A stretch of DNA of 64,000 nucleotides from Octopus sinensis (Eukaryota), in the NCBI RefSeq assembly GCF_006345805.1, contig NC_043000.1:31930001-31994000 (forward strand), written 5' to 3'. Below the pieces are notes generated by a model. The model searched no databases. It worked only from the letters and a program-made list of their open reading frames with translations, and had not been told where the DNA came from. The position numbers were made by a program, and so were the translations under genes. Below, piece after piece: positions 1-64,000 of the stretch (position 1 is its first letter; each line of letters begins with the position of its first letter).

Positions 1-62
<62 letters not shown>
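1..62. repeat. (GT)n microsatellite
   Basis: Pure gt repeat at the window start. Confidence 0.98.
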
Positions 63-64
<2 letters not shown>

Positions 65-65
<1 letters not shown>

Positions 66-290
66 TGTGTGCTCATTTTGGGCCCACCACTGTTTGACAA
101 TCGGTGTTGGAGTGTTTATGTTCCCGTAACTTAGCGGTTCCGCAAAAGAGACCGATAGAATAAGTACCAGACTTCCAAAAACATAAGTACTGGGATCGAT
201 TTGTTCAACTAAAATTCTCATAAAAGCGATATGCCCCAGTATAGCCGAAGACTTATGACTAAGAATATAAAAGACAAAAGACAAAATGAA
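65..290 (+). mobile_element. SINE 3' body/tail (family B/C), diverged
   Basis: gtaacttagcggttc..gcaaaagagaccgatagaataagtacc matches 17710-17925 and the reverse complement of 2120-2330. Confidence 0.75.
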
Positions 291-439
291 CGCAAATAAG
301 CTTGTGATTAAGGACCTCGCATTGTAGCAGCGTAGTTTCCACTTGACCCCTTGTGCGCCACATCTTGAGCAACTGTCCTCTACTGCAGGCCCGGAGCCGA
401 CTAAAACCTTGTGAGCGACTTTGTTAGAGTGTGGTCTCC

Positions 440-775
440 TAAAAGTACTCATGGTACCTGGTGGTGATATTAAGTTGGATGATGGATTAAGTCTACTGAT
501 CCAATAGATCATGGCGGAATTTGAAGTCAGGACACAAAGCGACCGAACAAATAAATACCGCAAGGCATCCGATCTGATTACGGTTTCGCCAATCCCTTTG
601 CTCCGGATGGACAGCTTTTTTTATCGACCCTGGAAGGATGAAAAGCAAAGTTGATCTCGACGACATTTGAACCCAAATTGACTACAGTCGGAAGAAATTC
701 TGTGAGGCAGTCGGTCCAACGCTCGAATAACTCCGCTAATTTCCCCAGAATATAGGAATGGACTAACGTCACACC
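440..775 (-). mobile_element. Old SINE family A-like fragments
   Basis: tttatcgaccc..ggatgaaaagcaaagttga..atttgaac matches the reverse complement of the family A core. Confidence 0.55.
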
Positions 776-1035
776 TTGATCATCGGTGTTAATCGATTGG
801 CGGGTTTCTGGCTTTTAAACGCGTGATTTTTGTTTGGTTTACTTTAGTAGCGATAGGAATGAGAGGAATCAAGTGTAATATCTCATTTTCCATAATAGAT
901 AAACACACACACACACGCACAAACACATGCGGGAGTATGGCCGCAACCTTGCACTTAGAAAAATGCTTGAGCACTTAGAAAAACATTTGAAGCGATTAAG
1001 AGGAAATTACCAGAGAACCCTATGACCGTAAAAAA

Positions 1036-1103
<68 letters not shown>

Positions 1104-1142
1104 CTTTCTCTGTCTGTGTCTTTATCTCGCTTCTTCTCTCTC

Positions 1143-1197
<55 letters not shown>

Positions 1198-1309
1198 GTC
1201 TGTTTACCTGTCTACCTCTCTGAAATGGGAAAATGGTTCTACGAGTATATTCATTCTTTACTTTTCTTATTTGATAAACTGTATCGATTTTGGTTGTCGT
1301 CGTCGCCAT

Positions 1310-1349
1310 CACACTGAAGAAGTCCAGTTTAGACTGAAATGCGTTTATG
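1310..1349 (+). ncRNA. Type I hammerhead ribozyme-like motif, slightly decayed
   Basis: CACA CTGAAGA AGTC cagttta GACT GAAA T gc G TT TATG. Canonical core and 4-bp stem II, with one mismatch in stem I and a wobble in stem III. Confidence 0.6.
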
Positions 1350-2075
1350 TTGTATAGGAATTTTATCATTTTTATCAGTTTCGAAATAAAAATACAAAGT
1401 AGAGTAAATACGTTTCTCCAGCTGACTTTGAATTATTACTGCTTATACTGTAACTGAATATGGAATAGATTTCGGCCCTTTAGCTATGGTAAAATTGATG
1501 GACCCATGATGATGACACCTGTAAAAAAATATCCTAGCAATTGTTTAACACCATAAATTGTGAAAATAGAAATAATACATTTCTAAATCTCTCAGAGAGA
1601 TTTATGCAGTCGCAGCACGATAAAGTGATAGTATGCTGTCAACTTAATGTGACAGTCTCATGAAAGGAAAGAATGCTACTGTTATTTAGCCCTAGGAAAC
1701 ATCGTTTCCAGTTGGCCTTGACACATTTTTTGTGTCCTTATGTTTTCAAAAGGGGAGACAAGCACCTCCACATAGCAAAGCCAGCAACCAGAGACTAGTT
1801 TCAAAGTCATTGCGCATCATCAACCAGAGAATGGTTGATTCTTTTTCAAAATCGAAAACATTACAAATTCAACAAGATTTTCATTCACGGCATTCGCTCT
1901 CCTTTCCCTGCAATATATCATCGCTAATCATAAATAACACCCACAGTAAAAAGTCCAAACTGCTGTTATTCGAGGTCTCTATTATTGGCGGTCTCTGGCA
2001 GAGACTTGCAACATCTAATATAAAACAAAACAACAGCAACAATGATGTTGACAGCAATTTATATATATGTGTGTG

Positions 2076-2119
<44 letters not shown>

Positions 2120-2121
<2 letters not shown>

Positions 2122-2545
2122 TCTTTTACTCTTTTACTTGTTTCAGTCATTTTGACTGCGGCCATGCTGGAGCACCGCCTTTAGTCGAGCAAATCGACCC
2201 CGGGACTTATTCTTTGTAAGCCCAGTGCTTATTCTATCGGTCTCTTTTGCCGAACCGCTAAGTGACGGGGACGTAAACACACCAGCATCGGTTGTCAAGC
2301 AATCCTAGGGGGACAAACACAGACACACAAACACACACACACACACATATACATATATATATATATACATACATATATACGACAGGCTTCTTTCAGTTTC
2401 CGTCTACCAAATCCACTCACAAGGCATTGGTCGACCCGGGGCTATAGCAGAAGACACTTGCCCAAGATGCCACGCCGTGGGACTGAACCCGGAACCATGT
2501 GGTTGGTTAGCAAGCTACTTACCACACAGCCATTCCTGCGCCAAA
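2120..2545 (-). mobile_element. tRNA-derived SINE (family B head + microsatellite + C tail)
   Basis: Minus strand begins ggcgcaggaatggctgtgtggtaag..ggttccgggttcagtccc (A/B-box-like), then cttgggcaagtgtctt (CORE-like), a (CA/TA) tract and the tail. A second copy lies at 33352-33750. Confidence 0.85.
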
Positions 2546-2808
2546 TAAGAAAATGGAGAAACAAATTCAGTTTGTTCATCAACTTACGGATATTATAATG
2601 TTAGATTATTTATTCATTTTACAAATGAGAACATCAAAAGCATACACAATATTATATAAATCAATAGATAATATAATAATACAAATACAGTTTTTAAAAG
2701 TCATATTATAAATTATTGAAATCCGGAAATTACTTCTTACAGCTGTTTCAGTATATTGGATAAATGATATCCCATAGTGGGTTACACCCATAGCCCCTAT
2801 CTTACTTT

Positions 2809-2864
<56 letters not shown>

Positions 2865-2881
2865 TACAAAGTAAGATAGGG

Positions 2882-2918
<37 letters not shown>

Positions 2919-4179
2919 AAAGTAAGATAGGGCTTTATATATATAAAGAGAGAGAGAGAGAAGATAACAGAATGAGAGAGAAAGATGGAAATGGAAGAAA
3001 ACATAGGAACAAGTGTTACAGAAGCAAGAAATCTGGTTAGAATTTCGTTAGAACAATGGTGAAAAATTTTTAATTCGCAACTGATGGCATGCTTTATTTA
3101 ATTATTTTGTCTTTCAGTACCAATGTTTTCTTTAATTATTCTGTTTCTAAAGATAATCTGTTAAGAATATTCTCATGTGAGCACTAACACTAGGTAGGCA
3201 TTAGTTTCCTAGCTACTTCACCAAAAGTCATTAATTCCAAAGAAATAAATATTCTTCTGGAAATTTCGAAATAAAATGACAGAAATATCGAAGTAATAAA
3301 ATGTCTTTTAAATTATTGAATGTATGAGATTTTTGAAACTTTGGTCTTCGTAAAGAAAAACCACGATTGGGATTAGAACGGAAGCAGTCTCTCGATCAAT
3401 TCGAATATCAGTGAAATTTCTTCCCATGAAAAGATGTAGCTTTTGAAATAGAAAGAGAAAATAAAGTGATGGAGTTCAAGATACATTGTTCCTGAAAAAG
3501 TCGAAAGAACACGGATTCATTTCTTTCTATCATAGGGTCACTCGATGAGAACTGATTTGGCGATAAACAACAAGAACGGCTGCAGTTCCAATGTTTTATT
3601 AGATTAGAAATCAGATATACAAATATATTGATATCCAAATATAGATATACAAATATATCAATATTCAAATATGTAAATATAAAAATATAAGCTTCTATGT
3701 TGAAGAGGAGATAGCTACTCAGAAATGCATGCATACATCGATCTGGGTAGGGGGAATCTTCGAACTGACCTGGTATGTTTACACCTATTTGTCTACCTCG
3801 AAATTACAATAGAGTTTTTAATTTAAGATCTTTCGTCTTTCAGCTTCCAGTTCTTTAATGAGCTTGTTAAATTTCTTGACATATATTTTTATCAATAGAG
3901 ACACTTACATCTATCAATGTACAAGTGTTTTCTTCACTGTCTTTAATAATTAGGTCTGGTCGATTAAGCTGGGTGTTTCTGCTAGTGTTGACAGCAGAAT
4001 CACAGAGGATGGTGTCACTTTCACCTGAAGCTACTAGCTCAGGACGATATTCATACCGGTTAGCAAGCGTATCGATTTAGCAGTGCGTGCATGTTTTCTA
4101 ATGTATATATTGCCCTACCCTATCGTGGCGATTTCTAGATGTTTTTATATAGCACAGGGCAGCCCGAGACAAGATTGCT

Positions 4180-5720
4180 CTATTGCTACTTCAAATTTGT
4201 TGAAAAATATGCATTTTGGGTCAGCACCGTTTTTAAGAGTATTAGCCTGGTAAATTCTGGTAATCAAGCTTTGGCTTTGTGCCGCCAGTATGAAGCCTTC
4301 CAGTCTCTGCTTTAAATCCTGAACCTCTCAACTATTGATGGATCGATACTATGTCGACATCAACATTTTCGTTTCAAAGAATATATTGCCCATGCAGGGA
4401 CTTTTGGCTCCGCCGTTCCTCAAGCTGTTTCTGTCTCTTCCTTTTTAGCAGCCAGCTCCATTCGTTCTGTTTGCTTGGCATCAATGGTTTCAGGTTCTTC
4501 AGTCTCATTCATGATTAACATCAACTTCTCTTCCGAATTTACATGCTTTGTTAACAACAGAGTGCAACTTTTGCTGCCTTCATGTTCGCGCACAAGATGC
4601 AGCATCCAGTCCGCTGCACGAGGTAAATACCTGTCCAATCCTATAGTGCAGCTTTTATAACAGAATTCTAATTGAATCATTCCTCTTCCCCCACTGCCTT
4701 AGAGTGGTGCATCTTCTCAGATATCAATAATTTTCTTGTCTTTATGTCCATGCGTTGGAGTTCCGTATAATTTTAGTTAATGATATTTAGACTGTACTGA
4801 ATAAATGAAATCAACAGAATGTTAATGATTCCGATGCCATTTCCAGAATTCAGCTCAGTCTTCAGTCCTGGTCTTATTCTTCCGTAATGTTTCTTTCTTA
4901 TCATTTCCACATAATGGCATGATTTCTGTCACTTCCTTCATTCATACCTAAGTATTTGTAAGTTTCTTGTAGCTTAAGTTTCTCAGTGGTAGCATCAATA
5001 TCTAATTTAATAGAAGTTGATATAATTTTCCTCAACAGACCCTGCCCTATTTAATATTATCCCGAAAGAGTTCAAAGACGAAAAGGATTTCATCACCTTT
5101 AAACGGAGTCTAGACAGGATTCTTCAAGAAATACCAGATACAACTCAACTAGAACTCACTACTTGAATGGACCATAAACAAAACTTGACTTAAACAGGAT
5201 TTAGATAATCCTATCAGGTGGTGCTATTAAGTTAGACATGGCCTGGACCAATCTTTGGTCGAAACATATCTAAGTTTATCTAAGTTGTCTTTCTGAGTTT
5301 ACCTCTCACAAAAGTTGTTTTACACTCTTATCGAGGCAAGAATCCATCCCCATTGCTCAACTGTTTAGCAATTGTTAGCAGCTCATCTAGTTCTTGGTCG
5401 TTCCTTGCAAATAGCTTTAAATCGTCCAAATAAAACAAATTATTTATAATCTTGTTAAGAATTTTGTACCCACATCCGGTGTTATTCCAATCATTTGAAA
5501 GTGAGATGAGTGCTATACCAAAAGGTATGGAGAGAGGAAGTCACCTCGAAAGATGCTTCGTTTGAAGTTGATGTTGTATTGGTTCATACATTATTCTTAG
5601 GGCAAAATGTGTATTCCATTTGGCCATGTTCTTTTGTAAGAATTTTAAAATGACAGGAGAGATCTACGTGTCAAAAGCTTTTAGTATTCATTTATGTTAA
5701 ACACTGTCAAACGCTTTCCT
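4180..5720 (-). mobile_element. Decayed R4/Dong-type LINE RT fragment, interrupted by an insertion
   Basis: Minus-strand remnants (IFRGDFL, YLDDLKLFA, YKYLG, WMLHLV..HE) parallel the 678-aa ORF at 53640-55676. Confidence 0.75.
5038..5287 (+). mobile_element. CR1/L2-like LINE 3' end nested in the Dong fragment
   Basis: Reads PALFNIIPKEFKDEKDFITFKRSLDRILQEIPD, followed by a 3' UTR ending in repeated ctaagtt. Dong sequence resumes on both sides. Confidence 0.6.
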
Positions 5721-5739
5721 ATAATCTGTCTATGTCCTA

Positions 5740-6005
5740 CTTATTATTATCATTATTTATTGTCACTGCACAGCTGCTAACGCTGGAGATGTACAACAGT
5801 GCCAGCTGTTCACTATCAGTGAACTCACGTGACACCCCTTATTTTTTACGAGCAGCTTCCGGAGTATTCGAGCGGTTCCAAGCAGTGCTGTTTCTGCAAG
5901 TACTCCAACCTTATTGCAGCCCCTATTTGTTCCATGTACTTCTCAAGATTTTTATTCACTGTTCCCAGGGCTCCGACAATTATTAGTACTACTGTCACTT
6001 TTTTC
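5740..6005 (-). mobile_element. Dong-type LINE, 3'-terminal fragment
   Basis: End of the RLE domain (IVGALGT...QK..LLGTARIL); its 3' UTR matches 6915-7000. Confidence 0.8.
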
Positions 6006-6006
6006 A

Positions 6007-6007
<1 letters not shown>

Positions 6008-6070
<63 letters not shown>

Positions 6071-6083
6071 GTTATTATTATTT
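6008..6083. repeat. (TTA)n array (Dong target/tail)
   Basis: Pure tta repeat between two Dong copies. Confidence 0.95.
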
Positions 6084-6905
6084 TAAGAAAACTCAAGCTC
6101 ATTTTGCTGTATATGATGCAAAGTGTCAGCTGTCCACAGCCAGCAGACTAAGGAGACACTGCGGAAAATTCTTGCAGTTCCAAGCAATGGTGATTTTTGC
6201 ACCAAACTTTTTAAACCCATGTCGGTAGTTGAGTGTTGATACTTCCAAGTGCACCAATTACTATTGGTATCATGCCTATTCTCTTCATTGACCACAACCT
6301 TCGTATTTCCCACTTCAAACCGTCATAGTTGTTCATTTTTTCTTCTTCTTTCACATTGATCCTGTTGTCACCGGGGCATGCTGTGCCGATTATCATGCAT
6401 GTTCTTTATTTTTTATTCACTGCAACAATGTCCAATTTCCGATGTCTGGTCAGCTGATCACACTGAATCATTGCATCCCGCAGGATTTTGCAATTCTCGG
6501 TGTCTCATTCTAGGGTTTGCTTATATCACATCTTAGCTCTTTGTACGGCCGTGATTTCCAAAGAGCACGCAAAGGATCGTTCTTGCAGCACTGTCATGGT
6601 GTCTTTTTGCATTCGCGTTAATTTCAGGCATTCGCTAACGATATGCCATACCGTTCCACCCCTCTTACCACACATTCTGCATTTCTCGCTGCCGGTAGTG
6701 TTGTCTATGCTGCACATCACGCAGTTGGTCCTTAACGCTTGTTCTTGAGCTGCGCATATGAGTGCTTCTGTCTCTATCTTCAGGTCACTCCTCATCCATA
6801 GCCAACATCTCTTGCAAACTGACCGTGCATTTTTTTCCTTCCATGCTTTTTCATTACACAATTTTCAGTTTTGATGACGCCGGCCTTCTTCGTCTGTTTC
6901 AACTA
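6083..6905 (-). mobile_element. Dong-type LINE 3' fragment (CCHC + RLE)
   Basis: ORF 6526-6861: WLWMRSDLKIETEALICAAQEQALRTN..CRMCGKRGGTVWHIVSEC. Same subfamily as 40790-42400. Confidence 0.85.
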
Positions 6906-6911
6906 TGGCTA

Positions 6912-9900
6912 CTATTATTTATTGTCTTTGCACAGCTTCTAATTCTGGAAATGTACTACCGTGCCAGCTGTTCCCTACCAGTGAACTAAGTTAAAACCCC
7001 TTATATTTCGAGCACCATCCAGAGTATTCGAGCGGTTCCAAGCAGTGCTATTTTCTGCAAGTGCTCCACCCTTATTGCAGCCCCTATTTGTTCCACGTAC
7101 TTCTCAAGACTTTTACTCTCTGTTCCCAGGGCTCCCACTGTTATTGGTACTACTACCACCTTTTTCATCGACCACAACTGCTTAACCTCCCAAGCTAACC
7201 TGTCGTATATATCGATTTTTCTTTCTTCCTTATCGCATACCTTGTTGTCAGCTGGGCATGCTATATCTATGATCCAGCACCGTTTGCTTTTTTTCTCAAT
7301 TAACACTATGTCTGGTTTCCTATTCTCTATCCCATGGTCAAACTAAATCATAATATCCCATAGAATTTTTGCATTATATTCTTTCTGGGCTAGTGGCGTA
7401 CATTGACTGGTAATATGCCATAATGTTTCACCATTTTGTCCACAAATTCTGAACTTATCACTTTCTGATGTGTTGACTATTCTTTTTTGATGTAATTGGT
7501 TCTTAATGCTTGCTCATCTTACTTCCAAATAATAGCGGTTCTGTGGCATTTTTTATATACCATGCTATGTTGTTTTCTTCTGCTCTAATGCTGTGTTCTC
7601 ATCCAATCAGTCCTCTTTCCCCCTCTTTTTCATACTACGTATAGTCTGTCTGTCACTTTTTGAGTGGAGTATCCCATATCTAGTCAGCAATATCTTTGTC
7701 TTTCTGTCTAAGCTGTTTAGTTCGTCTTCAGTCCATGCGATTACTCTGCTCCATATCTAAGGAGTGAACCCACCTTGGGGTTGAAAGCTTCAATCTTATT
7801 CCGTCCGTTTAATTTCGACTTAAGGATCAGTCTCAGTCTGCGCAAGTACACCATCTTAAATTTTTCAGTCATTTCCTTCTCCATCAACCTATCCATTTCC
7901 AAAATCCCCAAGTACTTATAGCCCGTCTCTTCTATCTGCTTCATAACCTCCCCCGACGATATCACTATCCCGTCCATACTTTTGCTTTTGCATCTCTTCA
8001 AGACTAACACACCACACTTTTTCAATCCGAATTGATATCAGCACTGAAGGTATACACCGTATCAACGAGGGAACTGCCTTGGTATTCATCTTTACCATGA
8101 AGTCTGAGGTCATCCATGAATAGTAAGTGGTTGACTTTTTGTTGATGGCTTTTGAATACATACCCAGCCTTTGCTTTCCTCAGAATCAGTGTTAGTGGTA
8201 TCATGCACAGTACCAAGATCAATGGGGATAGGCAGTCCTCTTGAAAGGTGCCCCTCCTGATTTCTATTGTCCCTAAACTTCTTACATTTGCTGTCAGTTC
8301 CGCCCTCCACTTCGCCATACTTTTTCCTAACAATTGCTCAACATTCGATGCAATACCAAATAGGTTCATACATTTCATAATCTAAGAATGTAGGATCATC
8401 TCGTACGCCTTACAATAGTCGTTCCATGACATGGTTAAGTTACGTTTCCTCCTCTTGCAGTCTCTAAGTACAGTTTTGTCTATCAGGAGTTGCACTTACA
8501 ACCCTTCTGCTCATGTGACAGGACTCCATTTTTTCCAGATGTCTGTACATTGACTCTGCGAATATGCCAGTCAATAATTTCCACATAAGTGGCAAAGAGG
8601 ATATCGGCCTGTAATTGTCAACCGCATTGCATTTTTCGATGTTTTTCAAGCACAGCATTTTCCTACCCATTGTCAACTACTCTGGTGTTACCTGGTCGGC
8701 ATTTAACAAGGTGTTGAGTTGTGCATCTATTCGTGCATAATATTCACCAAATCCTTGAACTCCATCAGGTCCTGGGGCCTTTAGGTTGCTCATTTTTTGC
8801 TGATTTCCTTCACTTCTTTAACTAAAATGACTAGTTCAGTCTGCTTTGGACAGATTACTGTTTGTTTCAGTTCTTACAACCATTCAGCACCCTTCTTGTG
8901 CTCCTTGTCATTCCTCCAGATGTCACTTCAAAACCTTTCACTTTCAATATTATCCGGTATCAACTTTTCATCTCTACACTCTCTATTTATTTCTTTGTAG
9001 AATCTCTTCTGATCTACTCTGAATAACCTATTCTGCTGGTATGCCTTTATTCTTTGGTCGTATCTTACCATCTTTGCTTTCGTTGAAACTAGGCGCTGTT
9101 TCAGTTCCTCCATTGCCACTTTCAGGCCCTTTCTTTCAATATCATACTTCCTGTTCAGTGCCCTTTATTTTTGTTCGCTTTTAAGCTCAACTTTCTCTTT
9201 TCCGTCTAACACAGAAATTTTCTTCGAGAGCATGTCTAACCATGCCTGAATTCTTCTATTCCACCATGGATCTTTTCTTTTGTCACTCCCACTATATTTC
9301 TTTTTATTGACATCAACACCCACATTTTCTGATACAATAATACTTGCTGCCTTGATCAAATTCTTTGTTTCTGTGATGTTTTTTGTTCAGATGTATTTCA
9401 GAATTTCCTTCACATTTTTCGTTTCTTGGTTCAATATCCATTGATCAACCTTTTTAAGGTTGCAAATAATGTCGCTATCATTCTCCTGTAGCCTTGCATT
9501 TATTCTGTCGTAGATTGCCTTTTGCCCATCTGTCATGTCACCATTAGTTTTATTGTCTTCTTCCAAAGCATCAATATGTCTCTCGTCGAGCAAGCTATCA
9601 CTGTTCCTTTCCTGTGGTTTATTAGAGATTTCAACTCTGTTTTCTGCTATGAGATTACATTTTATCAGGAGGAACTGCATTTTCATCGTTTCCTTTGCTG
9701 CTGTTTCCCAATACCCATTTTTTGATAGCTTCGAGCTCTACTTCTGTGAACTAACGATTTTTTTCTTATTGCCCTAGCTTGGTCACATAATCTCTGTTCC
9801 GTGAGTTGAAACAATCCTCTTTCTCTCCATTGATCATACAAACATTGTCAGTATCCCCTAATATGAACACCATTTTAGTCTACGGGGTTGCTCAGACAGT

Positions 9901-10200
9901 AACACTCCATGACCACAGCATTTATTTCTTTGTTCCGTCTATGCCGTGTGTGGTCCCTTGTTGGATATCGACAGACTGGAGTCGAACCAGTATCAGTATC
10001 TCTGAGCCTGCCGGGTGTAACTCCGTCACCGTCATTGGCTTCAGTTTAATTCCCACCGTTATTCACAATATTTTGTTTTTTCATTGTCACTCATATGAGG
10101 AAACGATTATCAAGTTGCGCAAATACCAGTGTTTTTATTGTGACACCATCACTAGATGCATCATCAATCAGAGCATAGGGAGATTCCAACCGCTTCTTTC
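6912..10200 (-). mobile_element. Near full-length decayed Dong-type LINE
   Basis: Frameshifted ORF pieces in the expected order: N-terminus, [59 protein letters not shown]. The 5' end abuts (TTA)n at about 10200. Confidence 0.9.
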
Positions 10201-10269
10201 ATTATTATTATTATCATCACTGATATTATTATTATTTTAATTTTTTTTACTATTTGTCATTGTTAATGA

Positions 10270-10290
10270 TCCGACATGAGTTTTGGCTAA

Positions 10291-10357
<67 letters not shown>

Positions 10358-10370
10358 TATTATTATTATT
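10270..10370. repeat. (TTA)n array
   Basis: Pure tta repeat at the 3' end of the next Dong copy. Confidence 0.95.
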
Positions 10371-12250
10371 TTCATTATCATCTTCTTTCAGTAGTGTTTC
10401 CATTTCTTGCCGAGTGTCTTCCTGACACCTAGGGCAGAGAAGCGCATTGTATACATTGGTAGGCCATTAAAATAAGCACATCAGATAGTTCATTTACATA
10501 GACGTGTGATAGAGAAAAGGTGGAAGAAAGGCAATGAGAAAGGGAAAAATATAAAAGAAAAAGTAAACAAAGAAAAATAGGAAAAGGAGAAAGAAAATTC
10601 TGTAACAATTCACTTCTCAATTCGTGTGACGTAGCAATTAAGACAATCTTTTGCACTTCCTGCATGGATGCTAAGCCAGGGATGATTCTTAAATAATTTT
10701 CAGTTCCTTCCTTGATCATTCCAAGTGCTCCTACAATCACTGATATTGTAACCGTCTTGAGATGCCACATCTTTTCGATTTCGATTAGCAAATCTTTATA
10801 TCTTCTGAGCTTATCAATTTCCTTTGCCGAGATATTATAGCCACAGGCTATGCTCGTTTCGATCAATAAATAGACTTTATTCTTTTGATCTTTCACAACA
10901 ATATCTGGTTTGTTTGTTTTGACGGTCCGGTCTGTACTTACTAGGTAGTCCACTGTCTCAATCCCATCGTTTCAGTATCGGCACTTTGGGTCTACATTTT
11001 TCATCACGTTGGCTTTATAGTTCCGGGACAGTAAGCTCTGATATTGAGCAGCCAAGATAAAGCCTTCACTCTCAGCCTTTAGTCCTGAGCTCTGTAGCCA
11101 CTGATGGGTGTGCTTCTGGTCTACATCGGCTGGGTTGCTACGGGCCACATATTTGCCATGCAGAGGTTTTTCTTCTCACTTATCAGCCGATTGTTCAAGC
11201 GCGTTTTGCTTTGCTATTGATTTCACCTATTTTGCAACTACAGTTGCTGCACTTCCCTCATGTAGTTCAACCTGGGAATTATAAACTCACTTTAAAATGT
11301 TTTGTTCTCATTCATAGCAGAATGAAGCTTCTCCCTTCTTTCATGGTTTTCAACGAGCTTTAGCATTCAGTTGTTAGATGTTTCAAAATATTTTGCCTGT
11401 CCATTTGTGGTGGTTTTGTAACAGATTTCAAAATGGATCAAGCCTCGACATCCTTGAGCTCTGTGTAGACAAAGATGATCTGCGTCTGCCTTTGGGTGGT
11501 GCATCTTATTTCAAGTCAGCAGCTTACGGATTTTCCTGTCAATCTTCCTTATTTCACTCATATTCCAGTTCAACATTGAAACTGTTAATAACAACCGGAG
11601 TTACGTGCATTTAACTCGGATTTTAGGACTGCTCAAACTCTCCTGTAACACTCCTTCCTGATCTTCACTTTCATACTTGCATATTGAATTCCAGAGCCCT
11701 CATTTATTCCGAGGTATTTGTAAGTTTGTTCCTGCTCGAGTTCTTTCATGATTGTGTCAACATCCAACACTACCGAATGCGAAGTCTTCAGTTTCCCTCT
11801 CCGGAAAGTGGCCTTGGCATATTTATGAAGACCAAATTCCATCTCAATGTCATCACTGAAAGCTTTCACAGTACGTAGTAGGTCTTCAAGCTCATTATTG
11901 TCTTTGCCACAGAGTTTTAAGTCGTCCATTTAAATAGATGACTTATTTTCTTGTCGCCAATTTTATATCCATACCTTGTTCTGTTAAGTTCACTTGTAAG
12001 GGGTATTAGGGCTATACAGAAAATTAAAGTTGAAAGTGAGTCACCTTGGAAAATGCGGCAGTTGATATTATTACTTTTTTTTTGTAGGCACAGAGTGGTA
12101 CAGTTGGAGATTCGTATTCCACTTTGACATGTTGTGTTTCAGGAAGCTAGAAATCACCAGAGAGATTCTGAAGATATCCATCGATTTCAAGATCCACAAA
12201 TACGGTATTCTGTCGAAGGCCTTTTTAAATCATTCATATAAAATAGATGA
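10370..12250 (-). mobile_element. Dong-type LINE 3' half
   Basis: ORFs 11633-11929 (MDDLKLCG..YKYLG) and 10429-10953 (KTNKPDIVVKD..LIETSI..KYKDL). The 3' UTR resembles 53467-53640. Confidence 0.88.
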
Positions 12251-12869
12251 CTTATTTTCTTGTCGCCAATTTTAAAACTATACCCTGTACTGTTAAGCTC
12301 ACTTATTGTTGTTGTTTTTGTTGTTGTTGTTGTTGTTAGGGAAGCATCTTTAGAATGTCGAAAAAGTTCATTATGGCATTTGGTTCAGCTCTTTGCATTT
12401 CTAAGTTCAAATTCTGTAGATGCTTTCCAATTTTTCGAGGTCGATAAAATAAAGTACCAGTCAAGTAGTGATGTTGATGTAATTGACTAACACCTCCTGC
12501 CCCACAACTTGAAAACTGTCGGCTTTGTGCCGCAAATAACACCTTGCTATATCAATGCAACGAACACATTGTCTATTATTGACCTAGGTACGCTATACAT
12601 GAAAAAAGACAGGATGATCTCGACTGGAACGCCTTTAGTCATGAGTCTGCACGATCAAAGCCAACATGGTGTTAAATCCCAATAACAACAAAAAACCAAA
12701 AACACATACACACACACATCCATCATACGTTAACAAATTCCAAAGAAACAAAAGGCAGTCCATTAACTTCGAGCACTTTCGCTTCTTTTACCCTTTCGAG
12801 ATTCTCTTCCTGTACCATTTAAAGATTTTTTTCCTTTCTCCCTCTATGCAGCTTCGTGTCTCCAAGTGA

Positions 12870-13340
12870 GTTCAGCATTGTATTTTATGTACATAGTATG
12901 AGTGCTGCTTTGTTGTTGAGGATGTGTTTTGTTGTTGCTTGCCGTATTCCAGAACAGGAAAAATATTGTCCATCATCTCGTCTAGATCGTCCCATAGGAC
13001 GCCCCAAGATTATTTCCACACGTTTTCCCCACTCAACTCGATCTTCTATAATTGTCCTCAGCTCCTGTAGCCCTCTCATACCACTATCCTCTAGCAAGTT
13101 GTCGATATAGGTCGTCTTCCTCCTTCCTCTCTTGGTTCTTCCTTCCGTTGGTTGTCAGAGCACTAGCTTCTTAGCAATTCATCGATGTGTTTGATGCAGT
13201 ATCCAGCTAGACTCATCTTTCTATGCTGTATCTTCAATGTCACATTTGGTAGTCCCTGGTATAAGTCAGCGTTTGTTGTATGTCTCCTGGAAGAATGTTG
13301 TCCAAAGCATACCCAAACGTTCTTACTATGTTTGGCTGTG
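12870..13340 (-). mobile_element. RTE/RTE-X-like LINE C-terminal fragment
   Basis: LYQGLPNVTLKIQHRKMSLAGYCIKH..PTEGRTKRGRRKTTYIDNLLEDSG..IEDRVEW, a typical RTE-group C-terminus. Confidence 0.7.
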
Positions 13341-13373
13341 AATTCTTGCATTAATATATTTCAATATATTTAA

Positions 13374-13788
13374 GGCGGCGAGCTGGCAGAAACGTTAGCA
13401 CTCCGGGCGAAATGCGTAGCCGTATTTCGTCTGCCGTTACATTCTGGGTTCAAATTCCACCGAGGCCGACTTTGCTTTTCATCCTTTCGGGGTCGATAAA
13501 TTAAGCACCAGTTATGCACTGGGGTCGATGTAATCGACTTAATCCGTTTGTCTGTCCTTGTTTGTCCCCTCTATGTTTAGCCCCTTTGTGTGCAGTAAAG
13601 AAATAGGCATTTCGTCTGCCGCTACGTTCTGAGTTCAAATTCCACCGATGTCGACTTTGCATTTCATCCGTTTGGGGTCGATAAATTAAGCACCAGTTAC
13701 GCACTGGGGTCGATGTAATCGACTGAATCTGTTTGCCTGTCCTTGTTTGTCCCCTACGTGTTTAGCCCCTTGTGGGTAGTAAAGAAAT
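13374..13788 (+). mobile_element. SINE family A, tandem dimer with 20-bp TSD
   Basis: ggcggcgagctggcagaa head and gagttcaaattcc B box. The second unit lacks the head. TSD atatatttcaatatatttaa at 13354-13373 and 13789-13808. Confidence 0.92.
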
Positions 13789-14356
13789 ATATATTTCAAT
13801 ATATTTAAGTGTACATATGTATGAGTGCATATATGTGTACAAGTGTGTGCACATGTATGCATGTATGTGTGCGCAAGTTTGCACGTGCGTGTACATTTGT
13901 ATGTACGCATATACGTGTGCATGTGCGCGTGTGTGCATGCATGTGTTTAACCTAATCAATATTATTTCTAATTGATTGATAAAAAAGAGAAAACTACCGA
14001 CTCCCAATGCTCTGAGAGACTCGCAAATGCTGAGCACAACAGTCCAGTTTTCTGAGAGCCATGATCTGTTTCATTATACTTAAAACACTTAACAGTAATA
14101 AATGTACAACTGGGATTTCTGCAGCCTACTTAAAGAAGAAGGCGAACCACACACGGTTGATTATTTAATCATTTTGTTTCAATTACAAGACGCAATATGG
14201 TCGTCGGTTGTATTAAGACCTGGCTTTTTTTGAAAGATAGAAAATATGACTAAATATTTATAGTAGTTAAAGTAGTTTTAACGGAATATATGGAGCATTA
14301 AAGAGCTCTCAAGGATCAATTGTGTGTGCGTGTGTGTGTGTACATATATACCTATA

Positions 14357-14588
14357 TATTTCTTTACTGCCCACTAGGGGCTAAGCATAGAGGGGAGAAA
14401 CAAGGACAGACAAAGGGATTAAGTCGATTACATCGACCCCAGTGCGAAACTGGTACTTTATTTATCGACCCCGAAAGGATGAAAGCAAAGTCGACCTCGG
14501 CGGAATTTGAACTCAGAGTGTAACGACAGACGAAATACCGCTAAGCATTTCGCCCGGCGCGCTAATGTTTCTGCCAGCTCGCCGCCTT
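14357..14588 (-). mobile_element. SINE family A monomer
   Basis: Reverse complement of the 13374 first unit. Confidence 0.9.
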
Positions 14589-14632
14589 TACATATATACA
14601 TATAAGTATACAGAAACACCCACGCATGCACG

Positions 14633-14671
<39 letters not shown>

Positions 14672-14797
14672 ATATGTGTGTATATATATATATATTATAT
14701 ATATATATATATATAAATAATAAATATTAGGGAATAAATCCAAATTTACAGGGAAAAAATCAGATTTAGGATTAAATCCAATTTTATAGTAAAATAT

Positions 14798-14947
14798 TAT
14801 AAAATATTATTAGAGACAAAACCACTATTTTGCAAAACAAACAAGGAAAGACTTAATCAATACATAAAATTTTAATTTTATGTATTGATTAAGTCTTTCC
14901 TTGTTTGTTTTGCAAAATAGTGGTTTTGTCTCTAATAATATTTTATA
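14798..14947. repeat. Perfect palindrome, ~74-bp arms, 2-nt loop
   Basis: tataaaatattattagagac...acataaaatt TT aattttatgt...gtctctaataatattttata. Confidence 0.95.
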
Positions 14948-14959
14948 TATATATATATA

Positions 14960-15655
14960 TATACAATAATATGTTACATTACTCGGTAGTCAAGATAAAA
15001 CTCTGAGTTTCAGATGCCGAAGTGGAAATCCACAACACCATCTCTTCGGTTATCTGGCTATTTGAAAACGCTATGAAAAAATACCGTTAAATAAAGGGAA
15101 ATTACCGTGTTATAACTCTGCTTGCCTGCGTACTCACACATCGCTCGCACTTTTCGTCACAAAAATTATATAAAAATACATAAAAAATATATAAAAATAT
15201 ATAAAAATATATAAATTCTTCTTGGGACATAACATAGAAAGCATGTTCAATCTGTTTTCTTTAGGGGACCAAAGTGTGGTTATTGAACCTGGCCTTGAAA
15301 TTACCCTCTGTAAGGCCCACGTATTTCTTCGTCGAAACGGTGTCTTTAGTGGTTATAGAGTTTACACTTACAGAGGGTAATTTCAAGGCCAGGTTCAATA
15401 ACCACACTTTGAGCTTTAGGCACTGGAACAAAAGAAAAGCGACACAATTATCTAATCATATTTGCCCACATGTGACTAAATTTCTGTTACGTTTTTGGTC
15501 CCCCAAAGGAAACAGATTGATCATGCTTTCTATGTTATGTCCCAAGAAGAATTTATATATTTTTATATATTTTTATATATTTTTCATGTATTCGGCATCT
15601 GAAACTCAGAGTTTTATCTTGACTGCCGAGTAATGTAACATATTATTGTATAGAT
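14960..15655. mobile_element. Penelope-like element end with an inverted pseudo-LTR copy
   Basis: Plus frame TEGNFKARFNNHTLSFRHWNKRKATQLSNHI (GIY-YIG C-terminal motif). Segments of 14960-15315 are inverted copies of 15367-15655. Confidence 0.8.
14993..15055 (-). ncRNA. Hammerhead ribozyme-like motif, CCGAAGA core
   Basis: AGATAA CCGAAGA GATG..CATC T GAAA CT cag AG TT TTATCT. Stem I has 6 bp. Confidence 0.65.
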
Positions 15656-15674
15656 AAATTACCTCTATTTACAT

Positions 15675-16020
15675 AATGTGTTGAGAGGGATTCTTTGGGG
15701 TTTTAAAAATTTACCTCTGGAAATATGGATGTTTCGTTCAACATCCTTAAACAATCCTTATTCAGGGACCTTTTGAGCAGGATGGGCTACTCGACCAGAA
15801 GAAAATTCTAAGTGGGCCCTACCTGAAAGGTCATGCGCTGTTTATCTTGATATGAGATCACCATGTCGCGCACATATAGTTGTGATGCATGTGCCTGGTG
15901 TACCCTTATCAGACGGGTAGTCATGATGGGTATACTGGGCTTCGTATATTTTACCCCAGTGTCACTTTGATGGCATGCACTGCTCTCTCACTCAATAATA
16001 ATAATAATAATAATAATAAT
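15675..16020 (+). mobile_element. Non-coding (TAA)n-targeted element E, 5'-truncated copy
   Basis: Reverse complement of 46573-46900; ends ctctctcactc + (aat)n. Confidence 0.85.
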
Positions 16021-16235
16021 TTCTACTAAAGGCACTAGGCCTGAAATTTGGGGAGGGGTGACTGATTGATTACATCGACCCCCAGTGTTTCACTGGTACT
16101 TGTTTCATTGACTCCGAAAGGATGAAAGGCAAAGTCGAACTCAGCGGAATTTGAACTCCGAACATGAAGACCGACGAAATCACACTAAGCGTTTCGCCCG
16201 GCGTGCTAACGATTCTGTCAACTCACTAACTTAAG
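16021..16235 (-). mobile_element. SINE family A-related copy with (ATT)n tail
   Basis: Reverse-complement family A core with an alternative tail ending in att repeats. Confidence 0.75.
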
Positions 16236-16550
16236 AATAAAAATGATAATAATAATCAGCTTAAAGTTTTTAACCATGTACTGGATAAAGTAAATAATCC
16301 AATATTAGGAGATCTTGGACCTTGACTGGAAAAAAAGTAGGTTTTTTTTTTATTGCGCACGGAAATTGAACCCACATCTCTTAATTTTGTGATAAGTGTG
16401 CTAACAGATTACACCATACTATCCTATCATAGCAATGTTTTTTTGTGTGAGCGTGTTATTTTGAAAAAACAAACAAACGCGTGTTTTCTACGTTAAATGG
16501 AAAAGCGGTGACGAGTGACAATTTAGTAAATAATAATTTTAGCTTAAAAA

Positions 16551-17332
16551 GGCGGCGAGCTGGCAGAAACGTTAGCACGCCGGGCGAAATGCGTAGCCGT
16601 ATTTCGTCTGCCGTTACGTTCTGAGTTCAAATTCCGCCGAGGTCGACTTTGCCTTTCATCCTTTCGGTGTCGATTAAATAAGTACCAGTTCCGCATTGGG
16701 GTCGATGTAATCGACTTAATCCGTTTGTCTGTCCTTGTTTGTCCTCAATGTGTTTAGCCCCATGTGGGTAGTAAAGAAATAGGTATTTCGTCAGCCACTA
16801 CATTCTGAGTTCAAATTCCGCGGAGGTCGACTTTGCCTTTCATCCTTTCGGTGTCGATTAAATAAGTACCAGTTCCGCATTGGGGTCGATGTAATCGACT
16901 TAATCCGTTTGTCTGTCCTTGTTTGTCCTCAATGTGTTTAGCCCCATGTGGGTAGTAAAGAAATAGGTATTTCGTCTGCCACTACGTTCTGAGCTCAAAT
17001 TCCGCCGAGGTCGACTTTGCCTTTCATCCTTTCGGGGTCGGTTAAATAAGTACCAGTTCCGCACTAGGGTCGATCTAATCGACTTAATCCGTTTGTCTGT
17101 CCTTGTTTGTCCTCAATGTGTTTAGCCCCATGTGGGTAGTAAAGAAATAGGTATTTCGTCTGCCACTACGTTCTGAGCTCAAATTCCGCCGAGGTCGACT
17201 TTGCATTTCATCCTTTCGGTGTCGATTAAATAAGTGCCAGTTCCGCATTGGGGTCGATGTAATCGACTTAATCCGTTTGTCTGTCCTTGTTTGTCCTCTC
17301 TGTGTTTAGCCCCTTGTGGGCAGTAAAGAAAT
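16551..17332 (+). mobile_element. SINE family A tetramer (184-bp period) with 18-bp TSD
   Basis: One headed unit plus three headless units, junctions at about 16776, 16960 and 17144. TSD aataattttagcttaaaa at 16532-16549 and 17336-17353. Confidence 0.93.
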
Positions 17333-17681
17333 TAAAATAATTTTAGCTTAAAACTTTTCAGCGATCATCATGAATTAGTCTAACAAGCACACGACGAAAA
17401 AAAAAGTGGTATTTTAGTATGCATGGGAATCAAACTCACACCTCTTATATTTGCAAAATTGTAACTCTTAAATCTAACGGAAAGAAGTGAGTGGGGAGAC
17501 TGGTGTAGTCGATGAACACGTTTATCACGAATATAAGAGGTATGGCTTCGATTCCCATGCGTAGTAAAAACTCGCTTTTTTCCGTTGAAAGCTTATTTGT
17601 CACAATATCACACTATTTTCTTTGGTCGATATACACCGATCGCTCATAAGGTTTAAGCTTATAAATATTATTATTAACAGA

Positions 17682-17709
<28 letters not shown>

Positions 17710-17712
<3 letters not shown>

Positions 17713-17921
17713 GTGTATTTGTGTGTGTTTGTCCCCCTAGCATTGCTTGACAACCGATGCTGGTGTGTTTACGTCCCCGTCACTTAGCGGTTCGGCAAAA
17801 GGGACCGATAGAATAAGTACTGGGCTTACCAAGAATAAGTCCCGGGGTCGATTTGCTCGACTAAAGGCGGTGCTCCAGCATGGCCGCAGTCAAATGACTG
17901 AACAAGTAACAGAGTAACAGA

Positions 17922-17925
<4 letters not shown>
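17710..17925 (+). mobile_element. SINE B/C tail portion
   Basis: Nearly identical to the reverse complement of 2120-2330. Confidence 0.85.
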
Positions 17926-17990
<65 letters not shown>

Positions 17991-18093
17991 GGAGTAAGCA
18001 CATAAATGCGAAACAAGGTGGGAAAAAGAGTACTCAAATACCAGAGGTAGAGTAATATGCTTTATTTAAAAGCAGCAGAAATATAACAAAAGC

Positions 18094-18124
18094 TGTTACT
18101 CGGAGTTTCACGTTCCAGTTCGTC

Positions 18125-18129
<5 letters not shown>
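18094..18129 (-). ncRNA. Hammerhead ribozyme-like motif, CCGACGA core, in a (TA)n-flanked pLTR fragment (17990-18130)
   Basis: TGT CCGACGA AC tggaac GT GAAA CT ccg AG TA ACA. Confidence 0.6.
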
Positions 18130-18202
<73 letters not shown>

Positions 18203-19837
18203 GTATGTATAACACATACATACACATTTATATATACACACATATGTATGTGTGTAGGGGTTTGAAAAATAATGGAAGCGCTTTGTTAAATTAAAATTAT
18301 ATGATTTAAGTTGGTGTTGATTCACCTTTCACATCGGTCACAGCTTTAATATATCGAGGAATTGACTCATACTGAACAGTTCTTAGAAGAATTTTGAGTC
18401 ATTCTTCGAGTAAAACCATTTTTAGTTCTTTCAGGGGTGAGAGCCGAGGGAAACAGCTCCTCGCTATTGCAAACTACACCATAAATGTTCATCATGCTAG
18501 ATAGAGTAGCCAAATCTCCCTCAAATAACACCGTCTTAAGAGCAGTAGGTTGCAAGAGATAATATAGTTATAGATAGACTTTCGTGAAAACTATATTTGG
18601 GTGGTGACGGTTGCCATGCCTTCGATTAATCACGGTTGACCTGGGGTTAAACAACAATGATTCATACATCACATGACACGAAATTATGTAGATGTTGCTC
18701 GTGATAAGTGAAAAACAAGCCTAAAGACCCAGTTTTCGGTGATACGATTATGCTACCTATCAATCATTTATCTTCAGTCACTTGATTTGCATTCAAATAT
18801 AACTGGAACATCTTTGGTTAATGATTAATGATATATGGCTTGTGGTTATTAATGATTGTTAAATCTTTTGATGAACATTCAACAAATTTTCCGGACAAAT
18901 CGGAAACAATTAAAATACGCGCGCGCGCGCACCCAACACATTCTACCACAGACACAAGCTAGATCACAAAGGAGCTTGTATGTGGCCCATTGGTCTGCTA
19001 GAGATAGCAACCAAATCACCCACAAAATACTCCCTGCTCTTTCAATAAAACGAAGACGTTGTCTAGTGTGTTGGTTGGGATGTATTTTATATGAATAAAA
19101 AGACAGGATGGTCTTGGCTGGAACGCCTTTAATTATATGTCTGCTTGGCCACAACCAACTTGGTGTTAAATAATAATAACAACAACAGACACAGAGACAC
19201 ACGTACACATACGCACACACAAATACACAGTCACACACGCACATACGCACACACACACAAACACACACACACATCCACCATACATTTACCCTGAAGGAGA
19301 ACAAAAGAAACAAAAGGTAATTCATTAATTATATTTTGGTTCATTAACAACGTAATTTCATCTGTCGAAAATGGCGTACTAATTTTACTTTTGTTCTTCT
19401 CCACAAACTGCTTAATTTGCATGTTGATTAGCCCATTTGTTCTGTGCTAGTTACTTAATTTGCATAGATGTTCGCCTTTTTGTTTTATTATTCTGAATAA
19501 ATGTCTAACTATCGATCGTGATTGCCATTTTTGGATCGAATTAGAAATCAATTCCCATTTAGACCTGTTCCGATGTAAATGTTATCTCCACCACACCGCA
19601 TTGGTATGTCTTCTGCGCAGTTACCGCATGACCCACTAAAAGAAAGAGCCAAATTCTTCCTCAAAATCCAACCCTACCATCTAAAATAAAAGGACACAGT
19701 CATTTATAACTTACATATTACCCAAAAAATGGTGTGTCATGATAGGAATACCTTTGATCATAGGTTTCACTGAGATCTGAATTGCCCTAGAATTAAACGA
19801 CGACATTGGCTTACAGACACTGTGGTTGTTGTTGATA

Positions 19838-19892
<55 letters not shown>

Positions 19893-20256
19893 TGTGCGTG
19901 TGTGTGTGTGTTGCTGTAATAATAAAATCAAACCAAATAGTAGTATTTTGAAATCTTTTAATACGTACGTTTCAGGTTTTACTTAAAATATAATAGGAAA
20001 TGCATTCATTACGTAAACCTTCCTCAGTTATAACATTCCATATATATATATATATATCAAATGTGCGTTTTGTGAAGAAAATTATATGGTTAATGGACAA
20101 TATGTCCAATTTTTCGGCATATTTGGCATTAGAATTTTTTTCCTTTGTCCTCATTTATGAATTGTTTATAAATTTAACCGTTAAAGGTATTTTTTAATAT
20201 GCTGGCCATTGATAAGATTTTTTTCGAAAAGAATTTTATCCTCACATTTGATATAT

Positions 20257-20368
<112 letters not shown>

Positions 20369-20635
20369 TACATAAAATTATGTATGCAATCCTCACACAC
20401 ATACGTGCGCGTTTATACGCCTATATACACACACGCGCACACCCATAAGGCGGTCTATTGGCTGAATCGGCAGGAGCTGAATGCTTTGGGTTATTCGTTC
20501 CGGTTCTCTGGGATCTGAATTCAAATAACACCGAGGTCAACTTTGCCTTTAATTATTTTGGGATCGATAAATCGAAATCGATAAAGTACTTATTCTGTAG
20601 TAGGGGCGATCTTTATTTTTGATGTCTATCTGGTC

Positions 20636-20639
<4 letters not shown>

Positions 20640-20707
<68 letters not shown>

Positions 20708-21089
20708 GGGAGATCATCTGTCGTCAGAGCCAGAAAGGGGTGGCCTCCACCAAGTCAAATCAAACACAAAACATGCCGTCTGTATGTTATGCCTATACCC
20801 CTATGACTCCGTTGGGAGTTCAGAGCCCAAGGCAAAGAAAAACACGCACACACACACACACACACGCACGCACGCACACTCACACACACTCACATACGCA
20901 CACACACACATACACTCACACACACTCACACACTCACACACACACACTCACTCACACTCACACACACTCACACAACACACACACACTCACTCACACTCAC
21001 AAACACTCACACACGCACACTCACTCACACACACACACACACACTCACTCACTCACACTCACCCACACTCACACACACACACACTCTCG

Positions 21090-21120
<31 letters not shown>
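20640..21120. repeat. (CT)n plus complex (CA/CACT)n microsatellites
   Basis: Visible simple repeats. Confidence 0.95.
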
Positions 21121-21121
<1 letters not shown>

Positions 21122-21414
21122 GACGTAGACTTAGAAACACAAACCTACAAAATGTGTTACCGTAGTTTTCTCCTGGTCTACTGACCCTACAGTGAGCACT
21201 CTTCTCTGATGTCCACTTTTGAGGCCTGAACCCAGCAATGGCCATTCTTGACCACATTCTCTTTCATACCAAAGAATGCCCACCACTTGATGTCTGGTTC
21301 CATTCACAGAAATGTCTAGGTTTCATGCCATTTCGTTCCACTAACGATACTTCATTTCCGTAACCGCGAACACACTAGACTCACCACCAAAACCACCACC
21401 CCAGCACCAACACC

Positions 21415-21480
21415 AAGGAGGCGCAATGGCCCAGTGGTTAGGGCAGCGGATTTGCGGTCGGAGGATCGCGGTTTCTCTAA
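21415..21480 (+). mobile_element. SINE family D tRNA-like head only
   Basis: ggaggcgcaatggcccagtggttagggcagcgga..gcggtttc, as at 27759. Confidence 0.8.
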
Positions 21481-21574
21481 TTCAGTCACTCTTCCTTCTC
21501 TCTCTCTCTATTTCTTATACGAATTCTTACACTCTTTTCCTATGCATCCACTTTCTCATTTTCATCTCTCTCTC

Positions 21575-21623
<49 letters not shown>

Positions 21624-22467
21624 CTCTCTCTCTCTCTCTCTACTCTCTCTCTTCTCTCTCTTCTCTCTTCTCTCTCTCGTCTCTCTCTCTCTCTCTCTGC
21701 TCTCTTAATCTGTCTGTCTTTCTAGCCATCTACCAATCTATCTAGCTTGCTATTTACACGAGCTTTTATTTAATATATATTTCTTCCGTACACTCTCTCC
21801 TCTCTCTCCCCCCTCTCTCTCTCTCTCTCTCTCTTGCAATTTCTCTTTCCCCTCTCTCTCATACAAATTCTTTCCCTTCCTCCCTCCCTCCCTCTCTCTC
21901 TCTCTCTCGCTCTCTCCGTCCGTATTTCCTTTCCTTTTCCCCCACCCCTTCCCTTTCATCTCTCTTCGCCTCCCCCCTCTATATTATTTCTCCTCCACCT
22001 TCTCCCTCTCACGCCTTCACCCTCCTAACATCTATTCAATTTCATGATGGCCGACATTCAACGCTGTTCACTTCTATCATAAAGTCCCCTGATATTCCAC
22101 ATCTTTCTTCAAGCTGCCTCTTCTATTATTTATGTTCTGCAACTGACCGTTTGCTCGGCATATTCCTTTCCTCTGGGATCAGCTTTCAATTGGCCAAAAT
22201 CGGCAACATATCATCTACTAGACGTATTTTCCTAGTTTCCTTTTTGCTCTCTATTACAATGCATGCATACACATATACATACATACTTACACAAATACTT
22301 ACACAAATACACACAACTATTCACAGACACGCACGCAAATACACATGCATGGATAATATATTTTTATTCTTATATATAAAATATACTCTAAAATATAAAT
22401 ATATACATCTATGCATATGCGCGTTATATGTAAAGCCAATGTATGCCTGTATATGAGTATGTCCGTG

Positions 22468-22526
<59 letters not shown>

Positions 22527-22531
22527 AGATA

Positions 22532-22571
<40 letters not shown>

Positions 22572-23799
22572 TAGATATACATATATATTATATATATATA
22601 TAATATATATATTATGTGTGTGTGTGGTGTGTGTGTGGGTGGTGGGTGTGTGTGGTGTGTGTGGTATATGTACGAATTTATATATATAATAGTTACGGAA
22701 AGATACATATGTATACATATTACACAAGTATATATAGCTTTATATGCACACACACATACGCACATGTGTGTGTATTGAAAGAAGAACGTCAGCAGTACAA
22801 TTATATTTCAATTTATATCATTGATCTTTCATAATAAATCATATAAAGTTAAAAGAGATATTTCGGGATTAAAATGCCCTTTCATAGTTTAAAAGAATAA
22901 CAATGTAAAATTAATCATAACGAAATCTCTGGTGTCCTCACAATGACTTTCTGTTGCTAAATATATTTCTTAGCTATTGCTTTCTCTCTCTTTAACAAAT
23001 GATATCATCCTTGAGCGAACAGGAAAGAAAATATCAAAAACATTTCCTACCACCATTTCACATCATGGCGTCTTCGAGACCCAGGCGAACTCATTACACT
23101 GCACCAAAGAAGATGTCGTTTGCTAATAGTAATCATCTCATGCCAATCAGTTTGGAAATTTCTTCCACAGAAATTGTTGTAAGAGATTGGGAAGTAAATG
23201 ACTGGGAAACATTTGTAGCAGCAAAATGAGATTCTAAAATCATTAAAGCTTTTGTTGTGATTGAGTTTTCTGTTTGTTATTTGCGAGTATTCGTATAAAC
23301 TATGAGAAGGGCATTTTTATGCCGAAATATTGTTTTAATTGTATACAGCTTGTTACGATAGATCAGTAATATAAATTATACGTAAAATAAATCTGACATC
23401 CTCATTTCATTCAGGCATTTTTAACTATGTTCCTATGACGTCCATGAAATATATAAAAATACATGTTTTACAATATTGTAACCATACACACGCACACCCA
23501 CTCATTCAAACATATATGTTTATGAATTTGGAAACAAACCAGAAGGCCATAAATTACGGAGAAGAGCGACACACAAGTCCTTTTCAAAAATGACTGTAAC
23601 TATATTATATTTATATAATAATAATATATGTTCCATTTAAAAGCGACTAAACCTTAACAATTGACTGAAAAAAGACGGGCTGAACCACGGGAACTGAACA
23701 CGACCTCAATGCTGACATGAATCCGTACGCACCCAATTCAGTCACATAATCCACCTATCAATTTCAGTCAACTTTAATGTATAGACAAGTGATTGGTCT

Positions 23800-24400
23800 A
23801 TAGTTGCAAACTGTATTACCCTTGCCCTTATCTTTCATAACGAGTATTGTCTTCCCTCAAGTCATCCAATCTGGTATTATTCCTCCATTAAGGCAATCCT
23901 GAAGTTGTTCCCTAAGCCTCCCATGTAAACTACTGAATCCCTTTAGCCAGTAACCTTGAACTAAATTTGGTCCTGGGCCCTTCCAATTCGGCATCTTTCC
24001 TAACACCTCACACATTAATACATTAGCTAACCTTAGATCTGGCTGCTTCTTACTCATTACTTTTTCCGTCACTTTCTTTAACCATAATGCATCTCCATTA
24101 TGATTGACTGGTTTATCCCAAATATTACTCCAGAACTTTCTAGATTCCTCACCATTAGGTTTCTCATATTCAGTACTTTGTTCTCCGCTATTCATTTGGT
24201 TATAAAATCTCCTCTTGTCTATCTCAAATAATCTATTCTATAGATGCTGATCTATTCTTTTCTGATATCTGGAGAACTTGTCTTCTACTGCTATGATATG
24301 CTGTTTTACTTTACTATCACTTTCCTAAATCCTTTCTTTTTGACTGAATATGTTTTCTCGAGGGAAGATTTGCATCTTGTGTTTCCTAACTTGTTCAGTT
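23800..24400 (-). mobile_element. Dong-type LINE internal fragment
   Basis: ORF 23857-24195: SRKFWSNIW..MPNWKGPGPNLVQGYWLK..PDWMT. Confidence 0.8.
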
Positions 24401-24430
24401 TTCTGTATATATATATATACTACATATATA

Positions 24431-24722
24431 TTTATATATAAAACTGTAGTTGTGTGAGTGTCTGTCCCCTTCGATTTAGATTCGTAACTACACCCACATT
24501 TTGCGGAGCAGTTTAACCAAAAGCAGGTATCTTATAGTCATGATTCATATCGAGCCCTTCTGGGTATTAGCGCGCGTCTACGATTTAAAAAAAATTTACC
24601 ATCATTTTTCCGCATTTTTTATCCATTTTTCGCTCGGTTTTATATAAGGGAAGTAACTCTCTAAAAATGCTTATATAGTTATTTCCCTTACAAACCCGAG
24701 CAACGCCGGGCCATACTGCTAG
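24431..24722 (+). mobile_element. Non-autonomous Helitron
   Basis: 5' t(c/t)tatatataaaac; 3' GC hairpin cccgagcaacgccggg, short spacer, then CTAG followed by T. Confidence 0.7.
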
Positions 24723-24949
24723 TATATAGATAAAGAGACAGAGAGAGAGAGAGAGAAAGAGTGGTTTAAGCTGAAATCACATGATATATAACGAGTGTTT
24801 AGAACTTTACGTACCTCCTTTTACATCAAAGGAAAAAACTACGAAAGGAACTCGTATTATGGTTGAAGTTCCCGCTCTGTGATATACATTGTTAAAATGA
24901 CTACAGACTAATTACAGTCTGAATAATTTGTCGTTAGACTCTCCTGCTT

Positions 24950-25030
<81 letters not shown>

Positions 25031-25059
25031 AGAGTAAACAAGAGACACAGAGACAGGCA

Positions 25060-25246
25060 GAAACAAGGAAAATACCCCTTATGTTTGAATACTATGCAAA
25101 TATTCTTTTAAAATACTTTTCAGTGAATTTTTTCCAAATTTAATTGTTTTCAATACTTACAGTTGAAAAGGTCTCAGTGACCGAAACCGATACTGAAATG
25201 TTTTTTATAAAATTATTTTAGCATTTTCTACCTTGACTTTTTTGCC

Positions 25247-25250
<4 letters not shown>
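25060..25250 (+). mobile_element. pLTR-like repeat containing a UUGAAAA-core hammerhead motif (25160-25195)
   Basis: Homologous to 61975-62155; motif CAG TTGAAAA GGTC tcagt GACC GAAAC cg ATA CTG. Confidence 0.6.
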
Positions 25251-25318
<68 letters not shown>

Positions 25319-25323
<5 letters not shown>

Positions 25324-25567
25324 ACGGTAAGGTTTACGAAAATTAACAAAAGACGAAGGCAGGTGGAGTACAAACAAACAAGTGTATTAGTATGGCGCTC
25401 AGGAATAGAAATAGAACAAGTCTTTTACGTTTCGAGCCTACGCTCTTCGACAGAAAGATACACAGAAAAAAAAACAAGGAGAGAAAAAATGCGTGTAGGA
25501 GCTAACGATCTATCATGGTGTTCTCCACCTGCCTTCGTCTTTTGTTTATTTTCGTAAACCTTCCCGT

Positions 25568-25571
<4 letters not shown>
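25319..25571 (-). mobile_element. pLTR-like element with ~49-bp inverted ends and a CUGUCGA-core hammerhead motif (25421-25458)
   Basis: 25319-25367 is inverted at 25523-25571. Minus strand reads TCTTT CTGTCGA A GAGC gtag GCTC GAAA CG TA AAAGA. The element sits in (TA)n. Confidence 0.7.
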
Positions 25572-25615
<44 letters not shown>

Positions 25616-25621
25616 ATATAT

Positions 25622-25683
<62 letters not shown>

Positions 25684-26456
25684 TACATACGTATATATAT
25701 GCATATATATGCATATGTATACGCATATATACATATATATATATATATATATCGTTGAATCTAACGAAAGATCATTTGTTTCGTTCGAAAATTTCATTCT
25801 CTCCCTTCCTCTCTATCTCTCTCTCTCTCTCTCTCTCCCCTCTAACCATGCAACCAAGCACACTGATGCTTACATTTATATATATATATATATATATATA
25901 CAACAAACACACGTACACACACTCACACACACACACGCACGCACGCGCACGCACACACACGCACGCACGCGCACACACACATTTGTGTGTGTGTATATGT
26001 ATGTATTCATGAATGTCACAATTCCAACAGAAGATCAAGACTGCAATAATTAATAACGAAATGACAAACTAAGTTCCCATATCGAAATATTAATAATTAC
26101 AGAATTAACACATATCTTAGAAATATTTTTTTTAAAAACTGCTGTGGCATAATTAACACAGACAATATTTCATGCAATAATCTAACAAAGACAACAACGT
26201 CTTTGTTATTCTGAACATGTGTGTGTAATATTATGTGTGGTGTGTATGGGACGAATGTGATTGTACGTGTGTGTATTTGAAAACATCTTTGTCGTGATGT
26301 GTACGTGGCGAATTTAATGTGTGGCTTTACGTTTATGTATATGAAAACGTTTTCTCTCATAGTTCGTATGTGAATGAGGAGAATCACTGTGTCGTATAGG
26401 TAAGCAAAACAGTAATTGTCTACGAAACTGAGGAAGAAAGAGTCAGTAAATATATA

Positions 26457-26688
26457 TTTCTTTATTGCCCACAAAGGGGCTAAACATAGAGGGGACAAAC
26501 AAAGACAGACAAAGGGATTAAGTCGATTACATCAACCCCAGTGCGTAACTGGTACTTTATTTATCGACCCCGAAAGGATGAAAGGCAAAGTCGACCTCGG
26601 CGAAATTTGAACTTAGAACGTGAAGACAGACGAAATACGGCTACGTATTTCGCCCGGCGTGCTAACGATTCTGCCAGCTTGCCGCCTT
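26457..26688 (-). mobile_element. SINE family A monomer
   Basis: Reverse complement of the family A consensus seen at 16551. Confidence 0.9.
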
Positions 26689-26829
26689 GGAGTGTCCGTA
26701 AATATAAACTTACAGATATACTAGAAAAGGGGAAAAAACAAAAGTGTAGCACGTGGATGATCTGTTGTAACTGTAGCTATTCTCCTATTGGCTAACAGGA
26801 ATAGCTTCCTCTTCGTTCGTGTTAGTTAA

Positions 26830-27270
26830 CCGGGGATCTTTTCGCTTTGACCGGCAGATTTTTTTAAAATAATTTCTTTGTAACTAAACACTTTTAAACT
26901 TCGTATCCTGGTAGAATGTGTTACATAAAACATCTTTTTCTCTTGGCTTTCTTGAGAAATTCTGTAGTTTATAAGCTATTTGTTGTTTAATTCCATGCAT
27001 TTCGGCAATTTCAACCAATCAATGACGATAATTGTTGTTGACAAAGATCTGGAGATATTGTATTCACCTCAATAGACGTCATTGGTTGGTTGAAATTGCC
27101 GAAATGCAAGAAATTAAACAACAAATAGCTTACAAACTACAGAATTTTCTCAAGAAAGCCAAGAGAAAAAGATGTTTTATAAACACATTCAACCAGTATA
27201 CGAAGTTTAAAAGTGTTTAGTTACAAAGAAATTATTTTAAAAAATCTGCCGGTCAAAGCGAAAAAATCCG
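26830..27270. mobile_element. Fold-back MITE, ~198-bp inverted arms, flanked by TTAA
   Basis: 26830-27027 is an imperfect inverted copy of 27077-27270; ttaa at 26826-26829 and 27271-27274. Confidence 0.8.
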
Positions 27271-27758
27271 TTAACCGGTTGTGACTGGTGAAATTACAGC
27301 CTGATGGTCATATGGTTTTCAGTAGAGATTTCTTTGAGCTTTCTCTCAAAGATTATCCAATGAAATATATTCTGAAATACGCTGAAGTAGAGGACTGCTG
27401 AGCTCTCCGCTACACATACACGCGCGCGCACAAACTACAAACGTATAACTAGTTTCTATTTGACTTAAATACCAGTTTGCTACCAATCTCTTTGTGGGCA
27501 GCAGGATGGAGCGGTACTTGTCCTCTGAGAAATAGTCAACGAGCCAAAAAGACGATCGGACATCCTTTGTTTTGCTGTTTTCTGAGAGAGTAACAAAATC
27601 TATTTAGATCTGTTAACAGGTTCAAGATGTCGTTTCGCAGTTTGCACCTTATGCTTTTCACCATACACTGTGACGTGCAGAAATAATAATATATGTATGT
27701 GTGTGTAGAGGAATTAACTTATGTTACTGATAGTTTCTCAGAGTATCTCTCTCTCACG

Positions 27759-28140
27759 TGGAGGCGCAATGGCCCAGTGGTTAGGGCAGCGGACACGCGG
27801 TCGTAGGATCGCGGTTTCGATTCCCAGACCGGGCGTTGTGAGTGTTTATTGAGCGAAAACACCTAAAGCTCCGCGAGGCTCCGGCAGGGGATGGTAGTGA
27901 TCCCTGCTGTACTCTTTCACCACAACTTTCTCTCACTCTTACTTCCTGTTTCTGTTGTACCTGTATTTCAAAGGACCGGCCTTGTCACTCTCTGTGTCAC
28001 GCTGAATATCCCCGAGAACTACGTTAAGGGTACACGTGTCTGTGGAGTGCTCAGCCACTTACACGTTAATTTCACGAGCAGGCTGTTCCGTTGATCGGAT
28101 CAACCGGAACCCTCGTCGTCGTAACCGACGGAGTGCTTCC
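27759..28140 (+). mobile_element. tRNA-derived SINE family D, full length
   Basis: A box tggcccagtgg and B box ggtttcgattcc; tail ...aaccctcgtcgtcgtaaccgacggagtgc. Confidence 0.88.
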
Positions 28141-28147
28141 CCCTCCT

Positions 28148-28181
<34 letters not shown>

Positions 28182-28489
28182 GTACACACAGTAGGTCTCT
28201 GAAAAAGTTTTCAAGCGGCTTCACCAATTCGTTCCTATAGATCCATCAGCTTGTGTATTTGAGAAGTGTTGCGGTTTTAACCATATCTGGTGCAAATGAT
28301 TGCAGCCATGTAAGGCAGGACTGAGCTATTTTGGATCTGTTAGTAGAATTTTTTTTTTAATTAACTCAACATTTATGATATTGAACGCTTCTCCCTTTGT
28401 CATGTGAAACGTAAAATATGTGGGTATATATGATATATATGTGTGTATGTATGTATATACATAGGTACGTATCTATCCATCTCTCCCTA

Positions 28490-29091
<602 letters not shown>

Positions 29092-29640
29092 AATATGCAT
29101 ATATGCATACATGCATTTATACGTACGTATGTTTGGAAGCAACATTCTAAACCACATAGCTATGTCTACACTAACAAACAAAATATTTAGTATACTTTTG
29201 TGTTTGAACAGAAAAAAAAGCGTTGCTGGTTGAAAAACCGGGAAGAAATGATGTCGAGCAGCGAACTTCTAAAGTCATGCTTCAGTTCTTTATTTTTAAT
29301 GGGAGGAGGCACATTTATTTCACATTGACATATAGTGGGGGGGGGCGTCACGGTGATTTGAAATGTGTGTGTGTGTGTGTGCGCGCGCGCATGTGTGTGT
29401 GTGTGTGCGTGTGTGTGTGCGTGTGTGTGTGTGTCTGTTTGTCTGTCTGTGTAATGAAAAATGGAAACATCAATAACATCGATAACTTTGAAAACGTCCT
29501 CAATAACGTTCAAACACCAAAAGAGAAAGGGAGTAGGGGCAAGAAGTAAGGGTGAGAGAGAGGGAGACGTGTGTGTCTGTCTGTCTGTCTGTGTATTTAT
29601 ATTATCTGATAATCTTTGTTTCCATCGTGCACCTGTATGA

Positions 29641-29675
<35 letters not shown>

Positions 29676-29678
<3 letters not shown>

Positions 29679-29880
29679 GTCGCCATGATAGATCGTTAGC
29701 CACTACACACATTTTTTTCTCTCCTTGTTTCTCTCCTTGTTTTTTCTGTGTTCCTTTCTGTAGAAAAGCATAGGCTCGAAACGTAAAAGACATTTTCTAT
29801 TCCTGGGCGTTATACTAATACATCTGTTTGCTTTGTACACCACCTGTCTTCGTATTTTGTTTTTTCGTAAACTCTCCCTA
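29676..29880 (+). mobile_element. Second copy of the 25319 pLTR family with a decayed hammerhead (29753-29790)
   Basis: CCTTT CTGTAGA A AAGC atag GCTC GAAA CG TA AAAGA; flanks match the reverse complement of 25360-25520; (TA)n on both sides. Confidence 0.7.
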
Positions 29881-30531
29881 TATATATATATATATGAATG
29901 TATGCTTAAGTATATATCTATATATTTATGTATCTATATGCATATATGTACGTATAAATATATATCTATATGTTCCTATATATTTAATGGTTGTGGGTGG
30001 AGGGTTGTCGTGTGACGCCATGTGCAACGCGAGTCGAAATAGAACCGTGTTATAGTTTGCCATTCTCTAATGTTTTCAAATTGTAGAAGAATTTCTAAAC
30101 AAATTCCAGACCATTAGACAACAGTTACAGCAAGAATTGCTACAACAATATTTCATCATTTCTCTCCGCTATTCACATCGTCTTCTATGCTTGTTACACT
30201 TTTATGGAGTTGTTTTTATAGACGTAGCTGTTGTTGTTGTTGTTGTTGTGTGGTGGTGGTGGTGGTGGTGGTGGAAGTGGTGGTACGCATTTTATAAAGT
30301 AAGTTGATATGCAATGCACACACACACACACACTCACATACACACACATTTATATACACGCTTTTATTTGTATGTATGAGTATATATATATGTGTGTATG
30401 TATGTATGTATATGCGTGTGTGTGAGTGCGCGTGTGCGCGCGCGCGCGTGTGTGTGTGTGTATATATGTATATGTAGGTAAATAGGTATACATACATATG
30501 TACAGGTGCATGTATATGTATACATAATTAC

Positions 30532-30569
<38 letters not shown>

Positions 30570-30953
30570 TCAATTTAGGGTAGCAAAAAATTCAGTAAAA
30601 ATTTATCGCTACCAGCGGCCTAATGGAAAAGAGAAAATAGTCAAAGACTAAATATGTATAAATATAACAATTTAGGAATGGCCTAAACAGGCCATTCGTT
30701 TTCTCACTTTTTGCTGCTTTCGTTGCTGCTGCTGTTGCTCTTGCTGCACTAACTGCAGTTGTTATTGCTGGATTTGTTTCTGTTAGTCTTAGTAGTGTGT
30801 AGGAGGGTGTGGGATGTGATGCATTTTCATTTTGCCCTTTGTTTTCTGGCGTTCTATTTTCGGTAACGTTTTGATCTTTGAATTCAAAGATAAAAGCTTC
30901 ACTGTGTAGTTTGACGGACTAAAATATTTTTTGAGGAAGCAAAAATGTAAGCG

Positions 30954-31026
<73 letters not shown>

Positions 31027-31468
31027 AGAGCGATATGATGCGTAACAACTAGTGCAACACCGAGATACAAAAGAATTGATGTCCGTATAAGTTGTCTCTA
31101 CAATCTATTGTTGTATCCATCACACAACATCTGTGTTTATCACACAATAGATTAGACATATCATACAGCAACTACGCTTATCATACAATACATTATACAT
31201 CACCCTTACAACACTGCCACAAGACTAGTATATCGACACTAAGCCAACACACACATGTTTATCACCAGATAATCTATTCATTTTTATAAACATTTCTAGA
31301 TAATCTATTTGTTGCCAATGTATGTAAATGGGGTTAGATTATCCACACTCTGACGCACATCTTTATTTTTATGTACGAAACTACCCTTCAACAGCTTCTC
31401 TTGCTGTTGGTCATAGTGTGGGGCATTTGTCGTCTATACGTATAAATACATACATACATATATATATA

Positions 31469-31558
<90 letters not shown>

Positions 31559-31561
<3 letters not shown>

Positions 31562-31779
31562 AAATGAAGAAAATGCTGACAAAATAATTTAAGTAAGGGA
31601 GAGTGTATTTAATTAGGTGAAAGTTCTTTTTACCGGTTGCGCATTTGTTATGCTTATCAAAAGATATTTTTTAAGAGAGATAGAGTTCCTTTCTGATAGA
31701 TTTTTTTCTCTTATCTTTCACCTAATTAAATACTCTCTCCCTTACTTAAATTATTTTGTCAGCATTTTCTTCATTTCCT
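31559..31779. mobile_element. pLTR-like unit with ~65-bp inverted arms
   Basis: 31559-31623 is inverted at 31715-31779. The centre has a degenerate minus-strand hammerhead (TTGATAA GCAT aacaa ATGC GCAAC cg GTA). Confidence 0.6.
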
Positions 31780-31954
31780 TTTTTTATATATCACAACTCG
31801 TGTTCCACATCTACTTTTTTAAAATATATATATATACATGCATACATGCATACATACATACATACATACATACATACATACATACATACATACATACATA
31901 GAGAGAGAGAGAGAGAGAGAAAAGAGGGTGGAGTTTGAAGTGATGTATAGACAT

Positions 31955-32620
31955 TGTATATTTTGAATAATAAAGTAGTCATAATTTTGAATGATAATAT
32001 ATATATTTTTTTACATCTTATTTACATTTTTTAGCGCTTTCTTCTGTTATCGGGTTTGTCAAAAGATGGTTCAAATTTAGATTTCTTTGCCTTTCCAGAA
32101 ATAATTTGGGGGGTTTTTGCCAAGCAAGGGAGAAGAAAGAAAAAAATTTTTTTTAAGAAGGTGGGGGAGGTAAAGAGGCGTGGCTTTTGTTTAGTACTTA
32201 GTGGCCTTTTAAGGTGGAAGAGGAAAAAGTAGAGAAAGCAAAAAGAACTTTTGTATTTGAATTGGTCAAGGTTTTAATTGAGAAACCAGATGTTGTTTTT
32301 GAATTTCTTCGGTAAAAATTATAATTGCATTTCCAGGACTTGCTCTTTTGTGTTCATTAAAGAATAGAAGAATGGATGTGGTCAACTTTTTTTTATTGAA
32401 ATTCTAGATGTTTTCAAAAGAGTGATTTTTGTGTTCACTATACGCCCACATAGCAATTATATATATACATACACATATACACACATACACACACATAATT
32501 TAATCCACTTTTTGATAAATCCGATAACGGAAGAAAGCGCTAAAAATGTAAATAAGGTGTAAATAAATAAAAAAATATATGTAATCATCCAACATTCTGA
32601 CTACGTTATTATTATTCTAT
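31955..32620. mobile_element. Probable Penelope-like remnant with ~115-bp inverted ends
   Basis: 31957-32068 is inverted at 32495-32620. The interior is decayed and not confidently translatable. Confidence 0.45.
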
Positions 32621-33351
32621 ATATACATATATACGCTTCAACAGTTTCTGCCAGCTCGCCGCCTTATTGATAGATAAATATTCTTTAAATGTAGGTTAAC
32701 AAAGCAACTAATGGCTTCATGTGAAGAGATCTTCACAATTGTTCAAGAGTGTCACGTGGAATCCACAAGGTACTCGCCACATGATTCAAATGTGCCACAT
32801 GGTACTCGTCTCCATTTTGGTTAGGATTACATGCGGTTACGCAGCACAACACACACACATGCACACACACACACACGCACACATACACACACGCACACAC
32901 AAACACACTCACACTGACATACACATAATATTCCCGTTATATTTACTCTTGTTTTATGAATTTGTAGTGCAGTCTATTTTTTAAATGTCTCATTTCCGTG
33001 GTTCTACTACAACAGGGCACTGCACTACTGCTACTACTCTATCCACTATCACTATCACTACCACCACATCACTACTACTATTGGGAAATGTGACCGTGTC
33101 ATTGCGCGGAATGACTCCAGTGCCACCAATGAAGGTTTCGTCTTCACCGTCGACTATGAAAGACAAGTCAGCAAGACTGATGACTTTCTTCTTCAAATTA
33201 TCGACAAAAGCTGAGAACTGCCGGGAGTGGGACACGTTTGAAATGAATATAAAATGAGTCATGTACCTCAATAACAAAACACTCAATGGCACCACCACTA
33301 CTATTACTAACACTACAGCTGAATATAGCTTGACAACAATACGTTTTATTA

Positions 33352-33750
33352 CTCTTTTACTTGCTTCAGTCATTTGACTGTGGCCATACTGGAGCACCGC
33401 TTTTAGTCGAGCAAATCGATCCCAGGACTTATTCTTTGTCAGCCTAGTACTTATTATATCGGTCTATTTTGCCGAACCGCTATGTTACGGGGACGTAAAT
33501 ACACCAGCATCGATTATCAAGCGATGTTGGGGGGACAAACACAGACACACAAACACATACACACATATACATATACATATATTTACATATACAACGGGCT
33601 TCTTCCAGTTTCCGTCTACCAAATCCACTCACAAGGCTTTGGTCGGCCCGAGGCTATAGTAGAAGTCACTTGCCCAAAGTGCCACGCAGTGGGACTGAAC
33701 CTAGAACCATGTGGTTGGTAAGCAAGCTACTTGCCATACAGCCACTCCTT
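33352..33750 (-). mobile_element. SINE B head + C tail
   Basis: Collinear with 2120-2545. Confidence 0.85.
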
Positions 33751-34898
33751 AGTGTTTATATTAGGACAGTTGTACATAGCAAGAAAATGATACAATGGAA
33801 TCTAATCCATTGCAAGATCACTTAAGTATAAATATTTACTCGGAGTTCATTTTCTAGGAAAGCCTTTGAAACAGCTCCGTCTTTCTTAGATCAAAGTTTT
33901 AAATTCTACAATGGTGAACGGATCCGACAACGAACTATCAGGAAGCCACTAAAAGTCACTGAATTTATGTGAATAAACAGTAATGCATTATAACACCATA
34001 GTCTTAGAAGGCAGTTGTACTTAAAGACTGACCGAGAGAAATATCCAGAAATCCCTGTTGTGTGTAAACTATATAGTGGAGTAAATGCTAATATAATGTA
34101 TGTTCCAAGACATTTCATATTAATTAAAATTACAGTCAGATTAATTAGAAATAACCATTATTTCCATGATAATTATAGCTAAGAAAGGTGTAGGGGGCAA
34201 CACCTTAATAAAGTTGACTGAAAATAGAACACATTGAGAGAGGGGTGTGAGTTTGTGCTTTAATAGTTTGTACGTATAATCCCTTCCTGTTCAAAATGGT
34301 AAACAGTGACAAAGAAATGTTTTTTTCTAAACTGTAATGATACAAACGAAAGATGAAGTCAACTTTTACGTATCTTAGACTCTGTGTCCTTTCTATGTTC
34401 CTTCCTACAACATCCCATCCCCCATTATTATCGAAATATACCCATACACTGATATCTTTGAAACCCCGCCAGAAATGACTTTTTACTTGTCTTAAATCCT
34501 CAATTCAATATCGAGAAGATTCGAAAGAGAGAGAATTTCTTACTGTTCTGCGTATTTTCCCTTTCTTTCTGAGCAATGGATCTAAATAAAGATTGATTAG
34601 GGAAAATAACAATAATAATGAAAACGGTTGGAATAAAAAGAAAAGTAGAAGAAATAATAGCAATTTTGTAGAGAAATATTGATTTCGTACGTAAGCAGCA
34701 GAGTTATTGTGGAGCGTGGAAATGTGGCTGCGAGACATTCAAAACATTCCTAATTATATCAGTGACGTAGATATGGCGAAACAATAACATATCTATTTAC
34801 TCTTAATACGTTCGGACGTGACTCCCTGATTGCTGTTGTTTTTCCCCATCAAAACATTCTCTGCCCCTAAATGATGTGCGTTCATTGACATAAGAAGA

Positions 34899-34949
34899 CT
34901 TTGAGACATGGCGATGTTTCGACCTTATTGTGTGTCTCCTCGGTCAAAA
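34899..34949 (-). ncRNA. Type I hammerhead ribozyme, CCGAGGA core, GUC cleavage triplet
   Basis: TTTTGA CCGAGGA GAC acacaataag GTC GAAA CAT cgcc ATG TC TCAAAG. All three stems pair. Confidence 0.75.
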
Positions 34950-35197
34950 CTATCCCCAATCAATGAATCTAAACGGATGTTTACGCTCTTGTTTATAGAA
35001 ATTAGCAAACAAGTTATTTACTGATGTGGGCTGAAGTTTACTAAGCTGAAAATAATTGGTTGCATGCAGATCAGCAAGAATCCAAACAACGACGGATCAA
35101 TTCATTCTTAAAATATCCTGGCAGATTTGAACATGTATTTCTGATCGCTGTTGCTCACCTCTCTTTAGACACTCTCTATTCATACGCGATATATCGG

Positions 35198-35566
35198 TGT
35201 AAAGGCACTTTAGGACAACTATATTAAAAATGAATAAAGAGGGAATTACAACCGTGTTTCGTGGTCTGCTACCAAAACAGCTCCTTTATATGATCCAGTT
35301 AGCTCAAGACATCATCAGGAGGAATCACGTCCGGTTTCGGCCCCTACTCCTCTACCGTTTTGACGTGGAGGAGCCCCCCTTTCAGAGGTGTCTTCAGCTC
35401 TGGTGTTGGGTGCATGTCTTCTTTCTTCTTCTTTCTTCTGTTCCCTGGCCTCTTCGATGTGTCGTCAGCGAGTGTCAGCCGGTGACTGACTGACTTGTTA
35501 ATTTTTTCCCTATAAATACCTGCCGCTAGGCTCCAGCAGGCAGCCCCGGCAAGTTGTCACGTGACA
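35198..35566 (-). mobile_element. pLTR-like repeat with two CTGA(A/T)GA..CGAAAC units
   Basis: 35243-35430 is an inverted homolog of 49800-49990; tataaata at 35511-35518; palindrome tgtcacgtgaca at 35555-35566. Confidence 0.55.
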
Positions 35567-36056
35567 CTGTCTCACCTTAACTGACTAGTGAAGGCGGGTA
35601 GTTTTAGCCCACGCATTCTCTAAACGACCGTCACCTGTTTGGATTCTTATCGTTCTGCTTGCACTCCATCAATTATTTTCAGTTTGGCAGACATCAGCAC
35701 GCATCAGCGGGTAATTTGTTTACTGATATGTATAAACAAGATGCCCGGAATCTTGTTAGAGTCAACAGTCCGGTGGAGTAGCTCTCACTGAGGGACACAT
35801 AATAGAATTGAAGCTCCACGGTCTCACAAAGCCAACTAATACATCGTTAATTAGCAGTTCGATAAATAAAGTTCGAAAAAAGGGATGAGCTCGATAAAGT
35901 ACAGGATTTGATATGATACTTGATGACTGTGCCCCAGCATGACCACACTTAATGACTGAAACAAGTTTAAGGATATTCACGGACACTTATCGAAAGAATA
36001 TCAGATACTGTATTAGAAACAGATTGACATATAGACAGACAGACAGACAGACAGAC

Positions 36057-36120
<64 letters not shown>

Positions 36121-36121
<1 letters not shown>

Positions 36122-37215
36122 TGTTTCTTTATTAGCCACACAGGGCTGCACACAGATAGAACAAATTACAAGGTAGAGCTTTTCTTTTGAAGGTTTAAAA
36201 AAAAAAAAAAAAAAGGAAGGGGGAGTTTCGATCAAAAGGGATCGTAAAAGGAGAGAAAGAGGACAAAAAAAGGGGGGTTAAAAAAAAAAAAAAAGGGGGA
36301 GAGGAAAAAAAATTGATCAATAGGGATCGTTATCACAGAAATGTCAATATGAAGTGTAAAGGGGAGGACAGGTGAGGTTTACCCGTGGAAAGAGAAGCCT
36401 ACGGAAAAGACCACGGTAACCTCGGTCAATGAAGTCACATTTTATATTTCTTTTTTTTTTTTTTTTTTTTTTTTGCAAATAAGCAACTCTCTGTTTTCGA
36501 TTTCTGGGTTCATAGGACTATGCTCAAGGTGGCTTCGTCATTCATACGTGCCATTCTTGCTACATTCACCCATCTTTTTTTAAAACATTCGCTAGACAAA
36601 ACTTGCCTCTCTACTCTCACTTTCCTTTTCAAGTGGTACTTGAAGAAGTTGATGAGAGATTGACCAGAGAGGAAAGTGTTTGTCTCCAATCCTTTCAGAC
36701 GCGTCCACCAGATACATTCTTTCGCCATAGCCACAAGGATGATGAAAATAGCTCTTCCTTCCCGTTTGAAGGAAGGAGGCGTGACAATATTGACGATAGA
36801 CTCAGCTGATAAACCGACTCGTCCCACACGTGACAGCAGTTGTTCGACATAAGCCCACAGGTCGGAAATTGTTGGACACTGAACGAGTGCGTGCAGAACG
36901 GTTTCGTCGCTCTGACCGCATCTCGGGCAGGTCGGCCCCGTGTTTCTCGAGCCGTGTCTGTAGAGCTTATCCCGAACGGGTAGCGCTTCTCGGTAGCACT
37001 GCCAGGCCAGGGATCTCTGGAAGTTGTCCATGGGCCCTGGCCCGAAAGTCGTCCCGAACAGGCGGGTCAGGTACTCCTCGTCGACGTCCAGGTTCGCCCC
37101 GAGCTCGTCGTCGTACCTCCCCTCCACTAAACCCCTATAGAATGCTTTGGTTGTGTTGAAGTCACTTAAGGTCGACCCAGGACGGCAGAGTTGCTTGAGA
37201 GCAACGCGACACTCG
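36121..37215 (-). mobile_element. Tx1/L1-clade LINE, 5'-truncated, young
   Basis: 248-aa open frame 36510-37256 with WQCYREALPVRDKLYRHG..CPRCGQSDETVLHALVQC (zf-RVT-like). The 3' UTR has AATAAA, then (TATC)n. Confidence 0.85.
36510..37215 (-). CDS. Tx1/L1 ORF2 C-terminal fragment (RT-associated zinc finger)
   Basis: CxxC..H..C motif after an LPVRDKL motif. The N-terminal ~14 aa of the listed ORF probably come from flanking DNA. Confidence 0.75.
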
Positions 37216-37261
37216 CGAGAGATTAGCAAATATATAATTCCTTCCAATTTTGACACATGGC

Positions 37262-37460
37262 TAGCAATATTGAAAAGTGGGGGTGTAGTCGATTATATTG
37301 ACCCTAGTACTTGACTGGTACGTTATTTTATCGATTCCGAAAGAATGAAAGGCATGGTTGATCTGAGTGGAATTTGAACTCAAGAGATAAAGAGCCGGAA
37401 AAAAATGTCATTATTATTACCCGACGCCCAAACCATTCTGCTATCTCACCAACATTAAAC
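37262..37460 (-). mobile_element. Old SINE A-related copy
   Basis: Reverse-complement core tttatcgattccgaaagaatgaaaggc..gaatttgaactc. Confidence 0.6.
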
Positions 37461-38836
37461 AACCACATGGTACCTCTCCATGCCATTATTTCTTGAGACC
37501 AAAGCAGACTCAAGCGCATCTTTCACAACTTCTTAAAGAACAGCATCCACAAGCACCCCCTTCACATATAATGCATTTATTGTCATTCCCATTGTCGTGG
37601 TGGGAAAAGAAAATATTTCAAAAATTATACAAATACGCTGGTGCCCCAGCATGACCACAGCTTTGAAGCTGAAACATTTTAAAGAATATTTATCAAACGA
37701 AACAAAATCATTACAAGATTAATTAACGAAATAGTTGAATGTATATCAGCTGTGGGGCCTTTCTTTTCAATTGGACATACAATGGGGTTTGTTCATCATT
37801 AATTTAAACCTGTTCATCACAATAATGTTCTGTTCGTCTGCTTTGAATTAATTAACTTGGAATGAATTAGCGAAATAGCTGAATATATCAGCACTGGGAC
37901 CTTCCCATTCAATTGGCCACAGAACAGGGTTAGTAATGCTAGCGTTTCATTTAAGCCTATTCATCATAATATTGTTTCGACTTGTCGTCTGCTACTATAA
38001 CCACGTCTAGCAGCTGGTACAATACTGCTATGGCGCGATTGCACTTCAACATGGCAGCCACGCATTTCAACGTGATCGTCTCAACGTCGCTGTGGGTCTT
38101 TCTGCTAAATATCAACATTGAAACGAAAGCTAATATTGCTAAATAGTACCTCATTATACCCTCTTCATTGATCCTATTCGCGTGGGCGGGATATATTATT
38201 CGATCTTCTAATAGATCTTCCTTCCTTCTCATTCACTTGTTCTCTGTGTGACTCTCTCTCTCTCCCCTCCCTTTCTCTCTCTCTCTCTCTCTCTCTCTTC
38301 CCTTTCGCCCTCTCTTACTCACTCATATTCTCTCATATACATATCTACACATTCATGTTCTCTCTTTCTCACATACACACATTCTCCCGCCCTTCCTTCC
38401 TTTCACTTTCTGTCTTCAGTGTTTTTATTTTTATTATATTCAATCTTTCCGTCGTCGAATAAAAGTCCCGTTTACTACAAAAAGAGAATAATCTTGAACT
38501 GTATAGAATCCATTTGGCGGAACTATCGATTTCTGAGTTTGTCAGAGTTATCAAAGTAGGTTTTGCTGCAATATCGACCGTTTTTTCTCAACTTCCTCGT
38601 AACCGACATATGTACTGGCCGCAGTACTATTTTCAGATCGAGCCAATTTCAGCCACTTAAGAACTGCAAAAATTTACATCAAAGATAAAAAATAAAAAAA
38701 TTATTTTTTTCTAAGTCTCTAAAGTGTCGATGGGATGGAATATAAAATAGATGATAATAAAGGATTAGTTTTGTTGATAAACAAAAACTAAGGAGAAGAA
38801 TGAATCTTTTCACCATTCTCCAGAAATCAGATAGAA

Positions 38837-38911
38837 TGACGTTAGTATTAGGTCAATATGATGACGCCTACGTCATCAAAGTTTCTTTACATAAATGCAA
38901 TGACGTAAACA
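38837..38911. promoter_or_regulatory. CRE/bZIP motif cluster
   Basis: TGACGT at 38837, GATGACG-ccta-CGTCATC at 38860-38877, TTACATAA at 38888, TGACGTAAACA at 38901, all in unique sequence. Confidence 0.35.
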
Positions 38912-39999
38912 AACTGGAAACCCGCCTATCTGCTGCCGCTGAAAAGTCAAACATTTGGAACGCCATGTTTTCTTGGTGATTTTATTGACAAATAATTTCC
39001 AGAAGAAAAGGGGTCGGTTTGAATCCATCGCTATTAGATGTGCTCCTTGAGAGAAGGCAGAGAATACTTCAATGATTTGTCTGAAACATATTAAACATAG
39101 TGTTGTTTGTGAGTTTGTAGTAGTTTATATATCATAACTGAGAAGAAATAGTTGGAAATATTTGACGTTTTGAGGTTATCTCTCCATCGGAGAGTGAAAA
39201 AATAAGTTTTTTCTTGTTTCAGTTGAAACAAATAAAAATATTTTCCCTCTCGAAAATTAGGAGACATCTTCATATTGAAACGTTTCTGTCCTCACCCATA
39301 GTTATAAACGTAATACAAACTCTAAGTTCACACTTTAATGCAAACCAATACGGATCATAACGGGTTTCCTCTGACACTGTTTATCGAAATACTTTAGCAT
39401 AGTTTAGTGTGCTTGTGTTTGCCAAGGGCAAAACGCCTGTGTGCACTGAGTTCTAATGAGAAGTAGATTGTGGGTAAATTTCAACAGTTGTCACTTGGGA
39501 TCGAGTAACCATGATCCAGGATAGACCGTCTGACCCACACTTAACCGAGTGACAAGTGATGGAAAAGAAGGCTTCACCAGAACTCGACATCTATTTTCTT
39601 TATTGACGCTGAGAAAATGAAAGACAAAATTGTCCTTGGCAGTATTCGAACTCAAAATACTATGAGCCAAAAACCCTAGCGCACTTTCTCCGAAGCTCCA
39701 ATGACTTGACCGTCTGTCATTTTATAGTAAATAGAAGCTGAGCTGTAATATTGATAAATATCAGAAAGTAAATTTAAAATATAAAACTGGTATAAAGATG
39801 AGAAAATACCTTGCGATAATTGTTGTGTCTCTTTACGATCTGAGTTTCCACCGAAGGGCCACACTGCCTCTCATTCTTCTAGGGGTCGGTAATATGAAAT
39901 ACCTTTTAGATCGATGGTATTCACTAATCCCCTCCCTTCCACACATTACGCCTAACCATTGTTGTTGTTATTGAAATCATCATCATCATCATCATTATT

Positions 40000-40760
40000 A
40001 TTCCACTTGTGCATGCGCTAGTGCATGTTAATCTCATTAACAGGTATTTTATCTTGAGGGTTGGTGACAAGTCTCCTCAAATCTCAAGAACTTCCCTTAG
40101 GATTATCTTAGAATATAGGATGGTACTTTCCTACCGGTCGACAATGCGAATTTTAAATTCCAGTCTCTTTCAGTCTTTTAGATGACAATTTGGAATTTGG
40201 TGCCAAGTGAACCAATTACTACAGGAATAATTTGTTGTCTTCATCTCCCACATTCTCCTCAGCTCTCTGTCTAGATCCGGGTGTTTCCCATTTTTTTCAA
40301 CTTCAATTTCCTTGGTCTGGAGTCTGTTATTAGAGGAAATTGCAAAATCTATGATCTTACACTGTTTCTTTTGTCCACTCTGATCATATTTGGTCTTCTA
40401 GCTTCAACGGTATGGTCAGTCTTTCATGGACAATCTCACAATATATTATAGAAAATTCTCATTTTCTATAACAGTGCCTGGTTCGTGTTCAAACCACTTT
40501 TCTGCCGTTTTGAAGCCACACGCTCGACTAACATCCCAATGCACTCACTCTTTTGCCTACACAGTTGCGTCGGCTCTTATCCTCAATTTGTGCCAGTATA
40601 TTGCACTCACTCAAATGATGATTTATACTTTCGCCTCCTTTTCTGAGGATTTTATATTTGCTGTCTGACTGAGTTTTGTCGACCTTTGCCATTTCCACAT
40701 TCGTTCTAAGGGGTTGTTCCTGAGCGGCTATAACTAGTGTTTCTGTTTATCGTTTCAAGT
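40000..40760 (-). mobile_element. Dong-type LINE 3' fragment, decayed
   Basis: Remnants of VEARRP..DKE..KIIDFAI, VIGSLG and a CCHC-like region. Confidence 0.7.
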
Positions 40761-40789
40761 TATTTTTAATATATTAAGAATATATTATT

Positions 40790-42400
40790 ATAACATGAAA
40801 GCTCTCAGCTTATTTTGCTTGGATTGATGGAAAGTGTCAGCTCTCTACAGCCAACAAACTAACGTAACACTTGTTTACTGGTTTTGCTTCAGGACTCCTT
40901 CGGAGAACTCTTGCAGTTCCAAGTAATAATGATTTTTCTAGGTGTTCTATCCTTACATTTGTACCAACCTTTTTGAGTTACGTTGGTAATTGAGTACTGA
41001 TACTTCCAGGCATGCCAACCACTACTGCTATCATGCTCACTTTCTTCACTGCCCACAGACTGCATATTTCCCAATTCAAATCGTCGTAGCTGTTCGCTTT
41101 TCCTTCTTTCTCTTTCAATTCAGTTATCAGGCTTCTTTAATCTTTTCTGTTCATCACAGCAATGTCGGATTTCCGATGTTTAATCTGACAGTAACACCGA
41201 ATCATTGCATCCCACAGGACTTTGCAATTCTCATTCTCAATAACTCTTTCTGCGATTTGGCCATACCACATTTATGATCTTCCTGGGCCATAATTTCCAC
41301 AGAGCTTCCAATGGATCATTCTTGCCTCTTTGTCATGTCATTTATAGTCATGTAATGCCAATTTCGATCATTCACTAACAATGTGTCCTATTGTTTCACT
41401 TCTCTCCCCACCACTCATTCTGCATTTGTCAATCTCAGTTTTACCAATTCAGCACTTCACATGTCCTCAATTCTTGTTCTTTGCAGTGAATATAAATGCT
41501 TCTCTTTCTATCTTCAAGTCATTCTTCCGAATCCATTATCGCTGACATTCTCTGCCTTTGGGCTCGTATCTCTTGCAATCTGACATTTTCTCTTTCAATG
41601 CCGTTTCTTTTTGCGTATTTTTTCCTCTTTAAATTTCTTAATACACTTATCACAATTTCTATCTAAACTGCTTTCTTCTGCTTCAATACAATCCTGATAA
41701 CTAATCGAACCTCTCCTACCCTTTCTTCTCGACAATTACAACCTATCAGTGTCACTCTGAGGATGAACTTCACCGTGCACTCTCACTATTTACTGTGTTT
41801 TCATATCCATGCTCATCACTTCATTCTTTTGCCAGTTTATGATTCTAGATCTATACATAAATGATGTTATCACCCATGTATTTACTGCTTGAATTTTATT
41901 CCATCCAGTCAATTTTGAGTGCAACACCAATCTTAGTCTTCGAAAATACTCTTTCTTCAGTTGTTCTGTCATTTTCTTCTCCATGATTTCATTGAACTCT
42001 AGTATGACAAAGTATTTATGGCCTTCCTTTTTAATTTGTTTAATCACTTCTCTATTAGGTAATTCTATCCCTGCCAGGGACTGTATTTTCCTTCTTTTCC
42101 GGTTCATTATACCATACTTCTTGAGTCCGAATTCCATTCTGATATCAGTACTAAAGCAGTGGACCGTGTTCACCAAAGAACTCACTTATGCCTCATCCTT
42201 GCCATACAGCTTGAAAACGTCCATGAAGAGGAAGTGGCTGGTTCTTTTTTTTTCCCTTGGGCTGATATTCTAGGTTCGTTTTCCTCATCACCAAGGTCAG
42301 GGGAGTCATACAAAGAACAAAAAGCAACGAAGATAAGCTACCTCCTTGAAAAATCCCTTTCTTGATGCCCAGAGTGCCCAAGCTTTCTCCGTAGGATGTC
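40790..42400 (-). mobile_element. Dong-type LINE 3' portion, decayed
   Basis: GIFQGGSLSSLLF, MEFGLKK, YFRRLRLVL, AVNTW; the 3' UTR matches 6083-6160. Confidence 0.85.
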
Positions 42401-42462
42401 AAACTCAGTTCTCCACCCCACCATACTTCTCTTAAGAAAACGTGTTATATTCCTTGCAATTC

Positions 42463-42540
<78 letters not shown>

Positions 42541-42544
<4 letters not shown>

Positions 42545-45500
42545 TAGTTTTATTTTTATAGCGTGCTTTCACTTCACTACCGAGCGCAGCTCTGTGTGCC
42601 TTGGGTATGTGCTGTGATTTGTTGTGATGTTCTGATGGTTATTGTATGGAAAGTGTTCTGCGTAGGATGTGTGCAGTGCCTAGTAGTGCAATTTTCTGTA
42701 TGTTATATGTGTTTGTAAGTCCTGGTGTTTTTGTTATGTATTTGTCTGAATATTTTTTATCATGCATAATGCACTTACTATGATAGGAATTGTTTCTGTT
42801 TTCAGGTTCCACATTCTAGTTACCTCTATATCCAGGTCTTTGTATTTTGAGAGTTTCTCCATTTCTTTTAGAGACACGTTGTCATCTGCCGGTATTGATA
42901 CATCAATTAGAAAGCATTTTTTTCTTCATGATCTCTGACAACTATATCTGGTCTTTTGGCCTTAATTTCTCTATCTGCGTGTATCGGCATATCCAGAGTA
43001 TGGTTGCTTTCTCGTTTTCTGTGACCTTTTCTGGTGTGTGCCTATACCATCTTTTTTCTTTGTTATTTCATATGTTGGCATAGCTTCCAATGTATGTAGG
43101 TTCCAACTCTGTCATGTCTGGAATATATTCCTTCTTAGCCAGGACTGGGCAGCCAGAGATAATATGATTTATTGTTTCTTGTCCATCTCCACATATTCTG
43201 CAGTTACTTGTAATATTCTTTTCATTATATGTTTTTGGTAATTTCTGGTGGGGAGGCTTTGGTCTTGTGCTGCAATTAAAATCCCTCTGTCTCTGCTTTG
43301 AGTCCTGAGCTTCTCAACCATTGCTGGGATTTTTCTTTGTCTATTTCTTTTGCGTTTAGTTTAGTGCAGTATTTACCATGAAGGGGCTTTTCTTGCCATC
43401 GTTTTATCATGGCTCGTTGCTGTTCTATTTTTAGTTTGGATTTCATTTGTTTTATACTTTTGTTGTTTCTTCTCATCTTTCTTCTTCTTCTTTGTGTTTA
43501 TTAGGTGGTATGATTTCTTGTTTGTATTTGTCAGCTTCCTTAATACTGAGAACAGTTTTTTTTGTTTTGCTCGTGTTTTGCTGCTATCTGGATCAGTTTT
43601 CCTTCCTTCTGAAGTAGGTATTTTTGCGCAGTCCTATGGTGGTTATTTTATAGTAGTTTTCCAGCTGTATAAGGCCTCTACCACCTTCTATACGTTGTAT
43701 ATATAGTCTTTCTATGTCAGATTTTGGGTGATGCATCCTAGATCCTGTCAGTATTTTTCTTGTTTTCCTATCTATTTTGGACAGTTTCATTTCGTATCCA
43801 GTTAAGGATATTGTAGCTGTAACTTATAACTGGGACAGCTAAAGTGTTGATACCTATTATCTTGTTTTTAGCATTGAGCTCTGTTTTTAGTATTGATCTA
43901 ACTCGTCTATAATATTCTTTTTTTATTTTCTTTCATTTGTGTGTGTTGTGTCTTATCTAGTTCATGGATTCCTAAGTATTTGTAAGTTTGGCTTTGGTTT
44001 AATTCTTTTATTTCATTGGTTTTATCTAGTGTGATGTTGTTACTCTTAACTAGTTTTCCTCTTTTCAGGGTTACTTTGGCGCATTTTTCTAATCCAAATT
44101 TCATATCTATTTCTTTGGTAAATCCATGAACTGTCTTTAATAGTGTTTCCAGCTGTTTGTCATTTGCAGCGTATAGTTTTAGGTCATCCATATATAAAAG
44201 GTGGCTGATCGTTTTGCCGTAACATTTATATCCGCATCCAGTTCTATTTAGCATATCAGATAGAGGTGACAGTGCCAAGCAGAAAAGGAGTGGAGAGAGC
44301 GTGTCTCCCTGGAATATTCCTCTTCTAATGGGGATGTCTTTGGTTTTCATGAGTCCCTCTTTTGTTTGGAGGTGTAGGACTGTTTGCCATTTATTCATAG
44401 AGTGCTCTATGAATTTTATGATTGTTGGTGCTACTTTGTTAATGGCTAGTGTTTCGAGGATCCATGTGTGGGGGATGCTATCAAACGTCTTTTTGTAGTC
44501 AATCCAGGCCATACTGAGGCCTTTCTTCTTTCTGTGGCTGTCTTCAATTATGGCTTTATTAATCATTAGTTGATCTTTACAGCCATATGAGCCCTTGCGG
44601 CATCCTTTCTGCTCTTCTGGGAACAGTTTGTTTTCGTCCAGGTGCTTGTTCAGCCTTTGCGATATCACTGCAGTAAATGCCTTGAACATAGTAGGGAGGC
44701 AGGTTATTGGTCTGTAGTTTTCTGGTTTTGTTGTTTCATTTGATTTGGGAATTAAGATGGTTTTTCCCCTTCGTGAGCCATTCAGGCATTGTCTCTGGCT
44801 CTGCTAGTATGCTGTTAAAGTTTTCAGCCAGCTTTTTGTGCATTCCTGTTAGATATTTCAACAAGAAGTTGGGGATCTTGTCATGCCCGAGTGCCTTCCA
44901 GTTGCTTAGTTTTTGCAGTGCCTGGTGACCTCTTCAGTTGTTATGGGGGTCAAAGTTGTTCAGATGCCGAGTTTGTTATTTTCATACTCCTTTTTTTTGG
45001 CTGTTCGTTCGCCGACCATATTTCTTTCCAGAATTCTTCCAATTCTTCTGCCGTTGGTGCTGCAGTAACTTCTATTTTATTTTTGCCCAGTTCTTGGTAG
45101 AACTTTTTGGGGTCGGAGTTGAACTTTTTGTTCTGTTCAAAGAAGCGTTGGCGTTTCTCGTACCGGCGGATTCTTTGAGCTTTGGCAAGGATATCTTGCT
45201 TCAGCTTTTCTTTTATCTCCGGCAAATCTTTTTCTGTGATGTTATATTTGCGGAGCATTTTTGTTCTCTTTTTGTTGCTCAGTAGCGTTGCTTGTTGCTG
45301 ATTTCATTAAGAATCGACAGGTCTTTTCTAATTTTTTTTATTTTGTTTTGGATGTTATTTATCCACAGGGTTTGTTTGGGTGGTGGTACTCCTGTTTGGG
45401 CGGGTTTGGGTGAGTATCCAGCTTCTTTTGTGGCTGCAGTGGCTGCTGCGTATATCAAGTCATTTAGTTCAGTGATATCACTTTTTTTTGTTTCAGTGGC

Positions 45501-46498
45501 TAGTTCAGTGACGGCTAGGTTTATGTTGTTTATAATTGGTGTTGTTATTGCGTTTATTTTTATTCTTAGGAGGTATGGTCGGTGGTCCATTTTGGGCTCT
45601 GTGGTTTTCATTTCTTTGATTATTTTATTTTTTATATTATCATAATCATTAGGCTCCCCTTCGTTGTTTACATCGTGTTTGTTGGGAATGTTGCTTTTGT
45701 CTTCGTGTTTTACAGTTTCAGTGTTTATATTATTGGGCATTGTTGTGTGGCTTCTATCTACATTTTCCTGGTGTATTTTTTCTTTTAATGTTCTATTTCT
45801 ATTTCTGATATTTTTTGGCTTTGAGAAGTATCTTCGTACGTTAGCTAATTTATTAGGGTTCATTGCTGTATCCAAGTCTATATCTCTATTATTTCCTTCC
45901 ATATTTATATGTATGTGTTGTTGTATTTTCATTTTGTGGGTAGAGCATTGCTGTGAAGTATGCGTGTAAGATAGAATGTATTCCTCACGTGTCCATTTAC
46001 GTCTTTTGGGTTTTAATTGCGGGACATGAGGTACAACGTCCGGCCCATTATTTTGACGGTCGTCATTTTCGTAGGGTACCGGTCCGTTTATTTCTGTTGT
46101 CACATATTTCGCACGTGTAGTTTTTCGTACATTTTTTGTTGTAGGTTTAATGTACGTACCGCTCGATTGTTATTCTTGGTTGTTGAATAGTATCGGTGGC
46201 ATTTAATTTCTTCGTTTCCTGTACATGGTGTTTGAGGTCGGGGATGATCGTGTTGTTCCACGCATGTTTACATGTGTGTGTTAGAGGTGGAGATAATATC
46301 GAGTCAAAATACATCATTTCGTTTCGAAAATAGTAATAAAATTTCAATTAGTATTACTTACTCGGATATAGTCCAATTCTTTGTTAGTAAATCTTTGGCT
46401 CCATAGGGTGTCCTTTGTTTCGATGTTTGTGGATAGATTTCGGAGCTCTGTATTTTCCTTCTTACACCTTAAACGTCCCCGGTGTCTTCTTCTTCTTC

Positions 46499-46500
<2 letters not shown>
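42541..46500 (-). mobile_element. Full-length Dong/R4-type LINE (~4 kb) between (TTA)n arrays
   Basis: RRKWTREEY N-terminus; RT 43907-44689 (EQKGC, WIDYKKTFDS, GIFQGDTLSPLLF, YMDDLKL); HHPKSD..GGRGL; RLE end. Several frameshifts. Confidence 0.93.
43907..44689 (-). pseudogene. Reverse transcriptase domain fragment of Dong LINE
   Basis: 260-aa ORF with the YMDD motif; flanking ORF pieces are in other frames. Confidence 0.9.
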
Positions 46501-46572
<72 letters not shown>

Positions 46573-46573
<1 letters not shown>

Positions 46574-47128
46574 GAGGGAGAGAGCAGTGCATGCCATCAA
46601 AATGACACTGAGGTAAAATATACGAAGCCCAATATACCCATCATGACTACCCGTCTGATAAGGGTACACCAGGCACATGCATCACAACCATATGTGCGCG
46701 ACATGGTGATCTCATATCAAGATAAACAGCACATGACCTTGCAGGTGGGGCCCAGTTAGAATTTTCTTCAGGTTGAGTAGAGTAGCCCCCGCTCAAAAGG
46801 TCCCTGAATAAGGGTTGTTTAAGGATGTTGAAAGAACCACCCATGTTTCCAGAGTTGAATTATTCAAACCCAAAGAATCCCTCTCAACACATGGCTATGA
46901 TGCTCCCCCACTACTTCTGCTCGTGATCAGAGATGCACATATCGTCAGCCACTAAGGGATATGCTCAACTGGTTAAGGTCAAACAACTGACAAGCAAATC
47001 TGTGGTATTGAGCAGAATATTTGCTGTAGCCCATCTTTTATATCAAGACAAAACAATGGACATGATAACACTTCCAATCAGTTAAGATCAGAAGCCATGA
47101 GAGCCACTGCCTGGTACTGCATCAGGGC

Positions 47129-47130
<2 letters not shown>
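46573..47130 (-). mobile_element. Non-coding element E (~560 bp), longest copy, (TTA)n on both sides
   Basis: No credible ORF; copies at 15675-15995 and 47783-47900 share the same 3' end. Confidence 0.85.
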
Positions 47131-47174
<44 letters not shown>

Positions 47175-47225
47175 ATTATTATTATTATTATTATTATTAC
47201 TATTATTATTATTATTATATTATTA

Positions 47226-47692
47226 TTCCTTCTTTCTTCAAATTTTCTCGTTTCTCGCCGTGTGTTTTCCATACACCTAGGGCAGAGAAGCTCATTGTAT
47301 GCATTCCCAGATTACACACGCAAATTCACAGGTAAAATATGTATTTAAAAAATTAATGAATAAATAAATTCATGAATGGATGTTGTTTTCACAGCGATAA
47401 TGCTCTTCTCAGTACATGAGCCGTTCCAGTTAACACGATTGTTTGCACTTCCTGTAGGAATGGTAAGCCACCTTTTTTTTTATCATTCCTAGAGATCCTA
47501 CAATCACTAGTACTGTAGTCGCCTTGAGATGCCACAATTTTTCAATTTCTATTAGCAAGTCTTTATATTTACTAATCTTGTCAAATTCTTTCGCCACTAT
47601 ATTGTGACCGCAAGGAATACTCATGTCAATTAATAAACAAATCCTCTTTGTCTGATCTTTTATGATAATATCCGGTTTATTAGCTTTTATTC
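47226..47692 (-). mobile_element. Dong LINE 3' fragment, same subfamily as 53467
   Basis: KANKPDIIIKDQTKR..IDMSIP..KISKYKDL; 3' UTR near-identical to 53467-53640; (TTA)n on both sides. Confidence 0.9.
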
Positions 47693-47699
47693 ATTATTA

Positions 47700-47782
<83 letters not shown>

Positions 47783-47783
<1 letters not shown>

Positions 47784-47900
47784 GTGTGAGAGAGCAATGC
47801 ATGCCATCAAAGTGACACTGGGGTAAAATATAGGGTACCCAATATACCCACCATGACTACTCGTCTGATAAGGGTACACCAGGCGCGTGCATCACAACTG
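47783..47900 (-). mobile_element. Element E, 3' ~115 bp only
   Basis: Matches 46573-46690. Confidence 0.85.
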
Positions 47901-49560
47901 ACGTTCAGCTTGAGCGTTTGTAGGTTAACATTTGCTGAAAAAGCAAGAGACTGATGATAAAAGGTAGGGCGAAAGATTTAGAGTTTGTTTCGTGGCTGAT
48001 GTATAAATAACAAAGGTGTTTAGCATTCGTCTTTTTAGGATGGGAATAACGTATTATAGTAACAGTAAATTAGACAAAGCACAACGTCACAACTGGTGTT
48101 ACAATTTTTAAATACAGCTTCGGAGAAGGCAGACGATTATGCAGCAGCTGGCGGATGCAGCTTTTGGTGAGCGAATCAACCAAATGAGTCCTTTGTAAAT
48201 GCTGTCTAAAATAATCTAACCTTTTGAAGAATTCTCTGATTTTGATCTAGCATATATATTGTATTGCGTGAGAAATTGTTTCGCGGTGAAGTAGTTCCTG
48301 GCTGTTTGTATTGTTATCTTTATTATAAGCAGTAAATATTGTTGAGTTTAAATTGGTTTGTTGTTCATGACTTAAGGCATGTATTTTCATCACTTCTGGC
48401 TGGGATGTGGTGCCGCTAAGTGAGACAATGATCTTATGGATTTATTGAAGAATGTTTTCAAAGTCTGAGTTCATGACAGAAGTGCGTGTATGTTTAGCTA
48501 GCGTGTGAATGACGCTCGCGTTTGAAAGATTATCAAAGAGCTAGAAGTGGTATCGTCTGCTCTGGTGTGTGTGTGTGTGTGTGGTTATGAATGACAATGA
48601 CCGTGTGGTTAATATAGAGAAGGAAATAATTGTACACTAGAATATATATACTTGTTGATATAACGTGGGCACGGTTGGTCTATAAAAGAGCAATGTGACT
48701 GGAAGATTACACTTCCACAGATGGGGTGGGGACTCTTTGTAGGTAATTCTTCTCATGTCAAACAGTTTTCAAACCAACAACATTGGTGTCTAGGGATAGC
48801 AGTAAATTTGCCCCTAAGGAAACAGTTCTGGCGCGAAATATACTATAAAATGGTAACAAATCCAGTCATTGACTGTCCCCATAATTCCAGGTGCTGGACA
48901 TGAGAGAAACACTTTGGTAGCTAGCAGCATCTGTGGGGTTATCTTTTTTTGACGTAGGATACACCGCCATGTGTTTCTACAGTTTCAAGTTTGAATAAAT
49001 GCAGAGAGGAATATTTGCGAGTTTAGCAAGGATAGGAAAGGAGAAGAGGGTGTGAAATGCCAGGAATAGGGATTGATTATCTTACTGGCCAGGAGTCATT
49101 CTGAAATCAGTGACTGTGTGGACATGTTTCTAACATTGCTGATTTTGACAGGTTACTTCAAGTGGGATGTCTCGCATGTACAGAGATGAGCGCATGTATC
49201 AAATTTGAAGGGTTTATGAGCAGGGACCTTTATACAGATTTCTTTTTATTTGGGAGTGTTGGATAACAGTATGAATTCTCTAGTCAAAGGGCTTATAGCC
49301 AAAATGCAATTTGAAATGAGGAAAAAAATTGCAGGTTGCGGAGAAGTACGGAAGCAAATTTTATATTCCTGATGTCAAGTTGTAAGAATAGCAGTGACAA
49401 ATAAACAGTTCTCACTCAAAGAGGGAATATTCGCTCCGGGGGCTTTTGGAAGTGTTATTTATTTACAATAAGAGTATAGCTAAGTGTAAAATACACAGGG
49501 ATTTGTGGGTTTTGAAAGTGGTTGCATGAAGGATGGAAAGAATTATTGAGAAAAATTACT
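47900..49560 (-). mobile_element. Possible highly decayed Penelope-like RT/GIY-YIG remnant
   Basis: Weak minus-strand remnants only: YLQRV..CGSV..SHIA..PRYIN and LIYC...YISHETN. Confidence 0.3.
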
Positions 49561-49789
49561 ACGAGATTGATGAGCTCTCAATCTCAGAGACTAGCGCTTC
49601 ATGCAGAACTTAGAGATACTTCATCTCTGAATATTTACTGGTTCCCCACAAAGCTCAGTTAAGACCTACGGTCCCAGAATGCTTCAACATTTGAGGCGGT
49701 ATTGCTATCACTACTACACACAGCCATTGTGGACCAAATACAAAAGAAAGACACACGATTGATGTGTGAAAACTCCGTAAGCAACATAC

Positions 49790-49995
49790 TTTAATTAGAA
49801 AAAAAGAGAAAGAAGAAACGCACTCAACACCAGAGCTGAAGACACCTCCGAAAGGGAGTCCCATCACGTCGAAAACGGTAGGGGCCGAAACCGGACGTGG
49901 TTCCTCCTGATGATGTCTTTAGCCACTGGTGCCTATAAAGGAGCTGTTGAGAAAGCGAACCACGAAACGTGGTTGGAATTCCTCCAAGATATTCC
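49790..49995 (+). mobile_element. pLTR-like repeat, homolog of 35243-35430
   Basis: Shared caacaccagagctgaagacacctc..ggggccgaaaccggacgtg..cctcctgatgatgtc..aaggagctgtt..accacgaaac. Confidence 0.65.
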
Positions 49996-50699
49996 GTATC
50001 TCCATCCTGCCTTTTGAACTACTACTGCTACAACTACAGCCTCTACTCCTTGCAGTTTGCTAGTTGCACAATACCTTCATCCTCACCCCCCCTCTCCTAT
50101 TATCTACCATAATGTGTCTCCTATTATCCAGCCCCGCCCTAACCACTATACACGATTCTCCCTTCCCAACCCCATACGTAGACATACAATTGGTTAGAAA
50201 TGAACTTAACCATATCGATCAGGGGCACCTTTGAATGTTACTACAGTTGCCCTCCTGTCCTCACTAAACCATTAAATATTGTAACGACGTAGAAGGTTCC
50301 AGTCACTGACTTATCTAATTCGGATAGGTTATTCTCAAATACAAGGCGTTGACAGGGGTTACTAGAGTAGAACTATCGTTTTTCTCATCAGATGCAGCCA
50401 GCCGTTGATGAGTGATGTTTGTATCGACATCAAGATCGCTGGTCCATGTACAAAATTAACCGTTTAATGCCTTTCTTTTCCCTCTATTAAGACACTCTGA
50501 TATTCCATTTCATTTGGTTTGTGTTTTGATTTATTTTGCTTTCACAGTAAATTTTGTTTTACCCAGTTGCACTTCAATTTCGCTAATGTTTTAATACTTT
50601 TACATATTTCTTTGCTTCTTCTGACACTGATCACAATTTATTGGTACTTTCATATTTCAACTACTTTGCCAGCCGGGAAATTCGATCGGCAGAAGTTCC

Positions 50700-51520
50700 A
50701 CTCAGGCGTTCTGTAGAGGGTAAGTGGCGGGTAAGTGCGTTGGCGTTCTCGGGGAGACTCTGAGTGGGGACGAGAATGAGTTGACTGGTTTGTTCCGGAG
50801 AACTTTCGGGCCGGAGCCTATGGATAATTTCTAGAAATCCTTGGCCTGACAGTGCTACCGAGGGGCGCTGCCTGTTCGGGATAAACTCTACAGGTACAGA
50901 AGTGCAGTGAGCCGGGCTTGCCCGAGATGCGCACAGAGCGACGAAACCCCTTCTGCATGCTCTCGTCCAGTGTCTGAGTATTTCTGACTTGTGGCCCTAT
51001 GTCGAACACCTGCTGTTGCATGTGGAACGGATCAGGCCATCGGCTGAATCCATTATGAAGATAGTCCCGCCGCTTTCCTTGGTCGAGAATAGCACGCTGT
51101 TTTTCTTTGCTAGATAGCCGTAGCAAAAGAGGTTGTGTGGTGGACCAGACTGAAAGGGCTGAAGACAGACACTTTCCTCAACTTTTTAAAGTTTCACTTC
51201 AAAAGGAAAGGGAGGGTGGAGTGGAAAATTTTGCCCCCATCCCCATCAATTTTGTTAAAAGGTGGGTGAATGTCGCAAGAATAGTCCGAGTGAATGGTCC
51301 TTCTCTAAGCATGCGCCTGTATACAAAGTGGAGAGTGTCCTTACCCTGGTGGTCAGGATTGCCTTGAATTTGTGGGCTTTCCACGAGCAGTCCCAGAAGG
51401 TCTCCCTCTCTCAAGGAATTTCGTTGTTATAATAGATTGTTTTTCATTGTTTGAACGACTTTCATGTAGCCCTACATTCTATTTGTCCTGTGCAGTCAAC
51501 AATGCCTTGTTTAATGTAAA
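50700..51520 (+). mobile_element. Tx1/L1-clade LINE 3' fragment, decayed
   Basis: TFGPEPMDNF..QCYRGALPVRDKLYR..CPRCAQSDET..FVKRWVNVARIVR; homologous to 36510-37150. Confidence 0.85.
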
Positions 51521-51523
51521 CCC

Positions 51524-51603
<80 letters not shown>

Positions 51604-51607
<4 letters not shown>

Positions 51608-53397
51608 TAGTATATTTTTTATATCGTGCTTTCCCTTCACTACCGAACGCAGCTCTGTGTGCCTTGGGTATGTGCTGTGATTTGTTTTGATGCTCTGATT
51701 GTTATTGTATGGAAAGTGTTCTGATAGGATGTGTGCAGTGCCTAGTAGTGCAATTTTCTGTATGTTATATGTGTTTGTAAGTTCTGGTGTTTTTGTTATG
51801 TATTTGTCTGAATATTTTTTGTATCATGCCTAATGCACCTATTATGATAGGAATTGTTTCTGCTTTTAGATTCCACATTCTGGTTACCTCTATTTCCAGG
51901 TCTTTGTATTTTGAAAGTTTCTCCATTTCTTTTAGAGACACGTTGTCATCCGCTGGTATTTTTTCTTCATGATCTCTGACAACTATATCTGGTCTTTTGG
52001 CCTTAATTTCTCTATCTGTGTGTATTGGCATATCCCAGAGTATGGTTGCTTTCTCGTTTTCTGTGACCTTTTCTGGTGTGTGCCTATACCATCTTTTTTC
52101 TGTTGTTATTCCATAATTTTGGCATAGTTTCCATTGTATATAGGTCCCAACTCTGTCGTGTCTGTGAATATATTCCTTCTTAGCCAGGACTGGGCAGCCA
52201 GAGATAATATGATTTATTGTTTCTTGTCCATCTCCACATATTCTGCAGTTACTTGTTATATTTCTTTTCATTATATGTTTTTGGTAATTTCTGGTGGGGA
52301 GGCTTTGGTCTTGTGCTGCAATTAAAAATCCTTCTGTCTCTGCTTTGAGTCCTGAGCTTCTTAACCATTGTTGGGATTTTTCTTTGTCTATTTCTTTTGC
52401 ATTTAGTTTAGTGCAGTATTTGCCATGAAGGGGCTTTTCCTGTCATCGTTTTATCATGGTTGGTTGCTGTTCTAGTTTTAGTTTGGATTTCATTTGTTTT
52501 ATAGCTTTGTTAATTCTTCTTCTTCTTCTTCTTCTTCTTCTCTTCTTCTTCTTCTTCTTCTTCTTATTCTTCTTTTCTCTTCTTCTTCTCTTCTTATTCT
52601 TCTTCCTCCTTTCTCCTTCTTCTTCTTCTTCTTCTTCTTCTTTCTTCTTCTCTTCTCTTCTTCTCTTCTTCTTCTTCTTCTTCTTCTTCTTCTTCTTCTT
52701 CTTCTCTTCTTCTTCTTCTCTCTTCTTCTTCTTCTTCATATTTGTTAGGTGGTATGATTTCTGTTTGTATTTGTCAGCTCCTTAAATACTGAGAACGTTT
52801 TTTGTTTTGCTCATGTTTTGCCGCTATTCGTATCAGTTTTCCTTCCTTCTGAAGTAGATATTTTTGCAGTCGTATGGTGATTATTTTATAGTAGTTTTCC
52901 AGCTGTATAAGGCCTCTACCACCGTCTATACGTTGTATATATAGCCTTTCTATGTCAGATTTTGGGTGATGCATCCTAGATCCTGTCATTATTTTTCTTG
53001 TTTTCCTATCTATTTTGGTCAGTTAATTTAGTGTCCAGTTAAGGATATTGTAGCTGTAACTTATAACTGGGACGGCTAAAGTGTTGATACCTATTATCTT
53101 GTTTTTAGCATTGATCTAACTCGTCTATAATATTCTTTTTTTAATTTTCTCTTTCATTTGTGTGTGTTGTGTCTTATCTAGTTCATGGATTCCTAAGTAT
53201 TTGTACGTTTGGCTTTGGTCTAATTCTTTTATTTCATTGGTTTTATCTGGTGTGATGTTGCCACTCTTAATTAGTTTTCCTCTTTTCAGGGTTACTTTGG
53301 CGCATTTCGCTAATCCAAATTTCATATATATTTCTTTGGCAAATCCATGAACTGTCTTTAGTAGTATTTCCAGCTGTTAGTCATTTGTAGCGTATAG

Positions 53398-53400
<3 letters not shown>
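51604..53400 (-). mobile_element. Dong LINE 3' 1.8 kb, same subfamily as 42541
   Basis: Near-identical to 42541-44170; contains a (CTT)n expansion; (TTA)n on both sides. Confidence 0.93.
52514..52738. repeat. (CTT)n/(GAA)n expansion inside a LINE ORF
   Basis: About 225 bp, versus a ~30-bp ctt-rich stretch in the sister copy at 43465-43492. Confidence 0.9.
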
Positions 53401-53466
<66 letters not shown>

Positions 53467-56400
53467 GTTTTTTCCTTCTTTCTTCAAATTTTCTTCCGTT
53501 TCTCGCCGAGTGTTTTCCATACACCTAGGGCAGAGAAGGGCATTGTATGCATTCCCAGATTACACGCGCAAATTCACAGATAACATACGTATTTAAAAAT
53601 TAATAAATAAATAAATTCATGGATGGATGGATGTTATTTTCACAGCGATAGTGCTCTTCTCAGTACATGAGCCGTTCCAGTTAATACGATTTTTTGCACT
53701 TCCGGTAGGGATGGTAAGCCTAGAATCATCTTCAAATAGGTTTCAGTGCCTTTTTTTATCATTCCTAGAGATCCTACAATCACTGGTACTGTAGTCGCCT
53801 TGAGATGCCACATTTTTTCAATTTCCATTAGCAGGTCTTTATATTTACTAATCTTGTCAAATTCTTTCGCCGCTATATTGTGATCACAGGGAATACTCAT
53901 GTCAATTAATAAACACATCCTTTTTGTCTGATCTTTTATAATGATATCCAGTTTATTGGCTTTTATAGTCCTGTCGGTCAGCACGGGGAAATCCCATAGA
54001 ATCGACACATTTTCTCCCTCAGTCACAGCTTCAGGATGATGTTTATACCATTTGTCAGCGGTTTTGATTTTATAATGCCGACATATTGTCCAGTGTAAAT
54101 ACTGGCCGACTCTGTCATGTCTTGCTTTATATTCTGCAGATGCTAAGACTCTACACTTTGAGATTAGGTGGTCTATTGTTTCAATCTCATCGTTACAGAA
54201 TCGGCATTTTAGGTCAGCTCCATTTTTCATCACATTGGCTTGGTAGTTCCGGGTAAATAAGCTTTGGTCTTGAGCAGCTAATATGAAACCTTCACTCTCT
54301 GCTTTTAGCCCTGAACTTCGTAACCATTGGTGCGTGTGTTTCTGGTCGACATCAGCTTGTTTGCTACGGACCACATACTTGCCATGGAGATGTTTCTGTT
54401 CCCATCTGCTAGCTAAATTTTCATGTGCTTTTGTCTTTGCAATTAATTTTATTTTCTTTGCAGCTGCAGTTGGCTCATTTCCTTCAGCCTGCTCAATCTG
54501 GCGGGTATCTAAGAGATCAGCAGCGAATTTTTTGGTCTCTTTGAGAACAGAGTGAAGTTTTTTAGGTCTTTCATGTTTTTCAACAAGTTTTAGCATCCAA
54601 TCGTTGGTTGCTTCAAGGTATTTGGCCAGTACGATTGTGGTGGTTTTGTATGTAAGTTCAAGCTGGATCAAACCTCGACCTCCCAGAGCTCTGGGAAGGT
54701 AAAGGCGATCCACGTCTGCCTTTGGATGGTGAATCTTATTACAAGTCAGTAGCTTGCGGATTTTCCTGTCAATTTTCATTATTTCACTAGTATTCCAGTT
54801 AAGCACATTGAAGCTATAAAGAACAACTGGTACTGCTAAGGAATTTATGGCTAAAACCTTATTATATGCATTCAGCTCAGACTTCAGGACTGCTCGAACT
54901 CTTCTATAACATTCTTTCCTAACCTTCTCTTTCATGCTTGCATGCTGGATACCAGAGCCTTCATTTGTTCCTAGGTATTTATAGGTTTGTTCCTGCTCAA
55001 GTTCCTTTATTACTATTTCGACATCTAATTCGATTGAACTAGACTTTACCAATTTCCCTTTCTTAAAAGTGGCTTTGGCACACTTTTCAAGGCCAAACTC
55101 CATCCCGATATCATCACTGAATCCTTTGACAGTATGTAATAATCCTTCAAGATCTTCATCATCTTTGCCATATAGCTTTAAGTCATCCATATAAAATAGA
55201 TGGCTTATTTTCTTGTTGTCAATTTTGTAGCCATATCCTGTTCTATTCAGTTCACTTGAGAGTGGTATTAGTACTATGCAGAATATTAGTGGTGAAAGTG
55301 AGTCACCTTGGAAAATTCCACAGTTTATGCTAATGTTGTTTGATTGCAATACTCCATTAGAATGATATAATTGGAGCTTCGTGTTCCATAGTGACATATT
55401 ATACTTAAAAAAATCTGAAATCACAGGAGAAATTTTGAAAATGTCCAGCGATTTCAGAATCCACGAATGTGGTATGCTGTCAAAGGCTTTTTTATAATCA
55501 ATCCATGAAGAGCTGAGATTTCTGCACTTGTTATGGCAGTTCTCAAGGATCATGCGATTAATTAGGAGCTGATCTTTGCATCCGTATGAGCCCCGTCTGC
55601 ATCCTTTTTGTTCAGTGGGAAAGAGGTTCTTCTCTTCCATAAACGTATATGTTTTCTCTACTAGAATAGATGTCAAGATCTTATAGGTAGTAGATAAACA
55701 TGTATAGGCCGATAGTTTTTTGGGTCTTTCGTTTTGTTATTTTTGGAAAGGAGGTAAGTAATACCGTTTGCCATCCAATGTGGTGTTTTTTTTGGGTCTT
55801 TCATAATACTATTAAATAGTATTACTAACATTTTGTGTGCGGAAGAGAGTGATGAGAGCCAGAAATTTGGTACTCTATCAATACCAGGGGATTTCCACTT
55901 ATGAGCCTTCGTTAGTGCTCTTCTTAGGTCGGCGATTGAGATGTCTTCCCATACCTGTTCGTGTAGATTTCTGTAATCATCTTGGGTGCGTTTGATCCAC
56001 TCTGCATTTTCATTGTATGGTTTCTCATCACTCCAGATCCCCTTCCAAAAGTTTTCAACTTCTTCCATTAGGGGTGGATTTTCAATGGTTATTTTTTCTT
56101 TCCCTATTTCCTTGTAAAATGATTTGGCATTGGATTTGAACATCTTATTTTGTTGTAGAATTTGATTCTTTTCTCAAATCTGCGTATTCTCTGAGCTTTT
56201 GCTTGAACTTTTGTTTAAGTGTTTCTTTCGCTGACATTAGTTCTTCTCTTGTTGAATGTCCATATTTTCTCACAATCTTCCTGCCTTTCTTGATCTTACA
56301 TCATTTCCAGAGATTAGCTCAGTTAATATTGATATCTCCTTCGCAATGATTCAATTTCAGTTTCAATTCTACTCCTCCAGTTTGATTTTCTTTTCGAATT

Positions 56401-57070
56401 TGGTATTTTTGGCTTTTTGGGTGTTTAAACAGCGTCTTTCGATTACCTTAGCGACAGAGTAAATAATTTCATTTAATTATTAAGATCGGGTTTTAGTTGT
56501 TGTATGATTCCTGTGTAATGCAGTTGCCAATTTTATTTGTGTTTTATGTTGGTGTTCATTTGAGAGTTTATGGAGTGGTTCCCTATCATTCATAGTTGTA
56601 TGCCCTACAACTGCAAGCTCATTCAGAACTTCTTGCTTCATTTCAATGATAAATTTTCTGTGTTGTTCAACAAACATGTGATTTTCAAAATCTGTTTCGA
56701 CATCGTTTTCCGGGCTGTTTTTCTAGGGTCATATTTTCCTTCTTCTTCAGGATCTTGAGTCAATTCGGCAGATGGTCGCCTTTCAGTCAATGCTTGTGGC
56801 CCAACATTCCTCTCCTCAGCTTCGATATTTCTTTCCTGACTTGCATTTAGGTCATTCTCTACCACTTTTTTAATAGAGGTTAATTCTGCATCTGTGAGTC
56901 TGGTATTTCTGAAGATATCTCTTCTAACATTTGCTAATCTGTTTTCATCCAGGTTTGGTCTGCTAGCTGGATTCCGGCTCCTCCAAATTCTGTAGGAGTT
57001 TGCGGTGTGTTTTTCTTGGGTTGGCCTACTTAATGCAAAGTAATAAGCATATATTACTTCTTTATATTCT
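53467..57070 (-). mobile_element. Dong/R4-type LINE, 3.6 kb, between (TTA)n arrays
   Basis: ORF pieces 56638-56865, 56480-56677, 55673-56143 and 53640-55676, in order. Confidence 0.93.
53640..55676 (-). CDS. RT + CCHC zinc knuckle + restriction-like endonuclease (R4/Dong clade), 678-aa uninterrupted part
   Basis: EQKGC, WIDYKKAFDS, GIFQGDSLSPL, YMDDLKL, CRFC..ETIDHLISKC, RHD, K(L)DIII..IDMSIP..KYKDL. Frameshifted from the upstream part, so probably non-functional as a whole. Confidence 0.9.
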   Translation of the reverse strand: MTSILVEKTYTFMEEKNLFPTEQKGCRRGSYGCKDQLLINRMILENCHNKCRNLSSSWIDYKKAFDSIPHSWILKSLDIFKISPVISDFFKYNMSLWNTKLQLYHSNGVLQSNNISINCGIFQGDSLSPLIFCIVLIPLSSELNRTGYGYKIDNKKISHLFYMDDLKLYGKDDEDLEGLLHTVKGFSDDIGMEFGLEKCAKATFKKGKLVKSSSIELDVEIVIKELEQEQTYKYLGTNEGSGIQHASMKEKVRKECYRRVRAVLKSELNAYNKVLAINSLAVPVVLYSFNVLNWNTSEIMKIDRKIRKLLTCNKIHHPKADVDRLYLPRALGGRGLIQLELTYKTTTIVLAKYLEATNDWMLKLVEKHERPKKLHSVLKETKKFAADLLDTRQIEQAEGNEPTAAAKKIKLIAKTKAHENLASRWEQKHLHGKYVVRSKQADVDQKHTHQWLRSSGLKAESEGFILAAQDQSLFTRNYQANVMKNGADLKCRFCNDEIETIDHLISKCRVLASAEYKARHDRVGQYLHWTICRHYKIKTADKWYKHHPEAVTEGENVSILWDFPVLTDRTIKANKLDIIIKDQTKRMCLLIDMSIPCDHNIAAKEFDKISKYKDLLMEIEKMWHLKATTVPVIVGSLGMIKKGTETYLKMILGLPSLPEVQKIVLTGTAHVLRRALSL

Positions 57071-57109
57071 TCCCGGTTCCATTTAGTTCTTTTACTTTTT
57101 TGATTATTA

Positions 57110-57185
<76 letters not shown>

Positions 57186-57189
57186 CATT

Positions 57190-58390
57190 AAGTCAAAATT
57201 AAAAGAAGGGTGCCATTGTAATCTAGTGAACGATATTTCGACATCTCGTGTGTCTTCAACTGGTTCAAAAAATAAATTTGACAAAATTTGAAGCAGTTAT
57301 TGGGCAAATTTCCACTGCATCACCGGTTACCCTTCCGTGTTGCTGATGTGTGTGTGCAGCATTGTGTGTTCTTGTTTTTCTTCTTTCCGGGAATGTGCAA
57401 ACTCTTCCAGGTATTGTATTGCATCAGTTTGTTTTGCTATGGGGTCTGGTTGCAGTCTGTTGTTGTATTAATGTTTGTATTGTGTGTTGTGTGTGTAACG
57501 CGAGTTGTGTTCATTTGTTGAGTATCTGACCTGCAGAGGGTTGTATATTATTTTGGTGGGGGGGGATATATGCCATATAATATGTCATATAGAGTGAGTC
57601 TTGTGTTTCAGGATTGTTTTACTTGTGTTGTACTATTGAGTTAATCGTGTCTTGCGTAGGATGTGGACTGTTCCTAGCAGGCTTAACTATTGGACAGTGT
57701 GTAATGTTGAGGCTCCTGGTATAGCGGCGTCTACGGTTTTGTGTCATATGTTTTTTATGATGCCCAATGCTCCAATTATCATTGGTTTTCGCCCTCATGC
57801 CTCACATCTTGAATACTTCAATCTCGAGGTCTCTATACAATTTCTCCACTTCCTTTTGCGCAATACTTTGGTCAGAAGGGACTGCAATGTCTATCAGTAA
57901 GCCGGTATTTGGCTTTTTCCAATCCTTGATTATTATGTCGGGTTGATTAGCTTTTATTTCTTTGTCAGTTTGAATAGGCATATCCCAGGTGATTGTGGCT
58001 TGGTCATTGTCCCATACCTTGTTCGGCACATGCTTATACCATTTATAGTTAGTTTTTATGTTGTAGTGTTGGCATATTGTCCAGTGGATATAACTACTTA
58101 TTCGGTTGTGTCTTTATATATATTCAGATTTGGCGAGTTCTGGACAACCAATACTGATGTCGCCAACTGTCTCATTGTGCTGGTTGCACATTCTGCATTT
58201 GGTGTTGGGGCCTGTTTTCATTATTTAGCCTTTATAGTTATTTGTGGTCAGGCATTGGTCTTGTGCAGCGAGAATCAATCCTTCCGTTTCTGTTTTTTAA
58301 TTCAGAGCTTTTGAGTCACTTATCTGTCAAGCCTTGCAGGCTTTTAGCCATGCAGTGATTTTTCTCTCCAGTTGTTCTTTTGTATGTTTT
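57190..58390 (-). mobile_element. Dong-type LINE 3' fragment, another subfamily
   Basis: ITWDMPIQTDKEIKANQPDIIIKD..LLIDIAVPSD. The 3' boundary is uncertain. Confidence 0.75.
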
Positions 58391-58394
58391 GTAT

Positions 58395-58775
58395 TGGCAG
58401 AAACGTTAGCACGCTGGACCAAATGTTTAACGGTACTTCACTCGCCACTACATTCTGAGTTCAAATTCTACCGAGGTCGACTTTATCTTTCATCCTTTCG
58501 GGGTCGATAAATTAAATACCAGTTACGCACTGGGGTCGATATAATCAACTTAATCCGTTTGTCTGTCCTTGTTTGTCCTCTCTGTGTTAGTCCCTTGTGG
58601 GTAGTAAAACATAGGTATTTCACTCGTCACTACATTCTGAGTTCAAATTCTACCGAAGTCGACATTGTTTTTCATCCTTTCGGGGTCGATAAATTAAGCA
58701 CCAGTTGCGTACTGGGGTCGATGTAATCGACTGTTCCCTTCCCGCCATATTTCAGGACTTGTACATTTGGTAGAA
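58395..58775 (+). mobile_element. SINE family A dimer, older
   Basis: Two units joined at aaaacatag-gtatttc (58606-58621). Confidence 0.8.
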
Positions 58776-59691
58776 AGGATTACTACTGTTGTTGTTGTAT
58801 TTGTCATCGTTGTCGTTGTCATCATCCTCCTCTTTTTCCTTCTCTTCCTCCTTCTCCTCCTCCTCATCATCATTATCATTATCATGACCACTTTCTAATC
58901 ATAAATGAAATTTCTATATTTAGTTTCAGGCAAGAAATTCGTTAGACACATGTTAGCAGCCCAAATTCTGCTGGATAATTCATTCATGAATCTATGTATC
59001 TTAATTCTCGCTGATAATAATTTTGTTTATCCTGATTAATATTTGCCATTCTTAAACAACAGGTGTGGCTCGGTTTTAAGTTTATCGCTGATTTTATCAA
59101 ACCAGTTAATTCCATAGATGTAATATATTGACACTGAATTGAATATGAAAATTTCCGCCAATATATTAATATGAGTTGGCATGCTATTTTATCAATTCTT
59201 GTATACTCGAATGCAGGATTATTAAAATCAATAAATGTTTATTTTATTCGATATTAATCTTATACACTTGTAGCCAATAGTAACTGGCTGCCTTTTATCC
59301 AGATCAAATACAACGTAACTAAATCATACAGGAATGTTAAAATATATAAACAACGTTTCGAAAGTTTAATGAAAAATTAGACTTTATTATCTTCCAGTAA
59401 GAAAATGTGATAAGGTTCGCAGGCACAAGTGATAAAGAACTAATGTAGTTAACATTCTCCTTTGACTTCGAACTCCGATTGGGAGTAGCGAGTTTCTAGT
59501 CCTCCGCCCTACTTGCGTCGAGGCACTTATTATCAGAGAGATAAAGATAATTTCATTTCTGCTGTCTAATTGTTTATATTATTTATCAACCTCCTACATA
59601 AGCCAAAAGAGATTGTTAGATATCAACAAATGAGTGATTTATCTCAACCTACACACAAACCGATTGTATTTATGAAGAAGTGGAGGGGTGG

Positions 59692-59910
59692 GGGCACACG
59701 GCCTAGCAGATTAGTTTGTTGCACTCATGATCGTGAGATCGTGGTTTCGATTCCTAGACGTTGCTCAGCGATCGCTTCGACACCTGACGCGTGGTACAAT
59801 CGTGCTCCTGTTCGAACAACATCGATTTGCTAGAGGGGATGAGCTAATGTACAGCACATGCATTTGATCATTAGAAACAAATGATTCGTGCAGGTCGTTT
59901 GGCTAAAATG
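59692..59910 (+). mobile_element. tRNA-derived SINE, other family
   Basis: cggcctagcag..gtggtttcgattcct A/B-box-like head. Confidence 0.55.
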
Positions 59911-60699
59911 TGCGTGTGTGTGTGTGTATGTGTGTACATAATGACTAATGCGATCTCTGCATTGCAAGTCTATGATGCAATGCAGTAACTGCCTTAATGA
60001 ACAAAGTGATCTTATTCTCAACTGTAAACATAGATTATGCTACACATTCTTAAGGTACAATGATAGTGCTGTCCCCAATAATTCTCTAGTTAATTCTCTA
60101 ACATCCCCTCTACTTTAATTTATAACATTTACCTTTCTAGGCTATTTCTATATATTTCCCTGGCTCTGACGTCTCTTTACGTTCTCCTCTTTTGCGTGTG
60201 TGATGTAAGCGACCGCGCGCGTACTTATGTTGATACATCGGGTGTGAAATGAGTAGACGTGTGTATGCATAGCTGTGCGATTCTGCATATTTATTGTGAC
60301 GTATTAAGCGGCCAACTCCACTAGCGCCTACCATACACTACTATCTTTACCCACCCCAGGGGCAGTAGATTTCTCGCTCATAGAACGCCAAGGCTGTAAA
60401 TTAGCTAGAGCTTCCTCGAAGGCATCAAATCTAGCTCTAAGGTTCTCAAGTTCGATCTTCAGTTTGTTGTCTTGCAGGTTTTCTTTCAACATCTTGCATC
60501 TACAGCCGCATTTAATAGAAAGCTGCGGTCTTAATTTCGGGGTTGCAGATTTCGATCTTGTTACTATTGGAATGGTTATGTTTTAACAAAAAATGGTTCA
60601 GGTAACCAAAGAGAATAAACAGCAGCATTTAAGTTTGAAGGATAGGTGAAAATGGGGAGAAAAATAAACTTGTGTTAGGTCTTCTCAGCAACAGCCGAC

Positions 60700-60892
60700 G
60701 TGGAGGCGCAATGACCTAGTGGTTAGGGTAGCGGACTCGCGGTCGGAAGATCGCGGTTTCGATTCCCAAACCGGGCGTTGTGTGTGTTTATTGAGCGAAA
60801 ACACCTAAAGTTCCACGATGCTCCGGCAGGAGCGGTGGCGACCCCTGTTGTACTCTTTCGCCCCAACTTTCTCTCACTTTTTCTTCCTGTTT
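60700..60892 (+). mobile_element. SINE family D 5' half
   Basis: Matches 27759-27955, then diverges after cttcctgtttc. Confidence 0.85.
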
Positions 60893-61416
60893 CTTGTCCC
60901 CGACTTCCTATGCAACCGCTGAGCCTGGATGCGCATTCATCCATCCGTCGATGTTCTCGGTGTCGGGGGTTGACCTGCTTTCTCTTCTGCGGGTCTTACG
61001 AATAGCAAAGGACCACGTTTCGGACTTCTCCCACTACAGAGGCGCGATCTTGCGAGCTCTGGGATGGAGACCGCTTCGCTGAACAGCAACAGCAACAGCC
61101 GACAATATTGATATTGTTGATAGAGAGAATAAGACGGGACAAAAACAGCGCAGGATGATGAGTTCGGAAGAGAAGAAGAGAAAATATTCCACAATTGCAT
61201 ATAATAATCCACAATCAGGGTGAAAACAGCAGCAGAAATCTTTTGAACGTAGGTGAACCGTTGATATCCAAAGTTGATGTGAAGATTATCCGTCATAAGT
61301 TTCAGACATCTTCCAATTAAAAGAATCAAAAGCTTCTTACTTTTTTTTATATAAAAATTCTTCTTTTGTTAAATGAATTGCTTAAGTTCCTTTGTAGAAA
61401 ACTAACTAATAAAGAA

Positions 61417-61459
<43 letters not shown>

Positions 61460-61634
61460 TCAGTCTTTCAACAATAGTATGAACATAGAAAAGGAACTTT
61501 AAAAGGCTCCGAACTACTGACAGTTTGTAAATATATACGTAAGTTAGTAGAAACTAAAGTACATGTCAAAAGAGAAGCGTCACCGGCGATCAGCCACTAC
61601 ATACACACAAACACACACACACACATATGTATGT

Positions 61635-61810
<176 letters not shown>

Positions 61811-62070
61811 CAACTCCACTGACCATTCAAAATACTACAGTCAAGGCACTCCCAAATTCTTCGTCTTCTTCCTCCCCTTCTCCTCCTCCTCCTCCTCCTT
61901 CTTCTTCTTCCCTACCAAGAATTCACAACGACCTCGAACCCATAAGAGTAAACAAGAGAGTCAGAGAAAGGCAGAAACAAGGAAAATGTCACTTATTTTT
62001 GAACACTATACAAATATTCTTTTAAAAAACTTTTCTTTTAATTTTTCTAAATTTAATTATTTAATTGTTA

Positions 62071-62106
62071 CAGTTGAAAAGGTCTCAATGACTGAAACCG
62101 GTACTG
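62071..62106 (+). ncRNA. Hammerhead-like motif, UUGAAAA (U3:A8) core
   Basis: CAG TTGAAAA GGTC tcaat GACT GAAA C cg G TA CTG; palindromic ACCGGT stem III. Confidence 0.6.
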
Positions 62107-62259
62107 AAATGTCCTTTATAAAATTATTTTAGCATTTTCTATCATGACTTGCTTTTTCATATATATATATATATTTTTCAAAATGTGATCTCTTGAGCAC
62201 CACCAGCAAAAAAATTTTTTTCCTCTGTCTTCCCTTCTCGGGATCTTTCCTTCTCCTTT

Positions 62260-62294
62260 GTTTCCGACGAAGAGCTCCGCTCGAAACGTTAAAC
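62260..62294 (+). ncRNA. Minimal hammerhead-like motif, CCGACGA core
   Basis: GTTT CCGACGA A GAGC tcc GCTC GAAA CG TT AAAC, in the (TA)n-flanked unit 62175-62402. Confidence 0.65.
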
Positions 62295-62399
62295 CCTACT
62301 TCCCTTCTTTATTGAGCGTCAAATAATACTTTAATTGTTCCACGTCCTCGCGTTGCTGTGTTTCTTTCTGTGTTTCTTTCTGTGTTTTCTTGTTTGGAT

Positions 62400-62441
<42 letters not shown>

Positions 62442-62519
62442 AACTCGCTTTATGTAATTGAAACTGTCTCAAATTCAAATAGACATCTGTGTATTATACT
62501 TTCTATTGAAAGGCGTTAA

Positions 62520-62830
62520 AAACTGGCATTCCGTGAGTTACAACGACGAGGGTTCCTATTGATCTGATCAATGAAACAGACAGCTCGCGAAATTAACGTG
62601 CAAGTAGCTGAGTACTCCACAGACACGCGTAACCCTTAACATCTCAGGGAGAGTCAGCGTCACACAAAATGTAACGAGGTTGGTCTTTTGACCAACAGGT
62701 ACAATTTCTTTTGCCAGCTGAGTGGAACATCGTAAAATAAAGTGTCTTGCTCAAGAGCACGACGCGCCGCCAGGGAACGAACTCGTGACCCTACGATTGA
62801 GAATTGAATACACTATCCAGTAGAGCACGC
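62520..62830 (-). mobile_element. SINE sharing the family D tail, diverged
   Basis: caacgacgagggttcc..ttaacgtg..ctccacagacacgcgtaaccctt matches the reverse complement of 28020-28130. Confidence 0.7.
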
Positions 62831-63489
62831 GCAAGGTATGATGATATATAGCAGAGCGAGACGAAATTGTCCCAGCAGTTATTCACGAGAACAGCAGATG
62901 TTTTTCAGCATCCTTGAGACTTATCAGTGGCGTACACTCGCTCCGTCTGCTTTGACGTACGGCGAATACAGTGAATAATACATCCACTGATATTGAAGAA
63001 AGCCGCCGAGTTGAATAAAAAAAAACTCAGTGTACACAAATGAAATAGCTTTAAATTAAAATAGCCATTTGTGTATCATATACAACATATATGCATCATT
63101 GAATAGCATGATTCTCTAGTTACCATCTCTTAATAGATGTACTCTATAGAAACTTGATATCTATCGGAACGAGATTCTATCGTTCTGTCAGTGATTCACG
63201 AAAGCTCCAGATGTATTTCAGCCCGGCGGCTATTCGCAATATCTGTGAATGCGTTATTTACTGCCTTCTATATATCGAAGAGAACAGGTTTCGTTTAGGC
63301 ATGTGACAAACAGGTAAACGTCCTTGACAAAAAGACTGAAGAGCATCTGACGTTCTTGGGTCAACTGCTAGGGTAATTATAGTATCGCTCTGATAGGCAT
63401 TATATTTGTAGCACAGCAAGTCTTGTAAACAGACTTTATCTTGGACGAAAACAGCGGCATCATTCCTGCCAACGATATATATGTATGTA

Positions 63490-63623
<134 letters not shown>

Positions 63624-63633
63624 TTCAAATATA

Positions 63634-63994
63634 TAAGGGACGGCCATAATAGGACATCCGACTCACTAGAAAGAGCAGCCAAACTCCAAACCACTAATAG
63701 TTGTAATTCTGAAATAGATTTTGAAAATTTATAGCATATAGACTCGAGGCATGTTTATCATCGCCTCGTGGATATATGTTAGTCCTTGGCTTTTCTGCTG
63801 ACGAGGCAACGCCAGTGGTAAATAAATTAATTAAATTAATTTATTTACAAAAGATTGCCGAAACTGTGCATAGTCCAGAAAGGAGAGGGTAAACGTTTTT
63901 ATTTCTCTTTCCATTTCAGAATTACAACTATTAGTGGTTTGGAGTTTGGCTGCTCTTTCTAGTGAGTCGGATGTCCTATTATGGCCGTCCCTTA
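63634..63994. mobile_element. MITE with perfect 82-bp TIRs and TA flanks (Tc1/mariner-like)
   Basis: 63634-63715 is the exact reverse complement of 63913-63994; TA at 63632-63633 and 63995-63996. Confidence 0.85.
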
Positions 63995-64000
63995 TATGTT

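What the first reader, a model, noticed from the sequence alone, without database searches (positions are those of the whole stretch)
16532..17353. SINE tetramer with a fixed palindromic junction: possible circular-RNA or template-jump multimerisation
Seen: one full unit plus three headless 184-bp units within one 18-bp TSD. Every junction is GAAATA-GG-TATTTC, where the SINE 3' end (gaaata) is complementary to the internal re-entry point (tatttc). The same junction occurs at 13600 and 58606, giving five junctions at three loci. Inference: the RNA 3' end pairs with the re-entry site, allowing circularisation and rolling reverse transcription or precise RT jumping, reminiscent of retrozyme multimers. 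Post-insertion unequal exchange remains possible, since the units differ at a few sites.
Basis: partly seen in the sequence, partly recalled or inferred. Interest (0 to 1): 0.75.

Follow-up and report, generated by a model that had tools for sequence, protein, structure and literature searches.

The report
Multi-unit SINE with a fixed junction
A short mobile element sits here as one complete copy followed by three copies that lack their front part. All copies are joined at the same point, and this is best read as a multi-unit version of the element that spreads as a block and then gains units by misaligned recombination, not as a product of circular RNA.

Summary
Window 16550-17333 holds a 49-nt tRNA-like head plus four 184-bp units inside a perfect 18-bp target-site duplication (TSD). 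The same in-register junction also occurs in a dimer at 13605/13606 and in an older heterodimer at 58613/58614. Each junction joins the exact SINE 3' terminus (GAAATA) to the base that starts the 3' arm of a 13-bp hairpin in the head. That arm contains the element's only TATTTC.

The circular-RNA, rolling-circle or retrozyme reading is not supported:
- No ribozyme is found.
- The 184-nt unit is not unusually structured.
- The array keeps a head.
- The units cannot have been identical at birth.

The unit variants are mosaic. Differences between the first and last unit cluster at the unit edges (Fisher p=0.002). The tetramer and the 13.4-kb dimer share the same first-versus-later differences at positions 49 and 65.

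Best reading: the junction was made rarely, by joining at the RNA or reverse-transcription stage. It was then inherited in a multimeric SINE lineage that moves as a unit. The dimer grew to a tetramer by in-register homologous exchange.

Recurrent site-specific template jumping remains a live rival. A genome-wide census could not be run with these tools.

The parts
16532..16549 (+). Left target-site duplication (TSD) of the tetramer, AATAATTTTAGCTTAAAA
   Evidence: Identical 18-mer at 17336-17353.
16550..16598 (+). tRNA-like head, SINE positions 1-49. It holds an A-box-like GCTGGCAGAA at position 10 and is present only once in the array.
   Evidence: BLAST query positions 1-49 match only at the first unit. 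A-box and B-box scan.
16581..16610 (+). 13-bp hairpin CGGGCGAAAUGCG-UAGC-CGUAUUUCGUCUG (positions 32-44 paired with 49-61). Its 3' arm begins at the base where headless units start.
   Evidence: Present in the minimum-energy and centroid folds of two copies. 86.5% of cells are paired across 6 copies, against 34-55% when the pairing is slid. The closing pair is G-C in 3 copies and U-G in 3.
16599..16781 (+). Body and tail of unit 1 (positions 50-232), ending GTAAAGAAATA
16782..16965 (+). Headless unit 2 (junction G plus positions 50-232)
   Evidence: 97.3% identical to unit 1; variant table.
16966..17149 (+). Headless unit 3
   Evidence: 95.7% identical to unit 1.
17150..17333 (+). Headless unit 4. 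It is the terminal unit and its 3' edge keeps the family-consensus bases.
   Evidence: 95.1% identical to unit 1.
16776..16789 (+). Junction 1, GAAATA-GG-TATTTC. The same sequence recurs at 16960-16973 and 17144-17157.
   Evidence: It forms the hairpin GAAAU-AGGU-AUUUC in the fold of head plus two units.
17336..17353 (+). Right TSD of the tetramer. The first T4 run after the head lies here, so it is a possible RNA polymerase III stop.
13373..13789 (+). Dimer of the same SINE. The junction is at 13605/13606 (GAAATA-GG-CATTTC), and it is flanked by the 19-bp TSD TATATTTCAATATATTTAA (13355-13373 and 13790-13808).
58395..58790 (+). Older heterodimer, 5'-truncated at SINE position 12. The first unit has the A-type tail. 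After the joint at 58613/58614 comes a headless unit with a B-type tail and a degenerate trinucleotide run.
14357..14587 (-). Monomer copy (G at position 49), with a TSD of about 16 bp
26455..26687 (-). Monomer copy (C at position 49), with a degenerate TSD
16000..16224 (-). B-type relative. It has the same head and body up to position 167, then a different tail ending in (ATT)n.

Best explanation
The element is a 232-nt tRNA-like SINE with a widely conserved central domain. It has no poly-A tail and makes 15-19-bp target-site duplications (TSDs).

Proposed mechanism, in three steps:
1. One or a few times, a complete SINE 3' end (...GAAAUA) was joined to a headless SINE that starts at position 49/50. 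This position is the loop/3'-arm boundary of the head's 13-bp hairpin. The joining happened while the 3' end was free, either as RNA or during target-primed reverse transcription.
2. The resulting multimer is inherited. It keeps one head with the promoter boxes and has no T4 terminator inside, so it can be transcribed and retrotransposed as a block. This would explain why whole arrays sit inside a single TSD and why dispersed loci share the same joint, including its G.
3. Unit number then changes by in-register homologous exchange between units. This could be unequal crossing-over or gene conversion in DNA, or copy-choice during reverse transcription. It would turn a dimer into the tetramer and homogenise the middle of the units, leaving the edges different.

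Shown here: the anatomy, the hairpin position, the mosaic variants, and the asymmetry shared between two loci.
Inferred: inheritance from a multimeric source, and how the first junction was made.
For: Anatomy:
- The array lies within one perfect 18-bp TSD, and the dimer within one perfect 19-bp TSD.
- There is no T4 run in the 785-bp tetramer until the 3' TSD. It has one A box and four B boxes.

The units were not identical at birth and are mosaic:
- Units 1-3 share derived A198, A199 and A213. Unit 4 has the consensus T, C, T.
- Units 2-4 share G49, A64 and C65. Unit 1 has C, G, T.
- Units 3 and 4 share C77.
- Units 1, 2 and 4 share derived T119 and T147.
- Differences between the first and last unit cluster at the edges: 8 of 52 positions against 3 of 132 in the middle (Fisher p=0.002).
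- The haplotype flanking the junction is the same at all three joints. This is expected if one joint was copied.

Links between loci:
- The tetramer and the 13.4-kb dimer share the same asymmetry. The head-adjacent unit has C49 and T65. Later units have G49 and C65. Formation from one RNA, or from sibling RNAs, at each locus does not predict this.
- All four tetramer units share private bases (T126, A129, C142), so they were homogenised while tandem.
- Units of the 13.4-kb dimer differ by about 11%, yet its 19-bp TSD is perfect. This suggests the units were already diverged at insertion, but the evidence is weak (P about 0.1-0.2).

Precedents:
- Arrays of the form TSD-(SINE)n-TSD with headless inner units are described in a bivalve (PMC11481361).
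- SINE-derived tandem arrays and dimeric SINEs that amplify as dimers are described or reviewed in PMC10702118.
Against: - Only five A-type loci could be examined. No genome-wide census or orthologous locus was available.
- Units within a locus resemble each other more than units in the same position across loci. Inheritance therefore needs concerted evolution. Independent formation would give this pattern directly.
- The heterodimer at 58.6 kb has a different tail on its second unit. It is either a separate junction-forming event or a recombinant.
- The 13.4-kb dimer has a T4 run at element position 104, so that copy itself is a poor source element.
- Several informative sites are CpG sites, which are prone to parallel change.
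- The tetramer could equally have expanded at this locus or in its source element. The data do not separate these.
Confidence: 0.5

Rival explanations
1. Recurrent, site-specific joining at each retrotransposition event. Reverse transcriptase copies a SINE RNA up to the hairpin loop (or to the 5' end of an RNA cleaved there), then continues on the 3' end of another SINE RNA. Alternatively, an RtcB-type ligase seals the two RNA ends. In either case the GAAAUA:UAUUUC pairing holds the ends together in a small stem-loop. Repeating the step gives trimers and tetramers within one TSD.
For: - The joint uses the exact 3' terminus and the only complementary hexamer in the element, about 2% by chance.
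- The joint lies at the loop/3'-arm boundary of the strongest hairpin and rebuilds a 5-bp hairpin.
- Three of the five A-type loci in 64 kb are multimers.
- The 58.6-kb heterodimer joins two different tail types at the same point.
- Precedents exist for template switches at specific sites, for double switches within one TSD (PMC2104539), and for RNA ligation before retrotransposition (PMC6789731).
Against: - The nascent cDNA end (...GAAATACC) has the same sense as the acceptor's 3' end. It is not complementary to it, so the palindrome cannot guide a classical microhomology jump. Only RNA-RNA pairing could use it.
- The joint base is G at all three loci, although the heads of two of them have C49.
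- Position 65 also differs between first and later units at those two loci.
- The tetramer units share private middle variants but differ at their edges. This needs later homogenisation in any case.
Confidence: 0.25
2. Ordinary target-primed insertion of one SINE into a resident SINE copy at its internal NN-TATTTC site. The 5' end is resolved by annealing to the homologous resident sequence. The result looks like a perfect in-register headless repeat.
For: - Ordinary 3' junctions look like the multimer junction, with the same 2-nt spacing: GAAATA-TA-TATTTC at 13784-13797 and GAAATA-TA-TATTTaC at the 26.4-kb monomer. By chance, an arm of 6 or more has p=0.0105 and an arm of 5 or more has p=0.035 per site.
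- The 58.6-kb heterodimer fits this model. Its two units share private variants only in positions 49-103 and none after 104. The second unit keeps a resident-type B tail, and both the head and the joint carry G49.
Against: - The model predicts identical bases in the hidden duplication (positions 49 to about 67) of the first and second units. The tetramer and the 13.4-kb dimer each differ there at positions 49 and 65, and at one further position each: 64 in the tetramer and 51 in the dimer.
- The target preference rests on only four insertion sites, and two of them lack the motif.
- No nested insertion with a retained second head, and none in the opposite orientation, is seen in the window.
Confidence: 0.12
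3. Rolling-circle reverse transcription of a 184-nt circular SINE RNA, like retrozyme or viroid-like circles.
For: - The period is constant at 184 bp, and the ends can pair.
- The centroid fold of a single unit pairs its two ends.
Against: - No ribozyme family is matched at the gathering threshold over the window, or at E<=10 over the locus.
- The unit folds no better than shuffled sequence, z=-0.10, with 90 of 200 shuffles as stable.
- The array starts with a head that lies outside the supposed circle.
- The units were not identical at birth, and their differences are subfamily markers clustered at the unit edges.
- The heterodimer has two different tails.
Confidence: 0.03
4. Independent tandem duplication at the DNA level after insertion at each locus (slippage or unequal exchange inside a monomer). 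This would create the junction as well as expand it.
For: - Internal duplication does not disturb TSDs.
- The mosaic unit pattern shows that homologous exchange has acted on the tetramer.
Against: - A monomer has no internal repeat to misalign.
- The same two breakpoints recur at three loci, and one of them is the exact terminal base of the element.
- A DNA duplication limited to the insert would not be expected to end at the SINE/TSD boundary.
Confidence: 0.05

Closest known systems
TSD1-(SINE)n-TSD1 arrays of conserved-domain SINEs in the blood clam Scapharca broughtonii (PMC11481361)
   Same: A single TSD surrounds the whole array. The first unit has a complete tRNA-related head. The inner units are truncated at one fixed point in the head. 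The last unit has the complete tail. The host is also an invertebrate with conserved-domain SINEs.
   Different: In the clam, the first and inner units also have truncated 3' tails. Here every unit carries the complete tail down to its last base, and the same joint is seen at three dispersed loci.
SINE-derived satellites and dimeric SINEs, described or reviewed in PMC10702118 (squamate satellites, jerboa Dip multimers, Alu-type dimers)
   Same: These are tandem units derived from part of a SINE, with a longer terminal unit that reaches the SINE terminus. Unequal recombination is proposed for their expansion. Some SINEs amplify as dimers.
   Different: The arrays here are short (2-4 units), dispersed, and each bounded by its own TSD. 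The unit boundary coincides with the SINE 3' terminus and with a hairpin in the head.
Chimeric retrocopies made by LINE reverse-transcriptase template switching (PMC2104539) or by RtcB ligation of RNAs before retrotransposition (U6/L1, PMC6789731)
   Same: A 5' partner that ends at its exact RNA 3' terminus is fused to a 5'-truncated 3' partner, inside one TSD. Switching at specific template sites and double switches are both documented.
   Different: Here both partners are the same SINE, or its sister type, so the product is a tandem repeat. The truncation point is fixed at a hairpin, and the chimera seems to have become a propagating lineage.
Retrozymes and metazoan hammerhead-bearing tandem repeats (from my own knowledge of that literature, not checked here)
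   Same: Short tandem units of a few hundred nucleotides, associated with retroelements.
   Different: No self-cleaving ribozyme is present, the unit has no strong fold, a promoter head sits outside the repeat, and TSDs are long.

Membership tests
SINE (LINE-mobilised short retroposon with an internal RNA polymerase III promoter) | Dispersed copies, each flanked by its own variable target-site duplication | tested here: met
   Five A-type loci are found. Their TSDs are 18, 19 and about 16 bp, plus one degenerate case.
SINE (LINE-mobilised short retroposon with an internal RNA polymerase III promoter) | Head derived from a tRNA, with A and B boxes | tested here: inconclusive
   An A-box-like GCTGGCAGAA lies at position 10 and a B-box-like GAGTTCAAATTCC at position 74. 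ARAGORN finds no tRNA and Rfam gives no tRNA match even at E<=10.
SINE (LINE-mobilised short retroposon with an internal RNA polymerase III promoter) | 3' tail shared with a partner LINE | tested here: not met
   The tail (positions 168-232) occurs only in the SINE copies within this window. The reverse-transcriptase-encoding LINEs in the window end in (TAA)n. The partner may lie elsewhere in the genome.
CORE-type or other conserved-central-domain SINE superfamily | Central domain of about 45-60 nt shared with SINEs of distant hosts | tested here: inconclusive
   Positions 91-135 match, at 81-96% identity, repeats in 120 or more metagenome contigs that share nothing else with this SINE. It was not compared with a curated CORE consensus. 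Octopus OR1/OR2 are listed as CORE-SINEs in PMC4824008 and PMC4758252, but the source organism of this window was not established.
Dimeric or multimeric SINE lineage that amplifies as a unit | Same internal junction in dispersed copies, each with its own TSD | tested here: met
   The joints at 16781/16782, 13605/13606 and 58613/58614 are in register. Whole arrays lie within TSDs at two of the loci.
Dimeric or multimeric SINE lineage that amplifies as a unit | Position-specific differences between first and later units that are shared across loci | tested here: met
   C49/T65 in first units against G49/C65 in later units, in both the tetramer and the 13.4-kb dimer. This rests on only two loci and two sites.
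Dimeric or multimeric SINE lineage that amplifies as a unit | The whole multimer can be transcribed from the head (no internal terminator) | tested here: met
   No T4 run occurs in the 785-bp tetramer. The first one is in the 3' TSD. The 13.4-kb dimer does have a T4 run at position 104.
Retrozyme or ribozyme-bearing circular-RNA repeat | Self-cleaving (hammerhead) ribozyme in each unit | tested here: not met
   Rfam gives 0 hits at the gathering threshold over the window. At E<=10 over 16400-17500 only two chance hits appear, neither a ribozyme.
Retrozyme or ribozyme-bearing circular-RNA repeat | Highly self-complementary, stable unit RNA | tested here: not met
   The unit folds at -39.5 kcal/mol against a shuffle mean of -39.1, z=-0.10.
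Retrozyme or ribozyme-bearing circular-RNA repeat | A circular RNA of unit length exists | not testable with these tools
   No RNA data are available.
Template-switch or RNA-ligation chimeric retrocopy | Exact 3' end of the 5' partner fused to a 5'-truncated 3' partner inside one TSD | tested here: met
   A232 is joined to position 49/50, and a single TSD surrounds the array.
Template-switch or RNA-ligation chimeric retrocopy | The chimera is formed at the RNA or cDNA stage | not testable with these tools
   This needs RNA data or a retrotransposition assay.

The most novel reading that the evidence does not exclude
The 3'-terminal GAAAUA of one SINE RNA pairs with the UAUUUC arm of a second SINE RNA that has been opened or cleaved in its head hairpin. 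This holds a 3' end and a 5' end together in a small stem-loop, as tRNA exon halves are held in the anticodon stem. The ends can then be sealed by an RtcB-type ligase or bridged by the reverse transcriptase. That would be a structure-guided, repeatable way for a SINE to multimerise at the RNA level. It could also yield 184-nt circles as by-products.
Probability: 0.12. Interest if true: 0.7.

Novelty: new variant of a known kind. Interest (0 to 1): 0.35.

Why it matters
It is rarely clear how interspersed repeats become tandem repeats and how composite SINEs arise.

Here the unit boundary is defined on both sides. One side is the exact RNA 3' terminus. The other is the start of a hairpin arm. 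The boundary recurs at dispersed loci.

This family is therefore a clean case for separating three processes:
- joining at the RNA or reverse-transcription stage,
- inheritance of a multimeric source element,
- recombinational expansion.

If the junction proves to form recurrently, it would show structure-guided template switching or RNA ligation in a non-mammalian LINE/SINE system. If it is inherited, it is an ordinary example of a multimeric SINE subfamily seeding short satellite-like arrays.

Tried and rejected
Searches for more copies of this SINE all failed:
- A metagenome scan with the 21-nt core returned 120 loci. They share only the 45-nt central domain.
- Scans of genome contigs and viral contigs with a junction pattern returned only chance AT-rich matches. 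None is similar to the SINE.
- A protein search with the junction-spanning reading frame (16903-17064, minus strand) found nothing. Orthologous loci therefore could not be fetched.
- A full-text search for three SINE sequence strings found no paper.

Ideas tested and dropped:
- Ribozyme or tRNA identity. Rfam and ARAGORN were negative.
- Classical microhomology-guided template jump. The cDNA end after copying UAUUUC is GAAATAC. This is identical in sense to the acceptor's 3' end, not complementary to it.
- Cleavage by the tRNA-splicing endonuclease as the source of the headless RNA. If the long hairpin is mapped as an anticodon arm plus intron, the splice sites fall near positions 38/39 and 59/60, not at 48/49.
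- Formal covariation support for the hairpin. It is weak: one compensatory pair, and 63 of 500 shuffles reach the observed percentage of paired cells.

Full report
**1. What is there**

The window is AT-rich (about 37% G+C), full of microsatellites, and carries LINE reverse-transcriptase reading frames. It is eukaryotic, invertebrate-like DNA. The source organism was not established.

At 16550-17333 lies one SINE head of 49 nt, followed by four 184-bp units. Tandem Repeats Finder gives period 184, 4.0 copies and 95% matches. BLAST shows one full copy and three copies that start at query position 50, 97.3-95.1% identical to unit 1.

The array is bounded by a perfect 18-bp target-site duplication (TSD) at 16532-16549 and 17336-17353.

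The monomer is 232 nt long. It ends in GTAAAGAAATA with no poly-A tail. Other copies in the window:
- monomers at 14357-14587 (minus strand) and 26455-26687 (minus strand);
- a dimer at 13373-13789 inside a perfect 19-bp TSD;
- an older, 5'-truncated dimer at 58395 to about 58790.

All junctions are in register...ATA | G | G(T/C)ATTTC. The palindrome is perfect only in the tetramer.

**2.

(a) The re-entry site sits at a hairpin. It is the first base of the 3' arm of a 13-bp hairpin in the head, CGGGCGAAAUGCG-UAGC-CGUAUUUCGUCUG (positions 32-44 paired with 49-61).
- The hairpin is present in the minimum-energy and centroid folds of two copies.
- It is retained in six copies: 86.5% of cells are paired, against 34-55% when the pairing is slid.
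- Its closing pair is G44-C49 in three copies and U44-G49 in three. Formal covariation support is weak.
- The SINE's terminal GAAAUA mimics the GAAAU of the hairpin's 5' arm, so each junction rebuilds a 5-bp hairpin, GAAAU-AGGU-AUUUC.
- TATTTC at positions 51-56 is the only complement of 3 nt or more to the 3' end in the element. About 2% of possible re-entry points lie next to it.

(b) The second unit of the 58.6-kb dimer has a different tail. It matches the tail of a sister SINE type at 16000-16224 (minus strand). That type shares positions 1-167 with the A type and ends in (ATT)n.

(c) Ordinary 3' junctions resemble the multimer joint. These are GAAATA-TA-TATTTC at 13.8 kb and GAAATA-TA-TATTTaC at 26.4 kb, with the same 2-nt spacing. 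The per-site chance is 0.0105 and 0.035. The other two insertion sites lack the motif.

**3. Test of the circle, rolling-circle and retrozyme idea**

- No Rfam family reaches its gathering score in the window.
- At E<=10 over 16400-17500 there are only two chance hits, neither a ribozyme.
- The 184-nt unit folds no better than shuffled sequence, z=-0.10.
- The array starts with a head that would lie outside a 184-nt circle.

The units also cannot have been identical at birth:
- Units 1-3 share A198, A199 and A213. These bases are private to this locus. Unit 4 keeps the family consensus T, C, T.
- Units 2-4 share G49, A64 and C65. Unit 1 has C, G, T. Both sets of states also occur at other loci, so they are lineage markers and not new mutations.
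- Units 3 and 4 share C77.
- Units 1, 2 and 4 share derived T119 and T147, where unit 3 has the consensus.

Differences between the first and last unit are concentrated at the unit edges: 8 of 52 positions, against 3 of 132 in the middle (Fisher p=0.002).

**4. What the variant pattern does fit**

The haplotype around the joint is identical at all three joints. It consists of the derived 3' edge, then GAAATAG, then GTATTTCGTC.GCCACTAC. Only the first unit's 5' edge and the last unit's 3' edge differ.

This is the expected footprint of one original joint copied by in-register exchange between the units of a dimer. Inner units are hybrids, and the unit middles become homogenised. All four units share the private bases T126, A129 and C142.

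The exchange could be unequal crossing-over or gene conversion in DNA, or copy-choice between repeats during reverse transcription. It could have happened at this locus or in the source element. The data cannot tell which.

**5. One origin or many?**

Evidence for inheritance:
- The tetramer and the 13.4-kb dimer share the same asymmetry. Heads have C49 and first units have T65. The joint base is G and later units have C65.
- Formation from a single RNA or sibling RNAs at each locus predicts equal bases at these positions.
- Nested insertion predicts identity across the hidden duplication, positions 49 to about 67.
- Both predictions fail at both loci.
- The tetramer has no T4 run before its 3' TSD, so it could be one polymerase III transcript.
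- The 13.4-kb dimer's units differ by about 11% although its 19-bp TSD is perfect. This hints that the units were already diverged at insertion (P about 0.1-0.2, weak).

Evidence against a single simple origin:
- Units resemble their locus-mates more than their positional counterparts at other loci. Inheritance therefore needs concerted evolution.
- The 58.6-kb heterodimer looks like a separate event. Its two units share private variants only in positions 49-103. Its head and joint both carry G49. Its second unit keeps a resident-type tail. This is what insertion of an A-type SINE into a resident B-type copy at the NN-TATTTC site would give, if the 5' end were resolved by homology.

**6. How the first joint was made (inference)**

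The left side of the joint is the exact terminal base of the element. The joint was therefore made while that end was free. Three routes give the same product:
- a template switch by the reverse transcriptase after it has copied the hairpin's 3' arm, or at the 5' end of an RNA cut in the loop;
- RNA ligation of a complete SINE RNA to a headless fragment, with the GAAAU:AUUUC pairing holding the ends in a loop;
- target-primed insertion into a SINE copy.

The palindrome cannot guide a classical microhomology jump. The nascent cDNA end (GAAATAC) has the same sense as the acceptor's 3' end, so only RNA-RNA pairing, or a target preference, could use it.

Precedents exist for site-specific and double template switches within one TSD (PMC2104539) and for ligation before retrotransposition (PMC6789731).

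**7. Comparison with what is known**

- Arrays of the form TSD-(SINE)n-TSD, with a complete first head, headless inner units and a complete last tail, are described in a blood clam (PMC11481361).
- SINE-derived tandem arrays are described in squamates, in a paper that also reviews SINE multimers and dimeric SINEs that amplify as dimers (PMC10702118).
- The distinctive points here are that every unit keeps its complete tail, the other breakpoint is a hairpin boundary, and the joint recurs at dispersed loci.

I file this as a new variant of a known kind, of moderate interest.

**8. Limits**

- Only five A-type loci were available.
- Scans of the public collections gave no further copies.
- No orthologous loci and no RNA data were available.
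- The choice between inheritance and recurrent joining rests on two loci and a handful of sites, some of them CpG sites.

Noticed in passing
window 53399-56143 (minus strand); also 43907-46103, 51765-52271, 10429-10953, 36510-37256: Non-LTR retrotransposon copies. The 678-aa reading frame at 53640-55676 matches Pfam RVT_1 (2.4e-22) and weakly zf-RVT (E=2.6e-4, 22 bits, below Pfam's 27.5-bit cut-off); the frame at 36510-37256 matches zf-RVT above the cut-off. The 3' ends of these elements abut (TTA)n arrays on the plus strand, so the tail is (TAA)n in the elements' own sense. This tail does not match the SINE studied here.
   Followed up: partly
window 16000-16224 (minus strand) and 58614 to about 58790 (plus strand): A sister SINE type. 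It shares the head and body (positions 1-167) with the A type, then has a different tail (...TTTCAGG.CT.GT.C.TTT.GTAGAAA) followed by (ATT)n. Both tail types end in a similar AGTA(AA)GAAAT motif.
   Followed up: partly
SINE positions 91-135 (for example window 16640-16684); loci L001-L120: The 45-nt central domain (AGGTCGACTTTGCCTTTCATCCTTTCGG.GTCGAT...) occurs at 81-96% identity in 120 or more JGI metagenome contigs. These contigs share nothing else with this SINE. It therefore looks like a widely conserved SINE core domain present in other hosts' DNA.
   Followed up: partly
window 15870-16020 (plus strand), 46574-46700 (minus strand), 47784-47900 (minus strand): Another repeat family that ends ...GCATGCACTGCTCTCTCACTC followed by (AAT)n. 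At 15994-16020 its tail abuts the tail of the B-type SINE, tail to tail.
   Followed up: no
window 17400-17451 and 17530-17581; also 16345-16430: An inverted pair of tRNA-like sequences with GGTTCGATTCC-type motifs (52 nt, 81% complementary) lies about 50 bp downstream of the tetramer. A similar piece lies about 120 bp upstream. ARAGORN calls none of them a tRNA.
   Followed up: no
window 16080-16224 versus 16557-16701: The B-type copy and the head plus unit 1 of the tetramer form a 145-nt inverted repeat, 82% complementary and 332 nt apart (I1).
   Followed up: no
window 16550-17334: The CpG observed/expected ratio is 1.23 in the tetramer against 0.76 for the whole window. The array therefore shows no CpG depletion, although several unit differences are changes of the CpG type.
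   Followed up: no
window 17713-17870: A further diverged copy related to the SINE core and body lies about 360 bp downstream of the array. Its matching segments are 73-82% identical to the array (D3-D5).
   Followed up: no
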